Of a DNA stretch of 64,000 nucleotides, positions 1 to 64,000 are shown in pieces (the first letter of the stretch is position 1; each line of letters starts with the position of its first letter). The position numbers and the translations under genes are program-made. Source of the DNA: Christensenellales bacterium. GTDB taxonomy: Bacteria; Bacillota; Clostridia; Christensenellales; UBA1242. Location: assembly GCA_051883495.1 (NCBI GenBank), contig JBJETV010000023.1, positions 30,285 through 94,284 on the forward strand, written 5' to 3'. The notes beneath the pieces are model-generated. The model ran no database searches. It had not been told where the DNA came from and saw only the letters and a program-made list of their open reading frames with translations.

Positions 1-23
1 AGGGGATTTCCGCATGCGTAAGT

Positions 24-665
24 ATGAATGGACAGAGCAATGTGCTTGTTGCTGTGCCAAAAGAAAAAGCGGAGTTTGCCAAGGATTTTGTAAAACAAAA
101 AATCGCAGAATGTATATTATTTTTTTACAAAAAAGATTATATAGTGTCCAAACTCAACTTTGAAAGACCAAAAACACCATATATGAATGTATTTTTGCAG
201 ACTTTGGTTTGCTTTGACGGGGAGGCGGACAAGCATCTTATCGAACAATGTCTTGATTTTGAAGATAGAGTTTTTGTTGATGCGGTTGTAGCCTTCAAAC
301 TTAAATTTTTGAAAAACAAATGGGAAGAACTCGTTTCGCTTGCCAATGAAAATGTTATGTATTTTCTATCGGAGGATAGCCTGCTAGAACTTATTAAATT
401 CCTTATATCCAATCTAGAACACAGATGTTATGCTGTAAATGTTTTTTCAAAAAGTGATTGTTACTTCCTTTGCGACTTGCAGGGGAAGAGAATTGATGAT
501 TTTATGTTAGAAAAGCAAGGGATTTATGAAGATGGCAACTTGCTTACAACACTGGTCGCATTAAACCCAGAAAAGATAATCGTGCATTGCAACAAATTTG
601 TTAAGGATAAGTTGCTTCGCAATCTATTTAGCCTTTTTCCAAACAGAATTGAAATATGCAAATAA
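24..665 (+). CDS. YtxC-like putative sporulation protein (start uncertain, frame open to window edge)
   Basis: 213-aa ORF directly upstream of the thrS T-box leader, matching the ytxC-thrS arrangement of endospore formers. There is no in-frame stop between position 3 and the ATG at 24, so the gene may begin left of the window. Assignment is by context only. Confidence 0.4.
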   Translation: MNGQSNVLVAVPKEKAEFAKDFVKQKIAECILFFYKKDYIVSKLNFERPKTPYMNVFLQTLVCFDGEADKHLIEQCLDFEDRVFVDAVVAFKLKFLKNKWEELVSLANENVMYFLSEDSLLELIKFLISNLEHRCYAVNVFSKSDCYFLCDLQGKRIDDFMLEKQGIYEDGNLLTTLVALNPEKIIVHCNKFVKDKLLRNLFSLFPNRIEICK

Positions 666-763
666 CCATTGTATTTGACTAATATCTACGATTGAAATCT
701 CGACTTCTTAACCCCAAAAGAAAGTGAAAAGAAGAATTTTGTAGGCAAAATTGATAAAAAATG

Positions 764-1075
764 TTGACATAGTAATTGTTTAGGGGTATAATTTTGTTAT
801 CATAGTGATAGGCAGAAGACAAGTAGCCCAAGCATAACTTTGCCAGAGAAGGCAACATTTGGTGGAAGTTGCGTAATTGATTGTGTTTGGTGTCGAAACC
901 ACTTTGTGCTCTATGCAAGATGCAACTTGACAAATGCAATTTGAGTGGCAAGAAATTCTTGCAATAAAGGTGGAACCACGGAAAGTTAATTTTCGTCCTT
1001 TGATTTTGTTTTTATGCAACAATATCAAGGGGCTTTTTTGTTGTAAAGCCCACAGTTGCAAAAGGTTTAGGGAGG
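764..1075 (+). promoter_or_regulatory. T-box leader (Thr specifier) with promoter and intrinsic terminator, controlling thrS
   Basis: Promoter TTGACA 764-769, 17-nt spacer, TATAAT 787-792. Stem I elements AGAGA and GGTGGAA are present. Specifier context is GAA-ACC-A, with ACC (Thr) at 898-900. T-box sequence AAAGGTGGAACCACG lies at 966-980. Terminator hairpin CCTTTGAT 997-1004 / ATCAAGGGG 1024-1032 is followed by a T-run at 1034-1039. Confidence 0.85.
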
Positions 1076-1080
1076 TAATT

Positions 1081-2808
1081 ATGGAAGAAAAAGAATTGGA
1101 GATGTTTAGGCATGGGTGCAGTCACGTGCTGGCAAAGGCAGTGGATAAGTTGTTTACAAATGTAAAAAACACTATTGGACCAGCGATTGATGACGGATTT
1201 TATTATGATTTTGACCTTGACGAAACAATAACTCCAGATGATTTTGCAAAAATTGAAAAGGAAATGAAAAGGATAATTTCTCTTGACGAGAAGTTTGAAA
1301 GAAAGGTGGTGGACAAAAAGACCGCCCTCGAAATGTTCAAGGATAATCCATACAAAGTGGAGTTGATTGAAGGTTTGCCAGAGGACGAGGAAATATCTAT
1401 ATACACATTGGGAGATGACTGGTGCGACCTTTGTCGTGGTCCTCATGTAAAGAGTAGCAAGGAACTTAAGAATTTTGCCTTTAAGATAAGCAGAGTTAGT
1501 GGCGCTTATTGGAGAGGTAACGAAAAAAATAAAATGCTTCAAAGGGTATATGTTTTTGGCTATGAAAACAAAGAGCAACTGGATGAGCATATTCATATGC
1601 TAGAAGAAGCGAAGAAAAGAGACCACAGAAAACTGGGCAAAGACCTAGGATTATTCTTTATTTCGGAGTATGCTCAAGGTATGCCATTCTATATGCCAAA
1701 GGGTTTGGTGCTAAAAAATGAACTTATTTCCTTTTGGAGAGAAATTCACAAAAAAGCAGGTTATGTTGAAATAGAAACTCCAATGGCTATGAATAGGCAA
1801 CTTTGGGAGGTGTCTGGGCATTGGGACCACTACAAAGACAATATGTACACATTTAACGTGGAAGAAGATACATTTGCAATAAAACCTATGAATTGCCCAG
1901 GTGGAATGTTGCATTATCTACAAAGCAAGCACTCTTATAGAGAATTTCCATTGCGTGTGGGAGAACTAGGCAAGGTGCATAGACATGAGGCGAGCGGAAC
2001 ACTTAATGGGCTATTGAGGGTGAGATGTTTTACTCAAGATGATGCACATATATTTATGCTTCCAGAACAAATTGAAAGCGAAATTGAAAATGTGATGAAA
2101 CTGGTTGACGAAACATACAGAACATTTGGCTTGACCTATAATGTGGAACTGTCAACAATGCCAGACAATCATATTGGAGATGTGGAAACATGGCAAAAAG
2201 CAGAGGAAGCTTTGAAAAATGCACTTGAAAAAATGAATCTTGCTTACAAGATAAATGAAGGTGATGGTGCTTTTTATGGGCCAAAAATTGATATTCATGT
2301 AAAAGACTGCATAGGCAGAGAATGGCAATGCGGAACTATTCAGTTGGATATGCAACTGCCAAAGAGATTCAATTTGACATACACAGATGCTGACGGCAAG
2401 GAAAAAGAGCCTGTAATGATTCATAGGGTTATTTATGGCTCGCTAGAACGAATGATTGCCGTTTTGACAGAAAACTTTGCGGGAGCATTCCCACTGTGGC
2501 TTGCACCTGTGCAAATTGAAGTGATGAATATCAATGATGCCGTTTTGCCTTATGCAAAAGAGGTAAAAGCCAAGTTGGAAGAACATGGGTTTAGGGTAGA
2601 ACTGGATGACAGGAACGAAAAAATTGGGAGAAAAATTCGTGATGCACAACTTCAAAAAATACCTTATATGCTAGTCCTTGGGGAAAAGGAAAAAGAAAAC
2701 AATGTGGTGTGCGTTAGAAGTAGAAGTCAAGGCGACCTAGGAGTGCAATCGTTAGAAAGTTTCTTGAATGAAATCATTTTGGAAAGAGATAGCAAAAAGA
2801 TTATGTAA
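1081..2808 (+). CDS. thrS: threonyl-tRNA synthetase (short form, no N-terminal TGS domain)
   Basis: Tracked ORF 934-2808 trimmed to ATG 1081, which follows GGGAGG. The translation starts in the editing/second additional domain (HGCSHVLAKAV, GPAIDDGFYYDFDL), followed by a class II core and a C-terminal anticodon-binding domain. Confidence 0.93.
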   Translation: MEEKELEMFRHGCSHVLAKAVDKLFTNVKNTIGPAIDDGFYYDFDLDETITPDDFAKIEKEMKRIISLDEKFERKVVDKKTALEMFKDNPYKVELIEGLPEDEEISIYTLGDDWCDLCRGPHVKSSKELKNFAFKISRVSGAYWRGNEKNKMLQRVYVFGYENKEQLDEHIHMLEEAKKRDHRKLGKDLGLFFISEYAQGMPFYMPKGLVLKNELISFWREIHKKAGYVEIETPMAMNRQLWEVSGHWDHYKDNMYTFNVEEDTFAIKPMNCPGGMLHYLQSKHSYREFPLRVGELGKVHRHEASGTLNGLLRVRCFTQDDAHIFMLPEQIESEIENVMKLVDETYRTFGLTYNVELSTMPDNHIGDVETWQKAEEALKNALEKMNLAYKINEGDGAFYGPKIDIHVKDCIGREWQCGTIQLDMQLPKRFNLTYTDADGKEKEPVMIHRVIYGSLERMIAVLTENFAGAFPLWLAPVQIEVMNINDAVLPYAKEVKAKLEEHGFRVELDDRNEKIGRKIRDAQLQKIPYMLVLGEKEKENNVVCVRSRSQGDLGVQSLESFLNEIILERDSKKIM

Positions 2809-2823
2809 TCTCAATAAAAACTG

Positions 2824-2998
2824 TTGACAAATGTCAATGTGTGTGATAAGATAACTGTGTTAAAGTAGAAGTTCCACTTCTCACCGTTTAATAAGTGCGT
2901 TCAAACGGTTGCAATTATCTTTGATTGTAGAAAGTGGACTTTTATGCAAGGTTCACTTTTTTTTGTGAAACTTCAAACAAACTAGGAGGTAATTCATC
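2824..2998 (+). promoter_or_regulatory. L20 (rplT) autoregulatory leader with promoter and attenuator upstream of infC-rpmI-rplT
   Basis: Promoter TTGACA 2824-2829, 17-nt spacer, TGa-TAAGAT 2847-2852. Hairpin ACCGTTT 2883-2889 / AAACGGT 2903-2909. Terminator-like hairpin 2931-2959 followed by a T8 run. Position before infC matches the Firmicute L20 leader. Confidence 0.6.
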
Positions 2999-3514
2999 AT
3001 TAAAAATCAACAACTTTTGAACAGAGAAATCAACTTTCCAAAGGTAAGGCTTGTGGGGGCTGATGGCGAGCAATTGGGCATTATGTCCAGCAGAGAGGCA
3101 CTTTTTGTGGCAGAGGAGCAAGACTTAGACTTAGTCCTTATTTCGCCAAATGCAGAGCCACCAGTCTGCAAGATTATGGACTATGGCAAGTTCAAATTTG
3201 ACCAAGCAAAGAAACTAAAAGAACAACGCAAGGCGCAAAAAATTGTTGAAGTTAAGGAAGTGCAACTTTCTATGACCATTGACACTCATGATGTGGAAGT
3301 AAAGGCAAAAGCCGCCAAAAAATTCCTTGGCAACGGAGATAAGGTGAAGGTGTCTATACGTATGCGTGGTAGGCAACAAGCCAGACCAGAGATTGGTATT
3401 GCCATTATGAACTCATTTGTGGAGATGATGGGAGAGATGTGCACAGTTGAAAAAGTCCCAGAAGTTGTGGGTAGAAATATATTTATGATTCTTGCCCCAG
3501 CCAAAACAAAATAA
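2999..3514 (+). CDS. infC: translation initiation factor IF-3, probable ATT start
   Basis: Translation contains IF-3 N- and C-domain sequence (VRLVGADGEQLGIMSSREAL..., KEVQLSMTIDTHD). The tracked TTG 3017 start would remove the conserved N-terminus. In-frame ATT at 2999 lies 9 nt after GGAGG 2985-2989, and the frame is closed by TAA at 2990. Confidence 0.85.
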   Translation: MKNQQLLNREINFPKVRLVGADGEQLGIMSSREALFVAEEQDLDLVLISPNAEPPVCKIMDYGKFKFDQAKKLKEQRKAQKIVEVKEVQLSMTIDTHDVEVKAKAAKKFLGNGDKVKVSIRMRGRQQARPEIGIAIMNSFVEMMGEMCTVEKVPEVVGRNIFMILAPAKTK

Positions 3515-3532
3515 TATTAAGGAGAAGAGAAA

Positions 3533-3727
3533 ATGCCAAAACAAAAATCAAACAGCGCAGCAAAAAAGAGATTTAGTGTAAAAAAATCTGGAGTTATCAA
3601 ACGCTCAAAACAAGGTAGAAGACACAATTTGGGCAACAAAGCTACTAGTGTAAAAAGAAATTTGAGAAAATCTGCTTATGTCAGTGACGCACAAAGCAAG
3701 ACAATTAAACAGATGGTTCAAGGCTAA
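3533..3727 (+). CDS. rpmI: 50S ribosomal protein L35
   Basis: 64-aa basic protein ([14 protein letters not shown]...) between infC and rplT, with a GGAG RBS. Confidence 0.93.
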
Positions 3728-3741
3728 AAGGAGAAAGAAAA

Positions 3742-4086
3742 ATGAGAATTAAAAGAGCAGTTAACAAAAACAAACACAAAAAAGCAATCCTAAAGCAAGC
3801 AAAGGGCTTTAGAGGAACAAGAAGCAAACTGGTAAGAGTGGCCAATGAATCTGTTATGAGAAGCTTGCGTCATGCTTACATTGGAAGAAAACTTAAAAAG
3901 AGAGATATGCGCCAACTTTGGATTGCTCGTATCAATGCAGGTTGCAGACAAAATGGTCTTAGCTACAGCAAATTTATGGGCGGCCTAAAAGCAAAAAATA
4001 TCAATCTCAACAGAAAAGTTCTTGCAGATATGGCAGTGAACGACAAGGCTGGATTTAGCAAACTTGTAGAAGAAGTAAAAGCATAA
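3742..4086 (+). CDS. rplT: 50S ribosomal protein L20
   Basis: 114-aa translation ([14 protein letters not shown]...[24 protein letters not shown]) is typical of L20. Confidence 0.95.
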
Positions 4087-4088
4087 TA

Positions 4089-4853
4089 TTGGGGGAAAAA
4101 GTGGAAGTTATTTCATCATCAAAAAACAAAATTGTGCAACAATTATCCGAAATAAAGAAAAATTATTCTGCACTTTTTTTGGAAGGTGAAAGACTGGTGC
4201 AAGAAGCAGTAAACTTTGGTTGCAATCCACTTATGATTTTTGTCCAAAAAGATAAATTGGAATATTTTTCTCAAAAATTTCCAATGCTTATAAATGATAA
4301 AACTTATATACTTACATCACATGTTTTTGAAAAGATATGCGACACAAAGACTCCACAGGGCATAGCAGTTGTTGTGGATTTTGTGCTTAAAAAACCTTTT
4401 GTGCCACAAGGGAATTTTCTTGTGGTGGAAAATGTTCAAGACCCCGGCAACCTAGGGACAATATTACGTTGCGCCAAGGGAACGGATTTTCTAGACGTTT
4501 TCTTGATAAATTGCGTAAGCGTATTCAATACCAAAGTTGTAAGAAGTTCTATGGGTGGAGTGTTTGGCACAAATATTTGTCAAATGTCTTCTACAGAGGA
4601 ATTTTTGAAATTTGCACAGAAAAACAACTTACAACTTGCCGTTTTGACGATGAATGGGAAAAATATCTTTGAGATAACCAAAAAACCTAGAAATGTTGGC
4701 CTTGTGTTAGGCAACGAAGGCAATGGAGTGTCAAGTGCTATGCGTAATTTTGCTCAAAACAAATGGTGTGTGCCAATGAAGCATAATCTAGAATCACTCA
4801 ATGTTTCTGTTTGTGCGGGGATATGTATGTTTTATCTTGACAATCTAGCATAA
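4089..4853 (+). CDS. TrmH/SpoU-family RNA 2'-O-methyltransferase (YsgA-like)
   Basis: SpoU methylase motifs VQDPGNLGTILR and LGNEGNGVS. Same position after rplT as B. subtilis ysgA. Start is TTG 4089 or GTG 4101. Confidence 0.8.
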   Translation: MGEKVEVISSSKNKIVQQLSEIKKNYSALFLEGERLVQEAVNFGCNPLMIFVQKDKLEYFSQKFPMLINDKTYILTSHVFEKICDTKTPQGIAVVVDFVLKKPFVPQGNFLVVENVQDPGNLGTILRCAKGTDFLDVFLINCVSVFNTKVVRSSMGGVFGTNICQMSSTEEFLKFAQKNNLQLAVLTMNGKNIFEITKKPRNVGLVLGNEGNGVSSAMRNFAQNKWCVPMKHNLESLNVSVCAGICMFYLDNLA

Positions 4854-4896
4854 AAAATGTTATAAACAATTGAAATCCAAGAAAGGGAGAATTTAG

Positions 4897-5454
4897 ATGA
4901 TTTCTGCAGGAGAATTTAGAAAGGGTGTTACATTTGAATATGAAGGCAATATCTACATTGTAGTTGACTTTCAACATGTAAAACCAGGCAAAGGTGCTGC
5001 ATTTGTGCGCACAAAAATGAAAAATATTGTAACTGGACAAGTTTTGGAAAGAACCTTCAACCCAACAGAAAAGGTTGAAGAAGCCAAAATTGAAAAGAAA
5101 GAAATGCAATATCTTTACAATGAAGATGGCATTTATTACTTTATGGATATGGAAACATATGACCAAATTCCTCTAAACTATGACCAAGTGCAAGAGGCTA
5201 TGAAGTATGTTATCGAAAATATGATGGTTTCTATCCAATTCTACAAGGGTAAAGCATTTTCCGTTTTGCCACCAATGTTTGTAGAACTTAATATCACCGA
5301 TTGTGAACCAGGAATTCAGGGAGATACATCAAAAGCAGGCAACAAGCCAGCAACCTTGGAAACAGGGCTTGTTATCCAAGTTCCTTTGTTTGTAAACAAC
5401 GGGGATAGAATCCGCATCGACACCAGAACTGGTGAATATATGGAGAGAGTGTAA
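4897..5454 (+). CDS. efp: elongation factor P
   Basis: 185-aa translation [43 protein letters not shown] is canonical EF-P. Confidence 0.95.
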
Positions 5455-5534
5455 TTTTTATTCAAATAATTAAATTTATCCATATATTAAAGTGAAAAAT
5501 AATAATTAAAAGCGAACATCTCAACAAGTAAGTT

Positions 5535-5566
5535 AAACATCTCACAAGTTGAGGTGTTTTTTTTTA
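5535..5566 (+). terminator. intrinsic terminator after efp
   Basis: Stem AAACATCTCA 5535-5544 / TGAGGTGTTT 5550-5559 followed by a T-run. A partial copy of the left arm lies about 21 nt upstream, at 5515-5525. Confidence 0.7.
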
Positions 5567-5656
5567 TTGCAAAAAAGGGTGGAATAGTGGTTATTTTGTC
5601 GTTTATGCTTGATTTGATTATGGGATAAATATACATAGGAGGTAAGAAGGTGTGAT

Positions 5657-6571
5657 ATGTTTGAAGAACTTTTTCCTCAATATATTTTTAAGGCAGTTTC
5701 TCTTTTGCCTATAAAAAAATTGAATGAAATACGATTAAGGCTTAACAAAAAGATTGTGGTTACTTTGCAGGGCAAGTCTTATTATTTGTGCCAGGAGGGG
5801 CTTACTGGCAATGCAGAGAAGGCAATTGTTGCAGACAAATTTTTGATTGATGAAATTGTAAAAAGGGCTTGTGAAAATTCTGTGTATGCTTATTCCAATC
5901 AAATAAAGGAAGGTTTTTTGACACTAAAAGGTGGTGCAAGAGTAGGTTTGTGCGGTGAGGGAGTGTGCGAAAATGGAGGGATAAAAACTTTGAAGAATAT
6001 CAACAGTCTTGCAATAAGAGTTCCGCATGAGGTAAAAGGCTGTTCACTATCAGCAATGGAGTATTTGTTTAGGAATGGTTTTTTAAGCACTTTGATCATT
6101 TCTCCCCCTGGATGTGGGAAAACTACTTTTATAAGAGATTTGATTTATCAGTTGTCGCAAAAAAATTATTGTTACAACGTGCTGGTGTGTGATGAAAGAT
6201 TTGAGATTGCAAATTGCTTTAACGGCATAAATACCCTGGATATTGGCGAATTTTGTGACATAGAGAGTGGAGTATCCAAGAGTTACGCATTCAAAAACGG
6301 CATTAGGGCAATGCGACCAGATATATTGGTAACCGACGAACTGGGGAGCAAAGAAGATTTTGATGCGGTGGTGGAAGCAAGCAGTTGTGGCACTGTCCTT
6401 TTGGCTTCAATTCATGCAAAAGACATAGACGACCTAAAACTGAAACCAAATTTTGAACAAATATTAAAAGAAAAGGTTTTTGACAGGTATGTAGTGCTGT
6501 CTTCTCGCAATGGGCCGGGAACAGTGGAAGGCATTTTTGATGAAAATCTAAGATGTATAAGTTATATTTAA
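5657..6571 (+). CDS. spoIIIAA: stage III sporulation protein AA (ATPase)
   Basis: 304 aa with Walker A PPGCGKTT and a DELG Walker B-like motif. First gene of an eight-gene spoIIIA-like operon downstream of efp. Confidence 0.88.
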   Translation: MFEELFPQYIFKAVSLLPIKKLNEIRLRLNKKIVVTLQGKSYYLCQEGLTGNAEKAIVADKFLIDEIVKRACENSVYAYSNQIKEGFLTLKGGARVGLCGEGVCENGGIKTLKNINSLAIRVPHEVKGCSLSAMEYLFRNGFLSTLIISPPGCGKTTFIRDLIYQLSQKNYCYNVLVCDERFEIANCFNGINTLDIGEFCDIESGVSKSYAFKNGIRAMRPDILVTDELGSKEDFDAVVEASSCGTVLLASIHAKDIDDLKLKPNFEQILKEKVFDRYVVLSSRNGPGTVEGIFDENLRCISYI

Positions 6572-6583
6572 TAGGTTTTAATT

Positions 6584-7075
6584 ATGAAATATCTATTGAT
6601 TTTTGTATGTATTGTGTGTTGCATAATGGCAGGTTTATTGTGTGGTAGATATCTAAAGAAAAGGGCTAAATTCTATTCTGATTTGTGCCTTTTTTGTGAG
6701 GAGTTGATGCTTGAAATTAGGGGGAAATTGCAGACTTTGCCTAATTTTGTATCTACTCACAAAGGAATGTTTGGCAAAGAGTTTTCGATTGTTTTGGATA
6801 AATATGAAAAGTGGCTAGCAGGCAAGATTGAGCAAAAGGACTTTTTTGATATAGAAATATCTTTTTTAAGTGGCAATGAGAATAAAGATGTTTGTGAGTT
6901 TTTGATGGGGCTAGGGAATTTCTTGACAGAGGAAGAATTGGCAAAGTTGGAAGTAAACAAGTCAAAATTTCAACAAAAAAGCAAGACTTGTGATGAAAGC
7001 AAAAGTAAGTTTTATGGAACATATATGAAACTTTTTGTGGTGGCTGGGGTGATGTTTGCGATAATTTTTTTGTAG
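6584..7075 (+). CDS. spoIIIAB: stage III sporulation protein AB
   Basis: 163 aa with N- and C-terminal TM segments. Second position in the spoIIIA operon. Confidence 0.75.
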   Translation: MKYLLIFVCIVCCIMAGLLCGRYLKKRAKFYSDLCLFCEELMLEIRGKLQTLPNFVSTHKGMFGKEFSIVLDKYEKWLAGKIEQKDFFDIEISFLSGNENKDVCEFLMGLGNFLTEEELAKLEVNKSKFQQKSKTCDESKSKFYGTYMKLFVVAGVMFAIIFL

Positions 7076-7090
7076 CAAAAAGGTGGAGGA

Positions 7091-7291
7091 GTGATGGACT
7101 ATAATTTAATTTTTAAGATTGCTGGCATAGGGTTGATAACAGCAATAGTTGCCCAGATACTAAAAAATGTGGGCAAGGAAGAGATTGCGACAGTTGCAAC
7201 ATTGGCAGGTTTGGTGGTTGTTCTTTTGATGGCGGTGAATATGGTTAGCGATTTGTTTGAAACGGTGAAACGGCTATTTTTGTTGTATTAG
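7091..7291 (+). CDS. spoIIIAC: stage III sporulation protein AC
   Basis: 66-aa two-TM protein (IFKIAGIGLITAIVAQILKNVGKEE). Operon position fits. Confidence 0.8.
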   Translation: MMDYNLIFKIAGIGLITAIVAQILKNVGKEEIATVATLAGLVVVLLMAVNMVSDLFETVKRLFLLY

Positions 7292-7341
7292 TTACAAAAA
7301 TTTCTAAATTGGGGAACATAAATATCCAAAATGGAGAACTT

Positions 7342-7728
7342 ATGGAAATTTTTAAGATAGTTGGTGTGGCAATTCTTACTTGTGTTGCAGGGGCAGTGAT
7401 AAAGCAAGTTAGGCAAGAGTTCTTTGTAGTTGTTGTGTTAGCAGGAAGTCTTATCATCTTGTTTATGGTTGTGGACAAGTTGCAGGAGTTGTTCAATTTT
7501 GTTTCACAAATCTTCAACAAAACTGGGCTAGACTATGGCTTTTTTGCAAATCTACTAAAAATATTGGGAGTGGGACTTTTGACAGAGTTTGCAAGTGGAC
7601 TTTGCGTAGACAGTGGCAATACTGCTGTGGCAAATAAAGTAATCATTGCAGGTAAAATTATCATTGCAAGCCTATCTCTTCCAATAATATGGAATCTTTT
7701 GGAGGTGGTGATTTCCATTTTGCCGTGA
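7342..7728 (+). CDS. spoIIIAD: stage III sporulation protein AD
   Basis: Tracked ORF 7309-7728 trimmed to ATG 7342 after GGAGA. Multi-TM protein paralogous to AC. Operon position fits. Confidence 0.78.
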   Translation: MEIFKIVGVAILTCVAGAVIKQVRQEFFVVVVLAGSLIILFMVVDKLQELFNFVSQIFNKTGLDYGFFANLLKILGVGLLTEFASGLCVDSGNTAVANKVIIAGKIIIASLSLPIIWNLLEVVISILP

Positions 7729-7730
7729 GT

Positions 7731-9119
7731 ATGGGATATGATAAAAGAGAATTTAATGTGAAAAAATTATTAAGTTGTGCAAAAATTTATTTTGTTATAT
7801 TAAGTATCATTCTGTTGTGTTTAATAACTTTTTGCTCGATTGTCAAAGATGATGACAAAATAATAGAGAAAAACTATTTTCAAACTATTCAACCGCAAGG
7901 TGAAATTTTTTGCATAAAAAAACATGATAGTTTGGAAAATGATTTGTTTGACAACAGCATTGTTTTTTGCAGTAGTGGGAACGGATTAGTTTTTAGCAAT
8001 AAAGAAGCAAACAACCTGCTTGGAACAGAAAATCTGGAAGAAGAATTGGGTGAAAATATAGACAAACAGTTGGATGACATAGACTTCGATATTTTGGACA
8101 ATCAGATTGACAACCTAGACTTAAGCGAAAAAGATTTTGTTGGCAAAAAGAGTTTTTTGGAACTTGTAAAGAGTTTTATATCTGGAGAAAATGACAGTAT
8201 ATATAATGATTTTATTCCATATGCACTAGGAACTTTGTTTGATTTTGTATTGGAGTATGTTCCTTATTTTGCAGTGATTATTGCGGTTATCATTGGATAT
8301 AGTCTGTTGAGCAATGTTACCGATGATGGTGGCGGAGTGGGAAGGATAGTGTATATCGCTTGTTTTGGCACTGTGGCTACTATTGTTCTAAAACTTATTA
8401 TTGATGTTTTACATTCCAGTTCGCAAGCGATAGGGCTTATGCAAACACAGATGGAGGCTATCTTTCCGATTCTTCTAACACTTATGACCGCTATTGGTGG
8501 GGTGGTGTCGGCAAGCACTTTTCAACCTTTTATGGCGGTTTTGTCTAGCGGAATATCCAAGATGTTTTCTTCCATAATGGTTCCTGTGTTTATATTTAGC
8601 ATAGTATTTTGCACCATAGGAGCAATATCCAAAAATGTTAAACTAGAAAAGTTTTCAAAGTTTTTCACCAGTTTGTTTTCGTGGGTAGTTGGGGTGGTGT
8701 TTACAGTGTTTATAGCCTTTTTATCTGTAAGTGGGCTTACTTCTGCGACTGCAGATTCGATATCGCTAAAAACCGCTAAATTTGCGATAAAAAGTTACGT
8801 CCCAATGGTCGGAGGATACCTGTCGGACGGAATGAGTGTTATTGTTTGTAGCAGTGTTTTGGTGAAGAATGCTATAGGGATTTCTGGGCTCGTATTGTTG
8901 GTCGCAACAGTGTTTGCTCCAATAATAAAGATAGGAATTTTGATATTGCTCCTAAAACTTACATCTGCAATTTTGGAGCCATTGTGTGACAAGGAATTGC
9001 CAGACTTTCTGTTTGCAGTGTCAAAAACGCTTAATATGCTGGTTGTTTGTCTTTTGGCAGTTGGTGTTATGTATTTAATATCAATTTCGCTTGTTATGTG
9101 TTGTGCAAACGCATTGTGA
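7731..9119 (+). CDS. spoIIIAE: stage III sporulation protein AE
   Basis: Large polytopic membrane protein. Start moved to ATG 7731, just after the AD stop. Operon position fits. Confidence 0.8.
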   Translation: MGYDKREFNVKKLLSCAKIYFVILSIILLCLITFCSIVKDDDKIIEKNYFQTIQPQGEIFCIKKHDSLENDLFDNSIVFCSSGNGLVFSNKEANNLLGTENLEEELGENIDKQLDDIDFDILDNQIDNLDLSEKDFVGKKSFLELVKSFISGENDSIYNDFIPYALGTLFDFVLEYVPYFAVIIAVIIGYSLLSNVTDDGGGVGRIVYIACFGTVATIVLKLIIDVLHSSSQAIGLMQTQMEAIFPILLTLMTAIGGVVSASTFQPFMAVLSSGISKMFSSIMVPVFIFSIVFCTIGAISKNVKLEKFSKFFTSLFSWVVGVVFTVFIAFLSVSGLTSATADSISLKTAKFAIKSYVPMVGGYLSDGMSVIVCSSVLVKNAIGISGLVLLVATVFAPIIKIGILILLLKLTSAILEPLCDKELPDFLFAVSKTLNMLVVCLLAVGVMYLISISLVMCCANAL

Positions 9120-9124
9120 GGTGG

Positions 9125-9610
9125 ATGATGAGTGAAATATCAAGTTGGATTTTGCAAATTACGGGAGTTGTGTTGTGTGGAGTTTTGGTAGAGGTCCTTT
9201 TGCCCAAGGGTAAGTTGAACAAAATCCTCAAGACTGTGCTGGCACTGTTTATTATTATGGTTATAATTGCACCTCTAAAGAATAGTGATATAGCCAAATT
9301 AAATTTTTCCAATATGTTTGGTGGATTGAATATAGACAAAAGTTTTGTTGAACGGCGAGAGAGTGAGAAGATAGTTGTGATAGAAAAAACGATTGAAAAC
9401 AGCCTAGCAAAAAACGGATATATGGATACTAAAGTGAATATTGTAGGGGAGTTTTGTGATGAAAAATTGAATATAGAAACTGTTTTTGTCGATTTGACAG
9501 GGCTTGTTCTATTGAGTGATAGTTTGAATATAAATAAATATACAAACATTGTGGCAGTGATAAAAAATCTTATAAATATAAGTGAGGAAAATGTGATTTT
9601 TTATGAGTGA
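9125..9610 (+). CDS. spoIIIAF: stage III sporulation protein AF
   Basis: Tracked ORF 9047-9610 trimmed to ATG 9125 after GAGGTGG. N-terminal TM pair (WILQITGVVLCGVLVEVLLPKG). Operon position fits. Confidence 0.75.
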   Translation: MMSEISSWILQITGVVLCGVLVEVLLPKGKLNKILKTVLALFIIMVIIAPLKNSDIAKLNFSNMFGGLNIDKSFVERRESEKIVVIEKTIENSLAKNGYMDTKVNIVGEFCDEKLNIETVFVDLTGLVLLSDSLNINKYTNIVAVIKNLINISEENVIFYE

Positions 9611-10151
9611 AGGCAAAAAGAATTCCAAATTTTCAGCCTTGTTTGATAAGCTGAAGAAGATTAAGCATCTTGATATTATATTGGTTGTTTTGTTTGTTGC
9701 CATAATTTTGCTAATATATTTTTCGTCCTTTGGCAAAGTAGATGCAAAGTCGGACACATCATATGGGACAACCACAGAAGCAACTTCTTTTGACAAATAT
9801 AGGACAAGCCTAGAGCAGAAGATAAAGGTGGCAGTTGAGTCATTGGAAAATGTGGACAAGGCAGAAGTGATATTGTATTTTGACAAGGGAATAGAAACTG
9901 TTATTGCATATACATACGAAACAAAAACCTTGCAAGATGGGACCAAACTGGAGACAAAAAGTCCTGTTTTGGTGCAAAACGGCAAGGAGCAAGAGGTTAT
10001 TGTGTTGCAAGAGATTATGCCACAACCAGTTTCGGTGATTGTAGTCGCAAAGGGGGCAAAAGATACAAATGTGAAATTGAAGATTTTACAATTATTGCAA
10101 GCGTTGTTTGAGATTAAGTCTTCGAATATAGAAATTTTTGCAGGAAATTAG
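9603..10151 (+). CDS. spoIIIAG: stage III sporulation protein AG
   Basis: 182 aa with a single N-terminal TM and a beta-rich C-terminal domain. Overlaps the AF stop by 8 nt. Operon position fits. Confidence 0.75.
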   Translation: MSEGKKNSKFSALFDKLKKIKHLDIILVVLFVAIILLIYFSSFGKVDAKSDTSYGTTTEATSFDKYRTSLEQKIKVAVESLENVDKAEVILYFDKGIETVIAYTYETKTLQDGTKLETKSPVLVQNGKEQEVIVLQEIMPQPVSVIVVAKGAKDTNVKLKILQLLQALFEIKSSNIEIFAGN

Positions 10152-10170
10152 TTTTTGGGAGGTATTTGTA

Positions 10171-10650
10171 ATGTCAAAAAAGAAGAAAATTATTGTGTTT
10201 GTTTGTATGTTGTGTTTGCTTGTCGTAACAGGTGTGATGAATGTTGTTCTAAACAAGAGTATAGATGCTACCGCTGTAAGTGGTGGCGGAGAAGTAACCA
10301 CAGCCTCTTTTTTCACCACAAGCAGATTGGACAAAACTACTACTAGAAACGAAGCCATATCTCAATACAAAGAAATATTGGCCAGTTTAACAAGTTCTGA
10401 AGAAGCCAAAACCAATGCTGAGGCAAAAATAAACGCATTGGTAGAAGCAATGTCTATGGAAACAACTATGGAAGGATTGATAAAAGCAAAAGGATTTAGT
10501 GATGCACTTGTCAATTATTCCTCAACTTATATCAATGTAATTCTAAAGAGTGCAGAACTAACAGAAGATGAAGTTGCAAAGGTTGTGGATGTAATTCAGT
10601 CGCAGACCAATAGAGATATTGACTATATTAAAATTATTCCAGTAGAATAA
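10171..10650 (+). CDS. spoIIIAH: stage III sporulation protein AH
   Basis: Tracked ORF trimmed to ATG 10171 after GGGAGG. N-terminal TM (KKKKIIVFVCMLCLLVV). Last gene of the operon. Confidence 0.72.
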   Translation: MSKKKKIIVFVCMLCLLVVTGVMNVVLNKSIDATAVSGGGEVTTASFFTTSRLDKTTTRNEAISQYKEILASLTSSEEAKTNAEAKINALVEAMSMETTMEGLIKAKGFSDALVNYSSTYINVILKSAELTEDEVAKVVDVIQSQTNRDIDYIKIIPVE

Positions 10651-10908
10651 AATATCGATATTAAGGCAGTAAAATAACTCAAAACATATTGAATATTATG
10701 CCAAAAATCTATTTTTAGTAGGGAAATCTTGGGCTTAATTAAGGCTATAAAATATGAATATATCTTTATAAAGTTGATAAAACAAACACATACAATGTCA
10801 AAAAGGCTCCTCTTAGATTGGGGAGTTTTTTTGATGTAAGTGTGAAAATTTGATTGCATAATTTCTTTGCTCGTGTTATACTAATGGCGTTATAAAGGGG
10901 AATAGTGT

Positions 10909-11289
10909 ATGTTTGGCAAAGAAGTGTTTGAAAAAAACGATGATGGAAAGGTTTATTGTGGCAAAAATATTATGCTGTCAATCATCAATTTGTCTGCAAA
11001 AGAGATAAGTGGTGTTTCATCTCTTTGCAATGACTTTGCAAGCAGGTTCAAAAGATTCTTTTCGAGCAATTACTTTGAGGGAGTAAAGGTTTCTTACACT
11101 CAAGGGAAAAACTTGGTTATTGATATTTATCTCAAGGTGTATTTTGGGTATAGTGTTGCAGATGTAGCATATCGTGTACAAGAAAATGTAAAAAATGGCA
11201 TTTCAAACATGATTGATGCCAAAATAGAAAGCATAAACATTCATGTTATGGGTGTGGAATTTTCGAGAGAGGACCTTGCAAAATACTAG
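10909..11289 (+). CDS. Asp23/Gls24-family alkaline shock protein (YqhY-like)
   Basis: 126 aa. Position before nusB as in B. subtilis yqhY. Promoter TTGCAT, 17-nt spacer, TGt-TATACT just upstream. Confidence 0.7.
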   Translation: MFGKEVFEKNDDGKVYCGKNIMLSIINLSAKEISGVSSLCNDFASRFKRFFSSNYFEGVKVSYTQGKNLVIDIYLKVYFGYSVADVAYRVQENVKNGISNMIDAKIESINIHVMGVEFSREDLAKY

Positions 11290-11330
11290 GATATTTTAGT
11301 TTGTGGTCGTGTGGATAGTAAGGAGAATAA

Positions 11331-11744
11331 ATGAGCAGAACAGAAGCAAGAGAATGTGGGTTTAAGATGATATATCAGTCGTTTTTCAACAATCAAACGA
11401 ATGTTGAATCTTTTTTTGACAGCGAAAACACCCAAAATGATGTTTCTGATACTGAAGTTTTGGCTGATGAACTGCAATTTGCAAACAATATTTTTTCAAA
11501 TTATAAAGAAAATCAAAAGGAAGTGGAGGAAAAACTTCAAAATAACCTAAAAAATGGGTTGAAATTGTCTGACATATATTCTCTGGACAAGGCAATACTT
11601 TTTGCAACCATTGTTCAAATTGACTACTTGCACGAACCGTTGGGGTTGGCAATCAATGAGGCGGTGCGAATTGCCAAAAAATATTCAACAGACAAAAGTT
11701 CAAAGTTTGTCAACGGTGTCTTGTCCTCAATTTATAAGGGATAA
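11331..11744 (+). CDS. nusB: transcription antitermination factor NusB
   Basis: 137 aa starting MSRTEARECGFKMIYQ. C-terminal FVNGVL motif. Confidence 0.88.
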   Translation: MSRTEARECGFKMIYQSFFNNQTNVESFFDSENTQNDVSDTEVLADELQFANNIFSNYKENQKEVEEKLQNNLKNGLKLSDIYSLDKAILFATIVQIDYLHEPLGLAINEAVRIAKKYSTDKSSKFVNGVLSSIYKG

Positions 11745-11759
11745 AGCGCCTATTAGGAT

Positions 11760-12944
11760 GTGCGTATGTTAAGAACTCTCAGTGTGACAGAATTGTCCAC
11801 ATATGTTTCTAATATTTTTGAAATGGAGGAACTTCTGCACGGAGTAAGTGTAGTGGGTGAGGTTTCTGGCTTAAGTTTCGTTAGAGGAAACTTATTTTTT
11901 TCATTGAAGGACGAAAATTGCATTTTGCCATGTGTTATGTTTGGGGTAAATGGTTGCAACATAAAAGAGGGGGATAGTGTTGTTGCAAAGGGCAGTGTAA
12001 AATATTATGGCAAGAGTGGAAAATTAAATTTTTATGTAACTGCGGTTGCACCTGCGGGGAATGGTGTTCTTTATCAAAAGTTTTTGGAAATGAAGGAAAA
12101 ACTGGAAAAAGAAGGAATTTTTGATAAAAAATACAAAAAGCCTCTCCCCAAGAATATCAAAACGATTGGTGTAATCACCAGTGCTACGGGTGCGGTATTG
12201 CATGACATAGAAAGGATTGCACACAGGCGAAACCCCTTGCTAAATATTATTGTTTATCCGGCAAAGGTGCAAGGTGTTGGGGCAGAGCAAACCATTTGCA
12301 GAGGGTTAAGGGCTTTGGATAAAATAGATGAGATTGATGTTGTTATTATTGCTCGTGGTGGTGGTTCAATAGAAGATTTATCTCCGTTTAATACCGAAAT
12401 CCTTGCAAGAGAGATTGTGGCGACAAATAAACCTGTTGTGTCTGCAGTGGGGCATGAAACAGACTTTACCATATGTGATTTTGCGTCATCTATTAGGGCT
12501 TCCACTCCGTCTGAATCGGCGGAACTGGTCGCAAGAGATGTTATGGAAGATGTTAGGAAGATGACAAGTCTTTTGGATAGGATTGTGTATCTATCTTTTA
12601 ATATCTTGGAAGATAAATTTAAGTTTGTTGATACCGGCACAATTAGAATGTGTGATTTGTTTGACAAAAAAATAAAATCAGCCGACAAGTTATTAAGCAA
12701 GTCGGTATCGAAGTTGACAGCAGTAAAGAGATTTGATAAAGTGGCTCAAAAAGTGGAACTGCTAAGCAACAAACTTATGTTGCTGGACCCAAGTAATTAT
12801 GCCAAACATGGTTGGGTTAAGGTTACAAAGGCTGGCAAAGTGGTAAAATCTGCGAGTGGTGTAAGAATTGGACAAGAACTAAATATTGAATTTGTCGATG
12901 GGCAAGTGTTGTCTAAAGTTTTGGAGGTTAAAAATGAACTTTGA
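11760..12944 (+). CDS. xseA: exodeoxyribonuclease VII large subunit
   Basis: 394 aa with an N-terminal OB fold (LSVTELSTYVSNIFE...GEVSG) and the catalytic region ARGGGSIEDL. Confidence 0.9.
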   Translation: MRMLRTLSVTELSTYVSNIFEMEELLHGVSVVGEVSGLSFVRGNLFFSLKDENCILPCVMFGVNGCNIKEGDSVVAKGSVKYYGKSGKLNFYVTAVAPAGNGVLYQKFLEMKEKLEKEGIFDKKYKKPLPKNIKTIGVITSATGAVLHDIERIAHRRNPLLNIIVYPAKVQGVGAEQTICRGLRALDKIDEIDVVIIARGGGSIEDLSPFNTEILAREIVATNKPVVSAVGHETDFTICDFASSIRASTPSESAELVARDVMEDVRKMTSLLDRIVYLSFNILEDKFKFVDTGTIRMCDLFDKKIKSADKLLSKSVSKLTAVKRFDKVAQKVELLSNKLMLLDPSNYAKHGWVKVTKAGKVVKSASGVRIGQELNIEFVDGQVLSKVLEVKNEL

Positions 12945-13134
12945 AGAAAAATGTGATAGACTGCAAGAAATTGTCAAAAGTCTAGAAAAAGGTGAAGTTG
13001 GGCTAAAAGATGCTACAAAACTTTTTGAAGAAGGGGTTAATATTGCAAAAGAATGTCAAAAGGAACTAGAAGAGTCTAGGGGGAAGTTGACTATTTTGAA
13101 AAATGAACTTGACTCTTTTGAAGATGAGGAATAG
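12934..13134 (+). CDS. xseB: exodeoxyribonuclease VII small subunit
   Basis: Tracked ORF trimmed to ATG 12934 after GGAGG. 66-aa helical protein (FEEKCDRLQEIVKSLEKGEVGL). Overlaps the xseA end. Confidence 0.88.
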   Translation: MNFEEKCDRLQEIVKSLEKGEVGLKDATKLFEEGVNIAKECQKELEESRGKLTILKNELDSFEDEE

Positions 13135-13160
13135 AATATTAAAAGTGAAGGAAGATTAAG

Positions 13161-14861
13161 ATGAAATTTAGCAAATTGGTTGCAGAAAGAACAAAAGAAA
13201 CTCCAAGTGATGCAAAGATGAAAAATCACATCTTGCTAATTAGGGCAGGATATATGAAACAGGTGGCAAATGGTATCTGGACACTTACAGCACTTGGGCA
13301 AAAAGCATGCAATAATATAGAAAATATTATTCGTGATGAAATGAATAAAGTAGATGGGCAAGAAGTAAAATTCCCAGTGGTAATGCCAAAAGAGTTGTGG
13401 GATATGAGTGGAAGATACTCCTCCATAGGCAGTGAAATGGTAAGGTTTGTAGATAGAACAGGGCATCCACTCCTTTTGGGTATGACACACGAAGAAGCGG
13501 CCGTTCATCTTGCCAAAAACTGGGTAAAAAGTTACACTCAACTGCCTTGCATGATTTATCAAATTCAAACCAAATTTCGTGATGAGGCAAGGAGCAGAGG
13601 TGGGCTTATACGAGTGAGAGAATTTGTTATGAAAGACGCATATTCATTTCACACCACACAAGAGGATTTGGAAGATTATTATTATAAGGTTCACCAGTCA
13701 TACGAAAACATTTACCACAGAATTGGACTCAAAAACTTTATTTCTGTGCAGAGTGACAACGGGATGTTTGGTGGAAATATGTCCCATGAGTTTATGTTTA
13801 TAAATGATATGGGAGAAGATGAACTGGTCATATGTGAGCATTGTGGTTATAGGGCAAATCAAGAGGTTGCAGATTGTGTGTATGGTGAAACTTGTCCCGA
13901 AGACAAACTCCCATTAGAACTTGTTGATACAGGGGAAGCAAAAACTATTGAAGAGGTAAGCAAATTCTTTGGGGTAGATAGTAGCAAGTGTATCAAGGCG
14001 GTGGCTTATGCAATAAAAGGTGAAAAGGGATATGTATTGGCTTTTGTGCGTGGGGATAAGGAGGTAAACGAAACAAAACTCAGAAAACTGGTTGGCAAAG
14101 AAGTTGTGCCATTTGAAGCAAGAGAACAAGATGGCTTTGTCGCTGGCAATATTGGCCCAAAAGACTTGGACATTGCAAACTGTGAGGTTTATTACGATAA
14201 CAGTCTAAAAAACATTTCAAATGCAATTATTGGAGCAAACAAACCAAATTGCCATTATAAAAACTTCAACTTTGAAAGAGATATGAAGGGAGTTCAGTTT
14301 GTTGATATATCTAAGGTGAAAGAGGGAGAAATCTGTCCTGAATGTGGTGCGCCAGTAACTATTAAACATGGCATTGAAATAGGCAATATCTTCCAACTTG
14401 GCACTAAATATACAAAGAGTATGGGTATGTTTGTCCACAGCAAAGACGGGCAAGAAATAAACCCAATTATGGGTTGTTATGGCATTGGAGTAGGCAGAAA
14501 TCTAGCCTGTGTGGTGGAAGAAAATAGTGATGACAAGGGTATTTGTATGCCTATAAGCATTGCTCCTTATAAGGTTAATATTGTGCCATTGAGATATGAT
14601 GACAGCAATGTAAAAGAAGTTGCTGACAATTTGTATCAAACTCTTCAATCCGCTGGCATTGAAACCTTGATTGACGACCGAGATTGCGCCCCTGGTGTAA
14701 AATTTGCAGATGCTGACCTTATTGGAATGCCAATAAGAGTAGTAGTTAGCCCACGAGGACTTGCAGAAGGGAATGTAGAAATAAAACTTCGCAAGACGGG
14801 CGAAACTATTATTGTTGCTAAAGATAAATGTATTGACAAAATAATGCAACTTATCAAATAA
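13161..14861 (+). CDS. proS: prolyl-tRNA synthetase (bacterial type with insertion/editing domain)
   Basis: 566 aa with class II motifs (FRDEARSRGGLIRVREFVMKDAYSF) and an inserted domain. No T-box, since only 26 nt lie upstream. Confidence 0.93.
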   Translation: MKFSKLVAERTKETPSDAKMKNHILLIRAGYMKQVANGIWTLTALGQKACNNIENIIRDEMNKVDGQEVKFPVVMPKELWDMSGRYSSIGSEMVRFVDRTGHPLLLGMTHEEAAVHLAKNWVKSYTQLPCMIYQIQTKFRDEARSRGGLIRVREFVMKDAYSFHTTQEDLEDYYYKVHQSYENIYHRIGLKNFISVQSDNGMFGGNMSHEFMFINDMGEDELVICEHCGYRANQEVADCVYGETCPEDKLPLELVDTGEAKTIEEVSKFFGVDSSKCIKAVAYAIKGEKGYVLAFVRGDKEVNETKLRKLVGKEVVPFEAREQDGFVAGNIGPKDLDIANCEVYYDNSLKNISNAIIGANKPNCHYKNFNFERDMKGVQFVDISKVKEGEICPECGAPVTIKHGIEIGNIFQLGTKYTKSMGMFVHSKDGQEINPIMGCYGIGVGRNLACVVEENSDDKGICMPISIAPYKVNIVPLRYDDSNVKEVADNLYQTLQSAGIETLIDDRDCAPGVKFADADLIGMPIRVVVSPRGLAEGNVEIKLRKTGETIIVAKDKCIDKIMQLIK

Positions 14862-14883
14862 CAATACAATCAATTTATATGCA

Positions 14884-14912
14884 AAAATCGGTCAACCATG
14901 GCCGATTTTTTT
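14884..14912 (+). terminator. intrinsic terminator after proS
   Basis: Stem AAAATCGG 14884-14891 / CCGATTTT 14902-14909 plus a T-run. Confidence 0.75.
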
Positions 14913-14942
14913 CTAATTTCAAAACATATTGAATATACATAT

Positions 14943-15560
14943 ATGATGAGAAAATTTGGTTTTGAAAAAGAAAAAAGAAGGACTGGTGTTTTATCTAGCA
15001 CTAGGGGTAAGTGGTTGTGGGTTACAAAGATAAGTTTGCTAGCCTTTTCTGTTTCGTTGTTTTTAAGTTTATTGTCTAGTCTTGTATTAGAAAGAAGTGG
15101 GCTTATTGTCGCAATTTTTCTGTTGCTTATTTTTCTGTCGCTGAATGTCTTATCAGATATGATTGGGCTGGCAATAACTTCCTGTCAAATGGAATCACTA
15201 AAGAAAATCGACAACCTCGAAGTGCAAAAGAAGTGCCTTATGTTAGTGAGAAACAGCGACAAGGTGTCGTCAATTTTGTGTGATGTGATTGGGGATATTT
15301 GCGGAATTTTGTGTGGAGTAAGCGGAACGATAGTTACAGCATATTGCGTTGTCAAAATAGAAATAATTAGCCTTGAGATATTTGTTGGGGCAGGGGTGAG
15401 CGCCATTATTGCAGGACTAACGGTTTTGTTTAAGGCTATTTCCAAAAATTATGCCGTAAAAAATTCCGAAAAAATTGTGAAAAAAGTTGGTGCTTTTTTG
15501 TGTCTTAAAAAACGAAAATCAAAATTGAAACAAGAGAAGTTTTCCAATGATAAGAAATGA
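14943..15560 (+). CDS. membrane protein, possibly DUF21/CNNM-type transmembrane domain only
   Basis: Start moved to ATG 14943 because the tracked start lies inside the proS terminator. Four predicted TM helices. The segment LAITSCQMESLKK...LVRNSDKVSSILCDVIGDICG loosely follows the DUF21 pattern. Confidence 0.4.
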   Translation: MMRKFGFEKEKRRTGVLSSTRGKWLWVTKISLLAFSVSLFLSLLSSLVLERSGLIVAIFLLLIFLSLNVLSDMIGLAITSCQMESLKKIDNLEVQKKCLMLVRNSDKVSSILCDVIGDICGILCGVSGTIVTAYCVVKIEIISLEIFVGAGVSAIIAGLTVLFKAISKNYAVKNSEKIVKKVGAFLCLKKRKSKLKQEKFSNDKK

Positions 15561-15755
15561 ATAATGCCAATTCTACAAATTGGAGAGTTGAAGGAATATA
15601 TCATAATTTTTGATTGAATAAAACCTGTTTTGACGATGAAATTGAAAGTGAACAAAGGCTAGAAGTGTGATAATAAGCGGAAAGTATGGGTTTGACTGGC
15701 TATACAATTTGTTATTTATTATTATAAATATTTGTGCATAAATATAAAAAATACC

Positions 15756-15807
15756 TATGAATAAATATTCAAAAATCGCTTGCATAAATATAAAAAATAT
15801 GTATAAT
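15756..15807 (+). promoter_or_regulatory. argR promoter with ARG box
   Basis: TATGAATAAATATTCAAA at 15756-15773 fits the ARG box consensus TnTGAATwwwwATTCAnw. Promoter TTGCAT 15780-15785, 16-nt spacer, TATAAT 15802-15807. A half-box ATGAATAAGCATCA follows at 15821-15834. Confidence 0.65.
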
Positions 15808-15847
15808 TGTTCGTGCAATCATGAATAAGCATCAAGGAGGATTTGAT

Positions 15848-16303
15848 ATGGCACGAAGTAGCAGACAGTCAAAGATTTTGGAGATTATATCTACAAATGA
15901 GGTAGAAACTCAAGAGGATTTAGTAGCAAGGCTTAGAGCTTGCAACTTTGATGTAACGCAGGCAACTATCAGCAGAGATATAAAGGAATTGGGGCTGATA
16001 AAAACTCTTTCTACAGAAAGTGGTAAATATAAATATTCCTACACTGATTCTACAACTCAAACCTCCAACAAATATATCTATATGTTAAAAGAGTCGGTAA
16101 TCTCCTCTCGCACGATAAAAAATTTTGTCCTTATCAAAACTCTAAAGGGGTTGGCAAATGGCATTTGCAGTGTGATAAACAGGTTGAACATAGAAGATTT
16201 GCTTGGTGCTACATATGGTGAAGATACTGTTATGCTAATTTTTGAGGACAATGCAACGGCAGAGTATTCTCGCACAAAACTTGATGCAATTATCAATTCC
16301 TAA
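15848..16303 (+). CDS. argR: arginine repressor
   Basis: Tracked ORF trimmed to ATG 15848 after GGAGGA. Winged-helix N-terminus (SRQSKILEIISTNEVETQEDLV...TQATISRDIKELGL). Upstream of recN as in B. subtilis ahrC-recN. Confidence 0.9.
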   Translation: MARSSRQSKILEIISTNEVETQEDLVARLRACNFDVTQATISRDIKELGLIKTLSTESGKYKYSYTDSTTQTSNKYIYMLKESVISSRTIKNFVLIKTLKGLANGICSVINRLNIEDLLGATYGEDTVMLIFEDNATAEYSRTKLDAIINS

Positions 16304-16469
16304 TGCTTTGAAATAATTTTTTTAGGAAAAACCATTTTCTTACTATCTAACATTATTTTAGATTTTCCGGTTGTTCTTATAGTCAAATGACTTAGATTTT
16401 AGTTAAGGCAAACACTAATTAAATAATTTAGATAAGTTAGACTTTAATTAAATAAATTAGTTTTATTCG

Positions 16470-16565
16470 TTTTTACAAATTAGGTTTTATTTGCTTTTTA
16501 CAAATTAGATTTTTAATTTTACAAATTAGGTTTTATTTGCTTTTACAATTTAGATTTTATTTTTT
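16470..16565. repeat. degenerate tandem repeat, TTTTACAAATTAG(G/A)TTTT units
   Basis: TACAA(A)TT cores at 16474, 16499, 16520 and 16544. Alternating A-B-A-B units give a super-period of 45-46 bp. Confidence 0.8.
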
Positions 16566-16632
16566 ATCCGTTTTTATTTCTTGTTAAGCAACTCTACATT
16601 TATTAAATAGTTTTATGTATTTTATAATCTTT

Positions 16633-16656
16633 ACCAGATAGTTATCTGGTTTTTTA
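16633..16656 (+). terminator. terminator-like hairpin in the argR-recN spacer
   Basis: Palindrome ACCAGATA / TATCTGGT followed by TTTTT, located 330 nt after the argR stop. Confidence 0.55.
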
Positions 16657-16710
16657 TTTATTTGGCTTGTTATTTTTTTTATTTTGTGCTAACATTTTAT
16701 TGGAGAAAAT

Positions 16711-18405
16711 ATGTTAAGAACTTTGGACATTGAAAACGTTGCTCTCATTGACCGCTTGACATTGGAACTTGGCTCTGGGCTAAATGTTCTCAGTGGTGAA
16801 ACGGGTGCAGGTAAGAGTATCATTATAGACTCGCTGAATTTTGTTTTGGGTGGTAAGGCAGACAAGCACCTTATTTCACAAGGCAAAAACTTTATGCGTG
16901 TAACTGCATTGTTTGAGGGCGAATTGTCCGAATCTCTTAGGGCAGAAATGTTGTCACAAGGGTTTGATGACTGTGAGCAGGTGATTATTTCTCGAAGATT
17001 TAGTGCTGACGGCAAAGGCGACATAAGGATAAATGGCACACCTGTTACACAATCTATGCTAAAGGCAATCACTTCACTTTTGGTGGATATTCATGGGCAA
17101 CACGAACACCAACATCTCCTTAAGGACAAGTTTCATCTAGAAATAATAGATGGTTTTATAAAAAACAAAAAACTATTCGAGCAATACACCACACTTTTGC
17201 TAGAATTAAAACAGTTGAATACAAAGATAGCAAAACTTAATGGTTCAACTGACAATCAAGAGAGATTGCTTGATCTTTTGGATTATCAAATAAAGGAAAT
17301 CGAATCATCAAGTCTAAAAATTGGGGAAGATGAGGAACTTGCAAGCAAAAAACTTGTTATGCAAAACTCCGAAAAGATTTATGACGCATTGACTAATTGT
17401 TTCGAATTGTTGGACAATGTTGCAGACAACGTGAAAAAAGCCCATTCCTCCCTAAATTCCATTGCAAAATTTGATGGGGAATTTCCTCCGCTTGCCGAAA
17501 GGTTGCAAAGTGTCAAATTTGAAATTATGGACATTGCAAACACCGTTAAGGATAAAAAGCAAGAGTGTGCATTTGACCAATACGAATTTGACAGAATTGA
17601 CGAGAGATTGGACAAAATCAAAACAATCAAGCGAAAATATGGGGCAACGATAGACGAGGTTTTGCAGTTTTTGGAAAAATGCAAGGTGGACTACAACGAA
17701 ATTATTTCCAGCAAGGATATCCTAAAAAATCTCCTTGCAAAAAAGAAAACTTTGCTTGAACAACTTGTGTTTGAATCTCAAAAAATAAGCTTTGAAAGGC
17801 GAAAAGTTGCTAGAGAGTTTGAAACGAGAGTGATAAACGAGTTGGCAGACTTGGGAATGAAAAACGCAAGATTTGTTGTAGATTTTGAGGATAATCCAAC
17901 ATTAGAAAACATAGAATCTCGCCTCAAAAATAGTGGAACTGACACTGTGAAGTTTATGTTTTCTGCAAACAAAGGTCAAGACCTCAAGCCTCTTGCAGAG
18001 ATAATCTCTGGCGGAGAAGCAAGCCGATTTATGCTGGCGCTAAAAAATATCCTTGCCGAAAACGACCAAATTAATCTTATGGTTTTTGACGAGATAGACA
18101 CTGGGATAAGCGGAGAAATGGGTTATATGGTCGCTTGCAAGTTGGCAAATATTTCCGCAAAGCATCAAGTAGTGTCGGTGTCGCATTTGCCACAAATTTG
18201 TGCTATGGCAGATAGAAATATTAAGGTAGAGAAGTTTGACCAAAACGGCAAAACCTGTGTGAGAGCCTTTGCATTAAGTGATGACGAAACATTACAGGAG
18301 ATTGCAAGGTTATCTGGTGGGGCAAAGCAAAGTGAAGTGTCTGCAAAACATGCAATGGAATTGCGCAATAGGTGCAATACATACAAAAAAATTGAAACTA
18401 AATAA
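16711..18405 (+). CDS. recN: DNA repair protein RecN
   Basis: 564 aa with an SMC-like N-terminal Walker A (GETGAGKS), a coiled-coil centre, and a C-terminal signature/Walker B (SGGEASR, MVFDEIDTG). Confidence 0.93.
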   Translation: MLRTLDIENVALIDRLTLELGSGLNVLSGETGAGKSIIIDSLNFVLGGKADKHLISQGKNFMRVTALFEGELSESLRAEMLSQGFDDCEQVIISRRFSADGKGDIRINGTPVTQSMLKAITSLLVDIHGQHEHQHLLKDKFHLEIIDGFIKNKKLFEQYTTLLLELKQLNTKIAKLNGSTDNQERLLDLLDYQIKEIESSSLKIGEDEELASKKLVMQNSEKIYDALTNCFELLDNVADNVKKAHSSLNSIAKFDGEFPPLAERLQSVKFEIMDIANTVKDKKQECAFDQYEFDRIDERLDKIKTIKRKYGATIDEVLQFLEKCKVDYNEIISSKDILKNLLAKKKTLLEQLVFESQKISFERRKVAREFETRVINELADLGMKNARFVVDFEDNPTLENIESRLKNSGTDTVKFMFSANKGQDLKPLAEIISGGEASRFMLALKNILAENDQINLMVFDEIDTGISGEMGYMVACKLANISAKHQVVSVSHLPQICAMADRNIKVEKFDQNGKTCVRAFALSDDETLQEIARLSGGAKQSEVSAKHAMELRNRCNTYKKIETK

Positions 18406-18458
18406 TAAAGAGAATGAAACTAAATAATAAAAAAAATGAAACTAAAAAATAGAAAAAA
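18393..18458. repeat. 22-nt tandem triplication spanning the recN stop codon
   Basis: TGAAACTAAATAATAAAGAGAA / TGAAACTAAATAATAAAAAAAA / TGAAACTAAAAAATAGAAAAAA at 18393, 18415 and 18437. Confidence 0.9.
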
Positions 18459-18491
18459 GACTGACGACAGACTATTTGCCGTCAGTTTTTG
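18459..18491 (+). terminator. intrinsic terminator after recN
   Basis: Stem GACTGACG / CGTCAGT followed by TTTTT. Confidence 0.7.
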
Positions 18492-18793
18492 CGTTATTAT
18501 GAAAAATTTGCGAAAAATATTGTTATTTCCTTGACAAAATACAAATAAAATGCGAATAATAAATATAGAAAAATTTTAGTTGAAAGGGGAGAGAAGATGA
18601 CTCGCAGGGAAAGATTTGTGCTGTGGCTCAACAAAGTGGGCAGAGGGTGCAACCGAATAACAATATGTGTGCTATACATAACCACCATGTTAATCCTTGC
18701 TACACTTATCTTTGGCGCAACCCAGCAAAAAGCCACTTCAAACATCACTGTAACCTACTCCAGACCCTCATACACCGTTACTTTTGACCCACA

Positions 18794-18805
18794 GGGGGGG
18801 GGGGG
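18794..18805 (+). repeat. poly-G homopolymer (G12) inside the coding sequence
   Basis: Counted directly in the sequence: acaGGGGGGGGGGGGtatct. Confidence 0.95.
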
Positions 18806-18975
18806 TATCTCCCAGCACTAAAACCGTCAAATTAGGCGATAATTACGGTGATTTGCCCACTCCAACAAGGACTGGTTACTCTTTTAATAACTGGCAAACA
18901 TCAGACGGCACAACAGTAACATCCACCACCCAAAATACTACTATTGGCGACCATACTCTTACTGCCAGTTGGACC

Positions 18976-19509
18976 GCAAAGAGTTATTCAGTATCAAAGG
19001 GTGCCAATATAGCAGGGGTTACCGTAACAGTAAATTCTTCAGGAACATTTGACAGTGCTTTATCCATTTCTACCAGTGGCAGTGCCTCTGGCTATGACTA
19101 TACATTTACGGATATAAAAGTGTATTCTGGCACTAGCACCAGTGGAACACTACTTGCAACATACACTTCAACTTCTGCAACTTTTACTATGACAGGAACA
19201 TATTATGACAACATTTATGTTTATGCAAGTTGGTCAAGGACTGCAAAGACTTATACAGTAACGAAAGGCTCAAACCTTACAGGCACAAGTGTATCAGTAA
19301 ACTCCACAGGAACATTTGATAGCAATTTGTCTATTTCTTCCAGTGGAAGTGCAACAGGTTATAACTATTCAATTACAAATATAAAGGTTTTTTCAGGCAG
19401 TAATACCAGCGGAACCCTACTTGCCACCTATACATCTACTAGTGGCACTTTTAAGATGACCGGCACTTATTATAGCAGCATCTATGTATATGCCACATGG
19501 ACACGTTCT
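18976..19509 (+). repeat. in-frame tandem duplication, 2 x 267 nt (89-aa modules)
   Basis: AKSYSVSKGANIAGVTVTVNSSGTFDSALSIS...YVYASWSRT versus AKTYTVTKGSNLTGTSVSVNSTGTFDSNLSIS...YVYATWTRS. Confidence 0.9.
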
Positions 19510-20195
19510 GCAAAAACCTATACAATAACCCTAGACAGACAGAGTGGTTCAGGAGGCTCTTCTTCAGCAACCGCAACATACAATGCCACACTACCTAGCA
19601 TATCTATTCCTTCAAGAGCAGGTTACACTTTTGGTGGATATTATACTGGCACAGGAGGTTCAGGCACGCAGTATTACAATTCATCAGGCGCAGGGACAAG
19701 GTCTTGGACCACAGACGGTGGCGCAACATTATATGCCAACTGGTCGGCAATTCCAACAACAATTTCCGCAAGTTCGACTTCGGTGAGGTATTATCCGTAC
19801 TTGTTGAGTGTTGGGAGTATTGATGATGATGCTGATTGGGAAGATGATAGTGGATCCACAACGATCATTGCAGGTGGTGGTGGAGGGAAATGGGTATATA
19901 GTGTGGTTAGTACTAGTAGATCTACAACAAAATCAAATGCCAAATTTGACATCTCTCGCGGGGATCCTTCTAGAAGTAATTGCTATTCTCTATCAACCAC
20001 CTCAGCCACTACAGGTTCTGTAACTTTGACATGTAGCTGTATCCCCGCATATACGATTGTTGGAAGTGATGAAAATAGACATAGAGTATATTGGGATGCA
20101 ACATACACCTATGTAATTCGAGCCACAAGTGTGTATAACAACTCCTATGCAGATATAACAATAAGTTTTGTCGTTACTTATTACACACAAGATTA

Positions 20196-20378
20196 AGTGC
20201 AGGGTGTATTTGTAAATATGGAGATGGACCTAATGACAGACCATCTAATGTAGCAGTTGTATATACTTATGTAGTTCAAGCAGAAAGTGTTTACAATGGG
20301 ACAAAAGCAACTATAACCGTTAAATTCGCCTCTTCATATTGGGATGACAGCACTTGGATAATAGAAGATGATGAGTAG
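20196..20378 (+). pseudogene. out-of-frame second copy of the C-terminal module of the surface protein
   Basis: Frame 0 reads SAGCICKYGDGPNDRPSNVAVVYTYVVQAESVYNGTKATITVKFASSYWDDSTWIIEDDE*. This is homologous to the in-frame end TCSCIPAYTIVGSDENRHRVYWDATYTYVIRATSVYNNSYADITISFVVTYYTQD*. It has no start codon of its own and lies upstream of the terminator. Confidence 0.7.
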
Positions 20379-20426
20379 GGGTTTAACTAATTAGTCGTCT
20401 CAAATAGACAGAATAGGAAATAAATG

Positions 20427-20462
20427 GCAACATAATGGCAAATTATGTTGCTATTTTATTTT
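20427..20462 (+). terminator. intrinsic terminator of the surface-protein locus
   Basis: Perfect 10-bp stem GCAACATAAT / ATTATGTTGC followed by a T-rich tail. Confidence 0.8.
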
Positions 20463-20562
20463 GAATAAATATTACTTTGTATTTTATTTCAAAAATGTTT
20501 AGACTTATTTTGCAAAGTGTGCTAAAATTGGTATGAATATTTTTTTATAAGGGAATAATTTT

Positions 20563-21165
20563 ATGAGTGCATTAGACTTGGAGAAAAACAAACAAAGGTT
20601 TTTGGAACTTTTTAGGACAAATGTAAAAAGAGATGGAATGGAAGATTTTTTGGATTGGCTAGAGAAGTCGGACTTCTTTGTAGCCCCTGCCAGCACAAAG
20701 TTTCATTCCAATGTGCAAGGCGGTTTGTGCTTTCACACTTTGAATGTTTTTGACCGTTTTGTAAAAAATCTTGAGATGCAATATGGCAAAGATTGGCAGA
20801 GTGTGTTTTCTTTAGAGTCTGCCACGATAGTTTCTCTTTTGCATGACATCTGCAAGGTGGATTGCTACAAAATGGAGATGCGAAACGTTAAGGTTGATGG
20901 CGAATGGGTAAAGCAACCTTATTATTGTTGCGATGAAGCGTTGCCTTATGGCCATGGAGAGAAGTCTGTGTATATAGTGTCCAGCTTTTTCAAACTAACT
21001 AGAGAAGAGGCAATGGCTATCAACTGGCACATGGGGGGATTTGACCAAAGAGTGATGGGTGGAAGTTATGCCTTAAGCAATGCTTATTATCAATATCCTG
21101 TGGCAGTGTTGTTGCATGTAAGCGACGTGGAGGCTACTTACCTTGACGAAACATGTCAAAAGTAA
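20563..21165 (+). CDS. HD-domain phosphohydrolase family protein
   Basis: 200 aa. H...HD motif (LLHDICK) and a later YGHGEKS, typical of small HD-superfamily hydrolases. Confidence 0.6.
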   Translation: MSALDLEKNKQRFLELFRTNVKRDGMEDFLDWLEKSDFFVAPASTKFHSNVQGGLCFHTLNVFDRFVKNLEMQYGKDWQSVFSLESATIVSLLHDICKVDCYKMEMRNVKVDGEWVKQPYYCCDEALPYGHGEKSVYIVSSFFKLTREEAMAINWHMGGFDQRVMGGSYALSNAYYQYPVAVLLHVSDVEATYLDETCQK

Positions 21166-21247
21166 TTTTTGGCAGAATGGGAAGTTGAATATAAATAGGC
21201 GATATATTTAGCCAAAAATCATCAAATAGTATAAAAGTGAGATAATT

Positions 21248-23806
21248 ATGGGAAAAGACAAACTTGTTATTATTGACGGAAATAGTCTTATCAACAGAGC
21301 ATTTTATGCTTTGCCTCTTTTGACCAACAGCAAGGGAGTATTTTCTAATGGGGTTTATGGATTTACTAACATTTTGATAAAGGCGATTTTGGAGATAAAG
21401 CCAAAATATATTGTAGTGGCACTAGATTATGGCAAAAAGACCTTTCGCAACAGCATGTATGGGGCTTACAAAGCCAACAGAAAGCCTACACCAAAGGAGT
21501 TGGCAAGTCAGTTCCCAATATTAAGGCAACTGCTAAAAGCCATGGGTATAAGTGCTATGGAGATAGAAGGCTTTGAGGGGGATGATATCATAGGCTCAAT
21601 AAGCAAAATGTTTGATACAGAAAACATTATTGTTACCGGAGATCGTGATGCCTTGCAACTGATATCTCCAAACACTCAAGTTTGGATAACCAAAAAGGGC
21701 ATAACAGAAGTAAAGGAAATGGACGAGCAGGCATATTATGAAGAATATGGGCTTTATCCAAACCAAGTGGTTGACCTAAAAGGCTTGATGGGAGATAGTT
21801 CGGACAATATCCCAGGAGTCGCTGGCGTGGGCGAGATAACAGCCACCAATCTGCTTAAGGAGTTTGGCTCGCTGGACAACATATATGCAAATCTAGACAA
21901 GGTGAAGGAAAAGTATCGAGTAAAACTGGAAGCAGATAAAGAAAAGGCATATCTCAGCCGAGAACTTGCCACAATAAAAACAGATCTCAACCTAAAACTA
22001 AACCTAGAAGATTTGACATACAAATTTCCATTTTCGCAAGAAGTGTATGAATTTTTTAAGGAGTATGAGTTCAATAGTCTACTCAAAAAAGCCGACCTCT
22101 TTGAAAATATCCCACAAGACAATGCTTTTGAAAAATACAACGCAAATAGGATAGAGATAACATCTCCCGCAGACGTAACCCGCCAAATACCTCATATCAA
22201 ACGTTCGGGAGAACTATGCTTTGAGATAACGGGCGACAGATTTTCCTTTGCATATGATAAAAATTGTGAGTTTTGGTGCAATATTTCGCATGACCTTTTG
22301 GGTGGAACGAATATTGGGGAAATATTAGAGGTGCTAAAACCTATATTTGAAGATGAAAAAATCAAAAAAATAACCTACGACAAAAAACAAATGATGCATA
22401 CCCTTGACCAGTATAATATTACATTGCAAAGTTGTGATTTTGACGCATTACTAGCATATTACCTTTTGTGTGTTGGTGAAAGGGATTGCAACAAAAATAG
22501 CTTATTCTCCAAATATTCGCTGGAGGAATCCTATCAAGCGGTTAATTTGTTCTATTGCCATGAAAAATTGCTAAATGACCTCTCTTCACAAAATCTAAAA
22601 AAATTGTATGACGAAGTGGAATTTCCACTGATAACAGTGCTTTATAATATGGAGAAAACTGGGTTTAAGATTGACAAGCAGATTTTGGCAGAACTTGAAA
22701 ACAGATATTCTCACGAAGTGGAAGATATGGAGAAGACAATTAAGCAACTGGCAGGAGTGGACTTCAACGTCAATTCTCCAAAGCAACTGGGCGAGGTGTT
22801 GTTTGACAAATTGGGGCTTATGACTGTAAATAACAAGAAAAAATCTACAAGCATAGAGCATTTGCAAGAAATTTATGAACTTCATCCAATAGTGCCTGCA
22901 ATCATTCGCTATAGAAAGATAAGCAAGTTGCTTACAACTTATCTCGAGCCATACAAAACATTGACTGCAAAAGACGAACTGGTGCATACGGTGTTCAATC
23001 AAACCCTCACTGCTACTGGAAGATTGAGTTCTAGCGAGCCAAACCTTCAAAATATCCCTGTGAGAGAAGACGAAGGCAAATCTTTGAGAAAAATGTTTGT
23101 TTCTAGATATGAAGACGGGTTGCTCGTTGGGGCGGACTATTCGCAAATAGAACTTCGCATATTGGCGCATTGTTCTGGCGATGAAACATTGATATCTGCC
23201 TTTAACAATAATATAGACATTCATTCGCTTACTGCAAGTGAAGTGTTTGGAGTGCCTATTCAAGAGGTAACATCTCAAATGAGGAGAATGGCAAAGGCAG
23301 TTAATTTTGGAATAATCTATGGAATATCCGAATTTGGATTGTCGCAAAATATCAGCACTTCTGTAAAGCAAGCCAAGACATATATCGACCAGTATTTTGC
23401 TCGCTACCCAAAGATAAAGGCATATATGGATGGAAATATAGAAACTGCCAAACAAACAGGATATGCCTACTCTTTGCTGGGCAGACGAAGAAAGATAAAT
23501 GAATTGCAATCTCGCAACTATCTCAACAGAAACTTCGGTGAGAGAGTTGCAATGAATATGCCACTGCAAGGGACTGCCAGTGATATTATCAAACTTGCAA
23601 TGATAAAGGTTGACAGAACCCTAGAGCAAAAAGGGATGAAGAGCAAACTCATCCTGCAGGTGCATGACGAACTGATAGTTGATGCACCAAGAGAAGAAGC
23701 AGTGGAAGTGGCAAAGATTTTGAGAGATAGCATGGAGAATGTCTTAAAGTTGAAAGTTCCTCTTTCTGTTGATGTGTCTACAGGCAAGACGTGGTTTGAA
23801 TGTTAG
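21248..23806 (+). CDS. polA: DNA polymerase I
   Basis: 852 aa with a 5'-nuclease N-terminus (VIIDGNSLINRAFYA, GVAGVGEITA) and polymerase motifs (DYSQIELR, RRMAKAVNFGIIYG, QVHDELI). Confidence 0.95.
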   Translation: MGKDKLVIIDGNSLINRAFYALPLLTNSKGVFSNGVYGFTNILIKAILEIKPKYIVVALDYGKKTFRNSMYGAYKANRKPTPKELASQFPILRQLLKAMGISAMEIEGFEGDDIIGSISKMFDTENIIVTGDRDALQLISPNTQVWITKKGITEVKEMDEQAYYEEYGLYPNQVVDLKGLMGDSSDNIPGVAGVGEITATNLLKEFGSLDNIYANLDKVKEKYRVKLEADKEKAYLSRELATIKTDLNLKLNLEDLTYKFPFSQEVYEFFKEYEFNSLLKKADLFENIPQDNAFEKYNANRIEITSPADVTRQIPHIKRSGELCFEITGDRFSFAYDKNCEFWCNISHDLLGGTNIGEILEVLKPIFEDEKIKKITYDKKQMMHTLDQYNITLQSCDFDALLAYYLLCVGERDCNKNSLFSKYSLEESYQAVNLFYCHEKLLNDLSSQNLKKLYDEVEFPLITVLYNMEKTGFKIDKQILAELENRYSHEVEDMEKTIKQLAGVDFNVNSPKQLGEVLFDKLGLMTVNNKKKSTSIEHLQEIYELHPIVPAIIRYRKISKLLTTYLEPYKTLTAKDELVHTVFNQTLTATGRLSSSEPNLQNIPVREDEGKSLRKMFVSRYEDGLLVGADYSQIELRILAHCSGDETLISAFNNNIDIHSLTASEVFGVPIQEVTSQMRRMAKAVNFGIIYGISEFGLSQNISTSVKQAKTYIDQYFARYPKIKAYMDGNIETAKQTGYAYSLLGRRRKINELQSRNYLNRNFGERVAMNMPLQGTASDIIKLAMIKVDRTLEQKGMKSKLILQVHDELIVDAPREEAVEVAKILRDSMENVLKLKVPLSVDVSTGKTWFEC

Positions 23807-23818
23807 TTTTTAATGTTT

Positions 23819-23862
23819 TTTGTAGTATAAATTCTATCTCTTTGTAGTATAAATTCTATTTC
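23819..23862. repeat. 22-nt tandem duplication just after the polA stop
   Basis: TTGTAGTATAAATTCTATCTCT / TTGTAGTATAAATTCTATTTCA. Confidence 0.9.
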
Positions 23863-23901
23863 AAAGATTATATTTTAATAATTTAGCCATAAAATAAGAA
23901 T

Positions 23902-24438
23902 ATGAAAAGTAAAAAGACTTTCATATTCTTTTTTGTTGCAACTTTGATTGTTTCAGGGATTGCGGTGTTTTTTGCTGTGCGATATCCTTTGCTTTATAAA
24001 GAAGAAATTTTAATTTATAGCAAAAATTATCATCTAGACCCTGCTCTTGTCGCAAGCCTAATAAATGAGGAGAGTTCTTTTGACAAAAATGCTATTTCCA
24101 GCAAAGGGGCAGTGGGGCTGATGCAACTTATGCCCCAAACGGCGACTTACACCCAACAATTGATGGGAGAAGATGCTGAGATTGATTTGTATGAACCAAG
24201 TGATAATATACGCATAGGTTGCTATTACTTAAATTATCTTTATCAAAAATTTAATGACCAAACCTTGACTCTTTGTGCGTATAATGCTGGAGAAAATACA
24301 GTGAGAATGTGGCTTGGTAATGAAAATTATTCTCAAGATGGCAAAACACTAAACTTTATCCCATACCCACAAACAAAAAACTATGTAGATAAAATTTTGT
24401 ATGGTGTTAGGTTCTATAGGTATAGGCTTAAGGGCTAA
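23902..24438 (+). CDS. lytic transglycosylase (SLT domain), membrane anchored
   Basis: N-terminal TM segment. SLT catalytic region LINEESSFDKNAISSKGAVGLMQLMPQTA...AYNAG. Confidence 0.85.
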   Translation: MKSKKTFIFFFVATLIVSGIAVFFAVRYPLLYKEEILIYSKNYHLDPALVASLINEESSFDKNAISSKGAVGLMQLMPQTATYTQQLMGEDAEIDLYEPSDNIRIGCYYLNYLYQKFNDQTLTLCAYNAGENTVRMWLGNENYSQDGKTLNFIPYPQTKNYVDKILYGVRFYRYRLKG

Positions 24439-24524
24439 TGTTTTGCAGTTAAAGGATGAAAAATAAAAGTTTTGTATAACATATATAATAATTTATACAA
24501 TACATCCAACAAATTGTATATTGT

Positions 24525-25127
24525 ATGGATATTTTTTGGCAACTCACAAATAATAGTGGTATGAAATGGCTATTGATAACTGTAATGATTATTATTTTTT
24601 TGCTATTTATCCCCATAAGGATAAAGGTAAAAATACATTATGATTTTTTGCAAAGTCATGGCTTTGCCTCGGGCTATTTCTTCAACATAAGATTATTTTT
24701 GTTTGGGCTAAGGCTTATGCCCAACAAGATACAACTGGAGGGTAAAAAGAAAAATTACGTTTTTCCCATAATTGATTTTGGCAACAAAAAGACATTTGGC
24801 GAAGATTATTTTGGCTTTCTCATAAAATTATTGAGGCTGACACATATAAGGGCATTATCTCGTATAGGGATTGAGGACAACTGTATGCTCTCATGCCTAA
24901 CTTGTGGCATGCTAAATGTCGTTTTTGGTTCGGTGGCATGTGTTGCCCTTGGAGATAGCGAAACACCATTTGAGATAAACAATTTTCCCAACTTTTTATA
25001 TAAAAGTGCTTTGTATGGGATTTCGTCAAGTGTTGATATTACTATTTTCAAAATGCTACTAGCATTGATACAAACTTTTTCAAAAAAAATCAGGAGTGTA
25101 AAAAATGGAAACAAACAAACCTATTGA
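24525..25127 (+). CDS. YtfI-like (DUF2953) sporulation-associated membrane protein
   Basis: 200 aa with an N-terminal TM. Overlaps and precedes ytfJ as in the B. subtilis ytfI-ytfJ pair. Start may be ATG 24561. Confidence 0.5.
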   Translation: MDIFWQLTNNSGMKWLLITVMIIIFLLFIPIRIKVKIHYDFLQSHGFASGYFFNIRLFLFGLRLMPNKIQLEGKKKNYVFPIIDFGNKKTFGEDYFGFLIKLLRLTHIRALSRIGIEDNCMLSCLTCGMLNVVFGSVACVALGDSETPFEINNFPNFLYKSALYGISSSVDITIFKMLLALIQTFSKKIRSVKNGNKQTY

Positions 25128-25455
25128 AAATGTGCTTGAAAACACGCTAAAAAATATGAAATCTATGGTGGATATAGATTGCATAGTGGGCAAGCCTATC
25201 TCTCAAGACGGCTACTGCATAATACCCATATCAAAGGTTGCGGTGGGATTTATCTCTGGTGGGGGAGAATACAATACTCCAAAGAAAAAGGTTACTTATC
25301 CTTTTGCCGGCGGAAGTGGTGGCGGATGCAATATAGTGCCAATAGGTTTTTTGGTTATATCTAGCGCTAGTGTACAATTTATAAAAGTTGAAGCAGAAAG
25401 TAATGTTGACAAGATTGTAGATATCATAAAAGATGTCGTTTCAAAGGTAAAATAG
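25105..25455 (+). CDS. ytfJ: sporulation protein YtfJ (GerW family)
   Basis: 116 aa. Motifs GKPISQDGYCIIPISKVAVGFISGGGEY...FAGGSGGG...PIGFLVI are characteristic of YtfJ/GerW. Confidence 0.8.
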   Translation: METNKPIENVLENTLKNMKSMVDIDCIVGKPISQDGYCIIPISKVAVGFISGGGEYNTPKKKVTYPFAGGSGGGCNIVPIGFLVISSASVQFIKVEAESNVDKIVDIIKDVVSKVK

Positions 25456-25467
25456 TGGGAGCTTTGT

Positions 25468-26628
25468 ATGAAAATAAATATTAAAAAGATTTGCATAATA
25501 ACGTTAATATTATTCTCCGTTGCGATGTTTATTGCGACAAATTTTATCTCGCAAACGGCTGTTGTTTGTGCTAATCCAACCACTGTATCTTCCTCGGCAA
25601 AATCTATGATTGTAATAGAAACCTCTCAAGGCAAAGTGCTTTATGCAAAAAATGAAAACGAAAAATTACCAATGGCAAGCACAACAAAAATAGTTACAGC
25701 CCTTACAGTGATAGAAAATGTTGATGATATAGACAAACTGGTTACTGTGCCCAAAAAAGCAACCTTGGTGGAGGGTAGTTCAATTTATTTAAGAGAAAAT
25801 GAGCAATTAACCATAAAACAACTCTTATATGGTCTTATGTTACAGTCTGGCAATGATGCTGCCTTAACTTTGGCTCTGGAAGTGGGTAAAGGCAGTGTGG
25901 AAGCATTTGCAGATATGATGAATGAAACGGCACTAAAATACGGTTGCAAAGATAGCCATTTTGTAACTCCACATGGACTGGATGATAAGGAACACTTTAC
26001 TACTGCAAGTGATTTGGCAAAAATAACGGCAGTCGCACTAAAAAATTCTATTTTTAGAGAGATTGTTTCTTGTCAAAAGTTTATTATTCGTGCCACCGAG
26101 CACAATACTGCAAGGACACTGATTAACAAAAATAAATTGCTAAAGAGCCTTGATGGGTGCATTGGGGTAAAGACTGGCTATACCAAAAAATCTGGTAGGT
26201 GTTTGGTTTCTGCTTGCAACAGAGATGGAATGGAAGTGGTTTGCGTTGTTTTGAGTTGTGGTCCAATGTTTGAAGAAAGTATGGAACTTATAAATAAAGC
26301 ATATGAAGAATATAGACATTATGATATTATTTCCAAATACAAGGTGGTGGATAATATAACAGTGGATAATGGCGAAAACGCAACTACTAGGATATTCCAC
26401 AAAAATGGTTTTTCGGTAGTGTGCAAAAAGGGAGATGAAGGCAGATATACTGTGAAGTATGACTATCCAACAACCTGCAAAGCACCTATAGAAAAAGGTC
26501 AAAAAGTTGGAGAAGTTAAAATTTATTTTGATAATGACTTGATTTTTGTTGACGATTTGTGTAGTATTGAAGATGTGAAGGTGATAAAGCCAGAAACAAA
26601 AATTCAAGATATACTGGAAAAATGGTAA
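25468..26628 (+). CDS. D-alanyl-D-alanine carboxypeptidase (peptidase S11, DacB/DacF-like)
   Basis: Signal/TM N-terminus, active-site SxxK (ASTTK), SGN (QSGND) and KTG (VKTGYT) motifs, and a C-terminal PBP5-type domain. Confidence 0.88.
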   Translation: MKINIKKICIITLILFSVAMFIATNFISQTAVVCANPTTVSSSAKSMIVIETSQGKVLYAKNENEKLPMASTTKIVTALTVIENVDDIDKLVTVPKKATLVEGSSIYLRENEQLTIKQLLYGLMLQSGNDAALTLALEVGKGSVEAFADMMNETALKYGCKDSHFVTPHGLDDKEHFTTASDLAKITAVALKNSIFREIVSCQKFIIRATEHNTARTLINKNKLLKSLDGCIGVKTGYTKKSGRCLVSACNRDGMEVVCVVLSCGPMFEESMELINKAYEEYRHYDIISKYKVVDNITVDNGENATTRIFHKNGFSVVCKKGDEGRYTVKYDYPTTCKAPIEKGQKVGEVKIYFDNDLIFVDDLCSIEDVKVIKPETKIQDILEKW

Positions 26629-26629
26629 A

Positions 26630-27358
26630 ATGATGAGAATAAACAAATACATTGCGCAATCTGGATTGTGCTCAAGAAGAAAAGCAGAAAAACTTATTGA
26701 AGAAGGCTTGGTGCAAGTTAATGGCAAGAAGATAGCTGAATTGTCAACTATTGTAGATGAAAAGAAAGACGTAGTGATGGTTGATGGTCAGAAGATAACT
26801 CCGGCAGATGAAAAGGTTTATTATATGCTTAACAAGCCAAAAGGATATGTAACATCGCTTTCTGACGACCGAAATAGAAAATCTGTTATGGATTTGATAT
26901 CTTCTGTGGATAGAAGGATATATCCTGTTGGGAGATTGGACTATGAAAGCGAAGGGTTATTGCTCCTAACTAATGACGGAGATATGACATACAAACTTAC
27001 ACACCCAAAGTATGAAATTCCAAAGATATATGTTGTTAAAGTTGAGGGGGAGATAAAGGAAAGTGAGTTGGCTGTTTTGCGAGCAGGGGTTGTAATAGAC
27101 GGCGAAAGATATGGCAAGTGCAAAGCAAAACTTGTTAAATACGAAAAAGGTCTTTCCAAAATTGAAATGACAATTTATGAAGGCAAAAATAGAGAAATAA
27201 GGAAAATGTTTGATGCAATAGGCAAACAAGTGCAATTTTTGAAAAGGACAAATTTTGCGGGACTGAGATTGGGCGGTCTTAAACGTGGAGAACTTCGACC
27301 ACTTAAAGATTATGAGATCGACTATCTAAAATCTCTTACAAAAAATCTTATAAAATAA
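26630..27358 (+). CDS. rluB: rRNA pseudouridine synthase (RluB/RsuA family)
   Basis: S4 domain (MRINKYIAQSGLCSRRKAEKLIEEGLVQVNG) and the catalytic GRLDYESEGLLLLTNDG motif. Confidence 0.88.
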   Translation: MMRINKYIAQSGLCSRRKAEKLIEEGLVQVNGKKIAELSTIVDEKKDVVMVDGQKITPADEKVYYMLNKPKGYVTSLSDDRNRKSVMDLISSVDRRIYPVGRLDYESEGLLLLTNDGDMTYKLTHPKYEIPKIYVVKVEGEIKESELAVLRAGVVIDGERYGKCKAKLVKYEKGLSKIEMTIYEGKNREIRKMFDAIGKQVQFLKRTNFAGLRLGGLKRGELRPLKDYEIDYLKSLTKNLIK

Positions 27359-27457
27359 TCATTTGGTCTATTTGAAATTCAATTCAAATGGACCTTTTTT
27401 ATCAGAAATTGAAATAAATGCTTTATATTGTTGCTGATATATGCTAAAATATAATAT

Positions 27458-28711
27458 ATGGATATTATCGTTATTGGTGGCGGAGCAAGCGGGCTGATGT
27501 GTGCAACAACTTGTTCGGGAAATAGTAATTGCCACGTAACTCTTTTGGAGAAGAATGAAAAATTAGGTAAAAAATTGTATATAACAGGCAAGGGTCGTTG
27601 CAATGTTACCAATCTTTGTGATGTGGAGACTTTCTTGCAAAATGTTGTAGTGGGTGGCAAGTTCTTACATTCTGCCATAAATTCTTTTCCACCACAAAGC
27701 ACTGTTGACTTTTTTGAAAAAAACGGAACACCTCTTAAGGTAGAACGAGGCAGGAGAGTTTTTCCAAACAGTGACAAAGCAAGCGACATCACAAAAACAT
27801 TTGAAAAGTTACTGAAAAAAAGAAGGGTAGATGTTGTATATAATTGTGATGTTTCTAGGGTAGAAAAACAAAATTCCAAATTTATTCTTCATACATCAAA
27901 AGGGAAGTTTGAAAGTGATTTGCTGGTTGTTGCAACTGGGGGCAAGTCTTATCCAACCACAGGCTCCAATGGAAATGGTTATGCGTTTGCAAAGATGTTT
28001 GGGCATAATATTATAGAACCAAAACCAGCCCTTGTTCCACTTTTGCTAAAAGATTATAATGGAAGTTTAGCAGGGCTAACTCTTAAAAATATAAAAGCGA
28101 CCATTATCCCAAAAGATAGAAAGAATGGAAAGGGCAAAAACCTTGAGCATTTTGGCGAGATGTTATTCACTCATCAAGGGGTATCTGGGCCAATAATTCT
28201 TACATTGTCCAGTTTTGCAAACAAAATTGACCTAACGTCAGCCATTCTTCGACTGGACCTCAAACCAATGGTGGACCAAAATGAGTTGGCTTTGCGACTA
28301 TCAGGTGATATTTCTGCCAATCCAAAAAAAGCGATAAAGAATCTACTAAAAGATTATCTCCCTCAAAATTTCATCCTTGAATTTTTGAAAAAAGTAAATA
28401 TCAGCGAAAATGTTAGAAGTTGTGATATTTCTAAAAATGATAGAATAAACATTATTCACACATTCAAAAATTTTGATTACGAAATTAAGGGTTTGGATTG
28501 CATTGATGTTGCGATAGTAACCAGCGGTGGAGTGGATACAAAGGAAGTAAACCCAAAGACAATGGAAAGTAAACTAGTCCCAGGTCTATATTTTGTAGGA
28601 GAAACCTTGGATGTAGATGCTTTGACTGGAGGATATAACATTCAAATTGCCTTGGCAACAGGCTATGTCGCCGGCAAGAGTTGTATAACTAAATTGGAGA
28701 ATATTTTATGA
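27458..28711 (+). CDS. NAD(P)/FAD-dependent oxidoreductase, HI0933/YhiN (BaiN-like) family
   Basis: N-terminal dinucleotide fold DIIVIGGGASGLMCA. 417 aa. C-terminal GGYNIQ motif typical of this family. Confidence 0.75.
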   Translation: MDIIVIGGGASGLMCATTCSGNSNCHVTLLEKNEKLGKKLYITGKGRCNVTNLCDVETFLQNVVVGGKFLHSAINSFPPQSTVDFFEKNGTPLKVERGRRVFPNSDKASDITKTFEKLLKKRRVDVVYNCDVSRVEKQNSKFILHTSKGKFESDLLVVATGGKSYPTTGSNGNGYAFAKMFGHNIIEPKPALVPLLLKDYNGSLAGLTLKNIKATIIPKDRKNGKGKNLEHFGEMLFTHQGVSGPIILTLSSFANKIDLTSAILRLDLKPMVDQNELALRLSGDISANPKKAIKNLLKDYLPQNFILEFLKKVNISENVRSCDISKNDRINIIHTFKNFDYEIKGLDCIDVAIVTSGGVDTKEVNPKTMESKLVPGLYFVGETLDVDALTGGYNIQIALATGYVAGKSCITKLENIL

Positions 28712-29376
28712 TTATTTTTTGGATTTGTTTTGTAATAGCATGGCTTCCATTAAGAATTTTTGCACCTTTTCGGGTGCGAAAGGCCTGCAAATTGGACAAA
28801 AAAAATAACTATATAGTAATTTGCAATCATCAAAGCAATTTTGATGCAATTTTACTGGACTATTCGTTATGTTCACGCATAAGATTTTTGGCAAAAAAAG
28901 AACTATTTCAGTCTGTTTGGAGCAAGTTTTTTTTGAAGTCAATTTGCGGTGGAGTTGAGATTGATAGAGCTCGTGGACTTAATATGTCCCAGACCAAAGA
29001 AGTCTTTTCGTTGTTAAAAAAAGGACAAAATGTGGGAATATTCCCTGAAGGGACAAGGGAAGATAGTTTTGAAGAAAGAAACGAGATAAAGGGTGGCGCT
29101 TGTCTGTTTGCTCTGAAATCTAACAAGCCAATTTTACCTTGCTATATAGTCAAAAAACATAGATTTTTTAGAAGAAACACTGTTCTTATAGGCAAACCTT
29201 TTGAACTAAAAGTGGAAGAAGGGCAATCTCTCAAAGAGGCAATTTCTGCAGGAGAAATCCGATTGAGAGAGGAAATCTTGGCACTGAAAAATACTTATGA
29301 AAACTTTGTTATGCAAAAGAAATTGGTAAAAAAACTAAAAAAAGAAAAGAATAATGATAAAATTGTACAAAATTAA
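28708..29376 (+). CDS. plsC: 1-acyl-sn-glycerol-3-phosphate acyltransferase
   Basis: Acyltransferase motifs NHQSNFD and FPEGTR. ATGA overlap with the upstream gene. Confidence 0.85.
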   Translation: MIIFWICFVIAWLPLRIFAPFRVRKACKLDKKNNYIVICNHQSNFDAILLDYSLCSRIRFLAKKELFQSVWSKFFLKSICGGVEIDRARGLNMSQTKEVFSLLKKGQNVGIFPEGTREDSFEERNEIKGGACLFALKSNKPILPCYIVKKHRFFRRNTVLIGKPFELKVEEGQSLKEAISAGEIRLREEILALKNTYENFVMQKKLVKKLKKEKNNDKIVQN

Positions 29377-29430
29377 GATATATTTGGGCTGAAAATTGGC
29401 AATAATTTTGTGAAAATAAAAAATAAAAGG

Positions 29431-29460
29431 CAAACTACAAAAAAGTAGTTTGTTTTTTTT
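29431..29460 (+). terminator. intrinsic terminator after plsC
   Basis: Stem CAAACTAC / GTAGTTTG followed by T8. Confidence 0.8.
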
Positions 29461-29507
29461 GAAATATTTGATACAATTTGTGTATAAAGGAGTTTAATGG
29501 ACAAACA

Positions 29508-30635
29508 ATGGATGAGAAATTTAATTTGAACAACATAGACAGAACTTTTGTTAGGTTTAGAGTTGGCGCAAAGGTAGAAGCAGTGGCCGTTGCGGAGATG
29601 AAGAGTGGACTGCTAGTTAATATTGGGGGCAAAAAAGATGGGCTTATCCCATATCTTCCAGAGGAACTAGAAGCATTGAAAGATGTTGAAGTGGGGGATA
29701 AATTTGAAGCGATTATCACCAATACAAAAGATGAGAGTGGGGCTGTGCTACTGTCAAAGGCAAAAGCAGATGAGATAAGACGTGGAGAGCAAATGATAAA
29801 CAATTTGCAAGTAGGGGATGAGGTTGAAATAATAATCACTCATGCCGTTCATGGCGGGCTTCAAAGCAAATTGGGTAATTTTGAAGTGTTTGTGCCTTAT
29901 AGTCAAATTTCTATTAGACGAGTGGACAACAACCTTGAAAATTATGTCAATAAGCAACTTAAGGCTATTATTATAGAGATTGACCTTTTGAATAAAAAGA
30001 TTATTGTCTCAATAAAGGCTGTGGAAGAGAATGAAAAACACACCAAGGAAACTGCCTTTTGGGAAGCAATGTATTTGGACAAGGTAGTAAAGGGCAAGGT
30101 GGTTAGATTTACCGATTTTGGAGCATTTGTAGATGTTGACGGAGTAGATTGTTTGGTGCACAACAGCGAGTCAAGTTATGACAAAAACAAAACCGCCAAC
30201 GATGTGTTTGAAATTGGCAAAGAATATAATTTTAAGGTTATCAAATGCGACAAGGAGCAAGGTAAGGTGTCTTTGAGTTACAAAGCATTGCAACCAAATC
30301 CTACTATAGAAAAACTTAAGCAATATCATGTTGGAGATATCGTTCATTGCACAGTAAAAAAGATATTATCCTTTGGTGCACTTGTAGGCTTTGGCGATGG
30401 CTTAGAGGGCTTGTTGCATGTAAAGGAAGCATCTCATTACTACGTTAGGAATATTTACGAAGTCGCAAAGGTCGGAGAAGAATTAGACCTAAAAATCATT
30501 GCCCTTGACCCAGAAAATTGTAAGGTGTCACTAAGCCTCAAAGCCACTCAAGAAGAACCAGAGATAGTTAAACTTGCTCGCAATAGAGATGGCTCGATGA
30601 CGTTTAATTTTGACAGAGAAAATGAAAATAAATAA
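29508..30635 (+). CDS. rpsA: 30S ribosomal protein S1 homolog (four S1 domains)
   Basis: Repeated S1-domain signatures (G..V.G.V....FGAFVD, ...HVSE-like). Start is ambiguous, TTG 29478 or ATG 29508. Confidence 0.8.
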   Translation: MDEKFNLNNIDRTFVRFRVGAKVEAVAVAEMKSGLLVNIGGKKDGLIPYLPEELEALKDVEVGDKFEAIITNTKDESGAVLLSKAKADEIRRGEQMINNLQVGDEVEIIITHAVHGGLQSKLGNFEVFVPYSQISIRRVDNNLENYVNKQLKAIIIEIDLLNKKIIVSIKAVEENEKHTKETAFWEAMYLDKVVKGKVVRFTDFGAFVDVDGVDCLVHNSESSYDKNKTANDVFEIGKEYNFKVIKCDKEQGKVSLSYKALQPNPTIEKLKQYHVGDIVHCTVKKILSFGALVGFGDGLEGLLHVKEASHYYVRNIYEVAKVGEELDLKIIALDPENCKVSLSLKATQEEPEIVKLARNRDGSMTFNFDRENENK

Positions 30636-30640
30636 TTATA

Positions 30641-30670
30641 AAAACCTCAGCCACAAGACTGAGGTTTTTT
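30641..30670. terminator. bidirectional terminator shared by rpsA (+) and tRNA-Thr (-)
   Basis: Stem AAAACCTCAG / CTGAGGTTTT flanked by A-runs and T-runs on both strands. Confidence 0.75.
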
Positions 30671-30745
30671 GGAGCTCGTGAGCGGACTCGAACCGCTGAC
30701 CTATTGATTACGAATCAATTGCTCTACCAACTGAGCCACACGAGC
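30670..30745 (-). tRNA. tRNA-Thr (anticodon CGT), CCA encoded
   Basis: Reverse complement folds as GCTCGTG-T-GGCTCAGTTGGTAGAGC-A-ATTGA-TTCGTAA-TCAAT-AGGTC-AGCGG-TTCGAGT-CCGCT-CACGAGC-T-CCA. Confidence 0.93.
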
Positions 30746-31017
30746 ATAACGATATATGGAGTAATAATACTGATTTTTCTGCAAAACGTTGATTGAATTA
30801 CATATCATTTCTTAGATACCATCTCAGTATGTCGCACAAAACAAAGGGGGAAATCAATGTTCTTAATTATCTTAGAATAGATGTCTTGATATATCATTAA
30901 ATCTTATTCTTTGCTACAAATAAAAACAACAACATAAGTATTATATCAATCTATTTGCTAAAAGTCCATAGTTTTTGGGGGATAAGTTTTTATTTTCAAA
31001 AAATTTCATTTCTTTTG

Positions 31018-31045
31018 TTGACAATTTTAATTAAATATGTATAAT
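31018..31045 (+). promoter_or_regulatory. sigma-A type promoter of rpmB
   Basis: TTGACA 31018-31023, 16-nt spacer, TATAAT 31040-31045. Confidence 0.65.
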
Positions 31046-31078
31046 ATTCAAGTAGTTACTTTAAGGAGAGTTAGAAAA

Positions 31079-31276
31079 ATGGCAAAATGTGAAGTATGTG
31101 GAAAAGACCAGATGAGAGCCAGCAATTTGAGTTATAGAAGTTCTCAACTAACAAGAAGAACACTTACACATAAAAAGGCAAATGTCCAAAAAATTACTGT
31201 GATGGAAAATGGATCACCAGTAAAGAAGAATGTTTGCACAAAGTGTATGAAGAGCAAAGATATTGTTAGGGCTTAA
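31079..31276 (+). CDS. rpmB: 50S ribosomal protein L28
   Basis: Tracked ORF trimmed to ATG 31079 after AAGGAGAG. MAKCEVCGKD...NVCTKCMKS is the L28 CxxC...CxxC pattern. Confidence 0.85.
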   Translation: MAKCEVCGKDQMRASNLSYRSSQLTRRTLTHKKANVQKITVMENGSPVKKNVCTKCMKSKDIVRA

Positions 31277-31292
31277 TTGGGTTATTTTAATA

Positions 31293-31325
31293 GGGGACTT
31301 CTAAATGGAAGTCTCTTTTTTTTTG
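31293..31325 (+). terminator. intrinsic terminator after rpmB
   Basis: Stem GGGACTTC / GAAGTCTC followed by T9. Confidence 0.8.
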
Positions 31326-31398
31326 AAAGTCGCTTGTCTGATTGACTATCAAATTGATTTTTTGTATAATGACACTAGTATAAAAATTGGAGAAAGTT

Positions 31399-33075
31399 AT
31401 GATTGATTTAGATAATATCAAACCAGAAAATTTTATTGAAGAAGAAATATTAGAGGACCTTAAGACAGGGCGAAGCAAAGAGGTTATTACTCGTTGCCCA
31501 CCAGAACCAAGTGGCTATTGGCATATTGGGCATTGCAAAGCGTGGATGATAGATTTTGAAACAGCCAAAAAATTTGGCGGTTACACCTATCTTCGTATGG
31601 ACGACACAAACCCATCAAGAGAGCAAGGTGAATTTGCCGAAAGTTATCTTGACGACCTGCATTGGTTGGGTTATGAGCCAAAAGATGTTATATATGCCAG
31701 CGAGGCCTATTTTGACAAAATTTATCTTATAGCAGAAGAAATGATTAAAAATGGTGATGCTTATGTTGACGAATTGAGCCAAGAGGAACAACAAAAACTT
31801 AAGGGAACCCTTACAGAACCTGGTAAAAATAGTCCATTTAGGGATAGACCTGCCGAGGAGAGTTTAAGACTGTTTAGAGAAATGAGAGATGGCAAACATC
31901 CTGATGGTTCGCTGACATTAAGGGCAAAAATAGATATGTCGCATCCAAATATTCTTATGCGTGACCCAATTATGTATAAGATTTCACACGAACACCATTA
32001 CAAAACAGGCAACAAATGGTGCATTTATCCAATATATGATTTTGCACACCCAATGGAAGATGCTTTGGAAGGGGTAACATATAGCCTTTGTGATATAACT
32101 TTCCGTGTGCATAGGGAAGTGTATGAATGGTTTATCAATCATGGCTGGAAAAAGCCTTTTGCCCCAAAACAAAGGGAATTTTCCACACTAAATCTCGAAA
32201 ATGTTTTACTTGGCAAGCGCTATCTAAAGGCACTGGTGAATGAAGGCAAAGTTTTGGGCTGGGACGACCCAAGATTTATGACAATAGTTGGGATGAAAAG
32301 GCGTGGCTACACAGCAGAAGGGGTAAAGAACTTTATCCGCAGTTGCGGAGTGGTCGCAAGCGAAAGCACTATTCCTTTTAGTGCATTGGAATATCATGTT
32401 AGAGAAGACCTAAATAAGATTGCTACACGTGCAATGGTTGTTATGTCTCCACTAAAAGTAATAATAACCAACTATCCAGAAGAGCAAACCGAAGAAATTT
32501 CTATCCCAAACAATCCAAATGACGAAAACGCAGGCAGTCATAAGGCTCTATTTAGCAGAGAAATTTACATTGAGGAAGAAGATTTTTCACTTAATCCACC
32601 TCCAAAATATAATAGGCTTATTGAGGGCGGACTGGTAAGACTTAAGGGGGCATATGTTATTCGTTGCAACAAGGTTGTTATGAATGGGGATAAAATTGAC
32701 CATTTGGAATGTGAATATTTGCCAAATACAAAAAGTGGGCAAGACAACAGCGGTATTAAGGTAAAGGGAACTATCCACTTTGTTTCCAGCCAAAATTGTT
32801 TTGAATGCACAATAAGAAACTTCAAAAACCTTGTAAAAGCGGAATATTTGTGGCCATCAAAAGCATTGGCAGATGGAGTTTCTATTGATGAAATACTAGA
32901 AAAGGACTCGCTGGTGGAGACAACTGCATTGGCAGAAAACTTCTTGAAAAATACAAAGCCATATGACAAATTTCAATTTATGCGTAAGGGATATTATTGC
33001 ACAGATAAGGACTCTACTGACAGTAGAGTGATATTTAACAGCACAATTTCTCTTAAAGACGGGTTCAAAAAATAG
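31399..33075 (+). CDS. glnS: glutaminyl-tRNA synthetase
   Basis: Start ATG 31399 after GGAGA. PPEPSGYWHIGH (HIGH motif), LRMDDTNP, GWDDPRFMTIVGMKRRGYT and a C-terminal beta-barrel anticodon-binding region align with E. coli GlnRS as remembered. Confidence 0.9.
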   Translation: MIDLDNIKPENFIEEEILEDLKTGRSKEVITRCPPEPSGYWHIGHCKAWMIDFETAKKFGGYTYLRMDDTNPSREQGEFAESYLDDLHWLGYEPKDVIYASEAYFDKIYLIAEEMIKNGDAYVDELSQEEQQKLKGTLTEPGKNSPFRDRPAEESLRLFREMRDGKHPDGSLTLRAKIDMSHPNILMRDPIMYKISHEHHYKTGNKWCIYPIYDFAHPMEDALEGVTYSLCDITFRVHREVYEWFINHGWKKPFAPKQREFSTLNLENVLLGKRYLKALVNEGKVLGWDDPRFMTIVGMKRRGYTAEGVKNFIRSCGVVASESTIPFSALEYHVREDLNKIATRAMVVMSPLKVIITNYPEEQTEEISIPNNPNDENAGSHKALFSREIYIEEEDFSLNPPPKYNRLIEGGLVRLKGAYVIRCNKVVMNGDKIDHLECEYLPNTKSGQDNSGIKVKGTIHFVSSQNCFECTIRNFKNLVKAEYLWPSKALADGVSIDEILEKDSLVETTALAENFLKNTKPYDKFQFMRKGYYCTDKDSTDSRVIFNSTISLKDGFKK

Positions 33076-33130
33076 TTTATTACCAGTCTTTTGTATCTAG
33101 CAAATTAAGTGTATAAGAATGTAAACAAAA

Positions 33131-33934
33131 ATGGAGTTCGGTATGGGATTTTTCGAAAGAATTGGACTTGTAAAGAGCAAAAAATTGGAGAAAAAACAAA
33201 ATTTGTGTGCTTTGATTACAGGTGCTAGTAGAGGAATTGGCAAGCAAATTGCAGTTCAACTGGCAAGTGAAGGGATAAATGTCGTTATCAATTACAATTC
33301 CTCTCAACAAAAAGCAGAAGATTTGGCAAGGCAACTTGAAAAGAAGTATGATGTAAAATGTTTGCCGATTAAGGCTGATGTGTCCAAAACTGAAGAAGTT
33401 GATAGAATGTTAGAGCAGGTAACTGCAACATTTGGCAAGATTGATTATCTTATAAATAATGCGGGAATTTGTGTTGATATGGACGTAAAAGACCGAACGG
33501 TCGGTCAATTTGTAAAAACCTTTGAAATAAACGCATTTAGCACTTTTTACTTGTGTAAAACTGTTGGTTCGGCTATGAAACTGAATGGTTTTGGAAAGAT
33601 AGTGAACATATCGTCGAACAATTCTATTAACTGTTTTTATCCAACAACTATTGATTATGATGCGTCAAAGTGTGCAGTAAACTCACTTACAAGGAATTTT
33701 GCTATCGAACTTGCTCCAGAAGTTAATGTAAATGCCGTTGCTCCAGGCTGGATTGATACGGATATGAACAAGGAAATCTTAACTGAAGATATAAAACCGC
33801 TTGAGGCAGGACGGATTCTTAAGAAACGAATCGGCACACCGCAAGACGTGGCAAATGTAGTTTCATTTTTGCTTTCTGACAAGGCAGATTATATCACCGG
33901 TCAAGTTGTTGTGGTTGATGGAGGGATGTTTTAA
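33131..33934 (+). CDS. SDR-family oxidoreductase (FabG-like)
   Basis: TGASRGIG cofactor motif, NNAG, catalytic Y..ASK (YDASKCAV), and a C-terminal ITGQVVVVDGG. Confidence 0.85.
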   Translation: MEFGMGFFERIGLVKSKKLEKKQNLCALITGASRGIGKQIAVQLASEGINVVINYNSSQQKAEDLARQLEKKYDVKCLPIKADVSKTEEVDRMLEQVTATFGKIDYLINNAGICVDMDVKDRTVGQFVKTFEINAFSTFYLCKTVGSAMKLNGFGKIVNISSNNSINCFYPTTIDYDASKCAVNSLTRNFAIELAPEVNVNAVAPGWIDTDMNKEILTEDIKPLEAGRILKKRIGTPQDVANVVSFLLSDKADYITGQVVVVDGGMF

Positions 33935-34112
33935 TTGCAATTCGCAATATGCTAAAGTTCACTACATTATTTTTATAACCAATTTTAGTAAAAAAAAATA
34001 TATAAGCACAGAGAAAGGGTCACGACATAGAAAAGACTTGTTATTGTTTTTATCATTAATAGTATGCTGTAGTATTTTTTTAAAAGTTAAAGGTATAAAA
34101 GAGGAATAATTG

Positions 34113-35996
34113 ATGACAAGAAAATCGTGGAAAAATAGTAATAGCCCAAAAGAAATTATGGAATTAATAAAAAAAACAAAGACTATTGATAAGTTCAAGG
34201 TTCTAACTTATTTTGGTATATATCAAAAAGATTTGGGAATGTTGGAAAAACTATTAAAATCTGGATACTATACTCCAGAAGAAATTGCTGAAAAATATAG
34301 TAGAAGTTATTTGCCATGGAGTTATGCTCCAGCTCGTAAATTGGTTTTAGCTTTTTCTGATTTGGCTTGGCAAAAATCAGATAACTTGTTAAAGGTGTTA
34401 AGTATAAATGCTGGAGGTGCTTCAGACGATTATGAATCTTTTTTGATAAAATTAAAATATTTTGAGCAGTATAACCATGAAATTTACGAGCAACTATTAC
34501 AAACTAGTAAGGGGCAAGTTTATATTCTTAATACATTAGCTCGGGATGTTGAGAAAAATAAAAATCAAATTTTTAACATGTTGATAAAACATTCAAATTT
34601 GCTTGATGGTTTTGATTTAATGGAATATAGAGAGTTGTTTACAGATGAGGAATTTGAGATAATACAACAAGAACGAAAAAAAAATTGGAAACATGATACT
34701 GAGCCTCAACTAATTATGTATAAGGCAACACCAGAAAATAAATGGGAAATACTTGAGTATTTTGCAAATAAAAATGAAGTAATTTTTAATAGAATAGTCA
34801 GTGAATATGTAACAAGAACAAAGAAAACTATTAAAAAAATTTATTCTAGAAACGAAATTCTTGAACATTATAGTTCCATTGATTTAGATATATTGCCTGT
34901 GTGTTTAAAAAATTATGTCCTGACCTTAGAGAAAGATATTGTAAATGAGAAGGAATTAAAAAGGCAAAAGCAGGAAGAAAGAATAGAAGTAAGAGAAAAA
35001 AAGTTGTTGTCTTGGAGTGATGAGTATTCTTTAACAGTATTTTTATTTAAGCTTGGTTCAATTACACCAAAGTCAAAAAAAGAATATGAGAAAGTTATGA
35101 AAAAATATTTAGTAGAAAATTTAAGTATCACTTCATTCTGTATAAAGTATAAAATAAGCGATGTTAAAGGTTTTAAGAAAATGCTTGAGAAGTTCTCTGC
35201 GGAAAACCCTCAATATGCGGAGCAAATTAAATCAAAATCAAATATACAGCGAGCTCAATATGTAGATAAAGTAAAAGAAATTATCAAGAGTATTTGTGTT
35301 AGAGACGAATCTGTTGGATCAATTATGAAGCATTCAAAAATATTTCCACTTAAGGAATTGCAGATGGCAGCAAGTAGTTTATTTCCAGATAAAGATTATT
35401 GTGAATCTTTGACTATTAAAGTTGTTGAATATTATTATAGTAGATTAGTTTCACATGCATATAGCATTGAGCCTAAAAACTTAGAAAATATGCTAACAAA
35501 TGATGAAATAAGATTTATCATAGGAAATGAAGAATACAATGCAATAATATCTGGCAAAAAAAGTGAGATAAAAAAAATATTTCTAAAAAGAATCTCTTTC
35601 TTAAACTCAACACAATATGCATTTATTAGAAAAAAAGTAAATAGTCAGATACCAAACTTAATAAAAGCGATTGCTAAATATGACAGCAAGTTTAATAAAA
35701 AAGAATATTTAAAAATGACAACATTTATGTTTGCAGAAGGTGGGAAGCAAGTGGAAGTAACTAAGGAAATGGTAGATATAGCATATCAATATGCATACTC
35801 TAAAAATATATATCCTAGCGATGCTGTTATGAGGAGTTTAATTAAAGACGTTCTGAATGGTAAAATTAAAAATATATGGGAGGCTGAACAAGACAAAAAA
35901 AATAGGAACAACGAATTGGAATTTGTTAACAAAATAGCTAATATTGATGAATATTTTGAAGTAATGGATAATTATTATAATAAAAACAAGCAATAA
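34113..35996 (+). CDS. hypothetical protein, 627 aa, Lys/Glu/Asn-rich, apparently all-helical, no recognisable motif
   Basis: Long uninterrupted ORF with RBS AGAGGAA 6 nt before ATG 34113. No signal peptide, TM segment, P-loop or other motif recognised. Visibly more AT-rich than the flanking genes. Confidence 0.7.
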   Translation: MTRKSWKNSNSPKEIMELIKKTKTIDKFKVLTYFGIYQKDLGMLEKLLKSGYYTPEEIAEKYSRSYLPWSYAPARKLVLAFSDLAWQKSDNLLKVLSINAGGASDDYESFLIKLKYFEQYNHEIYEQLLQTSKGQVYILNTLARDVEKNKNQIFNMLIKHSNLLDGFDLMEYRELFTDEEFEIIQQERKKNWKHDTEPQLIMYKATPENKWEILEYFANKNEVIFNRIVSEYVTRTKKTIKKIYSRNEILEHYSSIDLDILPVCLKNYVLTLEKDIVNEKELKRQKQEERIEVREKKLLSWSDEYSLTVFLFKLGSITPKSKKEYEKVMKKYLVENLSITSFCIKYKISDVKGFKKMLEKFSAENPQYAEQIKSKSNIQRAQYVDKVKEIIKSICVRDESVGSIMKHSKIFPLKELQMAASSLFPDKDYCESLTIKVVEYYYSRLVSHAYSIEPKNLENMLTNDEIRFIIGNEEYNAIISGKKSEIKKIFLKRISFLNSTQYAFIRKKVNSQIPNLIKAIAKYDSKFNKKEYLKMTTFMFAEGGKQVEVTKEMVDIAYQYAYSKNIYPSDAVMRSLIKDVLNGKIKNIWEAEQDKKNRNNELEFVNKIANIDEYFEVMDNYYNKNKQ

Positions 35997-36089
35997 AAAA
36001 GACTTTATAGGTGTCATAAGAAATGATAGTAGGCAATGTCACTCATATTGTAAAATAACAATAAATTTATTTTGTTTGTAAGCCCGCTA

Positions 36090-36117
36090 TTGACAAGTCG
36101 CAATTTTATGATATACT
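36090..36117 (+). promoter_or_regulatory. near-consensus sigma-A promoter of the HExxH ORFan
   Basis: TTGACA 36090-36095, 16-nt spacer ending TGa, TATACT 36112-36117. Confidence 0.65.
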
Positions 36118-36173
36118 CACTACAATAAGTAATTAAATTCATTTTGGCTTTACAAAATGTATTGGAGGGTAAA

Positions 36174-37655
36174 GTGGGTAAGGATAAAATTGAGGCTTTG
36201 AAAAATTATTTTTTGAAAAAAGCTTACAAAAAAAAGGATAATAATGATGATTTTTATCTCGCTAGTTATATAGATATGGCGACAGGAAAAGTAGTTTACA
36301 ATGATTATGAACTTGGCATCGACGACTTTAACTTTGAAGATGTGTCGGAGCTTCCTAGGGATAAAGCAATAGAAGTTACTGGGGTGGAATTAAAATCCAT
36401 TTTTGAGATGGGATTAAATGAATCTGGTAATTTTTCGAGGAGAGATTGGTTTTTTTATATTATTAAATCTGCTAGGGCAGTATCCAATTTCTGTTGTGCC
36501 GTAATGGGCGTAGACTCAAACAGTGTAAATATTCAATATTATGGAAGTGATAAGGGATATAAAGTTATAGATTTAGATGAAAAAAATAATATAAAAGACC
36601 TTGAAGTAGCAAACAAGCAAAATAATAGTGAAGTGAATGGAGAAAGTGTCTCTCAAGAAAGTGTTGCAAATCAAACGGAAAAACTAATTGCTAATAACCA
36701 AGAGCTAGAAGAAGGAGAAATTCAGATTCAAGATTTTAGTGATGCGGCATATACAACAGGGTTTTTGGAAGATGGGAAGCCAAAGTTTTATATAGGGATA
36801 AATATTGCTTATCCAATGGAAACTTCAGTAGGTCGTATCCCTGACATTTTCTGTACTTTCTTTCACGAAATGTGGCATGTTAAGGAATATAATGACGAAC
36901 TTATAAATTTAATAGCAGAGTCAGACAAAATAGCAGAGTCAGACAAAATAGATGGGGCGGACAAAATAATTGTAAAAGAATATGACGATTATGAGCTTGA
37001 AGATGAAATCCTTGAAGATGAAATCCTTGAAGATGCTAATGATGAAACAAAAATGAACTTTATACAACAACTTATTGATAGATACAAGAGATGTTCTGCA
37101 TATTCCGTTGATTACAGAACTTGGAGCAGTAATCCTTCAGAAAGGAGGGCAGACCTTTTTGGAACTAGGATGACCAAATTATTTCTAGATGATATAGGTG
37201 CAGATAAGGATATTAGAAAAGAGTTTTTGCACGATAGAAAGCAAGTTATGAATGAGCATGATATTAACAGTGTATACGTTCCTATAAGAGCGGCGATAAA
37301 GGCTTTACTCAACATTGACGTTCCAGAAGAAATGAAGGATAGTGATTATTTTGCTCAAGAAGTTTCTGAAGATGAAAGGGTATCTCTCCTCAGTATTGAA
37401 AAGGCGACAGAACTTAATCCAGACTTGATGGATCAAGAAGGTTTTGAAAATAATGATTATCATAATCCATTAGAGATGACAGAACAAACGGCTGAAAATC
37501 AAAGGGAAATTTATAAGGAATTCTTAAAAAAGAATTTTGAAGCCGTAAACAAAATTATGGAACAAAATGAAGAATGTCTAAATATAGAATATATGGAAGA
37601 AGATTACGAAAACAACAGGGAAGATATGGAAGCAGGGATGTATCTGCTAAATTAA
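36174..37655 (+). CDS. hypothetical acidic protein with HExxH motif (possible ImmA/IrrE-like M78 metalloprotease) and internal tandem repeats
   Basis: Probable GTG start at 36174 after GGAGGG (tracked TTG 36144). HEMWH encoded at 36864-36878. Downstream SNPSERRADLFG resembles the E-x-x-A-N-x-F-A helix of M78 peptidases. 18-nt repeats at 36912-36965 (IAESDK x2 plus IDGADK). 15-nt repeats at 36996-37040 (LEDEI). Confidence 0.6.
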   Translation: MGKDKIEALKNYFLKKAYKKKDNNDDFYLASYIDMATGKVVYNDYELGIDDFNFEDVSELPRDKAIEVTGVELKSIFEMGLNESGNFSRRDWFFYIIKSARAVSNFCCAVMGVDSNSVNIQYYGSDKGYKVIDLDEKNNIKDLEVANKQNNSEVNGESVSQESVANQTEKLIANNQELEEGEIQIQDFSDAAYTTGFLEDGKPKFYIGINIAYPMETSVGRIPDIFCTFFHEMWHVKEYNDELINLIAESDKIAESDKIDGADKIIVKEYDDYELEDEILEDEILEDANDETKMNFIQQLIDRYKRCSAYSVDYRTWSSNPSERRADLFGTRMTKLFLDDIGADKDIRKEFLHDRKQVMNEHDINSVYVPIRAAIKALLNIDVPEEMKDSDYFAQEVSEDERVSLLSIEKATELNPDLMDQEGFENNDYHNPLEMTEQTAENQREIYKEFLKKNFEAVNKIMEQNEECLNIEYMEEDYENNREDMEAGMYLLN

Positions 37656-37916
37656 AATAAAAGAAATCTTGTATCTACTAAAATGAAGATAAAGATAATC
37701 ATATATCTAACTAGATTATAAATATAAAAACCATTATCTATTAAGTAAATAGTATGGAGGATTACCAATTAACTCCACACGCAAATGACAAATTTGTTTT
37801 CTACATTAAAAATTAAGTATATTTTTTATAAATTGAATCAAAATTCTTATAATTTATTCAATAAAAAAACTCAGTCTTTATTCTCTGAAGTGTAATATTT
37901 ATAATTTGTTAAATAA

Positions 37917-37947
37917 AAAATCTCAGACATTTTTGCCTGAGATTTTT
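37917..37947. terminator. bidirectional terminator hairpin next to the tRNA-Leu 3' end
   Basis: Stem AATCTCAG / CTGAGATT with T-runs on both strands. Confidence 0.7.
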
Positions 37948-38033
37948 TGGTACCAAAGGAGGGACTCGAACCCTCATGAAGTTGCCCTCGTCAGATTTTG
38001 AGTCTGATGCGTCTACCATTCCGCCACTTTGGC
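37948..38033 (-). tRNA. tRNA-Leu (anticodon CAA), long variable arm, CCA encoded
   Basis: Reverse complement folds as GCCAAAG-TG-GCGGAATGGTAGACGC-A-TCAGA-CTCAAAA-TCTGA-(variable arm)-GAGGG-TTCGAGT-CCCTC-CTTTGGT-A-CCA. Confidence 0.9.
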
Positions 38034-38289
38034 ACAAAATTATATTTGTAGCAAATCTATCACTTGCAACTCTTGTATAATACCACAAAAAAATAAAACA
38101 TGCAATAATTTTTTTGGACTTTTTCTAAAAAAAATAAAAATAGTTCTGTTTTTGACGTTAGACAACGTTGAAATTGAGGATTTGAAGGTTATTGCTGAAA
38201 TAAAGAGATTATTTAATAAATATATTTTCTTAATTAAATCTTCGAGTAAAATGTTTTGCCAATTACAATTATTGTTGTATAATCATTGT

Positions 38290-38781
38290 ATGAAAGAAGT
38301 ATATATTTGGACAGATGGAGCATGCTCTGGCAATCCTGGGCCTGGGGGCTATGCGGGGATTGTTACTTGTGAAGGCAAAGGGAAGAATGTCTTTGGAGCA
38401 AGGGCAGAAACCACAAACAATAGAATGGAATTGCTGGCAGTTATAAAGGCTTTAGGGTTGTTAAAAGTGAAATGCAAGGTGGTATTGCATTCTGACAGCG
38501 CTTATGTATGCAATGCGATAAATAATGGTTGGCTGGAAAGTTGGCAGTTGAGAGGGTGGAAAACTGCAGACAAGAAGCCTGTTCTCAATCAAGAACTTTG
38601 GGAAGAATTGTTAGATTTGTTGACCAAGCACGAAGTTCACTTTGTAAAGGTTAAAGGTCATGCTGATAATAAACTTAACAACGAGTGCGATGAATTGGCT
38701 CGAAATGCTATCCTTATGATGCAATCGAGAAATGTTGATTCTTTTGACGATGTAACAGTTAGAAAAATGGATAAAACATAA
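38290..38781 (+). CDS. rnhA: ribonuclease HI
   Basis: Tracked ORF 38029-38781 trimmed to ATG 38290. VYIWTDGACSGNPGPGGYA...TNNRMEL...HSDS...VKGHADNKLNNECDELA contains the RNase H DEDD residues. Confidence 0.9.
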   Translation: MKEVYIWTDGACSGNPGPGGYAGIVTCEGKGKNVFGARAETTNNRMELLAVIKALGLLKVKCKVVLHSDSAYVCNAINNGWLESWQLRGWKTADKKPVLNQELWEELLDLLTKHEVHFVKVKGHADNKLNNECDELARNAILMMQSRNVDSFDDVTVRKMDKT

Positions 38782-39008
38782 TATTATTTACATTTTTAGT
38801 GTCTATATTTATAAAGTTTTTATTTATAAGGTCCTTGTTTATAATATTTTTATTATATATCTTTATTTATAGTGTTTCTGTTTACAGTATTTTTGCTTAT
38901 AATTTTTTGTTATATAACTTTACAAGTAAATATCCTCCAATCAAATGGAGGATATTTTTTATCAATTATATTTTGTTAAACTCTGTAAAATGATAATTGT
39001 TATAATAA

Positions 39009-39263
39009 TTATTTGTGCCTACAAAGTTTGTGGTCTATTAGGAGAGTTATTGAAAGTATTATGACAATGTAAAAAAGAATATACAAAATGTGTGGATAAA
39101 TGCAACTTGCTCCAATGGTTTGCAACTCTGTAGCAATGGACACAGAGTGTGAAAAAGGAAGAAGGTTTATTATCTTTCCAAATGTTCCAGAGAAAGAACT
39201 TGTTGGCATAAAAATCCCGCCAAAAACACCTATAACACTTATTAAGATAGAGGATATTCTTAC
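39009..39263 (-). pseudogene. 3' remnant of an ABC-2 type transporter permease gene
   Basis: The minus-strand frame reads VRISSILISVIGVFGGIFMPTSSFSGTFGKIINLLPFSHSVSIATEL...HK*. This is the typical C-terminal region of ABC-2 permeases. It is preceded by an in-frame TAA, with no N-terminal part and no ATPase gene. Confidence 0.55.
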
Positions 39264-39727
39264 TTATATTTTAGTTCTTCTTTATAAATTGTCAAAAGAT
39301 TTAATATAAAAAAATTAAAAATTATTAAAATATTATGCTAAAAATTATGAAATATTAGGCAATAATACTGCAAATTTTATATTCTTTGCTGTAATATCTT
39401 GTTTGTGTATGTTGGAAATGTAAGACAAAATTTGCTGTATTTTGTTTTAATTGTAAAATCTTATAAAAGTTGTCAGACAATATTCTGGGTGAGTTATAAA
39501 ATGGTTTTTAGCATCTAGCATATTGTTAAGGTGTAAATGTGGTTGGGGTATTGAAAACTTATAATATTAACAATTTCCAATGATTTTATATTCAATATAA
39601 TGCTTCTATTTCAACATATTTAGTATAAACATTCATATTTTTCAAAAATTATATAGATTTGACTTGTTTTGGCAATATATGTTTGCTAAACTTGTATAGA
39701 CAATATGTTGTGGGGAAAAATGGTTGT

Positions 39728-40996
39728 ATGAGTGAAAGGGTATATTTTGTTATTGATATGAAGTCGTTTTTTGCATCTGTAGAGTGTGCAGAACGTGGGC
39801 TAGATGCAATGACTACCAATATGGTTGTGGCTGATGGTGAGCGTGGCTCTGGCACAATTTGCCTGGCGATAAGTCCAAGTATGAAGGCTCTAGGAATAAG
39901 AAATAGGTGTAGACTTTATGAAATTCCGCAAAGTGTTGATTACATTATTGCAACCCCAAGAATGAAAAAATATATTGATTATGCTGCAGAAATTTATGCT
40001 ATCTATCTAAAATACATTAGCAAAAATGATATTCATGTATATTCCATAGACGAATGTATTTTGGACGTTACTGATTATTTGAAATATTACAAGACCACAG
40101 CAAAGCCTTTTGCCCAAAAGTTGATGAAAGAAATATGGGACAAATTGGGTATTCCTTCTACTGTGGGTATTGGGAGCAATATGTATCTAGCAAAGATAGC
40201 GCTTGATATTACAGCAAAATCTGCCCCTGATAGAATTGGCTGGCTGAATGAGGAGAAATTTATCAAAACATTGTGGCATCACAGGCCACTTACAGATTTT
40301 TGGCAAATTTCTGATGGCACAGTTGCTAGGCTGAAAAAACACGGGATATTTGATATGGAAGGCATTGCAAAATGTGATGAGGAAGTGCTTTATCGTGAGT
40401 TTGGAGTTAATGCAGAATTGCTTATTGACCACGCATGGGGGAGAGAGAGTTGTTTGATGAGTGATATAAAAAATTATAAAACTCATTCAAAATCTATCTC
40501 CTCATCGCAAATTTTGCCATGCAATTATACTTTTGACGAGGCAAGAGTTGTTATGAAGGAGATGATTCAAAATGGCTGTTATGACCTTGCAAATCAGAAT
40601 TATGCCACGCAACTGATACATGTATATATAAGTTATGGAGATAGAAAAGGAGAACCTGACAAGGGCTCCCAAAGGTTGCCCGTAGTTACAAACCTTTATT
40701 CCATAATTGGCAAGGAAAGTGATGACTTGTTTTGCAAAGTTGCCGACCGCAAAAAACTTATCCGTCAAATAGGCTATTGCTTTGACAATCTTGTGCCAGA
40801 AAGCGATGAAAGATATGATTTTTTCACAAATTATGATAATGTAAAAAGGGAAAAAATCAAGACAAAGGCTGTGCTTGAGGTGAAAGATAAATATGGCAAA
40901 AACGCAATCCTTAAGGGGCTTGACTATGAGGGAAAAGCAACGCAAAGGGAAAGAAATCTGTCTATAGGAGGGCATAAAAGTGGAGAAAAGAATTAA
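39728..40996 (+). CDS. Y-family (UmuC/DinB, UvrX/YqjW-like) translesion DNA polymerase
   Basis: Start ATG 39728. VYFVIDMKSFFASVECAERGLD... and YSIDECILDVT contain the catalytic D and DE motifs of the ImpB/MucB/SamB family. Confidence 0.88.
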   Translation: MSERVYFVIDMKSFFASVECAERGLDAMTTNMVVADGERGSGTICLAISPSMKALGIRNRCRLYEIPQSVDYIIATPRMKKYIDYAAEIYAIYLKYISKNDIHVYSIDECILDVTDYLKYYKTTAKPFAQKLMKEIWDKLGIPSTVGIGSNMYLAKIALDITAKSAPDRIGWLNEEKFIKTLWHHRPLTDFWQISDGTVARLKKHGIFDMEGIAKCDEEVLYREFGVNAELLIDHAWGRESCLMSDIKNYKTHSKSISSSQILPCNYTFDEARVVMKEMIQNGCYDLANQNYATQLIHVYISYGDRKGEPDKGSQRLPVVTNLYSIIGKESDDLFCKVADRKKLIRQIGYCFDNLVPESDERYDFFTNYDNVKREKIKTKAVLEVKDKYGKNAILKGLDYEGKATQRERNLSIGGHKSGEKN

Positions 40997-40997
40997 G

Positions 40998-41138
40998 ATG
41001 CCTCGCTGGGAGAGGGCAAAGCAGTTTGCTCCATTTGATGCATTAAAAGGGCTAAGAGAAGCCTTGCGAGTGAAGGAAAGAGAGCATGATGAACTTCTAA
41101 AAAACAAAATTAAACATGAAAAAATTGATGAAACATAA
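40998..41138 (+). CDS. YolD-like small protein (46 aa), not in the ORF track
   Basis: ATG 40998 lies 1 nt after the polymerase stop. MPRWERAKQFAPFDALKGLREALRVKEREHDELLKNKIKHEKIDET* carries the W..(K)xFxPFxAL motif of YolD-like proteins, which follow uvrX/yqjW in Bacillus. Confidence 0.55.
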   Translation: MPRWERAKQFAPFDALKGLREALRVKEREHDELLKNKIKHEKIDET

Positions 41139-41221
41139 TATTTTTATCTAATTGAAATTTATTTTATACAAAATGCTTGTTAAATAAATCTTCTCTTCAT
41201 TGAATTTTTATGATTATATGT

Positions 41222-41460
41222 CAATATTTGATTTTTAATTTTGTTGATTTTACTTATGTTTTGTTGATTTTATTTATAAATATTGATAGATAAATTTTAT
41301 GTGTAAATATAAAGATATTGATAATCAATGTTGTATATAAGGATATTGATGGTTAATCTTGTGTATAAACATAAATAACTTGATTGTTGACTCTAATATA
41401 CGAAATAAAAACTTGATAGTTGAGTTTTATATACTTGATAGTTGAGATTTATATATAAAT
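41222..41460. repeat. degenerate tandem repeats (TTGAT-containing units) upstream of murI, ending in a near-perfect 22-nt duplication
   Basis: Units contain ATATTGATAG/ATATTGATAA/ATATTGATGG/CTTGATTG. The array ends with CTTGATAGTTGAGTTTTATATA 41412-41433 and CTTGATAGTTGAGATTTATATA 41434-41455. Confidence 0.8.
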
Positions 41461-41530
41461 TAAAGAGTTGACAATTGTTTTTGCATATAAATATAAACAA
41501 ATTGACGGTAATAATCATAAATAAAACTAT

Positions 41531-42286
41531 ATGGAGAGTATTTTTGTTTTTGACAGTGGTAGTGGTGGGGAATTTGTAACCAAAGAACTTTTGCGTGCCT
41601 TGCCACAAGAAAATTTTGTGCTGTATAAAGATGTAAAAAATTGTCCTTATAGCACCAAAAGCAAGATAAAACTTTGGCATATTGCTTGCAAGATTTTGAA
41701 AACCGCTACAAAGGTTTTAAGCCCCAAAGCAATAGTAGTTGCCTGCAACACTATGAGCAGTCTGTTTGAAAATAGAATAAGAAAAAAATTTGGCACTATT
41801 CCAATATTTTTTGTTACCCCAATGATAACCAATAAAATTTTGTCAAAAAAGACTCTTGTTCTTGCTACAACCCGTACTGTTAGTTGCAATAAGGAGGTAT
41901 TAAGCGCAAAAAGCAACAAAAATTGCATTGTTGTTGGCTTTGATAATTTGGCAAAAATGATAGACCTGGCAAAAGACTCGCCAAAGGTTGATGCAGATAT
42001 AAAATTGCTTTTACTAAATAGCCTAAGTAAATACAAGATATTTGGCATTAAAAATATAGTTTTGGGTTGCACGCATTACAGTTATATAAAAAAGCATTTG
42101 AAAGAGATTTTTGGCAATGTCAAGTTTTATGAAAAAAGCAAAATCATTGCCCAAGAATTAAAGGATTATTTGCAAAATTCAAACCCTGAAGAAAGCAAAA
42201 TTTTATCAAAGAAAAACCTAAAAACGATATTCAACAAGCAGGTTATTGTCGTGGAAAATATAAAAGAATTAAAGTTGTTTGCTTAG
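41531..42286 (+). CDS. murI: glutamate racemase
   Basis: FVFDSGSGG, VVACNTMS and VLGCTHYS motifs (two catalytic Cys) of the Asp/Glu racemase family. No Shine-Dalgarno sequence upstream. Confidence 0.85.
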   Translation: MESIFVFDSGSGGEFVTKELLRALPQENFVLYKDVKNCPYSTKSKIKLWHIACKILKTATKVLSPKAIVVACNTMSSLFENRIRKKFGTIPIFFVTPMITNKILSKKTLVLATTRTVSCNKEVLSAKSNKNCIVVGFDNLAKMIDLAKDSPKVDADIKLLLLNSLSKYKIFGIKNIVLGCTHYSYIKKHLKEIFGNVKFYEKSKIIAQELKDYLQNSNPEESKILSKKNLKTIFNKQVIVVENIKELKLFA

Positions 42287-42325
42287 AGATTTGAGCATAA
42301 AAAAAAGCCCCAAACGGAGCAGATA

Positions 42326-42402
42326 TGGTGGTCCCAATAGGACTCGAACCTATGACCTCTTCGATGTGAACGAAGCGCTCTAACCAACTGAGCCATGGGA
42401 CC
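42326..42402 (-). tRNA. tRNA-Val (anticodon CAC), CCA encoded
   Basis: Reverse complement folds as GGTCCCA-T-GGCTCAGTTGGTTAGAGC-G-CTTCG-TTCACAT-CGAAG-AGGTC-ATAGG-TTCGAGT-CCTAT-TGGGACC-A-CCA. Confidence 0.93.
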
Positions 42403-42414
42403 TTAACTGCAAAT

Positions 42415-42442
42415 ATATTACCACAAAAAAATAAAAAATCAA
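42415..42442 (-). promoter_or_regulatory. tRNA-Val promoter (extended -10)
   Basis: Minus strand reads TTGATT (42442-42437), 16-nt spacer, TGg-TAATAT (42420-42415). The tRNA 5' end lies 12 nt downstream. Confidence 0.6.
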
Positions 42443-42459
42443 GTAAATTGATTATATTT

Positions 42460-42798
42460 TTGAAAAAATGAGCAAAAATTTTTTGAAATGAAAGGTTTTG
42501 TTCTTTTGAAATGATAGGGCTTATCCATTAAAAACGAAAACCTCATCCTCTCGAAATGAAAACTATCTCCCTTTGAAGTGATAAACTTTGCCTATTTGGA
42601 AAAAACATTGTTCTTTTGAAATTATATATTTGTATGTTTTGGGGTGAAGAGTTTTATTTAGTTGAAATTAAAGGTTTAGATGCTTTGAGGTGAAAAATTT
42701 TGTTTAGTTGAAATTAAAAATTTATTATTTTGGAATGAAAGATTTTGTTTGCTTGAAATTATGATTTTTATTATTTTAGAATGAAAGAAATTTTGACT
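42460..42798. repeat. about 15-unit degenerate tandem array, 23-bp unit / 46-bp super-unit (TTGAAATGAAA... alternating with TTGAAATTA...)
   Basis: Unit starts (TTGA/TTGG/TCGA/TTAG) at 42460, 42483, 42506, 42528, 42551, 42573, 42596, 42616, 42639, 42662, 42685, 42708, 42730, 42753 and 42776. Spacing is 20-23 bp. Confidence 0.9.
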
Positions 42799-42848
42799 TA
42801 TATAATAAATGAATGATTTAATGTAAAAAATTTATTCAATTTTTATTA

Positions 42849-42871
42849 AAAAAATCCTCCAAAGCGGAGGA
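42849..42871 (-). terminator. intrinsic terminator of the Asn-rich lipoprotein gene
   Basis: Minus strand reads CCTCC-GCTTT-GGAGG followed by ATTTTTTT, immediately after the stop codon. Confidence 0.75.
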
Positions 42872-42877
42872 TATTTG

Positions 42878-45049
42878 TTATGCACGCACTTGCTTTGGCC
42901 CAAATGAAAGGGAATAGGCGGAGTGGTAAGAATTTGAACAAGTTTTTTCCAAATAATCTACAACAGGGAGTTTTAGTGGGGCTGTGTAGTAGTTTATCCC
43001 AGTGTTGTTTTGCACATTAGAGTTGTTCCTTGTATTTTGACTATTTGTTCCAACATTGCCATTTTGATATTGATTATTTTTATTTGTTTGGTTATATCTT
43101 TGAATGTTGTTATAGTTGTTTATTGCGTTGTAAGACTGACTATTTTGATTGTTTCTGTTGTAATTATTATTTTGCATATTATTTCTGTTATAGTTTCTGT
43201 CGGTTGTATTATAATTGCGTGATGTAGTATTTTGATTATAATTCTTGTTTATATTACTATAATTTTGAGAATTATTTTGGACAGTATTTCTATTTGAATT
43301 GTTTATTCCATTCATATTTTGAGTATTGTTGTAGTTGGTGGCAGAATGGGAATTGTTTATTCTATTGTTTTGATTATCATAATTAGTCTTTCTTATTGTA
43401 TTATTTGAAGAATTGTCCATTTGAGTTGTTTTGTTGTTTTGAATTTTATTATAACTTACACCGTAGTTTGAATTTTGATTTTTGTTTGTTGTAGAGTTGT
43501 TGATATTTGTATTAGAATTGTTTATTACATTTTGACTTGAAATCTTTTGATTGTTTGCAGGTATAGTTTGATTTGAATTGTTATTTGATGTATTATTCTC
43601 TGAAATTCTTGTTGCACTGTCGGCAGAATTTCTATCTTGAGTGGAATAATTTTGATTTGCAATTTTTTGATTATTATTAAAATTGCTATCTATTGTTCTG
43701 TCATCAGCCAACGACTTGTATGTGCGTTGTGGCACAATAGTTGGAGTGGAAGTATTGTTATATTTATTTTCTAAATATTCTTGAGGATTCTTTATATCCT
43801 TTGTGTAGGCATTGTTGTAGTTGTTTTTTTGAGTGTTTTGTGAGTTATTAGAAAAACTGGTTGAGTTGTTTTGATACCCATTTGAATTGTTTTGATATCT
43901 ATTTGTGTTTTCTTGATATCTATTCGAGTTGTTTTGATATCTGCTTGAGTCATAAACTCTGTTGTTTGTTCTGTTGGTTGAGTTATAATTGTTTGATTGG
44001 TTGTTTTGATTTATATAACTGTTCCTATTGTTTTGTGAGTTATAAGTTCTATTTCTGGAAGTTTGATATCTATTGCTTTCAAACTGATTTTTTGCATAAT
44101 TATATCTGTTTTTGGCTGTTTGATTGGAGCCTAACATTGCTTCATTGGTTGTTTTTTCGCCAAGAAGTTTGCTGGCAAAATTGATAAGGTCAATAACAGA
44201 ATTGTTTGCATTGTTGCAAGTATTGCAATTGGAGTCTATGCAGTTGTAGATATTTCTATAGTCTGCTGTCATAGAGCCAGAATTGCTGGCGAGATTCAGT
44301 TTTTTCTTGCCGATAGAGTTCACTGTAGATTTGCAACCTTTGCAGGAAGTAATGTTATTGGTGCATTGCTTGATAACTTCATAATAACTATTTAGCGTCT
44401 TTACATCACTATCCGAAAGTTTTGCTTCACCATTTTTTAATCTTTCCAAGAGTTCTTTGGCACGATTGCAGTTGTTAATAAGTGATGTCTTTGTGCTAGA
44501 ATATTCTTTGTTTAGGTCACAAACATTGTTGCAAGCAGTTCTGAGGTCATTGTAACCACTGTCGCTGGTTGCAAGGTTAAGGTTTCTTTTGGTTGCTCTA
44601 TAATCACTTGATGCAAAAAGATTGGCATTGGCTCGTTGAGTCATATGATTTTTTGTTGGCATTTTTACATTCAGCACTTCTCTGTATGGATAAATATTTC
44701 TTCTAGTGTTGCTTCTTTGACTAGATGTATCAGCATTCTGCGTGTTTGAAGTGTTGTAGTTTTGAGAGTAATTCTTGCACTTATAGCAACTGCCATTTTC
44801 ACAATAATAGCAATCATCTCCATAGCAGTGATAACCGTCAGATGTGTCCATATTTTCTCCCAAAATAGAGTTTAGATCTATTTTGTCGGTGTTTACATCT
44901 TCCAGTTTTTTCACCTGGGATATCATTTTATCCAACCCCCCAGATATTTTTTTGCTGGCAAGTTTAACCTGCGCCTGATTGCCATTTGAACATGCAAAAA
45001 GGAAAGTGCAAGCCAGCAAAATTGACAATAATCCAATAAATTTTTTCAT
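42878..45049 (-). CDS. lipoprotein with Cys-rich N-terminal half and roughly 400-aa Asn/Gln/Ser/Tyr-rich low-complexity C-terminal half
   Basis: Signal peptide plus lipobox MKKFIGLLSILLACTFLFAC-S. Cys clusters (HCYGDDCYYCENGSCYKC, CNNVC, CKGCK, CIDSCNTC). From about residue 325 onward, nearly continuous N/Q/S/T/Y/R sequence with heptad-like NRYQNNS repeats. Confidence 0.8.
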   Translation of the reverse strand: MKKFIGLLSILLACTFLFACSNGNQAQVKLASKKISGGLDKMISQVKKLEDVNTDKIDLNSILGENMDTSDGYHCYGDDCYYCENGSCYKCKNYSQNYNTSNTQNADTSSQRSNTRRNIYPYREVLNVKMPTKNHMTQRANANLFASSDYRATKRNLNLATSDSGYNDLRTACNNVCDLNKEYSSTKTSLINNCNRAKELLERLKNGEAKLSDSDVKTLNSYYEVIKQCTNNITSCKGCKSTVNSIGKKKLNLASNSGSMTADYRNIYNCIDSNCNTCNNANNSVIDLINFASKLLGEKTTNEAMLGSNQTAKNRYNYAKNQFESNRYQTSRNRTYNSQNNRNSYINQNNQSNNYNSTNRTNNRVYDSSRYQNNSNRYQENTNRYQNNSNGYQNNSTSFSNNSQNTQKNNYNNAYTKDIKNPQEYLENKYNNTSTPTIVPQRTYKSLADDRTIDSNFNNNQKIANQNYSTQDRNSADSATRISENNTSNNNSNQTIPANNQKISSQNVINNSNTNINNSTTNKNQNSNYGVSYNKIQNNKTTQMDNSSNNTIRKTNYDNQNNRINNSHSATNYNNTQNMNGINNSNRNTVQNNSQNYSNINKNYNQNTTSRNYNTTDRNYNRNNMQNNNYNRNNQNSQSYNAINNYNNIQRYNQTNKNNQYQNGNVGTNSQNTRNNSNVQNNTGINYYTAPLKLPVVDYLEKTCSNSYHSAYSLSFGPKQVRA

Positions 45050-45192
45050 TTTTACCTCCGGAACATCAATTGTTCAAAGTTATTTTGGCAGAAATTTGTA
45101 AAATTATTTATTTTTTGAATAAAATTTTTTGCACTGACAATATTTATTGAGAATTTTGTTGCTGGTTATATGGCAAAATTGCTGGAGGAATA

Positions 45193-45651
45193 ATGGATAA
45201 ACTAAAAACAAACCAAGAGTATTGTAAATTTGTAGAGAATCGTCTTCCAAAAACTAGGTTTTTCCCATCTCTATTATGGGCTTTTTTGGTGGGGGGATTG
45301 ATATGTTGCATTGGACAGGGGATTTTTGACGGACTTATGGCATTGTTCCCAACACTTTCAAAAGATGATGTGCAGGCTTACACTTTGGTCATACTTATCT
45401 TTCTTGCGGCATTTCTTACTGGGTTAGGCATTTATGATAGAATAGGGGTGTTTGCTGGGGCTGGCTCTATTGTTCCTATAACAGGGTTTTCCAATTCTAT
45501 TGTAAGCCCAGCAATGGATTTCAAAAATGAAGGCTGGATATTTGGCGTTTGTGTAAAAATGTTCTCCGTAGCAGGGCCTGTTATTGTCACTGGCATAGCA
45601 TCTAGCATGCTCGTTGGGGCGATTTATTATATAATTGGACTTTTTGGATAA
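45193..45651 (+). CDS. spoVAC: stage V sporulation protein AC
   Basis: 152-aa four-TM protein. LPKTRFFPSLLWAFLVGGLICCIGQG and SIVPITGFSNS are typical of SpoVAC. Confidence 0.9.
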   Translation: MDKLKTNQEYCKFVENRLPKTRFFPSLLWAFLVGGLICCIGQGIFDGLMALFPTLSKDDVQAYTLVILIFLAAFLTGLGIYDRIGVFAGAGSIVPITGFSNSIVSPAMDFKNEGWIFGVCVKMFSVAGPVIVTGIASSMLVGAIYYIIGLFG

Positions 45652-45754
45652 GTCGTTTTGTTTTGCGATAGAGCCAATGAGGGTATTCAAAAGTTAGCAA
45701 AACTATTTGTAGGGCAAAAGAGCAACCATATTTTACAATAAAAAGGGAGAGATT

Positions 45755-46765
45755 ATGTTAAACAGAGTTGGTGAAAGAACTATCAAATTTACAACACCAC
45801 CAAAGCTTATTAGTGGGTATGCAATTGTTGGGCCAAAGGAAGGGCTAAGCCCAGTGTCCAAATATTTTGACTATATCCTAAAAAATGACTTGTTTAATGA
45901 AAAAACATACGAAATAGCCGAAAGAAAAATGTTGGAACAAGCAATTTGTGGTGCAACGGACAAGGCAAATATATTGTCAACAGATATAGATGTGCTGTTA
46001 AGTGGAGATTTGCTAAATCAAATTATCTCTGCGTCTTATTCTGCAAGGCAAATACAAACGGCTTTTGTAGGGGTATTTGGTGCATGCTCTACTATGACCG
46101 AAAGTATTGCCCTTGGCGCATGTCTTGTTGATGGAGGGTATTGTGGCAGGGTTGCATGTGCTACTTGCAGTCATTTTTCCACTGCGGAAAGACAGTTTAG
46201 GTCACCACTGGAACTGGGTTGTCAAAGACCACCAACTTCACAATGGACAGTAACTGGTGCTGGGTGTTCCATTTTGGCAAAAGAAGGCAATGGGCACAAC
46301 ATTGTTTATGCAACTTTTGGCAAGGTTGTGGACTTTGGGATAAATGATATGAACAATATGGGTGCAGCAATGGCACCTGCGGCGGCGGATACGCTTAGGG
46401 CACTGTTTAGGGATACAAACACAACTCCGGCAGATTATGACTTGATTGCAACAGGCGACCTTGGAAAGTTGGGGAGTGAAATTTTGGTGGACCTTATGGA
46501 AAATTATGGTTATAAAATGGGAGAAAATTATTGTGATTGTGGACAACTGATATACAGCAACAAGCAACGAAGTTATATGGGTGGAAGTGGTTGCGGTTGC
46601 AGTGCCAGTGTTATCAACTCCTACATTTTGAGCAAATTGGACAATGGAGATTATAAAAAGGTTATACTTATGTCCACAGGGGCTCTTATGAGCACTACTT
46701 CCAGCCAGCAAGGAGAAACAATCCCTGGCATAGCGCATGCTGTGGTTGTGGAAAAGGGAAGATAA
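45755..46765 (+). CDS. spoVAD: stage V sporulation protein AD
   Basis: 336 aa, thiolase-like. GYAIVGPKEGLSP...GDLLNQ...GACST motifs. Follows spoVAC. Confidence 0.9.
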   Translation: MLNRVGERTIKFTTPPKLISGYAIVGPKEGLSPVSKYFDYILKNDLFNEKTYEIAERKMLEQAICGATDKANILSTDIDVLLSGDLLNQIISASYSARQIQTAFVGVFGACSTMTESIALGACLVDGGYCGRVACATCSHFSTAERQFRSPLELGCQRPPTSQWTVTGAGCSILAKEGNGHNIVYATFGKVVDFGINDMNNMGAAMAPAAADTLRALFRDTNTTPADYDLIATGDLGKLGSEILVDLMENYGYKMGENYCDCGQLIYSNKQRSYMGGSGCGCSASVINSYILSKLDNGDYKKVILMSTGALMSTTSSQQGETIPGIAHAVVVEKGR

Positions 46766-46771
46766 AGGGGT

Positions 46772-46853
46772 ATAAAGATAACTATTTGAAAGGGTAGATA
46801 AAGATAGAACTATTTGATGGATTAGATAAGGATGTAACCATTTGAAAGGGGTG
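46772..46853. repeat. three tandem 26-28-nt units filling the spoVAD-spoVAEb spacer
   Basis: ATAAAGATAACTATTTGAAAGGGTAG / ATAAAGATAGAACTATTTGATGGATTAG / ATAAGGATGTAACCATTTGAAAGGGGTG. The last unit supplies the spoVAEb RBS. Confidence 0.85.
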
Positions 46854-46858
46854 AATGT

Positions 46859-47224
46859 ATGTTTTTGAAATATCTTATTGTGTTTGGAGTTGGTGGGCTT
46901 GTTTGCTTGATTGCACAGATACTTATAATAAGAACTCGTATGACATCAGCAAGGATATTGGTGTTGTTTGAACTTATAGGTGTATTGTTGCAAGCGGTGG
47001 GAATATTTGAACCCATAAAAAGTTTTGCTAATGCAGGTATAACAGTGCCAATCATTGGGTTTGGAGCAAGTCTTGCAAGGGGTGCTATGGAAGGAGTGAA
47101 GAAGGCAGGGATACTTGGGATATTCAATGGCGGGGTTACTGCAACTTCTGCTGGCATAGCCGCTGCGGTTGGATTTGGATATCTATTTGCGCTTATATTC
47201 AAAGCCCATAGCAAGAAGTCTTAG
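46859..47224 (+). CDS. spoVAEb: stage V sporulation protein AE (AEb)
   Basis: 121-aa membrane protein paralogous to SpoVAC (VPIIGFGASLARG). Third gene of the spoVA cluster. Confidence 0.85.
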   Translation: MFLKYLIVFGVGGLVCLIAQILIIRTRMTSARILVLFELIGVLLQAVGIFEPIKSFANAGITVPIIGFGASLARGAMEGVKKAGILGIFNGGVTATSAGIAAAVGFGYLFALIFKAHSKKS

Positions 47225-47315
47225 TTTATGTATCAATAGATTATTTATAAGCCTATACTGGATATTCACTTAAGGTGTTATCATATTTCTTTTGAATAGA
47301 TAATATTATATAAGT

Positions 47316-48026
47316 ATGGAAGAGGTGGGGCAAAATTGTTGTGGAGACTACAAATCTCTAGAACAAAAATACATTGAGAGCAGATTCAGTAAATGCAAAA
47401 AGAAACATTTTAGGAGGGGGCTCTATATATTCCTTTCTATTACTTTTGGCATTGTGGTCTGCCTTTTTTGCTATGTAAGACTGGTGGTTGCTCCTATTGT
47501 GTGGGAATATGGAGAATCTGGGATAGAAAAAATGTTAGTAACTTCTAGCAATACAGCAATATCCAGCATAGGCATAACTCAATATGACGACCTAACTACA
47601 ATAAATTATGACAGTTCAAACAAGATAACCTCAATAGTAACAAACTCAGCAAAGGTCAATCAGCTGGCCAATGCTTTGGCAACGGCAACGCAAGGAGAGT
47701 TAGACAAACAGGCTTCCTTTGGGTTAAATATCCCAATCGGCACATGCACAGGGATAACCTTTCTTGCTGGGCGAGGGGGAGATATAACATTAACAGTTCA
47801 ACCGCATGGCAATATCTTGTGTAGATTTTATTCTACATTTACAAGTTCTGGGATAAATCAAACCCTACATCAAGTGTGGGTCTCTATGGAGAGTGAAGCA
47901 ACACTTGTATTGCCATCAGGCTCAAAAAATATAGCAAAACAAGTAGAATATTTGGTGGCGGAATGTGTAATTGTTGGCGAAATACCGAATGTTTATCTTT
48001 CTGGCGCAAAATTTTATGCAAACTAA
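47316..48026 (+). CDS. yunB: sporulation protein YunB
   Basis: 236 aa with an N-terminal TM and a beta-rich body (GLNIPIGTCTGITFLAGRGGDITLTVQPHG...INQTLHQVWVSMES) matching the YunB family pattern as remembered. Confidence 0.65.
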   Translation: MEEVGQNCCGDYKSLEQKYIESRFSKCKKKHFRRGLYIFLSITFGIVVCLFCYVRLVVAPIVWEYGESGIEKMLVTSSNTAISSIGITQYDDLTTINYDSSNKITSIVTNSAKVNQLANALATATQGELDKQASFGLNIPIGTCTGITFLAGRGGDITLTVQPHGNILCRFYSTFTSSGINQTLHQVWVSMESEATLVLPSGSKNIAKQVEYLVAECVIVGEIPNVYLSGAKFYAN

Positions 48027-48051
48027 TATTGAAGAAAGTTTGAAATTATGG

Positions 48052-48402
48052 TTGACTTTTTTGATATAAATGTTAATATATTATCGTTGATAATTTTTAA
48101 GGCGGTTTGCAGTTGGTGCAAAATCGCTTTGAAGTTTTCTTATAAAGGCGATAATGAAAGACCAGTAGTGCAGTCTGGGATTACCGACAATCAAAAAAGA
48201 GAGGGCCTTCGCCCAAAGGGTGTGCTGAAAAAGGCTTGTTGATTGTAACTCACGAATTCACTTTCTAGCCTCCAACTGAAGTGGTAGTAGGATTGGACGG
48301 GATTGCCCGTAACAGCAAAAAATGAGGGTCTTTTGACCGAAATTAGGTGGTACAGCGGAGAATTTCGCCCTAATGCAAAATGGGGAGGAATTCTCTTTTT
48401 AT
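48052..48402 (+). promoter_or_regulatory. T-box leader (Phe specifier) with promoter and terminator, controlling pheST
   Basis: Promoter TTGACT 48052-48057, 16-nt spacer, TGt-TAATAT 48074-48079. Specifier is GAA-TTC-A, with TTC at 48257-48259. T-box AATTAGGTGGTACAGCGG at 48341-48358. Terminator arms at 48357-48370 and 48382-48395, followed by a T-run. Confidence 0.88.
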
Positions 48403-48421
48403 TTAACAACAAGGAGTGATT

Positions 48422-49447
48422 ATGGAAAATTTGGAAGAATTGCTTGAAAAAGCAAAAGAAAAACTTGCAAAAATAAATGGAAGAGAGGGGCTTGGTTCGT
48501 TTTTTCAGGAATATCTTGGCAAAAACGGTGCAATTACAAGCGTATTAAAATGTATGAAAGACTTGCCAAATGAGCAAAAAAAATCATTTGGAGAAAAAGT
48601 TAACAAGGCAAAAACAGCCATTCAAACTATGCTTGCCGAAAGGGAAAAGAAACTTGCAGAAGAAAAATTGCAAAAGAAAATAAACTCTGCAAAAGATATT
48701 GACCTAACTGTCCCATCCAAAGTGAGAAAGGGAAGTCTGCACCCAATAACCATCGTGCAAAAAGAAGTGGTGGATATATTTTTGAGTATGGGTTTTGCAG
48801 TGGAAGATGGCAATGAGATAGAAACAGAATACAACAACTTTGAAGCAGTCAATGTGCCAAAAAATCATCCAGCAAGGGATATGCAAGACACATTCTATTT
48901 GGACAATGGCCAGGTGCTAAAAACTCACACTTCTGCAGCACAGAACAGGATTATGAGAAAGTATGGCGCACCACTAAAAGTTATCTTTCCGGGTAGATGT
49001 TTTAGGAATGAAGAATTGGATGCCAGCCACGAAAACACCTTCTTCCAAATAGAAGGAATGATGATTGACAAAAATGTATCTGTTGCAAATCTCATCTACT
49101 TTATGAAAGAAATGCTTACCAATGTTTTTGGCAAAGAAATAAATGTTAGACTAAGACCAGGATTCTTCCCATTCGTAGAGCCAGGGTTTGAACTAGACAT
49201 ATCTTGCCCATATTGTGATGGTAAGGGGTGCAGAGTGTGCAAACATGGTGGTTGGATTGAACTTTGTCCATGCGGGATGATACACCCAAATGTCTTGAGA
49301 ATGGGGGGCATTGACCCAGAAGAATATCAAGGTTTTGCGTTTGGATTGGGCTTTTCTAGGCTTGCTATGATGAATTTTGATATTACAGAGATAAGACTTC
49401 TTAACAGTGGCAATATACAAGCGCTTTCACAAGCAAAGATAAAGTGA
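48422..49447 (+). CDS. pheS: phenylalanyl-tRNA synthetase alpha subunit
   Basis: Start ATG 48422 after AAGGAG. HPARDMQDTFY, FRNEELDASH and GFAFGLGFSRLAM are class II motifs. Confidence 0.95.
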   Translation: MENLEELLEKAKEKLAKINGREGLGSFFQEYLGKNGAITSVLKCMKDLPNEQKKSFGEKVNKAKTAIQTMLAEREKKLAEEKLQKKINSAKDIDLTVPSKVRKGSLHPITIVQKEVVDIFLSMGFAVEDGNEIETEYNNFEAVNVPKNHPARDMQDTFYLDNGQVLKTHTSAAQNRIMRKYGAPLKVIFPGRCFRNEELDASHENTFFQIEGMMIDKNVSVANLIYFMKEMLTNVFGKEINVRLRPGFFPFVEPGFELDISCPYCDGKGCRVCKHGGWIELCPCGMIHPNVLRMGGIDPEEYQGFAFGLGFSRLAMMNFDITEIRLLNSGNIQALSQAKIK

Positions 49448-49459
49448 TAGGAGAAAAAG

Positions 49460-51829
49460 ATGATAGTTTCTATAAATTGGATAAAAGATTTTGTAAACCT
49501 CGATGGAGTGGATATAGAAAAGTTGATTTCAAAATTCACAATGTCCGTTGCGGAAGTTGAGGGGATTGAATATAAAGGAAAAAATTTGTCTGGTGTTGTA
49601 ACAGCAAAGATTTTGAGTGTAGAACCAGTGGAAAATAGCAAAAAATTACATTTGCTAAAAGTAGATTGTGGCTCAGAAATATTGCAAATTGTATGCGGAG
49701 CGCCAAATGTTAGGGTGGGAATGGTTACTGCTCTTGCAAAAATTGGTGCAAAATTAGGGGATATTACTATCTCAAAGGCAAAACTTGCAGGGCTAGAAAG
49801 TTATGGAATGTGCTGTGGAGGAGATGAGATTGGCATTTCTGATGACCATAGTGGGCTCGTAGAGTTGGATGAAAATACTCCTATTGGAGTTGATATCAAG
49901 TCTGTTTTGGACATAGAGGACATATTATTTGAAATAGACAACAAATCACTCACCAATAGACCTGACCTTTGGGGAATATATGGAATAGCAAGGGAGATTT
50001 CGGCATTGACAGGCAGACCTCTCAAACCTCTTAATCTTGCTGACAAAAAAGATTTTGAAGGCAAAGAAGATGTTGATGTGGTGGTAAAAAGTTCTAGTTG
50101 CAACAGATACACCAGCGCAAAGATGGAGAATGTAACAAGGAAAACTTCTGACCTAAATATGCAAATAAGATTGTTCTATTGTGGTATGAGGGGGATAAAC
50201 TTGTTGGCGGATGTAACAAACTATGTTATGCTCGAACTAGGACAACCTATGCACGCTTTTGATGGCTCAAAAGTTGAATCTATACAGGTGTATGACCTAG
50301 AAGATGATTATCCATTTGTTACCCTTGACGGAACTACTCGCAACCTTAAAAAAGGGCATATGGTTATATCCTGCAACAACACCCCAGTTGCATTAGCAGG
50401 CATAATGGGTGGTGAAAATAGCGAAATTACAGATGAAACCACATCTGTTCTTATTGAGTCAGCAAATTTTGACGCATACAAAGTTCGCACCACAGCAACT
50501 TCACTTGGTATGAGGACAGAAGCCAGCGCTAGATACGAAAAATCACTGGACCCAGAACTTACTATGACAGCTCTTTTGAGATTGGTTTATTTGGTGCAAT
50601 TTCAAGATAAAAATGCCAAGATTTGTTCCAGCATTTGCGACATTTACAACAAGCACTATCCAAAGTTGGAGATAGAACTCTCCAAAGATTATGTTGACAG
50701 ATTTGTGGGTATAGAAATTGACGAAAAGACAATCCTAGACATACTAACAAGCCTTTCCTTTAAGCTTTTGGAAAACAAAAATGGGGTGTATAAATTTGAA
50801 GTGCCATCATTTAGGGCAACAAAGGATATAAATGGCAAAGCCGACCTTGTGGAAGAGATTACAAGAATTTATGGTTATGACAATATCACTCCACAATCAA
50901 TCGTCCAACCGGTCAAGCCAGCCATTTTGGATAAGGGAGTTTCTTTGGAATATGATGTAAAATACGCTTTGGCAAGTAGATTTGACCTAAACGAAACACA
51001 CTCTTACATTTGGTATGATTATGAGTCTAACAAAGCTCTTGGCATAAATCCACAAAGTGTAATTAGATGTGTAAATTCATTAAACAAAGACAATGACAAG
51101 ATTAGAAGCACCATAATCCCAAGTTTGTTAAAAGTAATTGCAGACAACAAGGGAGTGTATAACAATTTTGGAACATTTGAAATAGGCAGGGTTGTAAAGC
51201 AAATGAGGCAAGATAACCTTGCTGACGAAACAAAAAGCCTTGGACTGTTGCTTTATAGAAAGACTGCCAGCGAAGAAGATGTGTTGTTTGAAGTAAAAGA
51301 AATCTTGGATTATATATTTGAATATATTTTGAAAATGAACCTTTCACTTCAACTTTCATCACCTTCAAATGATTATTGCCACCCAAAGAATTACTATAAG
51401 ATTTTTGCAAACAATGTAGAAGTGGGAGATATATTTGAAATAACACCAAGGGTTTCGGATAAAATTGAAGAAAACTGCGTTGTGGCTGGCTTTGAAGTCA
51501 ATTTTTCAAAAATATGTGAGCAACAACAAACAAAGACTGTTTTTGAAAAAATAAGTAAATATCCAACAACCAAGTTAGATTTCAACTTCCTCATCCCACA
51601 AGGCAAATTGTATAAGGATATTATTTCTATTGCCAAAGATATAGATACAAAACTCAACTACAAGGTCAATTTGCTGGATATTTATGAAAATGCAAACGGA
51701 CAAAAGAGTTACACTCTTCATTACGAAGTAAATAGTTTGGATAGAACTCTCACAACGGAAGATATTGATATTTTCCACGAGGCAGTTATTTCTAAATTTG
51801 AGCAAAATGGGATAGGATTAAAACTTTAA
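49460..51829 (+). CDS. pheT: phenylalanyl-tRNA synthetase beta subunit
   Basis: 789 aa. N-terminal tRNA-binding domain (MIVSINWIKDFV), B3/4, B5 and C-terminal FDX-ACB-like regions. Confidence 0.95.
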   Translation: MIVSINWIKDFVNLDGVDIEKLISKFTMSVAEVEGIEYKGKNLSGVVTAKILSVEPVENSKKLHLLKVDCGSEILQIVCGAPNVRVGMVTALAKIGAKLGDITISKAKLAGLESYGMCCGGDEIGISDDHSGLVELDENTPIGVDIKSVLDIEDILFEIDNKSLTNRPDLWGIYGIAREISALTGRPLKPLNLADKKDFEGKEDVDVVVKSSSCNRYTSAKMENVTRKTSDLNMQIRLFYCGMRGINLLADVTNYVMLELGQPMHAFDGSKVESIQVYDLEDDYPFVTLDGTTRNLKKGHMVISCNNTPVALAGIMGGENSEITDETTSVLIESANFDAYKVRTTATSLGMRTEASARYEKSLDPELTMTALLRLVYLVQFQDKNAKICSSICDIYNKHYPKLEIELSKDYVDRFVGIEIDEKTILDILTSLSFKLLENKNGVYKFEVPSFRATKDINGKADLVEEITRIYGYDNITPQSIVQPVKPAILDKGVSLEYDVKYALASRFDLNETHSYIWYDYESNKALGINPQSVIRCVNSLNKDNDKIRSTIIPSLLKVIADNKGVYNNFGTFEIGRVVKQMRQDNLADETKSLGLLLYRKTASEEDVLFEVKEILDYIFEYILKMNLSLQLSSPSNDYCHPKNYYKIFANNVEVGDIFEITPRVSDKIEENCVVAGFEVNFSKICEQQQTKTVFEKISKYPTTKLDFNFLIPQGKLYKDIISIAKDIDTKLNYKVNLLDIYENANGQKSYTLHYEVNSLDRTLTTEDIDIFHEAVISKFEQNGIGLKL

Positions 51830-51872
51830 TCTTAATATTGACAATAGATAAAACGGAAAGTATAATTTTGAT

Positions 51873-52991
51873 ATGATTTATTTAGACAATGGGGCAACGA
51901 CAAAGCCAAGAAAAGAAGTCGTAGAGGAATATGTAAAAAACTGTGAGGAAGGGTTTTTTAATCCTTCTGCAGTTTATTCTTCGGCATTTAATCTTTCTAA
52001 AAAGATAGACGGTGTTAGGTCTATGATTTTAGATGTTTTGTCTGGAGATGAATACAAGGATAGAGTAATATTTACATCTGGGGCAACAGAAGCCAATAAT
52101 CTTGCAATATTTGGCAGTGCAACCAACAAGACAAAAAAATATCTCTTTTCCATTGGAGAACATCCATCGGTATATAACTGCGCACAAGAACTATTATCAA
52201 GAGGTTACAATGTTCAATTTATCCCCCTATCTCGCACAGGAGAGGTGGATTATGAGGCTTTTGAGAAGTTGTGCGACAAAGATACTTGTTTTGTATCTAC
52301 AATGTTTGTAAACAACGAAACAGGGGCAGTAAACGACCTTTTTAGAATTAGAAGCATAATGGACAGTAAAAATCCAAGTTGCATATTCCATGTTGACGGG
52401 GTGCAAGGCTTTTGCAAACTGCCATTGTCAGTAAAAAAATGCAAAATCAATCTGCTTTCAATGTCTGCACACAAAATTGCTGGGCTAAAAGCTGTTGGGG
52501 CTTTGTTTATATCAAACAAAATCAACCTAAAAAATATTTCATTTGGCGGTGGGCAAGAAAAGGGTTTGAGGTCTGGGACAGTAAATGCAGGGGGCATACT
52601 TGCCATGGGCAAGGCTGTGGAACTGGCTAAAAAAGATATGACCAAAAATCTTGAAAAAACAAAGAGGCTAAAAGCCCTTTTGCTTGAAAATTTGACCAAG
52701 GAATTCAAAGATAGATTTGTTTGTGCCTCAACGGACGACGGCTCTCCATATGTGGTCAGCCTTATGTTCAAGGACATAAAAGGCGAAGTTTTGATGAGGA
52801 AATTAGACAGCAAGGGTGTTGTTGTGGGCACAGGTTCTGCATGCTCTGCCAACAAAGTTGGCAACAGAATACTAGAAAATATGGGGTATTCCAAGGACCA
52901 AGTTGTAGGTGCAGTGAGAGTAAGTTTTGGATTTGATAGCACAGAAGAAGATGTAATAGAACTTTGTAACAAACTAAAGGAATGTTATTGA
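51873..52991 (+). CDS. cysteine desulfurase (NifS/IscS-like class V aminotransferase)
   Basis: PLP-lysine motif SMSAHKIAG, a GTGSACS active-site cysteine loop, and pairing with thiI. Confidence 0.85.
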   Translation: MIYLDNGATTKPRKEVVEEYVKNCEEGFFNPSAVYSSAFNLSKKIDGVRSMILDVLSGDEYKDRVIFTSGATEANNLAIFGSATNKTKKYLFSIGEHPSVYNCAQELLSRGYNVQFIPLSRTGEVDYEAFEKLCDKDTCFVSTMFVNNETGAVNDLFRIRSIMDSKNPSCIFHVDGVQGFCKLPLSVKKCKINLLSMSAHKIAGLKAVGALFISNKINLKNISFGGGQEKGLRSGTVNAGGILAMGKAVELAKKDMTKNLEKTKRLKALLLENLTKEFKDRFVCASTDDGSPYVVSLMFKDIKGEVLMRKLDSKGVVVGTGSACSANKVGNRILENMGYSKDQVVGAVRVSFGFDSTEEDVIELCNKLKECY

Positions 52992-52992
52992 T

Positions 52993-54153
52993 ATGAAAGA
53001 AGTTATTTTGATTAGATTTGGAGAAATTTTCTTAAAGGGCAGAAATTATTCTTATTTTGAAAATACACTTTTCAAAAATGTAGAACGTAGGTTGAAAAAG
53101 TTTAACCTAAAACTAGAACGAATTTCTGGCAGATTTCTTGTCAGTGAGTTTGATATATCGGATAAGGAAGAAATTATTGAAGCTATTCAAACTGTCTTTG
53201 GCTTGGTATCATTAAGTGTGGCATACGAAGTGGAAACATCTGTTGACACAATAAAATCTGCTTGCGAAAAGATTAAAATAGAAGACGAAACTTTTAAGGT
53301 AGAAGTAAAGCGCGCAGACAAAACATTTCCAATAAAAAGTTTTGAATTTGCTGGCGAATTGGGTGGTGTTATTCTCCAAAACAATTCAAAAGCCAAAGTT
53401 GATGTCCATTCGCCACAAAAGGTTGTTTATGTAGATATCAGACAGAATGGCAAAACATATATTTTTTATGACAAAATCGCTTGCCTTGGCGGTATGCCTG
53501 TTGGCACTGCAGGTAGGGCAATGCTCCTTTTAAGCGGTGGAATAGATAGCCCTGTGGCTGGTTTTCTTATGGCAAAAAGAGGATTGTGCATAAATGCAAT
53601 TCACTTTGAAAGTTATCCATACACAAGTGAACAAGCAAAGCAAAAAGTTATTGACCTTGCCAACATAATTAAAAAATACACAGGTAATATTCGACTATTT
53701 ATTGTTCCTTTTACAAAAATTCAGGAAGAAATTCACAAGAGATGTGATGATGAATATATGGTAACACTTGTTAGAAGATTTATGATGGAAATTGCAGAAC
53801 AAGTTGCCAAGAAGACTGATTGTCAGGCAATAATTACTGGAGAAAATCTTGGACAAGTGGCTAGCCAAACGGTAGAAGGGATAACAATGACCAGTATGAT
53901 GGCAAAGGAGTTGCCAATTTTTAGACCTCTTATCAGTTTTGACAAAATTGAAATATCCAAAATCTCTGAAAAGATTGGCACATATGATATTTCTGTCCTT
54001 CCATATGAAGATTGTTGCAGTGTTTTCTTGCCAAAAAATCCAGTAACACACCCAAAACTGAATAAAATTATAGAAAATGAGGAACTTCTAAACAGGGAAT
54101 TCCTTATCCAAGATGCGATTTCAAAAATGGAAATTATAGACATAAAAAATTGA
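52993..54153 (+). CDS. thiI: tRNA 4-thiouridine synthase ThiI
   Basis: THUMP-type N-terminus (IRFGEIFLKGRN) and PP-loop LLSGGIDSPVA. Confidence 0.92.
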   Translation: MKEVILIRFGEIFLKGRNYSYFENTLFKNVERRLKKFNLKLERISGRFLVSEFDISDKEEIIEAIQTVFGLVSLSVAYEVETSVDTIKSACEKIKIEDETFKVEVKRADKTFPIKSFEFAGELGGVILQNNSKAKVDVHSPQKVVYVDIRQNGKTYIFYDKIACLGGMPVGTAGRAMLLLSGGIDSPVAGFLMAKRGLCINAIHFESYPYTSEQAKQKVIDLANIIKKYTGNIRLFIVPFTKIQEEIHKRCDDEYMVTLVRRFMMEIAEQVAKKTDCQAIITGENLGQVASQTVEGITMTSMMAKELPIFRPLISFDKIEISKISEKIGTYDISVLPYEDCCSVFLPKNPVTHPKLNKIIENEELLNREFLIQDAISKMEIIDIKN

Positions 54154-54160
54154 CAAAAAT

Positions 54161-54192
54161 ACAACTCTCGTAATAGTAGAGTTGTGTTTTTT
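54161..54192 (+). terminator. intrinsic terminator after thiI
   Basis: Stem ACAACTCT / AGAGTTGT followed by a T-run. Confidence 0.8.
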
Positions 54193-54420
54193 ATTCAAAT
54201 TGCAAAATAAGTTTGACATAAAATCATTGTATTGGTAAAATGACTATGTCAAAAGATTATAAGTTTCAATACGTTTATATAAATTAACTTAATACAGTAT
54301 AATATCGCTATTTATCTTTAGATGCACAGGGAGTAGTGGCATTATTGGCTTTCAATGTATGTTTTTATAAATGTTGACTTGTTTGATATTTGATAATATA
54401 TTTAAGAGGACACAAAAATA

Positions 54421-55974
54421 ATGGTATCAGTTTTATGGCTTGTGATTGCTTGTGTTCTTTGTGTCGGTGCTGGAGCAGGCACAACAATTTTTTTGAATGC
54501 TAGGAAGAGTTCTCAATCAAAAAGTAATGCAGCAAAAATTTTGGAAAATGCCTACGCAGAAGCAAAAACAGCAAAGAAGGAAGCAATACTAGAGGCAAAG
54601 GAGGAAATTCATGCTTTGAAGGAAAAGTGTGATGCCGAAATTGCCGAACGTTACAACGAGATTTCAAAATCGGAAAATCGTTTGACACTAAAAGAAGAAT
54701 CCCTTATGAGAAAAGAAGAGGGAATAGACAAAAAGGTAGAATCTCTTGATGTCGCACTAAATCAAATTAAGGAAAGAGAAAAAGAACTGGCTTCTGCTCG
54801 AGAAGAAGTAGAAAAAGAAAGTGAAAAAATTTCTCAAGCATTGGAAAGAGTTTCTGGATTATCAAAAGAGGAAGCAAAACAACAACTTGTTGATATGTAT
54901 GTGGAGCAAGCAAAACATGATTGTGCTTCGACCATAAGAAAAATGGAAGAAGAAGCAATAGAAAATGCTGACAAAAAGGCAAAAGAAATTGTTACCCTTG
55001 CAGTGCAGAAATGTGCAACAAGCATCACTTCGGAGATAACAGTTACCGTAGTTCCACTGCCAAATGACGAAGTAAAAGGTAGAATTATCGGTAGAGAAGG
55101 GCGAAACATAAGGGCTATTGAAAATGCAACTGGTGTTGACCTTATCATTGACGACACTCCAGAGGCAGTTGTTCTTTCAGGGTTTGATCCAGTTAGGAGA
55201 GAGGTTGCTCGTGTAGCACTAGAAAAACTTATTATGGACGGCAGAATTCATCCTGCAAGAATTGAAGAAATCGTTGAAAAGGCTCAAAGAGATGTGGATG
55301 CAACAATCAAAGAAGCAGGCGAAAATGCAGTGTATGAGGCAGGTGTAATTGGCCTTCATCCAGAGTTGGTAAAAGTGTTGGGCAGGCTCAAATTTAGATC
55401 CAGTTATGGTCAAAATGTGCTAAAACACAGTCTTGAAGTTTGTCATATTGCAGGCCTATTGGCAAGTGAACTGGGCGCAAATGTTAAGATAGCAAAACGT
55501 GGTGGACTTTTGCACGATATAGGCAAAGCACTTGACCACGAACAAGAGGGCACACATGTTTCTATTGGTGTTGACCTATGCAAAAAATATAAAGAATCAC
55601 CAGAAGTTATTCACTGCATCCAAGCACACCATGGAGATGTAGAATTCCATTCGCTTGAGGCAATTATTGTTCAAACGGCAGATGCAATCTCTAGTAGCAG
55701 ACCAGGGGCTCGCAGAGAGTTGCTTGATGCTTACATCAAAAGGCTGGAGAATCTTGAAAACATTGCTAACAGTTTCAAAGGCGTTGAAAAATCATATGCA
55801 ATTCAGGCTGGTCGTGAGATAAGAATTATGGTCAAACCAGAAGAGGTTAGTGACGAAAGTATGGTTTTCCTTGCAAAAGATATCGCAAGAAAAATAGAAA
55901 ACGAGTTGCAATATCCAGGACAAATTAAAGTTAATGTTATAAGAGAAACAAGGGCTACAGATGTTGCAAAGTAA
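54421..55974 (+). CDS. rny: ribonuclease Y
   Basis: N-terminal TM, coiled coil, KH domain ([15 protein letters not shown]) and HD domain (LLHDIGKA). Confidence 0.95.
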
Positions 55975-55988
55975 AAATTTACAAAATA

Positions 55989-56023
55989 AAAGAGTATGGT
56001 GAATAACCATTCTCTTTTTTTTT
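55989..56023 (+). terminator. intrinsic terminator after rny
   Basis: Stem AAAGAGTATGGT / ACCATTCTCTTT followed by a T-run. Confidence 0.75.
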
Positions 56024-56095
56024 ACACATTTTACATTTAAGCCAAAGCTTATCACCAGAAGTGTCGAAGATATTATTTTATGCATAAATATAAAT

Positions 56096-56929
56096 ATGAA
56101 AATATTTGACGCACATAATGATTTTTTAACAGAATTAAATAAAGTTCAAAGGAAAGCATATATTTCTTGGGTAGAAAAGTATTGCAAAAAAACAAAAATA
56201 ATTGCACAAGTTTGGACTACTGAATTGACACATCCAATGAGAACTATTCAGCAACTCAAAAAGGAAGTAGAAGGGAAGAAAAATTTCATTTTTTCAATAG
56301 AAGATTTGGGCTTTTTGGGTAAGAAAAATTTTAAGGAAAGATTGGAAGTTATTATTACACAAAAGCCTTTTTCGTGCGGGTTGGTTTGGAACAATGACAA
56401 TATTCTTGGTGGTGGGGCGCTGGGACAAAGTGGGCTTACAAAATTGGGCGAGCATGTTGTAAAAAGGCTTGAGGAAAGTGGAATAATAATTGACACTGCA
56501 CACATGAATGAGGTTACTTTCTGGGATTTTTGCAAAATTACAACAAAGCCAATATTTAATTCGCATTGCAATATTTTTGATTTATGCCACCACCCTCGCA
56601 ACCTAAAAGATGAGCAAATTAAGGCTATTGTAGATAGTGGTGGGATAGTATGTTTGTCATTTGTGAGTTATTTTATAAAGGAAAAGAGAAGAGTATCTTG
56701 CAGTGATATTGCAGAACAAATTAAGTGGTTTATAAAAAAATATGGCGACAAAAACATAGGGATTGGCAGTGATTTTTTCGGCACTTCCGAATTGCCATTG
56801 GACCTAAAAACATATGTTAATTTTGATAATTTGAAATCAGCACTTCACAAAGTTGGGCTGAACAGCAGACAAATAAATAATATATTTTATGGCAATCTAA
56901 CTCGTTTTTTAAGAAAAGTAGGCAAGTAG
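56096..56929 (+). CDS. M19-family (renal-type) dipeptidase
   Basis: N-terminal FDAHNDF metal-binding motif, DTAHM, and a TIM-barrel-length protein of 277 aa. Confidence 0.7.
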   Translation: MKIFDAHNDFLTELNKVQRKAYISWVEKYCKKTKIIAQVWTTELTHPMRTIQQLKKEVEGKKNFIFSIEDLGFLGKKNFKERLEVIITQKPFSCGLVWNNDNILGGGALGQSGLTKLGEHVVKRLEESGIIIDTAHMNEVTFWDFCKITTKPIFNSHCNIFDLCHHPRNLKDEQIKAIVDSGGIVCLSFVSYFIKEKRRVSCSDIAEQIKWFIKKYGDKNIGIGSDFFGTSELPLDLKTYVNFDNLKSALHKVGLNSRQINNIFYGNLTRFLRKVGK

Positions 56930-57039
56930 TAACCTAAAAATTGATTTAGATGATGAAATTTTAACATAAAAAATGACTGTATAAATAAACATATTATGTA
57001 TAATTATGCACTGTAAATTTTTGTAATTTTTTTTCTATT

Positions 57040-57240
57040 TTATATATTTTTCTAGGCTATATAAATCATTTTATAGTAATTTTTTTGAGATTTATATGCT
57101 TTTTAGTTTATATTTTTGAGATTATTTTTATAAATTGTTTATTTTAATTTTTATATGGTTTTTAGATATACTTTTATATCCTTTTGAGATTGTTTTATAA
57201 CTTTACATTTCTATATAATTTTACATTTAATAACTCTGCA
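57040..57240. repeat. degenerate tandem repeats (TTTTGAGATT / TTTTTAG(A/T)T units) upstream of tRNA-Trp
   Basis: TTGAGAT at 57084, 57115 and 57183. TTAGTT/TTAGAT at 57102 and 57161. TTTACATTT occurs twice at 57201-57228. Confidence 0.7.
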
Positions 57241-57311
57241 ATGGTTTATGAAAAATTGATTTTAAGAAAAATAATACATCCTATTTAGAAGGGGTATGGT
57301 ATTATAAAACA

Positions 57312-57356
57312 AAAAGTTACCTTTACTATTTAATTTTAGTCTTGAGGTAACTTTTT
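57312..57356 (+). terminator. orphan terminator-like hairpin
   Basis: Stem AAAGTTACCT 57312-57321 / AGGTAACTTT 57344-57353 with a T6 tail. It lies 380 nt after the dipeptidase stop. Confidence 0.5.
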
Positions 57357-57417
57357 TAAGTGAATGAGGGATGTTTTGCGATATAAAATAAATATTTTTG
57401 GCTTTTTGATATAATTT

Positions 57418-57446
57418 TATTGACATTTTAGACGATTATATGTATA
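57418..57446 (+). promoter_or_regulatory. tRNA-Trp promoter
   Basis: TTGACA 57418-57423, 17-nt spacer, TATAAT 57441-57446. Confidence 0.65.
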
Positions 57447-57494
57447 ATTTTGCTGTTCATAAGTTAATTTTGTTTATCGAATTTTACTTTTTGA

Positions 57495-57568
57495 AGGGGA
57501 ATAGTTCAATGGTAGAGTAGCGGTCTCCAAAACCGTCGATGGGGGTTCGAATCCCTCTTCCCCTGCCA
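57495..57568 (+). tRNA. tRNA-Trp (anticodon CCA), CCA end encoded
   Basis: AGGGGAA-TA-GTTC-AATGGTA-GAGT-A-GCGGT-CTCCAAA-ACCGT-CGATG-GGGGG-TTCGAAT-CCCTC-TTCCCCT-G-CCA. Confidence 0.9.
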
Positions 57569-57584
57569 ATTATTATATCTAAGG

Positions 57585-57611
57585 GCAATATCAATTTGAT
57601 ATTGTTTTTTT
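57585..57611 (+). terminator. intrinsic terminator after tRNA-Trp
   Basis: Stem GCAATATC / GATATTG followed by T7. Confidence 0.75.
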
Positions 57612-57679
57612 ATGAAAAAAAATACCCCCAATGAAAATTGGAGGATTCTTTTATTTTAGTAGGTTGGTGGATAGATAGG

Positions 57680-58333
57680 TTAGTAGTTTCGAATAAGACC
57701 AACCACTTTGCCCAAAATAACTGCATCTTTGCAAATAATTGGTTTCATAAAATCATTTTCTGGTTGAAGGCGGATTTGACCGTCTTCCTTGAAAAATCTT
57801 TTGACTGTGGCACAACCATTGAGCATTGCAACCACAATTTCGGAATTTTCTGCGGTGTTTTGTTGTTTGACTACTATTTTATCCTTGTTATATATGCCTG
57901 CATTTATCATACTGTCGCCTTTTACTGTAAGCATAAACACCTGCCCATTTGTATTGAATAAATTTTGGGGAAGTTCATACACTTCATCATAATTTTCATA
58001 TGCCAAAATTGGTTGTCCTGCGGCAACATCTCCTAATAATGGAATAAGGCAGATTGGCTGTTTTGGTCTTTCATCTTCTTTTAGTAGTTGAATTGCTCTG
58101 TTCCTACTGTCGCATCTTTTGATATAACCACGTTCTTCTAGTTTATCCAAATAATACTTCATAGTGGCAGTGGACAAAACGCCCAACTCTTTCATCATTT
58201 CTCTCAAAGAGGGTTGATATCCTCGGACAGCAATCCAGTGCTTTATCATGTTGTAAGATTGTTCAAGTTTTTGGTCTAGGGCTTCTGCACGATTTTTTGT
58301 ATTTTCTGTTTTAACTTTTTTTTCACTATCCAT
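57680..58333 (-). CDS. lexA: LexA repressor
   Basis: 217 aa. Winged HTH (GYQPSLREMMKELGVLSTATMKYYLDKLEERGYI), cleavage site region (VAAGQPI) and S24 catalytic GDSM...K. RBS GGAGG. Confidence 0.93.
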   Translation of the reverse strand: MDSEKKVKTENTKNRAEALDQKLEQSYNMIKHWIAVRGYQPSLREMMKELGVLSTATMKYYLDKLEERGYIKRCDSRNRAIQLLKEDERPKQPICLIPLLGDVAAGQPILAYENYDEVYELPQNLFNTNGQVFMLTVKGDSMINAGIYNKDKIVVKQQNTAENSEIVVAMLNGCATVKRFFKEDGQIRLQPENDFMKPIICKDAVILGKVVGLIRNY

Positions 58334-58369
58334 AATAACCTCCAGAACATAGTAATTCTTTTTTAGAAG

Positions 58370-58408
58370 ATTTTATCATAAAAAAAACAACATGTCAAAC
58401 ATATGTTT
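58370..58408 (-). promoter_or_regulatory. lexA promoter with candidate LexA operator
   Basis: Minus strand reads TTGACA (58398-58393), 17-nt spacer, TAAAAT (58375-58370). The palindrome AAACATATGTTT at 58397-58408 overlaps the -35 and resembles the Firmicute GAAC-N4-GTTC SOS box. Confidence 0.55.
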
Positions 58409-58482
58409 AATTTTTTAATAAAATTTTTTGACTTGTTGTATTTTTATTCATAAATATTTTTACAGTGGGGAAGTGAGGAAGG

Positions 58483-59541
58483 TCAGTTTTCATCGTTTTC
58501 ACGAAGCTTAACAACATTTGCAACTTTTCTTCTGGAATCTTCAGAAATGGCAGCATAATGTTTTTTGGTGGTATTGACATCTCTATGTCCAAGGACATCT
58601 GCCACAATGTATATATCGCCAGTTTCACGATAGAGGTTTGTTCCGTAGGTGCTACGGAGTTTGTGTGGAGTGATATGTTTTAGTGGTATGCAACCTTGGC
58701 TATATTTTTTGACCAGCTGCTCCACAGCACGCACACCTATTCTTTTGTTTTGAATGGAAAGAAAAAGGGCATGTTCATCTGGATTGACATACTCGTTGGA
58801 AAGTCTTTCTTCAAGGTAGTTTTGTAGGGAAGATGCTACTTCTTCTGAAAAATATAACACAGTTTGTGCACCACCTTTTCGAGTAATTTTGAAGCCATTT
58901 GTGTCAAAATCTAAATCTTCAATGTTCAGCCCCACACATTCGCTAACACGAATTCCTGTGCCTAGTAGCAGTGTTAAAATTGCTATATCCCTTGTTCTTG
59001 TAAGCCTGTTGTATGATTGTTGCCTTTTGGAAAAGTCTTTTGGGTTTTCGGCAGTGTTTAACAGTTTTACAACTTCATCAACTTCCAGCCTAACAATTTC
59101 TTTATCCCTTATTTTTGGGGTGTCTATTTTGCTGGCTACATTTTCACTCAGTCTGCCTTTTTTATAAAAATATCTAAAAAGACTCCTAACAGCAGACAGT
59201 TTGCGAGCCTTTGCCCTTGAATTATTTGAAAAAATTTCGCCAGATTTTTCATAATTTGAAAGATAGTTGAGGTATATTTCAAGATGCGTTTGATTTATTT
59301 TACCCAAATCTTCAAGTATTATATCCTTAATTTTTTTGCCAACAAACTCCAAAATTTCTTTTGTCAGAAATTCAAAAAAGGTCTTTAGGTCCTGTGCATA
59401 GGCTAATCGAGTGAGAGGTGTTGTGGTGTTTTCTATCCCTCTAAAATATTCATCACAAAAGGAAGGAAGTTCAAATAGCAACAACTTCAGTTGATTGGAG
59501 TTTTTTAGATTTCTCTCCACAAAATAATCTGCATTTTTCAT
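58483..59541 (-). CDS. tyrosine recombinase (XerC/XerD-like integrase family)
   Basis: 352 aa. N-terminal SAM-like domain. Catalytic R (GTGIRVSE), HKLRST, LGHRDVNTTKKHY. Confidence 0.85.
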   Translation of the reverse strand: MKNADYFVERNLKNSNQLKLLLFELPSFCDEYFRGIENTTTPLTRLAYAQDLKTFFEFLTKEILEFVGKKIKDIILEDLGKINQTHLEIYLNYLSNYEKSGEIFSNNSRAKARKLSAVRSLFRYFYKKGRLSENVASKIDTPKIRDKEIVRLEVDEVVKLLNTAENPKDFSKRQQSYNRLTRTRDIAILTLLLGTGIRVSECVGLNIEDLDFDTNGFKITRKGGAQTVLYFSEEVASSLQNYLEERLSNEYVNPDEHALFLSIQNKRIGVRAVEQLVKKYSQGCIPLKHITPHKLRSTYGTNLYRETGDIYIVADVLGHRDVNTTKKHYAAISEDSRRKVANVVKLRENDEN

Positions 59542-59773
59542 ATCAACAAAATTTTAACAACAATTTCTGATTTTGTCCAATAATTTAACTCCCTTAAACT
59601 AAAAAATCTACTATGTGTATTAGTGATTTTTAATCTTTTTGCAAGACAATGCAATATATACCTTTATTAGAATATTTTTTTAATATAGCCTGAAAATTGC
59701 TTGATTGAAGTTGACTTTTTTAGGCGAGTTATCTATACTATACACAGTTTTAAATATATAAGAGGATAAAAAA

Positions 59774-61051
59774 ATGATTTCACTAGAACTTATAAAAAAC
59801 AACAAAAAGAAAATAGAAGAATTGCTTGCAATGAAAGGTTGTGAAGTGAATTTTGACCCAGTGATAGAATGGGACAAACAACGTAGAGAGATTATACAAG
59901 AAGTAGAATCCTTAAAATCTCAAAAAAACAAAGTTAGCGCACAAATTCCTGTTCTTAAAAAGGAAGGGAAGGATACATCATCTATTTTTGAAGAAATGAA
60001 ATTGCTTGGCCACAAAATAGAAGAATTGGACAGAAATCTTGCCGCTGTAGAGCAACAAATTTTTGATTTTATATCTGTTTTGCCAAATCCACCAGACGAA
60101 GACCTTTTGCCAGGCGGAAAGGAAAATAATAAGGTCTTAAGGCAAGGGAACAAAAAGCCAGAGTTCAATTTTAAGCCAAAGAATCATGTTGAACTTTGCA
60201 CCAATCTTGGGCTTATTGACTACGAACGCGGGGTAAAACTTGCTGGCAATGGGGCATGGATATACAGGGGTATTGGTGCTAGGCTGGAATGGGCTTTGCT
60301 CAATTATTTTGTTGACGAACACACTAAAGATGGATACGAGTTTATTTTGCCACCTCATATGCTAAACTATGATTGTGGGTTTGGGGCAGGGCAGTTCCCA
60401 AAATTTAGTGATGAAGTGTATTGGATAGACAATAAAGATGAAAAATCCAAATTCCTTCTCCCAACGGCAGAAACAGCATTGGTAAATTTGTATAAAGGCG
60501 AAATTATTCCAGAAGATGAATTGCCAAAGAAATTCTTTGCCTACACCCCATGCTATAGGCGTGAAGCGGGCAGTTATAGACAAGAAGAACGTGGAATGAT
60601 AAGGGGTCATCAATTTAACAAGGTTGAGATGGTTCAATATACCACCCCAGCACAGGGAGATAAGGCATTTGAAGAACTTGTAACAAAGGCGGAAAATCTT
60701 GTTAAAAATCTTGGACTTCATTATCAAGTTTCAAAACTTGCAGCAGGAGATTGTTCTGCATCTATGCGTAGGACATATGATATCGAAGTATGGATTCCTA
60801 GTATGGGAATATATAAGGAAGTTTCTTCCGCTTCCAATGCTGGAGATTATCAAGCAAGAAGAAACAACACTCGCTATAGAGATTCTAAGACCAAAAAGAC
60901 AGAGTTTGTCTATACCCTTAACGCAAGTGGGCTGGCGACATCGAGGTTGATTCCTGCTATTGTCGAGCAATATCAAAATGCTGATGGCAGTGTAACAGTG
61001 CCTGAAGTGTTAAGAAAATATCTTGGTGGCTTGGAAGTTATAAAAAAATAA
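59774..61051 (+). CDS. serS: seryl-tRNA synthetase
   Basis: 425 aa. N-terminal coiled-coil arm and class II motifs (YRREAGS, RGHQFNKVE, NASGLATSR). Promoter TTGACT, 17-nt spacer, TATACT upstream. No T-box sequence found. Confidence 0.95.
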   Translation: MISLELIKNNKKKIEELLAMKGCEVNFDPVIEWDKQRREIIQEVESLKSQKNKVSAQIPVLKKEGKDTSSIFEEMKLLGHKIEELDRNLAAVEQQIFDFISVLPNPPDEDLLPGGKENNKVLRQGNKKPEFNFKPKNHVELCTNLGLIDYERGVKLAGNGAWIYRGIGARLEWALLNYFVDEHTKDGYEFILPPHMLNYDCGFGAGQFPKFSDEVYWIDNKDEKSKFLLPTAETALVNLYKGEIIPEDELPKKFFAYTPCYRREAGSYRQEERGMIRGHQFNKVEMVQYTTPAQGDKAFEELVTKAENLVKNLGLHYQVSKLAAGDCSASMRRTYDIEVWIPSMGIYKEVSSASNAGDYQARRNNTRYRDSKTKKTEFVYTLNASGLATSRLIPAIVEQYQNADGSVTVPEVLRKYLGGLEVIKK

Positions 61052-61081
61052 GTTTTAATAGCATGTTTTGAAGGGAAGTTT

Positions 61082-61963
61082 ATGGACGGAGAAACAATAG
61101 TTCAATTATCTCAACTAAAAAATAAAGAAAAAGTGCAGGACTTTTATACAAAAGCCCTGTCATTTTTAACTGCGTCATTAGGTGAACTGGTGGATAGCCG
61201 GCTAGTTCAAAACTTTGATGAAACTACGACAAAAATATTTCCAATGGGGGAATATACCAACAATACTTTTATAGACGAGCTTGGAGAATTGGAAATTGTA
61301 GTCGCATCATCCAATCCACAACTTGTGCTGTCCAATTCTATACTTGTCAAGCATAACAACAAAAAACAAGAGCAAAAACTCTTGATGACTGGGACTTATG
61401 CAGATATAATTCCAAAACTTGCTCAGATTATGTCACAATATTTTGCAGAAAAAACAACCTTTCTGCTGGTGGATGATGGGCTAAAAATTTTTTGTGCCAA
61501 CGAATTTGGATTTAAGATTTTAATTAGATTTGCCACCTACTCGGAAGGGGATACAAATGCTATTTTGTCATTTTGGAACCCATTGAAGAATTGCAGTGAG
61601 CAAGTCAATTTGTTTGCATACAACGAGCAAATGGATTTGAAAGATAGTCTTACCAAAGGTAACTACAAAAAGATTGTTAGGATATTCAAAAATATACGCA
61701 AAACAATCCTTATAAACAAATGGATGACTGCAAGCCAAATGAACAAATATTTTGTAGAGTTGATTGTTTTTAATGTTCCAAACACATTGCTGGCAGGCGA
61801 GGATATAAAAAAAGTATTCTATAAAACTCTCAATTTTCTTCAAAATTGCAATATTTCAAAATTCAATTCCTTTGACGGAAATCCTCTTGATACATTTGCT
61901 CTTGCAGAAATAAACTATTCAAATATAAAAACTTTTCTGCATTACATTTCAAAACTTATCTAA
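61082..61963 (+). CDS. nucleotidyltransferase-fold protein (SMODS/CD-NTase-like) with divergent catalytic residues
   Basis: GEYTNNTFIDELGELEIVV parallels the G[SG]Y...T.I....D.D..V NTase motif but carries E-L-E. The later YFVELIVFNVPNTLL resembles the conserved helix of this fold. Starts 30 nt after serS with RBS GAAGGGA. Confidence 0.45.
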   Translation: MDGETIVQLSQLKNKEKVQDFYTKALSFLTASLGELVDSRLVQNFDETTTKIFPMGEYTNNTFIDELGELEIVVASSNPQLVLSNSILVKHNNKKQEQKLLMTGTYADIIPKLAQIMSQYFAEKTTFLLVDDGLKIFCANEFGFKILIRFATYSEGDTNAILSFWNPLKNCSEQVNLFAYNEQMDLKDSLTKGNYKKIVRIFKNIRKTILINKWMTASQMNKYFVELIVFNVPNTLLAGEDIKKVFYKTLNFLQNCNISKFNSFDGNPLDTFALAEINYSNIKTFLHYISKLI

Positions 61964-62039
61964 AAACATAAAATTTAAGCAATTTTTGGTCTTGAAAGGG
62001 AATATATACTGACATATATAATTTTTTTATACTATTTCC

Positions 62040-62190
62040 TAAACATTTCCAAGTACTGTGCAAACTCTATATAAAATATGCAAAATATAAGATATGCAAA
62101 ATTAAACAAATTCAAATGCTATGTAAAATTACGCAAATTAGGTACTATGCAAAATAAGTGCTATGCAAACTTATAAAACAACGCACACCA
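62040..62190. repeat. degenerate 16-20-bp repeats of (C)TATGCAAA(A/C)
   Basis: TGCAAA/CGCAAA cores at 62059, 62079, 62095, 62132, 62148 and 62164, plus variants at 62117 and 62181. Confidence 0.75.
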
Positions 62191-62769
62191 AATGAAATAA
62201 TAAAAAAACTTACAATTTTATGCGATAATTTACATTGATTTTATCAATAAATATAAGAAAATCCTTGATAACAAATAAAAACATATGTTTAATTTTAATA
62301 GGCATTATCAATTATAAATATATGGTTATGTGAGATAGAATAATATGGGAGTTTTGTAAAATTAGATAATCTCTTATTAAAAATTTTACAGGAAAAAAAT
62401 TTGTATAATTAGCAAATTTTTAGAAATTTTTAATGAACAATCCTTCACATAAAAGTAAAAATGCTGTCTCAGACAACTTTTATAATGTGTTTTTTTATAA
62501 AAAAATAGAAAAAATCTCATACAGAATATGGGATTTTTTTTAGTATAAAATATGAGATTTTTATATAATTTTTCGATTTTTCTAATATAGATTTTGGCTG
62601 AATTTATAGAAATTATTAAATACATTTACAGATTACATAAAACTAATCAAATATAAAATAAAATATTTTTGAAAAAGTTTAGATAAATTATTTAATATGG
62701 TCAGCAAATTAAATTTAATAAAATCAACCAAAAAATCTTATATTTGTAAAATATTTGGAATTTTAGCCC

Positions 62770-62803
62770 AACTATTCGCAAAACCTGTGTTTTGCGAATA
62801 GTT
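62770..62803. other. perfect 15-bp inverted repeat with 4-nt loop
   Basis: AACTATTCGCAAAAC 62770-62784, loop CTGT, GTTTTGCGAATAGTT 62789-62803. No U-tract on either strand. Confidence 0.85.
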
Positions 62804-62829
62804 TATACGGATTGAACTATTAAATTTTT

Positions 62830-62960
62830 TATAAAAAAGTGTTGGAAATATTATATTTCTTTATTAAAAGAGTGACACTCATTACTTTTTTTTAATAAAA
62901 AGTGATGTGTTATTAGTTTTTTAATAAAAATGTGAACTATCAATTTTTAATATAATGAGT
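62830..62960. repeat. five degenerate 25-33-bp repeats (TTTTTTAATAAAAAGTGA-N6-ATTA)
   Basis: GTG/TGA cores at 62839, 62872, 62902, 62931 and 62956. Confidence 0.7.
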
Positions 62961-63126
62961 TGCCCTATTTATTTGTATATTTTCAATGTTTTTGTATTTT
63001 GTAACCTTATATATTATATTTTGTAATCTTAGTTTTTCTTATTTTATAATTTATTTTCCAAATTTGATTTTGCTGTTTATCTATCTTTTTTTATTTCACA
63101 TTCATTCCCTATTAAAGATTTTTATG

Positions 63127-63810
63127 TTAATACATTGTCAAAAGAAAATTGTAATTTTTTAGCAATTCCCTACTATTTTTCCAATTTGGGCAAATTTTTT
63201 CCAACTCAAAATAAAATCTTTTTGAGTGATTCATTTCTTTTAGATGTGTAATTTCGTGATAAATAACAAAGTCTATTATTGATTGGCTAAGCATGGCAAG
63301 TCTCCAATTAAATTTTATCAAACAATTTGAGTCACAACTTCCCCATTTTGCGTGAAAGTCGCCTATAGAAACTTTTGAAACATAGGCATTGTTTGCCTGT
63401 GCAATTTCTTTCAATCTTGCTGGGATAACTCTACTTGCAATTTCTTTTACCGCTTTTTTTATACATAGGTCGATTTTGTCTGCTGTAAGATACTTTTCTG
63501 GCACAAAAAAATATTCATCAGAAAACGAAGGTTTTTTTATTTTTTGAGAAAATGCAAGTTTATATTCCTTTCCAAAGAGCAAAATAGATTTTTTTTTCAT
63601 AACATCAGCATAGTTTTTGCTTAACATTTTTGCATTGGCAATTTTGCTAGAAATGGTGCGTTCCTTGCTTTTTAGGACTTCGTCCACTTTATTTAGCGAT
63701 AGCCCGTAGGGGCAATAAACAGTGAGGTCCCCTGCCCTATTGACTACAATTTTTATTGTTTTTCGTTTTTCCCTAACAATACTTGCTTGTTCAATCATTT
63801 TTATCCTCAA
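63127..63810 (-). CDS. DUF45/YgjP-like (M48-related, SprT-like) metal-dependent hydrolase
   Basis: 227 aa. HEITHLKEMNHSKRF is the HExxH...H motif characteristic of the DUF45 family. Confidence 0.75.
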   Translation of the reverse strand: MRIKMIEQASIVREKRKTIKIVVNRAGDLTVYCPYGLSLNKVDEVLKSKERTISSKIANAKMLSKNYADVMKKKSILLFGKEYKLAFSQKIKKPSFSDEYFFVPEKYLTADKIDLCIKKAVKEIASRVIPARLKEIAQANNAYVSKVSIGDFHAKWGSCDSNCLIKFNWRLAMLSQSIIDFVIYHEITHLKEMNHSKRFYFELEKICPNWKNSRELLKNYNFLLTMY

Positions 63811-63865
63811 AATAATTTTATCATATTATTCCCTTCTTTGAAAGAGTTTAGACCCCTTTTTTGTT

Positions 63866-64000
63866 GACTAAAAAGAAAGTTTTTTGTAATATATAACTGT
63901 ATTATTTATATTATCGGAAGTTGTCGGCAAACAGCCCAAAGGGATACTTGCCAGCAACTGATGATAATTCAAACTGTGATGAAAGAAAAATCTTAGTTTT
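63866..64000 (+). promoter_or_regulatory. promoter plus structured 5' leader of a gene beyond the window edge (class unknown)
   Basis: TTGACT 63866-63871, 17-nt spacer, TAATAT. Nested helices follow: AGTTG...CAACT enclosing GGCAA...TTGCC enclosing CCC-AAA-GGG, then CTGATGA / GTGATGA motifs. Truncated by the window. Confidence 0.3.

What the first reader, a model, noticed from the sequence alone, without database searches (positions are those of the whole stretch)
18780..18825. G12 homopolymer splits a surface-protein gene exactly inside a conserved repeat: likely slipped-strand phase variation
A run of 12 G at 18794-18805 is very unlikely by chance in such an AT-rich genome. Upstream, ORF 18597-18821 encodes a TM anchor and ends ...SYTVTFDPQGGGG-ISQH*. 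The +1 frame continues GGGVSPSTKTVKLGDNYGDLPTPTRTGYSFNNWQT. With G11 (or G14) the two parts fuse into one intact Listeria-Bacteroides (Flg_new) repeat, YTVTFDPQGGG-VSPSTKTV...PTRTGYSFNNW. The tract therefore sits inside a single gene, and the sequenced state is OFF. This is the classic architecture of a contingency locus for a surface or adhesin-like protein.
Basis: seen in the sequence. Interest (0 to 1): 0.65.

Follow-up and report, generated by a model that had tools for sequence, protein, structure and literature searches.

The report
Poly-G on/off switch in surface-protein gene
A run of 12 G's interrupts a membrane-anchored surface-protein gene of an uncultured gut Christensenellales bacterium, and the same G-run, in different lengths and reading frames, sits at the same codon in a whole family of such genes, so it is very probably a classical slipped-strand on/off switch in a bacterial group where this has not been described.

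Summary
G12 lies at 18794-18805 and is the only G run longer than 6 in 64 kb. It splits one transcription unit into a 74-aa anchor ORF and a 463-codon downstream frame. G11 or G14 gives one 532-533 aa protein, and the tract falls in a loop of its first InlB B-repeat (Flg_new) domain.

The gene belongs to a narrow Christensenellales family with a shared 5' module (TM anchor plus first B-repeat) and variable C-terminal parts. A frame-neutral DNA scan found pure G9-G12 tracts at the same codon in several paralogs per MAG: at least 7 in UBA7862, 6 in JBNMHO01, and at least 3 in this MAG.

Among about 21 distinct loci, 5 are in frame, 13 carry one extra G and 3 lack one. One 35-43x MAG holds all three states with identical flanks. 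Out-of-frame downstream ORFs stay open for 274-634 codons with dN/dS 0.11-0.40, so they are not decaying pseudogenes. Close homologs with an interrupted tract (GGGGGAGGG) are all intact.

Best reading: a slipped-strand contingency locus, sequenced OFF. The mechanism is classical; the gene family and lineage are new. No reads were available, so switching itself was not observed. The excess of +1 states and their agreement among orthologs remain unexplained.

The parts
18531..18560 (+). Promoter-like site, TTGACA-18 nt-AATAAT, 37 nt upstream of the ATG
   Evidence: 11 of 12 consensus matches. This is a consensus match only. An inverted repeat at 18460-18486, followed by a T run on the + strand, lies just upstream, after recN (the scan listed it on the minus strand).
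18585..18593 (+). Shine-Dalgarno-like AGGGGAGAG upstream of ATG 18597
   Evidence: Read directly from the sequence. No comparable motif precedes the TTG at 18784 that the public annotation uses as the start of the downstream piece.
18597..18821 (+). Upstream ORF as sequenced (74 aa). It has a positively charged N-terminus and a single TM helix, then a linker and the start of the first B-repeat. It ends 5 codons after the tract. This is the OFF product.
   Evidence: Kyte-Doolittle maximum 2.46 at residues 21-39, 6 K/R against 1 D/E in residues 1-20, and no other hydrophobic segment. AlphaFold models a helix at 20-43. NCBI annotates it as hypothetical protein ACI4L7_03970, MGN0798697.1.
18654..18725 (+). 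Coding region of the N-terminal signal-anchor / TM helix (residues 20-43)
18794..18805 (+). G12 homopolymer on the coding strand: the proposed slipped-strand switch. G11, G14 or G8 is ON. G12 is OFF(+1). G10 or G13 is OFF(-1).
18771..18966 (+). First InlB B-repeat (Flg_new) domain, interrupted by the tract. The tract encodes the Gly loop between the first two strands.
   Evidence: Pfam PF09479 at fused residues 59-123. TIGR02543 at 89-128. The model has strands 58-64 and 73-78 flanking the loop. Foldseek matches 2y5p, the InlB B-repeat, with TM 0.80-0.82 and rmsd 1.9-2.3 A over 74 columns.
18784..20196 (+). Downstream reading frame (470 aa from the annotated TTG; 463 codons from the Val codon at 18805). 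It is open to its natural stop. It holds two tandem 89-aa beta domains, a second B-repeat-like unit, and a C-terminal beta domain conserved in the family.
   Evidence: It equals P0001 / MGN0798698.1, 'InlB B-repeat-containing protein'. The internal repeat is 63/89 identical. The structural model has mean pLDDT 81.
20422..20466 (+). Terminator-like hairpin plus T run after the gene
   Evidence: 15-pair stem, loop of 5, tail TATTTTGAAT.

Best explanation
The G12 tract is a hypermutable simple-sequence repeat inside a single gene (18597-20196). The gene encodes an N-terminally membrane-anchored, extracellular, all-beta InlB-B-repeat protein. Slipped-strand mispairing at replication adds or removes G's. 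With G11 (or G8 or G14) the ribosome reads through and makes the 532-aa surface protein. With G12, as sequenced, it terminates after 74 aa and only the anchor stub is made.

The gene is one of several paralogs per genome. They share a nearly identical 5' module that carries the tract and have different C-terminal ectodomains. Each tract can therefore switch independently, and a population carries many combinations of surface proteins. This resembles Neisseria Opa or the Campylobacter poly-G phasome.

Shown here:
- the tract, its position, and the frame logic;
- family-wide conservation of a pure tract at the same codon;
- different lengths and frame states among paralogs and among alleles of one locus;
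- purifying selection on the out-of-frame parts.

Inferred:
- high-rate reversible switching within a clone;
- surface exposure;
- the selective agent (phage, IgA or niche).
For: 1. The tract is far above chance, and G11 fuses the two ORFs.

2. A search pattern that cannot distinguish frame (GGGGGGGTATCTCCCAGC) found 17 family hits in Christensenellales-type MAGs, two of them re-fetches of loci already held, and 1 chance hit. There are 6 loci in UBA7862, 6 in JBNMHO01, 3 in CAYLWT01 and 2 in Hadza MAGs. One more came from metagenome contigs. A seventh UBA7862 gene with a variant downstream sequence was missed by the pattern.

3. Frame states of the distinct loci:
- ON: L007 G10, L010 G11, L012 G11, L015 G10, L021 G11.
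- OFF(+1): window G12; L001, L013, L018, L019, L025, L030 and the second gene in L008, all G11; L008, L009, L017 and L027/28, all G12; L002 and L026, both G9.
- OFF(-1): L022, L023, L024 and L029, all G10.

4. In one MAG assembled at 35-43x, identical contexts differ only in tract length. CCGGCA+G10 is ON in L007 and L015; CCGGCA+G11 is OFF in L019.

5. One locus differs between samples. L027/L028 have G12 and L029 has G10, with 1 mismatch in about 390 nt upstream and 1 in 150 nt downstream. The window's own locus, syntenic next to recN, has G12, G11 (L030) and G9 (L026) in three samples.

6. The nearest intact homologs have an interrupted tract, GCA GGG GGA GGG (L003-L006).

7. Downstream frames of OFF loci are open for 274-634 codons. 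dN/dS is 0.11-0.40, for example 0.13 for L009 versus L019 over 583 codons at dS 0.59.

8. The window's MAG has two more split family genes, ACI4L7_02510 in the -1 frame and ACI4L7_00375 in the +1 frame.

9. GGG is only 23% of Gly codons in 38 long ORFs of the window, so the tract is not a codon-usage by-product.

10. Ten A8-A9 or T8-T9 runs lie inside intact long ORFs of the window, so the assembly is not generally error-prone at homopolymers.

11. Poly-G of 7 or more is the accepted cut-off for phase-variable tracts in Campylobacter, and tracts of 8 or more are shown experimentally to switch (PMC6321876).
Against: No reads are available, so length heterogeneity within a sample was not seen, and the G12 call itself cannot be verified.

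The states are not what free, fast switching would give. +1 outnumbers -1 by about 13 to 4. Orthologs mostly agree: window/L030/L026 are all +1, L009/L017/L019 all +1, L001/L025 both +1, and L010/L021 both ON. The three alleles of the window locus differ by frame-preserving changes.

The one discordant same-locus pair rests on a 1.9x contig (L029).

An ON allele of this particular locus was not found in 5.8 billion proteins.

The mismatch-repair status of the organism is unknown.
Confidence: 0.75

Rival explanations
1. Assembly or sequencing miscall. The real tract in this organism is G11 (or the population is mostly G11), so the gene is simply intact and the split is an artefact of consensus calling at a long homopolymer in a MAG.
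For: G10-G12 runs are difficult for every platform. The window comes from a MAG whose reads and platform I cannot see. Contig ends and an N gap abut the tract in other assemblies: L002 starts 46 nt before it, L017 ends 27 nt from it, and L011 has an N run next to it. L029 has only 1.9x coverage.
Against: Independent assemblies (MEGAHIT k141, SPAdes NODE, UBA) give all three frame states. One 35-43x MAG gives G10 and G11 in identical contexts. Ten A/T runs of 8-9 inside long ORFs of the window cause no breaks. Two other samples also give the +1 frame at this very locus. Even if this call were wrong, a conserved pure G11 would still be a hypermutable tract.
Confidence: 0.1
2. Programmed recoding. 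The one-extra-G configuration is the normal genomic state of many family members. The full-length protein is then made by RNA-polymerase slippage on the G run, or by a +1 shift of tRNA-Gly within GGG GGG GGG. This would give a fixed ratio of stub to full-length protein rather than a heritable switch.
For: +1 is the commonest state, about 13 of 21 loci. It is shared by orthologs separated by dS 0.55-0.59 whose downstream frames are under strong purifying selection, with dN/dS 0.13-0.15. The three alleles of the window locus keep the +1 frame although the tract region differs: CA+G12, GCA+G11, GCA+G9+ATC. From general knowledge, a run of identical GGG codons allows perfect re-pairing after a shift, and the run resembles a Shine-Dalgarno sequence.
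Against: Five loci are in frame and four are in the -1 frame, which a fixed +1 recoding signal does not explain. No 0-frame stop or rare codon sits next to the shift site; the stop is 5 codons on. From general knowledge, transcriptional slippage in bacteria is documented mainly for A/T runs. Concordance among orthologs is only weakly significant, on my rough estimate p about 0.02-0.05 with non-independent samples.
Confidence: 0.07
3. Plain pseudogene. A frameshift happened to fall in a G-rich codon run, and the gene is decaying.
For: As sequenced the gene is broken, and public annotation calls it as two CDSs. No ON allele of this locus was found.
Against: There is no second lesion in the 463 downstream codons here, or in the 274-634 codons of about 15 other OFF loci. 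dN/dS is 0.11-0.40 between OFF orthologs. The tract is conserved as a pure run at the same codon across paralogs and genomes.
Confidence: 0.04

Closest known systems
Campylobacter jejuni / C. coli intragenic poly-G contingency genes (the 'phasome'; PhasomeIt survey, PMC6321876)
   Same: The tract is a homopolymeric G run on the coding strand of an AT-rich genome. Lengths are 9-12, it lies inside the ORF, and ±1 G toggles translation. Several such genes occur per genome, and ON/OFF states are mixed across genomes.
   Different: The host is a Clostridia-class gut commensal known only from MAGs. The switched genes are paralogs of one surface-protein family with a shared 5' cassette, not mostly glycan-modifying enzymes. 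Modal lengths here are G10-G12, against G9-G10 in Campylobacter. Switching has not been measured.
Neisseria Opa outer-membrane adhesins (CTCTT repeats in the leader-peptide coding region; own knowledge)
   Same: A multigene family of surface proteins. Each copy carries a frame-shifting repeat in the 5' coding region next to the export signal. The 5' ends are conserved, the exposed parts vary, and independent switching gives combinatorial expression.
   Different: The repeat here is a mononucleotide, not a pentamer. It lies in the first extracellular domain, about 25 codons after the TM anchor, not in the signal peptide. The protein fold is unrelated (B-repeat beta modules versus a beta-barrel).
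Streptococcus equi subsp. zooepidemicus SZO08560, a Listeria-Bacteroides-repeat surface protein with an invertible promoter (PMC2654543)
   Same: A Flg_new/PF09479-containing surface protein of a Bacillota member proposed to be phase-variable.
   Different: The mechanism there is recombinase-driven promoter inversion, and anchoring is by LPXTG. Here the mechanism is an intragenic SSR, the anchor is an N-terminal TM helix, and there is no LPXTG.
Listeria monocytogenes InlB B-repeat (PDB 2y5p)
   Same: The domain fold: TM 0.80-0.82, rmsd about 2 A, 28% identity. Pfam and TIGRFAM matches are above their cut-offs.
   Different: No LRR internalin domain, GW modules or LPXTG were detected, so the rest of the architecture is unrelated. 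InlB is not known to be SSR-switched (own knowledge).

Membership tests
SSR-mediated (slipped-strand) translational phase-variable gene / contingency locus | Uninterrupted homopolymeric G/C tract at or above the length known to be hypermutable (7 or more; 8 or more shown experimentally in C. jejuni), located inside the reading frame | tested here: met
   G12 at 18794-18805, 198 nt into the ORF. Thresholds are from PMC6321876.
SSR-mediated (slipped-strand) translational phase-variable gene / contingency locus | A change of one repeat unit switches between a full-length and a truncated product | tested here: met
   In-silico G11, G14 or G8 gives 531-533 aa. G12, G10 and G13 give 74-79 aa.
SSR-mediated (slipped-strand) translational phase-variable gene / contingency locus | Tract more frequent or longer than base composition predicts | tested here: met
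   G9 or longer: 0.11 ± 0.37 matches expected in shuffles, and the only matches lie in this tract. GGG is 23% of Gly codons.
SSR-mediated (slipped-strand) translational phase-variable gene / contingency locus | Repeat number differs among homologous genes, strains or samples, giving both ON and OFF states | tested here: met
   G9-G12 with 5 ON, 13 OFF(+1) and 4 OFF(-1), counting L029. Same-locus differences: L027/28 against L029, and window against L030 against L026.
SSR-mediated (slipped-strand) translational phase-variable gene / contingency locus | OFF alleles remain functional genes (reversibility implied) | tested here: met
   Downstream frames are open for 274-634 codons, with dN/dS 0.11-0.40.
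SSR-mediated (slipped-strand) translational phase-variable gene / contingency locus | High-frequency reversible length change within a clonal population, with a matching change in protein expression | not testable with these tools
   No reads, isolates or expression data. The organism is known only as a MAG.
InlB B-repeat / Listeria-Bacteroides repeat (Pfam PF09479 Flg_new; TIGR02543) containing protein | Profile match above the curated cut-off | tested here: met
   PF09479: 61.4 bits against 27, with 2 stretches. TIGR02543: 25.4 bits against 20.95.
InlB B-repeat / Listeria-Bacteroides repeat (Pfam PF09479 Flg_new; TIGR02543) containing protein | B-repeat fold | tested here: met
   The AlphaFold model (pLDDT 81-86 in this domain) matches 2y5p with TM 0.80-0.82 and probability 1.00.
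Internalin (LRR plus LPXTG or GW surface protein of Listeria type) | N-terminal LRR internalin domain and a C-terminal LPXTG or GW anchor | tested here: not met
   Pfam finds only Flg_new. The fused sequence has no LPXTG motif. The only anchor is the N-terminal TM helix.
Programmed +1 frameshift / transcriptional realignment gene | A fixed out-of-frame genomic configuration conserved in all orthologs, with a shift-prone site and a stimulator | tested here: inconclusive
   +1 predominates and is concordant among orthologs. However, ON and -1 alleles also exist, and no canonical stimulator is evident.

The most novel reading that the evidence does not exclude
The predominant one-extra-G state may not be 'off'. 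In this reading, many family members are kept permanently in the +1 configuration. This would fit its conservation among orthologs at dS about 0.6, the strong purifying selection downstream, and the frame-preserving differences among alleles of the window locus. The genes would then be decoded by slippage of RNA polymerase or of tRNA-Gly on the G run. The tract would work as a recoding rheostat, layered on or replacing a DNA-level switch. Such a mechanism is essentially undocumented for G runs in bacteria.
Probability: 0.08. Interest if true: 0.8.

Novelty: new member of a known kind. Interest (0 to 1): 0.55.

Why it matters
Phase variation in human-gut commensals is known mostly from invertible promoters in Bacteroidales and some Clostridia. 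I found no report of simple-sequence contingency loci in Christensenellales, an order known, from my own knowledge, for heritability and links to host leanness.

If the reading is right, these uncultured bacteria carry at least 3-7 independently switchable surface proteins built on one 5' cassette. That would be a ready-made system for escaping phage or IgA, or for changing adhesion.

There are two practical consequences:
- MAG annotation pipelines split these genes into a 'hypothetical protein' plus a truncated 'InlB B-repeat protein', so the family is under-counted.
- Tract lengths in metagenomic reads could serve as a direct read-out of selection on these surface proteins in vivo.

Tried and rejected
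- **Window MAG contigs.** I tried to fetch the window's own MAG contigs for its other two split family genes and for P0001. The MAG is not in the contig index.
- **Metagenome scan.** The pattern scan of metagenome contigs gave only one locus, so a broad read-out of the same locus across samples was not possible.
- **ON allele search.** I searched 5.8 billion proteins for an ON allele of the window locus and of the L027 locus. None was found. The hits were downstream fragments (P0149, P0152, P0153) and tract-less orthologs (P0150, P0151).
- **N-terminal module search.** A 65-aa query against 1.84 billion cluster representatives returned only 23 proteins. This is useful for showing how narrow the family is. 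It is too affected by clustering to give an ON:OFF ratio.
- **Whole-model Foldseek.** Beyond the B-repeat it returned only generic Ig-like, pilin or adhesin beta-sandwich matches with TM below 0.3. No function can be assigned to the repeat or C-terminal domains.
- **Rfam.** It found only four tRNAs in the window, none near the locus.
- **Independent expression of the 470-aa piece.** I rejected expression from the annotated TTG at 18784. It has no ribosome-binding site, and the product would lack the anchor or export signal.
- **Mobile-element context.** I rejected this. The neighbours are argR, recN, polA and an SLT transglycosylase, and the locus is syntenic in two other samples.
- **L020.** This Gemmatimonadota hit is a chance G7 match, not a family member.

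Full report
**1. Observation**

The window reads ...ACT TTT GAC CCA CAG GGG GGG GGG GGT ATC TCC CAG CAC TAA... with twelve G's at 18794-18805. The window is 34.7% GC. The next-longest G runs are three of 6 and the longest C run is 6. A G9 probe matches only inside this tract, against 0.11 ± 0.37 matches in dinucleotide-preserving shuffles.

ORF 18597-18821 gives 74 aa ending ...SYTVTFDPQGGGGISQH*. The frame entered by removing one G stays open to 20196. Replacing G12 by G11, G14 or G8 gives one ORF of 532, 533 or 531 aa. G10, G12 and G13 terminate at codons 78, 74 and 79.

**2. The gene**

The fused product has:
- a charged N-terminus (6 K/R against 1 D/E in residues 1-20);
- one hydrophobic segment, residues 21-39, with a Kyte-Doolittle score of 2.46 and no other such segment;
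- an all-beta remainder.

AlphaFold, run on a 20-sequence family alignment, gives mean pLDDT 81. It models a TM helix at 20-43, a disordered linker, a B-repeat at 58-127, two tandem beta domains, a second B-repeat-like unit and a confident C-terminal beta domain. The tandem domains are 89 aa each and 63/89 identical.

Pfam Flg_new matches residues 59-123 at 61.4 bits against a cut-off of 27. TIGR02543 also passes its cut-off. The model matches the solved InlB B-repeat 2y5p with TM 0.80-0.82. The tract encodes the Gly loop between the first two strands, a place that should tolerate one Gly more or less. There is no LRR domain and no LPXTG, so this is not an internalin. It is a type-II-anchored B-repeat surface protein.

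A promoter-like TTGACA-18-AATAAT (18531-18560), a good Shine-Dalgarno sequence before ATG 18597, and a terminator-like hairpin at 20422-20456 bracket a monocistronic unit. The TTG at 18784 that NCBI uses to start the 470-aa 'InlB B-repeat-containing protein' (MGN0798698.1) has no ribosome-binding site.

The neighbours are argR, recN, polA and an SLT transglycosylase, which is ordinary chromosomal context. The source is a MAG labelled Christensenellales bacterium.

**3. The family**

Protein searches show a family with a conserved N-terminal module: MT(K/R)xERFVLWLN..., a TM helix, then ...SNxTVxYSRPSYTVTFDP-x-GG(G)-VSPSSKTVKLGDNYGDLPTPT. The C-terminal parts differ greatly. The module occurs in only 23 of 1.84 billion cluster representatives, so the family is confined to a narrow lineage.

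Several database proteins begin exactly at the tract: MTPRGGVSPS..., MTQQGGGVSPS..., MTRWGGVSPS.... Fifteen 66-107-aa proteins are the matching upstream stubs, ending GGGGISQ... (+1 frame) or GGGYLPA... (-1 frame). Two of these stubs come from the window's own MAG, ACI4L7_02510 (-1) and ACI4L7_00375 (+1). This genome therefore has at least three split family genes.

**4. Frame-neutral survey at the DNA level**

The sequence G(7 or more)TATCTCCCAGC is identical in ON and OFF alleles, so a scan with it is unbiased for frame.
- In one genome per species it gave 18 hits: 17 in Christensenellales-type MAGs and one chance G7 hit in a Gemmatimonadota MAG.
- Metagenome contigs added one locus.
- Exact-protein look-ups added six loci.
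- A further family gene in L008, with a variant downstream sequence, was found by eye.

I anchored the frame on the conserved ACN TTT GAC codons. The distinct loci are:

| State | Loci |
|---|---|
| ON | L007 (G10), L010 (G11), L012 (G11), L015 (G10), L021 (G11) |
| OFF(+1) | window (G12); L001, L013, L018, L019, L025, L030 and the second L008 gene (all G11); L008, L009, L017, L027/L028 (all G12); L002, L026 (both G9) |
| OFF(-1) | L022, L023, L024, L029 (all G10) |

Three points matter most.
- In MAG JBNMHO01, with contigs at 35-43x, the identical context CCGGCA is followed by G10 in two paralogs (ON) and by G11 in a third (OFF). A context-specific miscall cannot explain the states.
- L027/L028 (two samples, G12) and L029 (G10) are the same locus with almost identical flanks. 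L029 has only 1.9x coverage.
- The window's own locus, recognised by synteny with recN and 91-98% flank identity, has CA+G12 here, GCA+G11 in L030 and GCA+G9+ATC in L026.

The closest full-length homologs, at 80% identity, are intact and have the interrupted GCA GGG GGA GGG (L003-L006). That is the expected stabilised form.

**5. Not pseudogenes**

In all OFF loci the downstream frame is open for 274-634 codons to a normal end. Nei-Gojobori dN/dS between orthologs that are both OFF is:
- 0.11 for L009/L017;
- 0.13-0.15 for L009 or L017 against L019, over 583 codons at dS 0.55-0.59;
- 0.40 for L001/L025;
- 0.24 for L027/L029.

Sequence that was never translated would not behave this way.

**6. 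Not a generally poor assembly**

Ten A8-A9 or T8-T9 runs lie inside intact long ORFs of the window, and 38 ORFs of 200 aa or more are unbroken. GGG is only 23% of Gly codons. A run of three or four GGG codons flanked by further G's, conserved across paralogs and genomes, therefore points to selection for the DNA tract itself.

**7. Mechanism**

The best-supported reading is classical slipped-strand phase variation. Replication slippage changes the number of G's. G11, G8 or G14 gives the 532-aa anchored surface protein. G12 gives a 74-aa stub.

With several paralogs per genome, each carrying the tract in a shared 5' cassette, independent switching would generate combinatorial surface variation. 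L010 and L012 illustrate the shared cassette: they are 97% identical over the 200 nt upstream of the tract and 44% identical from 180 nt downstream.

Poly-G of 7 or more is the accepted criterion for such tracts in Campylobacter, and 8 or more has been verified experimentally. Lengths 9-10 are modal there and 11-12 less common (PMC6321876).

Switching within a clone, surface exposure and the selective agent are inferences.

**8. What does not fit neatly**

+1 states outnumber -1 states by about 13 to 4, and orthologs mostly share a state. Alleles of the window locus differ by frame-preserving changes. Three explanations are possible:
- an insertion bias combined with selection for OFF in the gut;
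- a low switching rate;
- less likely, decoding of +1 alleles by RNA-polymerase or ribosome slippage on the G run.

I keep the last as a low-probability rival because ON and -1 alleles exist and no canonical stimulator is visible.

**9. Comparison and novelty**

In how it works, this matches the Campylobacter poly-G phasome. In family architecture it matches Neisseria Opa. A Flg_new surface protein of S. zooepidemicus has been proposed to be phase-variable, but through an invertible promoter (PMC2654543).

Full-text searches found nothing on SSR phase variation in Christensenellales, on poly-G tracts in Clostridia, or on B-repeat proteins switched this way. The mechanism is known. The gene family and the lineage are new, so I rate it a new member of a known kind.

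**10. Verdict**

The decisive read-level or experimental test is still missing. Confidence in the contingency-locus reading is 0.75 and interest is 0.55.

Noticed in passing
L008 863-871 (Christensenella sp. UBA7862, DLSM01000010.1): A C9 run, which is G9 on the minus strand, lies 6 nt upstream of the ATG (856) of a divergent 142-aa membrane-protein ORF (428-856, minus strand). It sits in the ribosome-binding region, next to a family gene. It may be a second kind of G-tract switch, acting on translation initiation.
   Followed up: partly
L008 3790-4705: A second family gene has G11 (4042-4052) followed by TATCCTCTAAG (the VSSK variant) and is OFF(+1). The search pattern missed it, so the per-genome counts of tract-bearing paralogs are minima.
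   Followed up: partly
L010 versus L012 (same MAG); also P0121, P0123, P0054 and P0148 of the window's species: Paralogs within one genome share an almost identical 5' module: 97% over the 200 nt upstream of the tract, falling to 44% from 180 nt downstream. The first 52 residues of P0054 are identical to the window ORF. This suggests concerted evolution, or cassette-like recombination, of the anchor-plus-tract module.
   Followed up: partly
L027 versus L029, about 330-520 nt downstream of the tract: A block of clustered differences, including two 3-nt indels, is flanked by near-identical sequence. It looks like a recombination or gene-conversion patch in the variable ectodomain.
   Followed up: no
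L002 1-55; L017 1-39 (reverse strand); L011 7792-7800 (reverse strand); L022: Assemblies tend to break at or next to the tract. L002 starts 46 nt before it, L017 ends 27 nt from it, and L011 has an N run beside it. The 2976-bp contig behind L022 has 105x coverage against 35-43x for the rest of that MAG. These may be collapsed paralogs or graph bubbles caused by the repeated 5' module or by tract heterogeneity.
   Followed up: no
window 18597-18821 and 18784-20196: Public annotation (NCBI) records the locus as two separate CDSs, the hypothetical protein ACI4L7_03970 and an 'InlB B-repeat-containing protein' starting at a TTG. It is not recorded as one frameshifted gene. The same happens in other MAGs, which hides the family from protein-based surveys.
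   Followed up: yes
window 34001-36000, 42001-44000, 62001-64000: These stretches have markedly lower GC (25-28%) than the window mean of 34.7%. tRNA genes lie at 30673-30745, 37951-38033, 42329-42402 and 57495-57565. I did not examine these regions further.
   Followed up: no

Follow-up and report, generated by a model that had tools for sequence, protein, structure and literature searches.

The window, i.e. the whole 64-kb stretch of DNA that was analyzed, belongs to an uncultured gut Christensenellales genome and has a G+C content of 34.7%. Its gene content includes the sporulation genes SpoVAC, SpoVAD and YunB as well as PheS. Between a tRNA-Val gene and the gene of an Asn-rich putative lipoprotein, an array of short direct repeats is located. 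The features of this locus are the following:

41531-42286, plus strand: racemase gene, the protein of which is identical to an NCBI entry titled 'MAG: glutamate racemase'
42307-42320, minus strand: intrinsic terminator 3' of tRNA-Val, detected by a terminator scan (GCTCCGTTTGGGGC followed by a T-run)
42326-42402, minus strand: tRNA-Val (anticodon CAC), identified by ARAGORN and by Rfam (tRNA, 72.4 bits)
42415-42442, minus strand: tRNA-Val promoter, read from the sequence
42443-42482, minus strand: promoter-proximal A/T-tract (UP-like) segment together with unit 1 of the array, conserved and predicted to be bent
42460-42527, plus strand: units 1-3, the older part of the array, common to the sister species (L134, L136, L003)
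42528-42615, plus strand: units 4-7, degenerate and relatively C-rich by unit alignment, containing CATTAAAAACGAAAA (42526-42540)
42616-42798, plus strand: units 8-15, four 46-bp dimers of B plus A type, delimited by TRF (periods 46 and 45), the repeat families D2 and D3 and unit alignment
42689-42732, plus strand: in-register two-unit segment of 44 bp, absent from the relative L133 according to the alignment
42753-42782, plus strand: TTGAAA-N18-TAGAAT, the only good sigma-70-like site on this strand, in the last B/A unit pair (promoter scan)
42799-42853, no strand: non-repeated A/T-rich spacer of 55 bp between array and terminator
42854-42872, minus strand: terminator hairpin of the lipoprotein gene (terminator scan; it scores on both strands)
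42878-45049, minus strand: gene of the 723-aa Asn-rich putative lipoprotein, whose translation begins with a lipoprotein-type signal (MKKFIGLLSILLAC)

The tRNA-Val promoter is well formed and comprises the -35 hexamer TTGATT (42442-42437), a 16-nt spacer and the extended -10 element TGgTAATAT (42423-42415). Its architecture and spacer are nearly identical to those of the tRNA-Leu promoter, which is also located on the minus strand (about 38060-38095). The form common to both promoters (TTGNNT-TTTTATTTTTTTGTGG-TAWTAT, with an extended -10) suggests a lineage-typical template for stable-RNA promoters. At the opposite end of the intergenic region, a hairpin homologous to the terminator of the lipoprotein gene, of the form CCNCCAAAGNGG, was also found in the relatives L133 and L134. 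No Pfam domain was detected in the 723-aa protein, orthologues of which occupy the syntenic position in the relatives. The gene itself contains in-frame tandem repeats of 21 and 27 bp (43861-44015). A 21-bp array is also present in the homologue of L134 (7356-7445), and the lengths of the orthologues range from 555 to 723 aa.

The array is composed of 15 head-to-tail units of 20-23 bp each, which fill positions 42460-42798. The units start at 42460, 42483, 42506, 42528, 42551, 42573, 42596, 42616, 42639, 42662, 42685, 42708, 42730, 42753 and 42776, and the last one ends at 42798. Their alignment yielded the consensus TTGAAATgAAAAatTTTgTT, in a longer form TTGAAATgAAAAatTTTgTT.tT, with the highest information content in the first 11 bp; as a synthetic multimer, the motif can be written as (TTGAAATGAAAG...)n. 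The units are 60-80% identical to one another. Self-identity of the array amounts to 0.50 at a lag of 23 and to 0.51 at a lag of 46, while the maximum reached by 1000 shuffles at any lag was 0.446, demonstrating that the periodicity is beyond chance. Within units 8-15, B-type units (TTGAAATTA...) alternate with A-type units (TTGRRRTGAAR...TTTTGTTTAG), and the alternation is confined to this part. TTGAAATTA is unchanged in all four B units, the 3' halves of which are only ~50% alike. TRF reported 3.2 copies of a 46-bp period at 42616-42761 (75% match) and 2.2 copies of a 45-bp period at 42691-42788 (84% match). Units 4-7 are scarcely recognizable as repeat copies.

Most of what an initial annotation of this DNA had said on the layout of the array is supported by these data, namely the 15 units at a spacing of 20-23 bp, their extent, and their position between the terminator of the lipoprotein gene and the tRNA-Val promoter. 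The array is also non-coding, as had been stated (no ORF of more than 35 aa lies within it), and was rightly distinguished from CRISPR, since its units directly adjoin each other, no unique spacers separate them, and two related units add up to the 46-bp period. The claimed 46-bp alternation is real in units 8-15, where TRF, the check proposed there, found the periods of 46 and 45 bp; the higher-order repeat, however, is not present in about seven copies as supposed but in about four dimers. An assembly artefact does not account for the array because two other assemblies, L001 and L002, which are independent, contain exactly the same sequence.

To compare the locus among relatives, contigs encoding racemase homologues were used, every one of these sequences being a metagenome assembly. 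The gene order RNase H ... DinB - racemase - tRNA-Val - lipoprotein - SpoVAC/SpoVAD is fixed in all relatives, the tRNA-Val gene lies at the same syntenic position in L003, L004, L005, L006, L133 and L134, and its promoter is kept in all relatives compared. The number of units differs as follows:

L001 and L002, identical to the window: 15 units
L133, amino acid identity of 95% (racemase) and 98% (DinB), divergence at 4-fold degenerate sites 0.081-0.095: 13 units
L134, L136, L139 and L003, racemase identity of 76-77%, divergence at 4-fold degenerate sites 0.45-0.50: about 4 units
L004, L005 and L006, racemase identity of 60-64%: no array, at most one unit-like remnant

The coding nucleotide divergence between the window and L133 is 2-4%, which places L133 in about the same species. 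Its array (5593-5887) measures 295 bp compared to 339 bp in the window. A single clean in-register two-unit indel (the 44-bp segment at 42689-42732) explains this difference, and unit 11' of L133 is a hybrid of the window units 11 and 13. A clean in-register indel along with a hybrid unit is characteristic of slippage or unequal exchange. Collapse of repeats by the assembler is unlikely to have caused the gap in L133, because the exact stretches common to units 11 and 13 are only ~8-10 bp long.

The four units of the sister species read TTGAAAAATAAGCAAAAAAATTT, TTGAAAAGAAAATTTTGTTCT, TGTGAAATGAGGGGGGGTATATT and TTAGAATAATTGATTTTAGGATA and are followed by a different A-rich stretch with a period of ~18 bp. 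Two samples of the species agree in this four-unit arrangement. In L004, L005 and L006, ~100-220 bp of unique sequence are found at the position of the array, and a unit-like remnant is located directly upstream of the promoter, e.g. TTGAAGAAGTTTTGTGAAAAATTTAAAATGA in L004. The initial annotation had named a unit restricted to this site, together with an array that is hypervariable or absent in close relatives, with no change in the neighboring genes, as the pattern that would indicate neutral slippage only. This is the pattern observed: the unit does not recur in the rest of the 64 kb, and 15, 13, about 4 and 0-1 units lie next to unchanged neighbor genes.

A search of metagenome contigs with a 30-mer spanning the junction of promoter and unit 1 recovered a single contig, which came from the sample that had also yielded L134, and revealed no new variant. 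The route to the array via lipoprotein homologues was uninformative since the 79%-identical homologues are differently arranged, with a convergent Flg_new gene. In a Flg_new-domain surface-protein gene beside the lipoprotein homologue, a C homopolymer differs in length between L011 (~8030-8045) and L012 (~8035-8050) and is a candidate phase-variable switch. An exact 15-mer, CATTAAAAACGAAAA, is located mid-array in the window (42526-42540), while in L134 it adjoins the terminator (6328-6342); the match scores 30 against a shuffle maximum of 26. Its displacement hints at an extra segmental duplication or rearrangement as the array grew.

To which extent the array is under constraint can be seen from the alignments with L133 and L134. 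Between the window and L133, 32 of 295 aligned array positions differ (10.8% raw). Eight of these differences go back to unit 7, where the register is shifted by 1 nt, and ~27 events (~9%) are counted after realignment. Sites with 4-fold degeneracy diverge by 8.1-9.5% in the same pair of sequences, which is the one comparison that provides the within-species rate. As both values are similar, the array looks neutral. Other intergenic DNA of the two genomes diverges by 2.8% and by about 8-10%, and the array is at least as divergent. The spacer at 42799-42853 shows two substitutions and one 4-bp indel in comparison with L133, and gave no significant alignment with L134 (score 30, shuffle maximum 33).

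By contrast, positions 42400-42485, which include the 5' end of the tRNA, the promoter, the UP-like tract and unit 1, do not reveal a single change in 86 bp between the window and L133. At a rate of 9%, the calculated chance of this is ~3e-4. In the comparison with L134, where 45-50% of the 4-fold degenerate sites are different, the promoter is 97% and the segment 42443-42459 100% identical. Identity then declines to 83% in unit 1, 70% in unit 2 and 64% in unit 3, and is at random level beyond. Constraint is thus strong beside the promoter and declines within about 100 bp; none is left in the other ~280 bp. Judging from these alignments, the promoter-proximal ~45-110 bp, i.e. the UP-like segment and units 1-3, predate the species split and are conserved far above neutral sites. 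The same segment stands out in its predicted shape. Curvature was calculated with Bolshoy-Trifonov wedge parameters, for which a positive control behaved as expected, and the resulting figures are approximate: strong bends are predicted only at 42425-42475 and at 42825-42860 (the latter about 52 degrees), and the proximal segment 42443-42482 would be bent by 43-55 degrees per 31 bp, which corresponds to at least the 95th-99th percentile of the window. The array body is predicted not to be curved (end-to-end ratio 0.86, compared to 0.85 for shuffles). An upstream activating region, which had been proposed for the entire array, is plausible as an upstream element in the proximal ~45-110 bp only; for the array as a whole, divergence at the synonymous rate speaks against the proposal.

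One may still ask whether the array in its entirety serves as an upstream activating region or as a binding platform with multiple sites, in which the TTGAAAT(G/T)AAA cores are bound, by a nucleoid-associated or regulatory protein or by the alpha-CTD of RNA polymerase, and modulate tRNA-Val transcription while the sites turn over rapidly. The 9-11-bp cores are conserved among the units far above the 3' halves, the array is situated directly upstream of a strong stable-RNA promoter, its proximal units are conserved across species, and E. coli rRNA and tRNA promoters possess UP elements and multiple Fis sites at this position. On the other hand, the distal units diverge at the synonymous rate, unit numbers range from 15 to 0-1 in the relatives although genes and promoter stay the same, and no regulator gene adjoins the array. 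Moreover, 23 and 46 bp correspond to 2.19 (23/10.5) and 4.38 (46/10.5) helical turns, so that the units do not lie on one helix face; this result and the uncurved array body speak against the phased protein-binding array that had been suggested initially. Nor did the unit recur elsewhere in the window: a 12-mer with up to two mismatches matched 35 times in the 64 kb compared to 29.7 expected matches, seven of the 35 lying inside the array, no further cluster of units turned up in the window or in related loci, and none was found upstream of tRNA-Thr, tRNA-Leu and tRNA-Trp. None of the common transcription-factor motifs considered (Spo0A, CodY, SinR, CcpA, PhoP/WalR, LytTR repeats, DnaA box) appears to fit the unit consistently. 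We therefore consider a binding platform extending over the whole array unlikely. A bolder proposal goes further, assuming that the cores are selected as loading sites for a protein or RNA polymerase, that the number of units is an evolvable 'volume knob' for tRNA-Val(CAC), and that unusually active tandem duplication in the intergenic DNA of this clade repeatedly makes tunable arrays of this kind upstream of promoters. This we regard as very unlikely. A putative second array upstream of tRNA-Trp was rejected, as it comprised only two weak copies. The pattern TTGAAATN{15,17}TTGRRRTN{15,17}TTGAAAT, applied to genome contigs, was too permissive, since the matches listed stem from unrelated taxa, mostly Bacteroidota and assorted MAGs.

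There is only a slim chance that the array acts on the plus strand, be it as a set of -35 decoys titrating a sigma factor or as a promoter cluster from which an antisense or small RNA would be transcribed in the direction of the lipoprotein gene. In the promoter version, each 46-bp dimer would correspond to a copy of an amplified promoter, the B unit providing the -35 and the A unit the -10. The site TTGAAA-N18-TAGAAT in the last B/A pair fits this model, and its equivalent is kept in L133 (TTGAAA-N18-TAGAAT) and L134 (GTGAAA-N18-TAGAAT). The 94-nt stretch from this site through the hairpin folds at z = -2.36, but this signal is essentially that of the terminator hairpin. The remaining B/A pairs, however, have poor -10 hexamers (TGGGGT, TGAGGT, TGGAAT), the DNA downstream (42799-42853) lacks a significant alignment in L134, and Rfam gave no match. 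Two promoter-like sites were detected in 800 bp while shuffles contained 3.6 +/- 2.1; the sigma-factor decoy that the initial annotation had considered is hence not backed by any excess of such sites. It is hardly credible that the array represents the iterons or the partition (centromere-like) site of an integrated plasmid or phage. Although iteron origins typically contain direct repeats of 22-23 bp and one DnaA-box-like TTATCCA is present (42521-42527), the flanks are chromosomal housekeeping genes in conserved synteny, without any rep, par or integrase gene, and the array grew stepwise within the lineage instead of arriving as an insertion. Blastn did not reveal any match in a plasmid collection and, in a phage collection, nothing to the array. 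The sole phage match, which is marginal (Spiroplasma phage SVGII3, 66 bp, 78.6% identity, E 0.01), concerns the non-repeated spacer (42788-42853) and thus lies outside the array. Finally, nothing but the repetitiveness itself speaks for a structured non-coding RNA, for a tRNA leader or for a degenerate CRISPR array, and these readings are effectively refuted. Rfam, even at permissive thresholds, recognized only the tRNA and no family in the array, the fold of the array is no better than that of shuffles on the minus (z = +0.67) or the plus strand (z = -0.98), the array is located upstream of the tRNA promoter, and, besides the lack of unique spacers, there are no cas genes among the neighboring ORFs scanned.

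The explanation that we prefer, with a probability of roughly 75%, regards the array as an intergenic minisatellite (VNTR), degenerate and specific to the lineage, which was generated by slippage or unequal exchange from older promoter-upstream sequence and in which the proximal UP-like segment alone is constrained. It is supported by the fact that the copy number tracks phylogenetic distance at a fixed gene order. The history of the locus might be as follows. In the ancestor, the tRNA-Val promoter would have been preceded by a short A/T-rich segment of about four 23-bp units, the last of them being the TTAGAAT unit, a state that is still visible in the sister species. In the lineage of the window, this segment may have been amplified through replication slippage or unequal exchange. 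Units of 23 bp would have been multiplied at first, diverging into two types, and two-unit blocks of 46 bp later. The ancestral frame would then consist of units 1-3 and the final unit (TTAGAAT...), between which the array expanded. Thereafter, the copies would drift at the neutral rate, while whole two-unit blocks are still gained or lost. Purifying selection appears to act only on the promoter-proximal piece, at about -36 to -75 and, more weakly, out to about -110. Most likely, this piece would work in the manner of an UP element, as a segment with an intrinsic bend upstream of the tRNA promoter, as its conservation and the curvature model suggest.

The age of the dimers can be estimated from their mutual differences. 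According to TRF, the 46-bp copies differ by 16-25%, which is about two to three times the divergence between the window and L133 and well below that between the window and L134. From this it can be inferred that the dimers were amplified after the split from the sister species but before the split between the window and L133, which agrees with the series of 4, 13 and 15 units. One feature of the array is not predicted by simple neutral decay after duplication, namely that the core is preserved better than the tails. Between the window and L133, core positions diverge by 6.9% and the remaining positions by 14.6% (raw; ~6% and 12% after realignment), a difference that is not significant. The preservation of the core among units may reflect selection for a binding motif or, equally, re-amplification favoring units that kept the core.

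Variable repeats are not restricted to the array. Of the 15 TRF arrays in the window with a period of at least 12 bp, ten are located within ~11 kb around the tRNA-Val locus, and L004 and L005 each possess one TRF array over the corresponding region. A comparison of the window with L133 revealed a 21-bp duplication, a copy number change in a 33-bp array and a 37-bp array with 4.4 copies within a few kb. This multitude of unrelated variable arrays indicates that the intergenic DNA of the clade is generally prone to tandem duplication and argues against a special device of tRNA-Val. A control of TRF density on loci selected by pattern was discarded as biased, since these loci had been picked for repeat-like patterns.

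Several of the other repeats and plastic segments deserve a description of their own. Directly upstream of argR (15821-16303, Pfam Arg_repressor), three units of ~23 bp that include a near-perfect ARG box (TATGAATAAATATTCA) are located at 15726-15800 and probably constitute an autoregulatory argR operator. Some tandem 'arrays' of the window are therefore ordinary operator sites. The interval between argR and recN (16454-16562) harbors 4.7 copies of TTTTACAAATTAGGTTTTATTTGC, a 24-bp unit with a 46-bp higher-order repeat that is 95% matched; in style it is the same as the tRNA-Val array, in sequence it is unrelated. Upstream of the racemase gene (41228-41455), TTGAT-rich tandem arrays with periods of 20, 28, 33 and 22 bp are present. 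L133 contains extra 33-bp copies there (3790-4081; 3.4-4.6 copies, compared to 1.9 in the window), and outside the arrays, conservation of this region is unusually high, with the 2.8% divergence from L133 given above. The spacer between the racemase gene and tRNA-Val measures ~580 bp in L133 (4861-5440), ~220 bp in L134 and L003, and ~20 bp in the window; in L133 it holds the 37-bp array (4939-5102), which the window lacks. Between RNase H and DinB, the window (38781-39659) is devoid of a three-gene block encoding an ABC2 permease, an ABC ATPase and a 71-aa SpoVT/AbrB-type protein (PF04014). The block is carried by L133 (118-1776), L134 (1422-3080), L004 and L005, and a 15-bp repeat with 4.9 copies marks its junction in the window (38801-38871). 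3' of spoVAD (46772-46850), a tandem repeat of 27-28 bp (ATAACTATTTGA.AGG...) occurs at the same position in L134 (10275-10345) and is, unlike the tRNA-Val array, positionally conserved.

As it stands, the array matters little, since it adds a single variable minisatellite, found in an uncultured gut Christensenellales genome, to those already known, and a constrained UP-like segment beside a tRNA promoter does not go beyond ordinary promoter biology. The array could nevertheless be used as a strain-typing marker and provides a small, clean case of a two-unit higher-order repeat arising in bacterial intergenic DNA. It would become interesting only if the number of units tuned tRNA-Val expression or if a protein bound the cores.

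The closest known counterparts are bacterial VNTR loci, which are used for MLVA typing, e.g. of Bacillus anthracis, Clostridioides difficile and Burkholderia. Like these, the array is head-to-tail, non-coding, built of units in the range of 10-100 bp, lineage-specific and mostly without detectable constraint, and its copy number differs among close relatives by in-register indels of whole units. What separates it from typical, more homogeneous VNTR markers are the units, which are only 60-80% identical and arranged in a two-unit higher-order repeat of 46 bp. Intergenic minisatellites and VNTR loci of bacteria have been described in genome-wide surveys (PMC1853098, PMC2884548). The proximal segment resembles the UP- and Fis-dependent sequences of E. 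coli (rrnB P1, tyrT) in that an A/T-tract adjoins the -35 of a stable-RNA promoter. Positions 42443-42459 correspond to what is expected of an UP element, as they are A/T-rich, located at about -40 to -60 and conserved with the promoter (100% in L133 and L134). Known UP elements cover no more than about -40 to -60, and the farthest Fis sites are located at about -150; Firmicutes are not known to possess Fis. In contrast to the E. coli regions, about 280 bp of further repeats follow here, which are unconstrained and dispensable in relatives, and the likeness is one of sequence.

Plasmid iterons (R6K, pPS10, RK2) are direct repeats of 17-22 bp with a spacing of ~22 bp. The array shares with them the unit length, the contiguous direct layout and a conserved core with variable flanks, but it lacks a Rep gene, the context of a mobile element and homology to plasmids, and it occupies a syntenic position on the chromosome. 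With regard to the higher-order repeat, there is a parallel to eukaryotic satellites such as alpha-satellite, in which diverged monomers are amplified jointly, here from 23 to 46 bp. The array comprises 340 bp whereas these satellites extend over megabases, in other organisms and with another function, so that what the two have in common is their mode of evolution.

Follow-up and report, generated by a model that had tools for sequence, protein, structure and literature searches.

A predicted lipoprotein with a disordered Asn-rich tail, encoded back-to-back with spoVAC, as a candidate partner of the dipicolinic-acid channel in uncultured Clostridia

The gene located at 42878..45049 on the minus strand of the 64,000-nucleotide stretch of DNA analysed here (the window) encodes a predicted lipoprotein. 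Its product makes a good candidate for a so far unrecognised partner of the dipicolinic-acid (DPA) channel rather than for a prion. The protein belongs to an unnamed, previously undescribed and lineage-restricted family from uncultured, mostly gut-derived Clostridia. It is tentatively proposed, as a plausible reading, that this protein is made in the forespore and resides at the inner spore membrane, where it may assist the SpoVA channel or the germination apparatus from the extracytoplasmic side. The family would bear on two questions of spore biology, namely what controls the gating of SpoVA on the outer side of the membrane and what couples the release of DPA to the hydrolysis of the cortex.

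The ORF list gives an intact coding sequence with an ATG start and 723 codons followed by a stop, whose product contains 23.7% Asn overall versus a median of 5.9% in the 37 other window ORFs of at least 200 aa. A Shine-Dalgarno sequence, GGAGG (45055..45059, minus), was read 5 nt 5' of the ATG and is kept in all loci. At the opposite end a terminator scan placed an intrinsic terminator-like hairpin (42854..42872, minus) 6 nt 3' of the stop, with an 8-bp stem containing 4 GC pairs and then TTTTTTT, and the gene is therefore likely to form a monocistronic unit. Rfam searches of the locus and of the whole window returned tRNAs only, with no riboswitch or sRNA accounting for the AT-rich flanks.

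The original prediction had left room for an ORF interrupted or free of purifying selection in related genomes, and for a low-complexity half absent from all homologs. The frame is instead intact in five orthologous genomes (L001-L005, 555-721 aa), with dN/dS values of 0.04-0.07 for the head and 0.12-0.29 for the tail (the latter for close pairs), and nearly all homologs have the tail, so that the gene is confirmed as real and conserved and not an artefact. Since the sense frame is under purifying selection, the antisense T-rich ORFs (43010-43222, 43030-43227 and 43861-44184) are indeed present but spurious, as had been supposed. The idea that the gene is decaying and that its low-complexity half is slippage debris without function, to which the tandem-repeat expansion and the 555-723 aa length spread in close relatives could point, is effectively refuted by the intact frame of every ortholog, by a tail dN/dS that is not about 1, by the occurrence of the tail in nearly all family members and by the invariant residues placed at its far end, which imply that the whole tail is translated in frame.

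The family is small, with about 30 clusters among 1.84 billion proteins; exhaustive phmmer retrieved 30 cluster representatives and a profile search 25, every one with the lipobox, the helical core and the N-rich tail, and the lengths of family proteins span 505-836 aa. No match to the window protein was found in Pfam (E≤0.01) or NCBIfam, and Pfam scans at E≤1, run on 24 heads and on 37 full-length members, gave scattered sub-threshold coiled-coil noise only. The family sequence profile found matches in the PDB at the signal-peptide level only, the sole one being the signal-peptide end of a Mn-ABC lipoprotein, and no paper describing the family was found in the literature. Should the SpoVA link be wrong, this would still be an undescribed family specific to a sporulation locus and meriting a Pfam entry, with limited wider interest.

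The operon of the DPA channel (45193..47224, plus) is divergent from the lipoprotein gene and comprises spoVAC (45193-45651), spoVAD (45755-46765) and spoVAE/Eb (46859-47224), as identified by matches in Pfam (PF03862/PF07451) and NCBIfam (TIGR02838/02845/02839). The divergent arrangement, already noticed in the original prediction, has a spacer of 143 bp and occurs in about nine clades, with identity down to 24%. Every contig with enough flank keeps the divergence from spoVAC (the window, L001-L005, L006-L009, L011, L012, L013/14 and probably L015). The other flank varies by clade and holds sigF-spoIIAB-spoIIAA, a short-chain dehydrogenase, or a tRNA-Val together with a murI-like gene. The ancestral place of the gene is between the sigF operon and spoVAC-AD-AE, and the rearranged loci (the clade of the window and L011) have kept spoVAC and lost sigF. 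Since neither deep divergence nor these rearrangements have parted the gene from spoVAC, an accessory role in SpoVA function or germination is proposed. The pheT-pheS-yunB-spoVAE-AD-AC block is syntenic in the genomes compared, and part of the conserved adjacency may therefore be inherited synteny and not the result of selection. Divergent neighbours are not necessarily functional partners.

The 143-bp spacer (45050-45192), which had been pointed out as the place to look for sporulation sigma motifs, contains a predicted sigma F/G-type promoter of the lipoprotein gene (45081..45110, minus), with a -35 box TAAATA (45105-45110), a 17-nt spacing and a -10 box CAAAATA (45081-45087) that ends 31 nt before the ATG. 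This agrees with the forespore pattern of a G[TA]ATA-like -35 box and a [CA]A[ATC][AT][ACT]TA-like -10 box about 17 nt apart. The motif [TG][AT]AATA-17-CAAA[AC]TA keeps exact register with the ATG, at a distance of 28-32 nt, at 12 loci from 6 clades, and variant forms, including the canonical TGTATA-18-CACACTA, appear in 3 further clades; the -35/-10 pair is kept in register while the sequence of the spacer drifts. In most clades the -35 box has no consensus G. A PWM built on 44 mapped sigma F/G promoters of C. difficile, which themselves score 0.8-15.2, assigns 10.1 bits to the lipoprotein promoter, which places it in the top 0.07% of window positions. The predicted forespore-type promoter of spoVAC-AD-AE (45116..45145, plus), formed by the -35 box TGAATA (45116-45121) and the -10 block CAATATTT (45138-45145), scores 11.8 bits (top 0.02% of window positions) and is conserved in the clade of the window and in L012. 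Both promoters are placed back-to-back, with their -35 boxes 5 nt apart. The spoVAC operon of C. difficile is under sigma F/G control (PMC7438776; PMC3789822 Table S6).

The specificity of the PWM is modest in AT-rich DNA, where about 90 window positions reach as high a score, some of them 5' of housekeeping genes, and weight is therefore placed on the cross-clade conservation. A YtfJ-like gene considered as positive control for the PWM was discarded, its match at 25125 lying inside the ORF that starts at 25105. Among simple sigma G/F/E/K consensus regexes the -10 of sigma G type alone matched, the strict GHATR -35 failing to do so, and no sigma E/K -10 patterns were found by the regex scan of the spacer. 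From the conserved motifs we infer that the lipoprotein gene is probably transcribed in the forespore. The suggestion of a spore-associated role (cortex, coat or germination) is much strengthened as regards the spore, through the divergence from spoVAC in about nine clades and the forespore-type promoter kept in register. A role in the coat, in turn, is made unlikely by a promoter of forespore and not of mother-cell type.

The same spacer bears on the possibility of an ordinary vegetative surface lipoprotein (an adhesin or an envelope spacer) whose adjacency to spoVAC would be a historical accident. Helical-bundle surface lipoproteins are common, the top non-significant fold matches of the head (see below) are of this class, and hexamers resembling those of sigma-70 turn up in any AT-rich spacer; however, sigma-70-like sites in the region are no commoner than in shuffled sequences and none lies on the strand of the gene in the spacer, the forespore-type upstream element is in register across about nine clades, and the family is seen only at the spoVAC sporulation locus, which makes this explanation very improbable.

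The signal peptide and lipobox occupy residues 1–20 (MKKFIGLLSILLACTFLFAC; 44990..45049, minus), where MKK is followed by FIGLLSILLACTFLF and A-C20, in the order basic n-region, hydrophobic h-region and lipobox expected of Lgt/LspA substrates, whose invariant Cys lies at about position 15-35. The lipoprotein signal recognised in the original prediction stands: MKKFIGLLSILLACTFLFAC, with Ser as the next residue, agrees at Cys20 with the lipobox rule, applied as a PROSITE PS51257-type regex. The lipobox is present family-wide, and two family alignments show an invariant Cys20 (24/24 and 37/37 members); the protein is accordingly predicted to be a membrane-anchored lipoprotein, lipidated at this residue. 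Other clades show classical lipoboxes (LVGC, ATGC, FGC). In the window protein the Phe at position -2 of the lipobox is atypical.

The head following the anchor is confidently predicted as a four-helix bundle formed by residues 23–48 and 164–295. The N-terminal helix block (residues 23–65; 44855..44983, minus) is conserved family-wide and reaches pLDDT values of 93-95 for residues 31–50 in two independent AlphaFold runs; its helix 23–48 is the first of the bundle and begins 3 residues past the lipid anchor. The conserved three-helix core (residues 164–295; 44165..44560, minus) consists of helices 164–205, 213–234 and 240–295, with pLDDT 81-96 in both runs. Both parts are separated by a variable disordered insert (residues 94–162; 44564..44770, minus; pLDDT 25-45), gap-rich and length-variable in the alignment, which holds a small conserved 'PT.N' island. 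Therefore, the N-terminal Cys-cluster domain of the original prediction is not one domain: the quoted Cys strings (CKGCK, CIDSNCNTC and others) are all present, in a bundle split by the insert. The first and most striking of these clusters (residues 74–91) turned out not to be a family feature. It belongs to a Cys knuckle with two CxxC pairs (residues 72–91, GYHCYGDDCYYCENGSCYKC; 44777..44836, minus), modelled as three short strands with pLDDT of about 55-72, that is confined in the family alignment to the clade of the window.

The family-conserved cysteines lie in the three-helix core (C173, C177, C194, C229, C236, C239, C275 and C278); C194 is invariant and C229 and C239 are conserved in at least 90% of the alignment. 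Co-occurrence, used as a proxy for disulfide partners, pairs C173 with C177 (phi 0.91) and C229 with C239, and these pairs are suggestive only. Foldseek comparison of the confident head model with the PDB gave no relative at E<0.5, the best value (0.6) corresponding to generic helical bundles. The likeness to Borrelia surface lipoproteins, which were the top matches, was rejected as non-significant.

The tail is Asn-rich and predicted to be intrinsically disordered (residues 302–685; 42995..44146, minus), as judged by AlphaFold and Q/N counts. In the full-length model residues 331–723 show pLDDT <50 and no secondary structure, and a low-confidence helix at residues 310–330 is the only such element of the tail. 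Its roughly 420 residues contain 43% N+Q, with 33.5% N and 9.7% Q over residues 321–690. A window of 80 residues with at least 30 Q/N is reportedly the criterion of Michelitsch and Weissman for Q/N-rich regions; the tail is Q/N-rich on this scale, staying at or above 30/80 continuously over residues 297–713 and peaking at 44. The almost uninterrupted N/Q/S/T/Y/R tract originally described is thus strongly Q/N-rich, but it is Asn-rich and not N/Q-balanced, and a less biased stretch (residues ~415–470) holds the motif YTKDIK. Homopolymers are absent (longest N run 3, Q run 1). Charged residues make up 13.5% of the tail (9.5% K+R, 4.1% D+E), and across the family its net charge goes from -26 to +20, which is atypical for canonical prion domains; some clades have D/E/T-rich tails with only 15% N. 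Among orthologs the length and sequence of the tail vary and its composition is kept. The NRYQNNS heptads noted previously correspond to a 21-bp tandem repeat encoding NRYQ(N/E)N(S/T) (residues ~367–397; 43861..43950, minus), for which TRF gives a period of 21, 4.3 copies and 79% matches, and the repeat length does differ between relatives, with one extra heptad in ortholog L001.

Two short elements of this drifting region are fixed. The linear motif YTKDIK (residues 415–420; 43790..43807, minus) lies inside the tail, and TKDI[KW] occurs in 25 of the 38 full-length members, where the composition of the tail would predict 0.009. The semi-conserved C-terminal region (residues 686–723; 42881..42994, minus) ends in GPKQVRA (42881-42901); in two alignments, one of 39 and one of 37 members, Val721 and Arg722 are invariant and Ala723 reaches at least 90% conservation. 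VR[AVY] occurs within the last 25 residues in 36/38 full-length proteins, and the two most divergent members (P0047 and P0048) are devoid of the terminal VRA motif. The full-length AlphaFold model shows no docking of this region on the head in cis (pLDDT about 30). The terminal VRA was also considered as a PDZ-type C-terminal ligand for SpoIVB/CtpB, an idea not adopted, as VRA is not terminal in several clades, where 3-16 further residues come after it.

The term "prion-like" therefore describes only the composition of the tail, by the Q/N count: the protein would be exported, 13.5% of the tail is charged, plain disorder is predicted and conservation is concentrated in short linear motifs. Because of the latter, a flexible motif-bearing tether fits better than a self-templating domain. 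In AT-rich bacteria such a composition need not imply prion behaviour. Self-assembly of the tail outside the membrane as a functional amyloid, hydrogel or condensate, forming a protective or gating matrix at the interface of inner membrane and cortex somewhat as the gel-forming GerG of C. difficile might suggest, has in its favour the wide margin over the Q/N threshold (44/80), the N-rich composition kept family-wide despite sequence turnover, and the Tyr (8%) and Arg (6%) residues interspersed in a polar N/S/T/Q background, a pattern associated with phase-separating low-complexity domains. It is nevertheless quite improbable: a net charge spanning -26 to +20 and the D/E/T-rich tails are hard to square with a conserved assembly chemistry, short motifs are conserved rather than composition-wide features, and no beta-rich or ordered state was modelled by AlphaFold. 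Moreover, AT-rich genomes yield N-rich tracts by default as their low-complexity product (the DNA of the tail has 24-31% GC), and N/Q-rich disordered regions amount to ~4 per bacterial proteome (PMC6400439). The tail also illustrates, as a clean natural case, how a disordered extracytoplasmic region of a bacterial protein can drift freely in length with its internal and terminal linear motifs fixed.

In the proposed role, the gene would be transcribed in the forespore from the sigma F/G-type promoter placed back-to-back with that of spoVAC-AD-AE, as the conserved motifs suggest, and the product would be exported, with Cys20 as its lipid anchor in the outer face of the inner forespore membrane, as expected from the lipobox and the compartment of expression. 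This would be the same membrane that contains the SpoVAC/Eb DPA channel. The confidently predicted four-helix-bundle head would be held flat on the membrane surface, because the bundle begins 3 residues after the anchor, and the ~420-residue disordered tail would project outward to the germ cell wall and cortex, maybe as a flexible tether that makes TKDIK and the terminal GPxxVRA accessible to partners acting in trans.

What speaks for forespore expression and for lipid anchoring fits equally well a lipoprotein of the forespore inner membrane or intermembrane space with a role unrelated to SpoVA, adjoining spoVAC through a shared compact bidirectional promoter region. Such roles might include the stabilisation of the membrane or of germinant receptors (as in YhcN, YlaJ or GerD), the organisation of the cortex or germ cell wall, or engulfment-stage signalling downstream of sigma F. 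The ancestral position between sigF and spoVAC makes the linkage to sigF as old as that to spoVAC, and the B. subtilis paralogs of the SpoVA subunit NJ2 (see below) are forespore lipoproteins without a role in DPA transport (PMC13059800). Against this stands the fact that the rearranged loci kept spoVAC and lost sigF, which favours the spoVAC side as the link under constraint, although the shared promoter region alone could explain it. This alternative is possible but somewhat unlikely, and an accessory of the SpoVA channel is the reading followed here.

The closest known parallel is SpoVANJ2 (NJ2), a lipoprotein of the YhcN/YlaJ family encoded at the spoVA2 locus of Bacillus anthracis/cereus (Yu et al., mBio 2026, PMC13059800). 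NJ2 is a physical subunit of the SpoVA channel, predicted to cap its outer face, and C. difficile-type spoVA operons have no homolog of it (PMC13059800). SpoVA of C. difficile functions capless (PMC13059800), a point against the accessory reading. Reported in 2026 and in the B. cereus group only, it is the first extracytoplasmic lipoprotein subunit, and clostridial spoVA operons have been called 'capless'. As with NJ2, the gene of the window is found at a spoVAC-AD-AEb locus, and forespore synthesis and location at the extracytoplasmic side of the inner spore membrane, which are features of NJ2, are proposed for its product. In contrast, PF09580 (Spore_YhcN_YlaJ) is absent from the window protein and from 37 family members even at E≤1, with nil matches in NCBIfam; the NJ2 gene lies inside its operon and is co-oriented, whereas the gene of the window is a separate divergent unit; and neither the four-helix-bundle head nor the ~420-aa disordered tail is present in NJ2. 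The window family would thus be analogous, and not homologous, to the B. anthracis cap, and its interaction with SpoVA is a proposal. If this is true, a second, unrelated lipoprotein family locked to spoVAC exists in Clostridia, accessories of the outer face would be recurrent, and a new handle on channel regulation would be available. A more specific version, in which an independently evolved, non-homologous SpoVA subunit caps SpoVAC/Eb with its bundle and its terminal tail motif ties the opening of the channel to cortex state or to a cortex-lytic enzyme, as a 'tripwire' linking cortex hydrolysis and DPA release, is unlikely.

Other spore lipoproteins share part of these features. YhcN, YlaJ, YutC and CoxA of Bacillus subtilis are forespore-expressed inner-membrane lipoproteins, as proposed for the window protein, of a different fold and family, given the absence of PF09580 in the latter. 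The YhcN sequence contains an Asn/Asp-rich low-complexity stretch. In proteins of this type the low-complexity segment is a short tether from anchor to domain, whereas the window protein has its domain beside the anchor, and its long low-complexity region lies distally and ends in a conserved motif. GerD is a sigma G-dependent, all-helical lipoprotein of the outer face of the inner spore membrane that scaffolds the Bacillus germinosome; unlike the window protein it has about 180 aa, no disordered tail and no known linkage to spoVA, and no match of GerD to the family was obtained in the Pfam scans, the PDB profile search or the Foldseek PDB search.

Outside the spore lipoproteins, the Rho of Clostridium botulinum (PMC4703818) and the proteins of the Harrison 2019 survey (PMC6400439) are, like the tail, strongly Q/N-rich and predicted to be disordered. 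Rho is cytoplasmic, whereas the window protein is predicted to be exported and lipid-anchored, and is Asn-dominated, 13.5% charged and motif-conserved. The germination proteins GerG and GerS are, like the window family, lineage-restricted; they are expressed from mother-cell promoters. In C. difficile GerG is a gel-forming, repeat-rich protein (PMC5241399) and GerS a lipoprotein (PMC4619724), so that the former shares low-complexity repeats with the window family and the latter a lipid anchor. Both are unrelated to it in sequence and encoded away from the spoVA locus, and they provide a precedent for clade-specific spore proteins that can matter.

The lipoprotein gene occupies positions 42878–45049 of the minus strand and encodes, from an ATG start, a protein of 723 residues according to the ORF listing. 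Its N-terminus (MKKFIGLLSILLACTFLFAC, followed by S) matches the PROSITE-type lipobox rule at Cys20, so that the signal is of the lipoprotein type, as originally predicted. A hairpin resembling a terminator follows the stop codon on the minus strand, which indicates that the gene is a monocistronic unit, and a spacer of 143 bp separates it, again as had been described, from the divergent spoVAC (start at 45193, plus strand), spoVAD and spoVAE; yunB and pheS follow these. One genome per species was scanned, which gave five orthologous loci (L001–L005), each from a metagenome-assembled genome that carries the label uncultured Clostridia or 'Christensenella sp.'. The ORF is intact in the five of them (555–721 residues), and pairwise dN/dS is 0.04–0.07 in the head (residues 21–300), 0.12–0.29 where the tail can be aligned in close pairs and 0.00–0.33 over the last 38 residues, also in close pairs. 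The original prediction named an interrupted ORF and absent purifying selection as grounds for discarding the gene; with intact ORFs and low dN/dS neither was seen, and this is a real gene under selection. The long T-rich antisense ORFs, present in the ORF listing, are spurious, as was supposed, because it is the sense frame that is selected.

Pfam and NCBIfam gave no match to this protein. Among 5.8 billion proteins, a word-indexed search returned only two close relatives, an exhaustive phmmer search of 1.84 billion cluster representatives gave 30 matches (21 at E ≤ 1e-10, to ~28% identity), and a profile search recovered 25 proteins, none of them named by any source or carrying a Pfam tag. 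No paper on the family was found in the literature either, and the family is therefore undescribed; it is confined to a narrow lineage. The shared architecture begins with a lipobox (LVGC, FGC, ATGC or the like) whose Cys falls at about position 20, and continues with a conserved helix block (residues 24–65 of the window protein), a variable insert, a conserved Cys-bearing block of ~135 residues (165–300) and a long N/S/T/Q-rich tail. In the family alignment C194 is invariant, C229 and C239 are at least 90% conserved, C173 and C177 co-occur, and the HCYGDDCYYCENGSCYKC cluster is restricted to the window's own clade. All the Cys strings quoted earlier were found in the protein; they do not form the single Cys-cluster domain that had been proposed. 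The AlphaFold2 model calculated with the family alignment revealed instead a four-helix bundle (helices 23–48, 164–205, 213–234 and 240–295, pLDDT 81–96) with a disordered insert at residues 94–162, and a second run on the full-length protein reproduced this bundle. It starts 3 residues past the predicted lipidated Cys and must thus rest against the membrane surface. Foldseek of the head model against the PDB retrieved generic helical bundles at best (E 0.6) and no relative, and a profile search of PDB sequences gave signal-peptide similarity to another lipoprotein only.

Asn represents 23.7% of the whole lipoprotein, compared with a median of 5.9% in the 37 other window ORFs of at least 200 residues, and residues 321–690 contain 33.5% N and 9.7% Q. 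Michelitsch and Weissman reportedly defined Q/N-rich regions as those with at least 30 Q/N in 80 residues, a density exceeded here without break from residue 297 to 713, with a peak of 44/80. The tract, described as almost uninterrupted, is strongly Q/N-rich but includes a less biased stretch near residues 415–470; it is dominated by Asn and free of homopolymer runs, the longest N run being 3. The NRYQNNS heptads noted earlier are encoded by a tandem repeat at 43861–43950, with a 21-bp unit in 4.3 copies. Tail length varies even among close relatives (589, 619 and 671 residues at a head dS of 0.16–0.5) and L001 has one additional heptad, so the suspected repeat-length polymorphism is real. In the full-length model pLDDT is below 50 over residues 302–723, with a low-confidence helix at 310–330, no secondary structure beyond it and no docking of the C-terminus on the head.

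Across the family the tails (15–35% N, median 25%) differ in sequence and length (whole proteins of 505–836 residues), and their net charge ranges from −26 to +20. Conserved short motifs are placed within this disordered region. TKDI[KW], usually in the setting NP-x-TKDIK, is present in 25 of 38 full-length members, where composition alone would predict 0.009, and TP[SA]P[KR] recurs in distant clades. The tail ends in [FLM]GP-x-x-VRA, V721 and R722 being invariant and A723 conserved to 90% or more in two alignments (39 and 37 proteins); in some clades 3–16 residues, often ...TLEEI or ...TLELI, extend beyond VRA. The two most divergent proteins (P0047 and P0048) lack the terminal VRA and TKDIK, so these motifs mark a subfamily and not the entire family; lipobox, N-rich tail and position between sigF and spoVAC are retained in both. 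The tract is hypervariable and yet its far end holds invariant residues, which implies that the entire tract must be translated in frame and that the tail end has some specific role. This contradicts the view of the tail as non-functional slippage debris, which is hardly credible. Such a pattern is typical of a flexible spacer that displays short linear motifs, and not of such debris or of a domain that works through bulk composition.

The label 'prion-like' fits this tail in its Q/N composition, and five points argue against taking it further: the protein is exported, 13.5% of the tail residues are charged, tail charge and Asn content are unconserved across the family, conservation resides in the short motifs, and AT-rich DNA (24–31% GC in the tail) is expected to yield N-rich tracts as its low-complexity product. 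An amyloid, hydrogel or 'prion-like' assembly driven by the tail is accordingly improbable. N/Q-rich disordered regions occur in ~0.15% of bacterial proteins, about four per proteome (Harrison 2019, PMC6400439), so the tract, called unusual in bacteria, is uncommon but less exceptional than implied.

The gene order yunB←spoVAE←spoVAD←spoVAC← →lipoprotein is found in L001–L005, and the same divergent pairing with spoVAC is seen in family members only 24–35% identical. In most of these clades the lipoprotein gene, encoded on the opposite strand, separates the spoIIAA-spoIIAB-sigF operon from spoVAC-AD-AE, as an insertion within the canonical Clostridial sigF-spoVA cluster (CD0772 and CD0773 are sigF and spoVAC in C. 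difficile). Judging from these arrangements, the sigF-spoVAC interval is evidently the ancestral position. The rearranged loci (window clade and the divergent locus L011) kept spoVAC beside the lipoprotein gene and lost sigF; the downstream flank holds tRNA-Val and a murI-like gene in the window clade and a short-chain dehydrogenase in L011. At the level of gene order the linkage to spoVAC is deep, part of it being inherited, since all these genomes share synteny over the entire pheT-pheS-yunB-spoVA block. The tRNA-Val gene (anticodon CAC; 42326–42402, minus strand), just downstream of the lipoprotein terminator, has a terminator-like hairpin nearby (42307–42320, minus strand) and marks the rearranged flank, as the sigF operon takes its position in distant relatives. 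It lies in an AT-rich (21–26% GC) gap of 590 bp before the murI-like gene. The gap between lipoprotein and murI-like genes is ~1.7–2 kb in L003 (11771–13468), L005 (3112–5100) and L004 (3946–5923) versus 0.6 kb in the window, so additional sequence is present there. In L007, another divergent locus, an intact SpoVAC homolog is encoded at 7422–7879 (minus strand, by translation), and it is absent from the annotation because gene calling missed it; the gene has not been lost. In the window, gaps of ~100 bp (45652–45754 and 46766–46858) separate spoVAC, spoVAD and spoVAE, whereas they abut or overlap in the distant relatives L006, L008, L011 and L013.

Alignment of the upstream regions, anchored on a conserved element, showed [TG][AT]AATA-17 nt-CAAA[AC]TA in exact register at 12 loci from six clades, with 28–32 nt from the end of the −10 box to the ATG and an unconserved spacer sequence. 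The three most divergent clades carry TAAATA-17-CAAACTA, TAAATA-17-AATACTA and the canonical TGTATA-18-CACACTA. A two-block PWM was built from 44 transcription-start-mapped C. difficile sigma F/G promoters (Saujet et al. 2013, Table S6, PMC3789822). The lipoprotein site scores 10.1 bits (top 0.07% of window positions; training range 0.8–15.2 bits), and a site on the opposite strand, TGAATA-16-CAATATTT, scores 11.8 bits at a fitting distance from spoVAC, whose operon is under forespore (sigma F/G) control in C. difficile (PMC7438776). The −35 boxes of both sites are placed back to back, 5 nt apart. About 90 positions of this AT-rich window reach the score of the lipoprotein site, some before housekeeping genes, and the argument for a promoter therefore rests on in-register conservation and not on the score alone. 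The sporulation sigma motifs sought in the spacer include a forespore-type site and no sigma E or sigma K −10 pattern, and sigma-70-like sites do not exceed their frequency in shuffled sequence. These data point firmly to a conserved forespore-type promoter upstream of the lipoprotein gene. A vegetative surface lipoprotein, adjacent to spoVAC by accident, is very improbable.

The gene would be expressed in the forespore, and the exported protein would then sit in the inner forespore membrane, anchored in its outer leaflet and turned toward germ cell wall and cortex. The SpoVAC/Eb channel opens onto the same face of this membrane. The head may cooperate with SpoVA, or with some other component of germination, at the surface of the membrane, while the tail, whose 420 disordered residues presumably span some tens of nanometres, would extend outward and offer its motifs to partners in trans. 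The closest functional precedent, likewise a lipoprotein tied to a spoVA locus, is SpoVANJ2, the YhcN/YlaJ-family lipoprotein of the B. anthracis spoVA2 locus, which co-purifies with C2/D2/Eb2, is required for dipicolinic acid (DPA) import and is predicted to cap the outer face of the channel; the C. difficile, B. subtilis and B. anthracis spoVA1 operons lack an NJ2-type gene (PMC13059800). Homology to it, or YhcN/YlaJ membership, was rejected, as PF09580 matched 0 of 37 members at E ≤ 1. By analogy, working like SpoVANJ2 is the most economical reading of the spoVAC linkage, and an accessory role in SpoVA function or germination is tentatively favoured, at slightly under an even chance. A forespore lipoprotein whose function has nothing to do with SpoVA is somewhat unlikely. 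That the protein is an independently evolved outer-face subunit of SpoVA, whose disordered tail couples the state of the cortex to channel opening, is doubtful. Forespore lipoproteins linked to the germination/DPA machinery are as such already known, and a spoVA-encoded lipoprotein subunit was recently demonstrated.

The glutamate-racemase-like (murI-like) gene (41531–42286, plus strand) falls under the curated cut-offs (TIGR00067, 119 vs 146.65 bits; Pfam Asp_Glu_race, 26.2 vs 31) and is 51–76% identical between orthologous loci, compared with 86–89% for the neighbouring DinB/ImpB-like polymerase gene (39659–40996); it is apparently a racemase that is divergent or evolving fast. The ~480 bp between both genes (41050–41530, 18–21% GC) gave no match in Rfam. 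Another apparent sporulation cluster was identified by eye at 24525–26628 (plus strand). Its 116-residue ORF (GGGEY...GGSGGG...PIGFLVI) resembles YtfJ/GerW, and was rejected as a second positive control for the PWM, the match being inside the ORF; the other two would encode a 200-residue membrane protein and a D-Ala-D-Ala carboxypeptidase-like protein of 386 residues.
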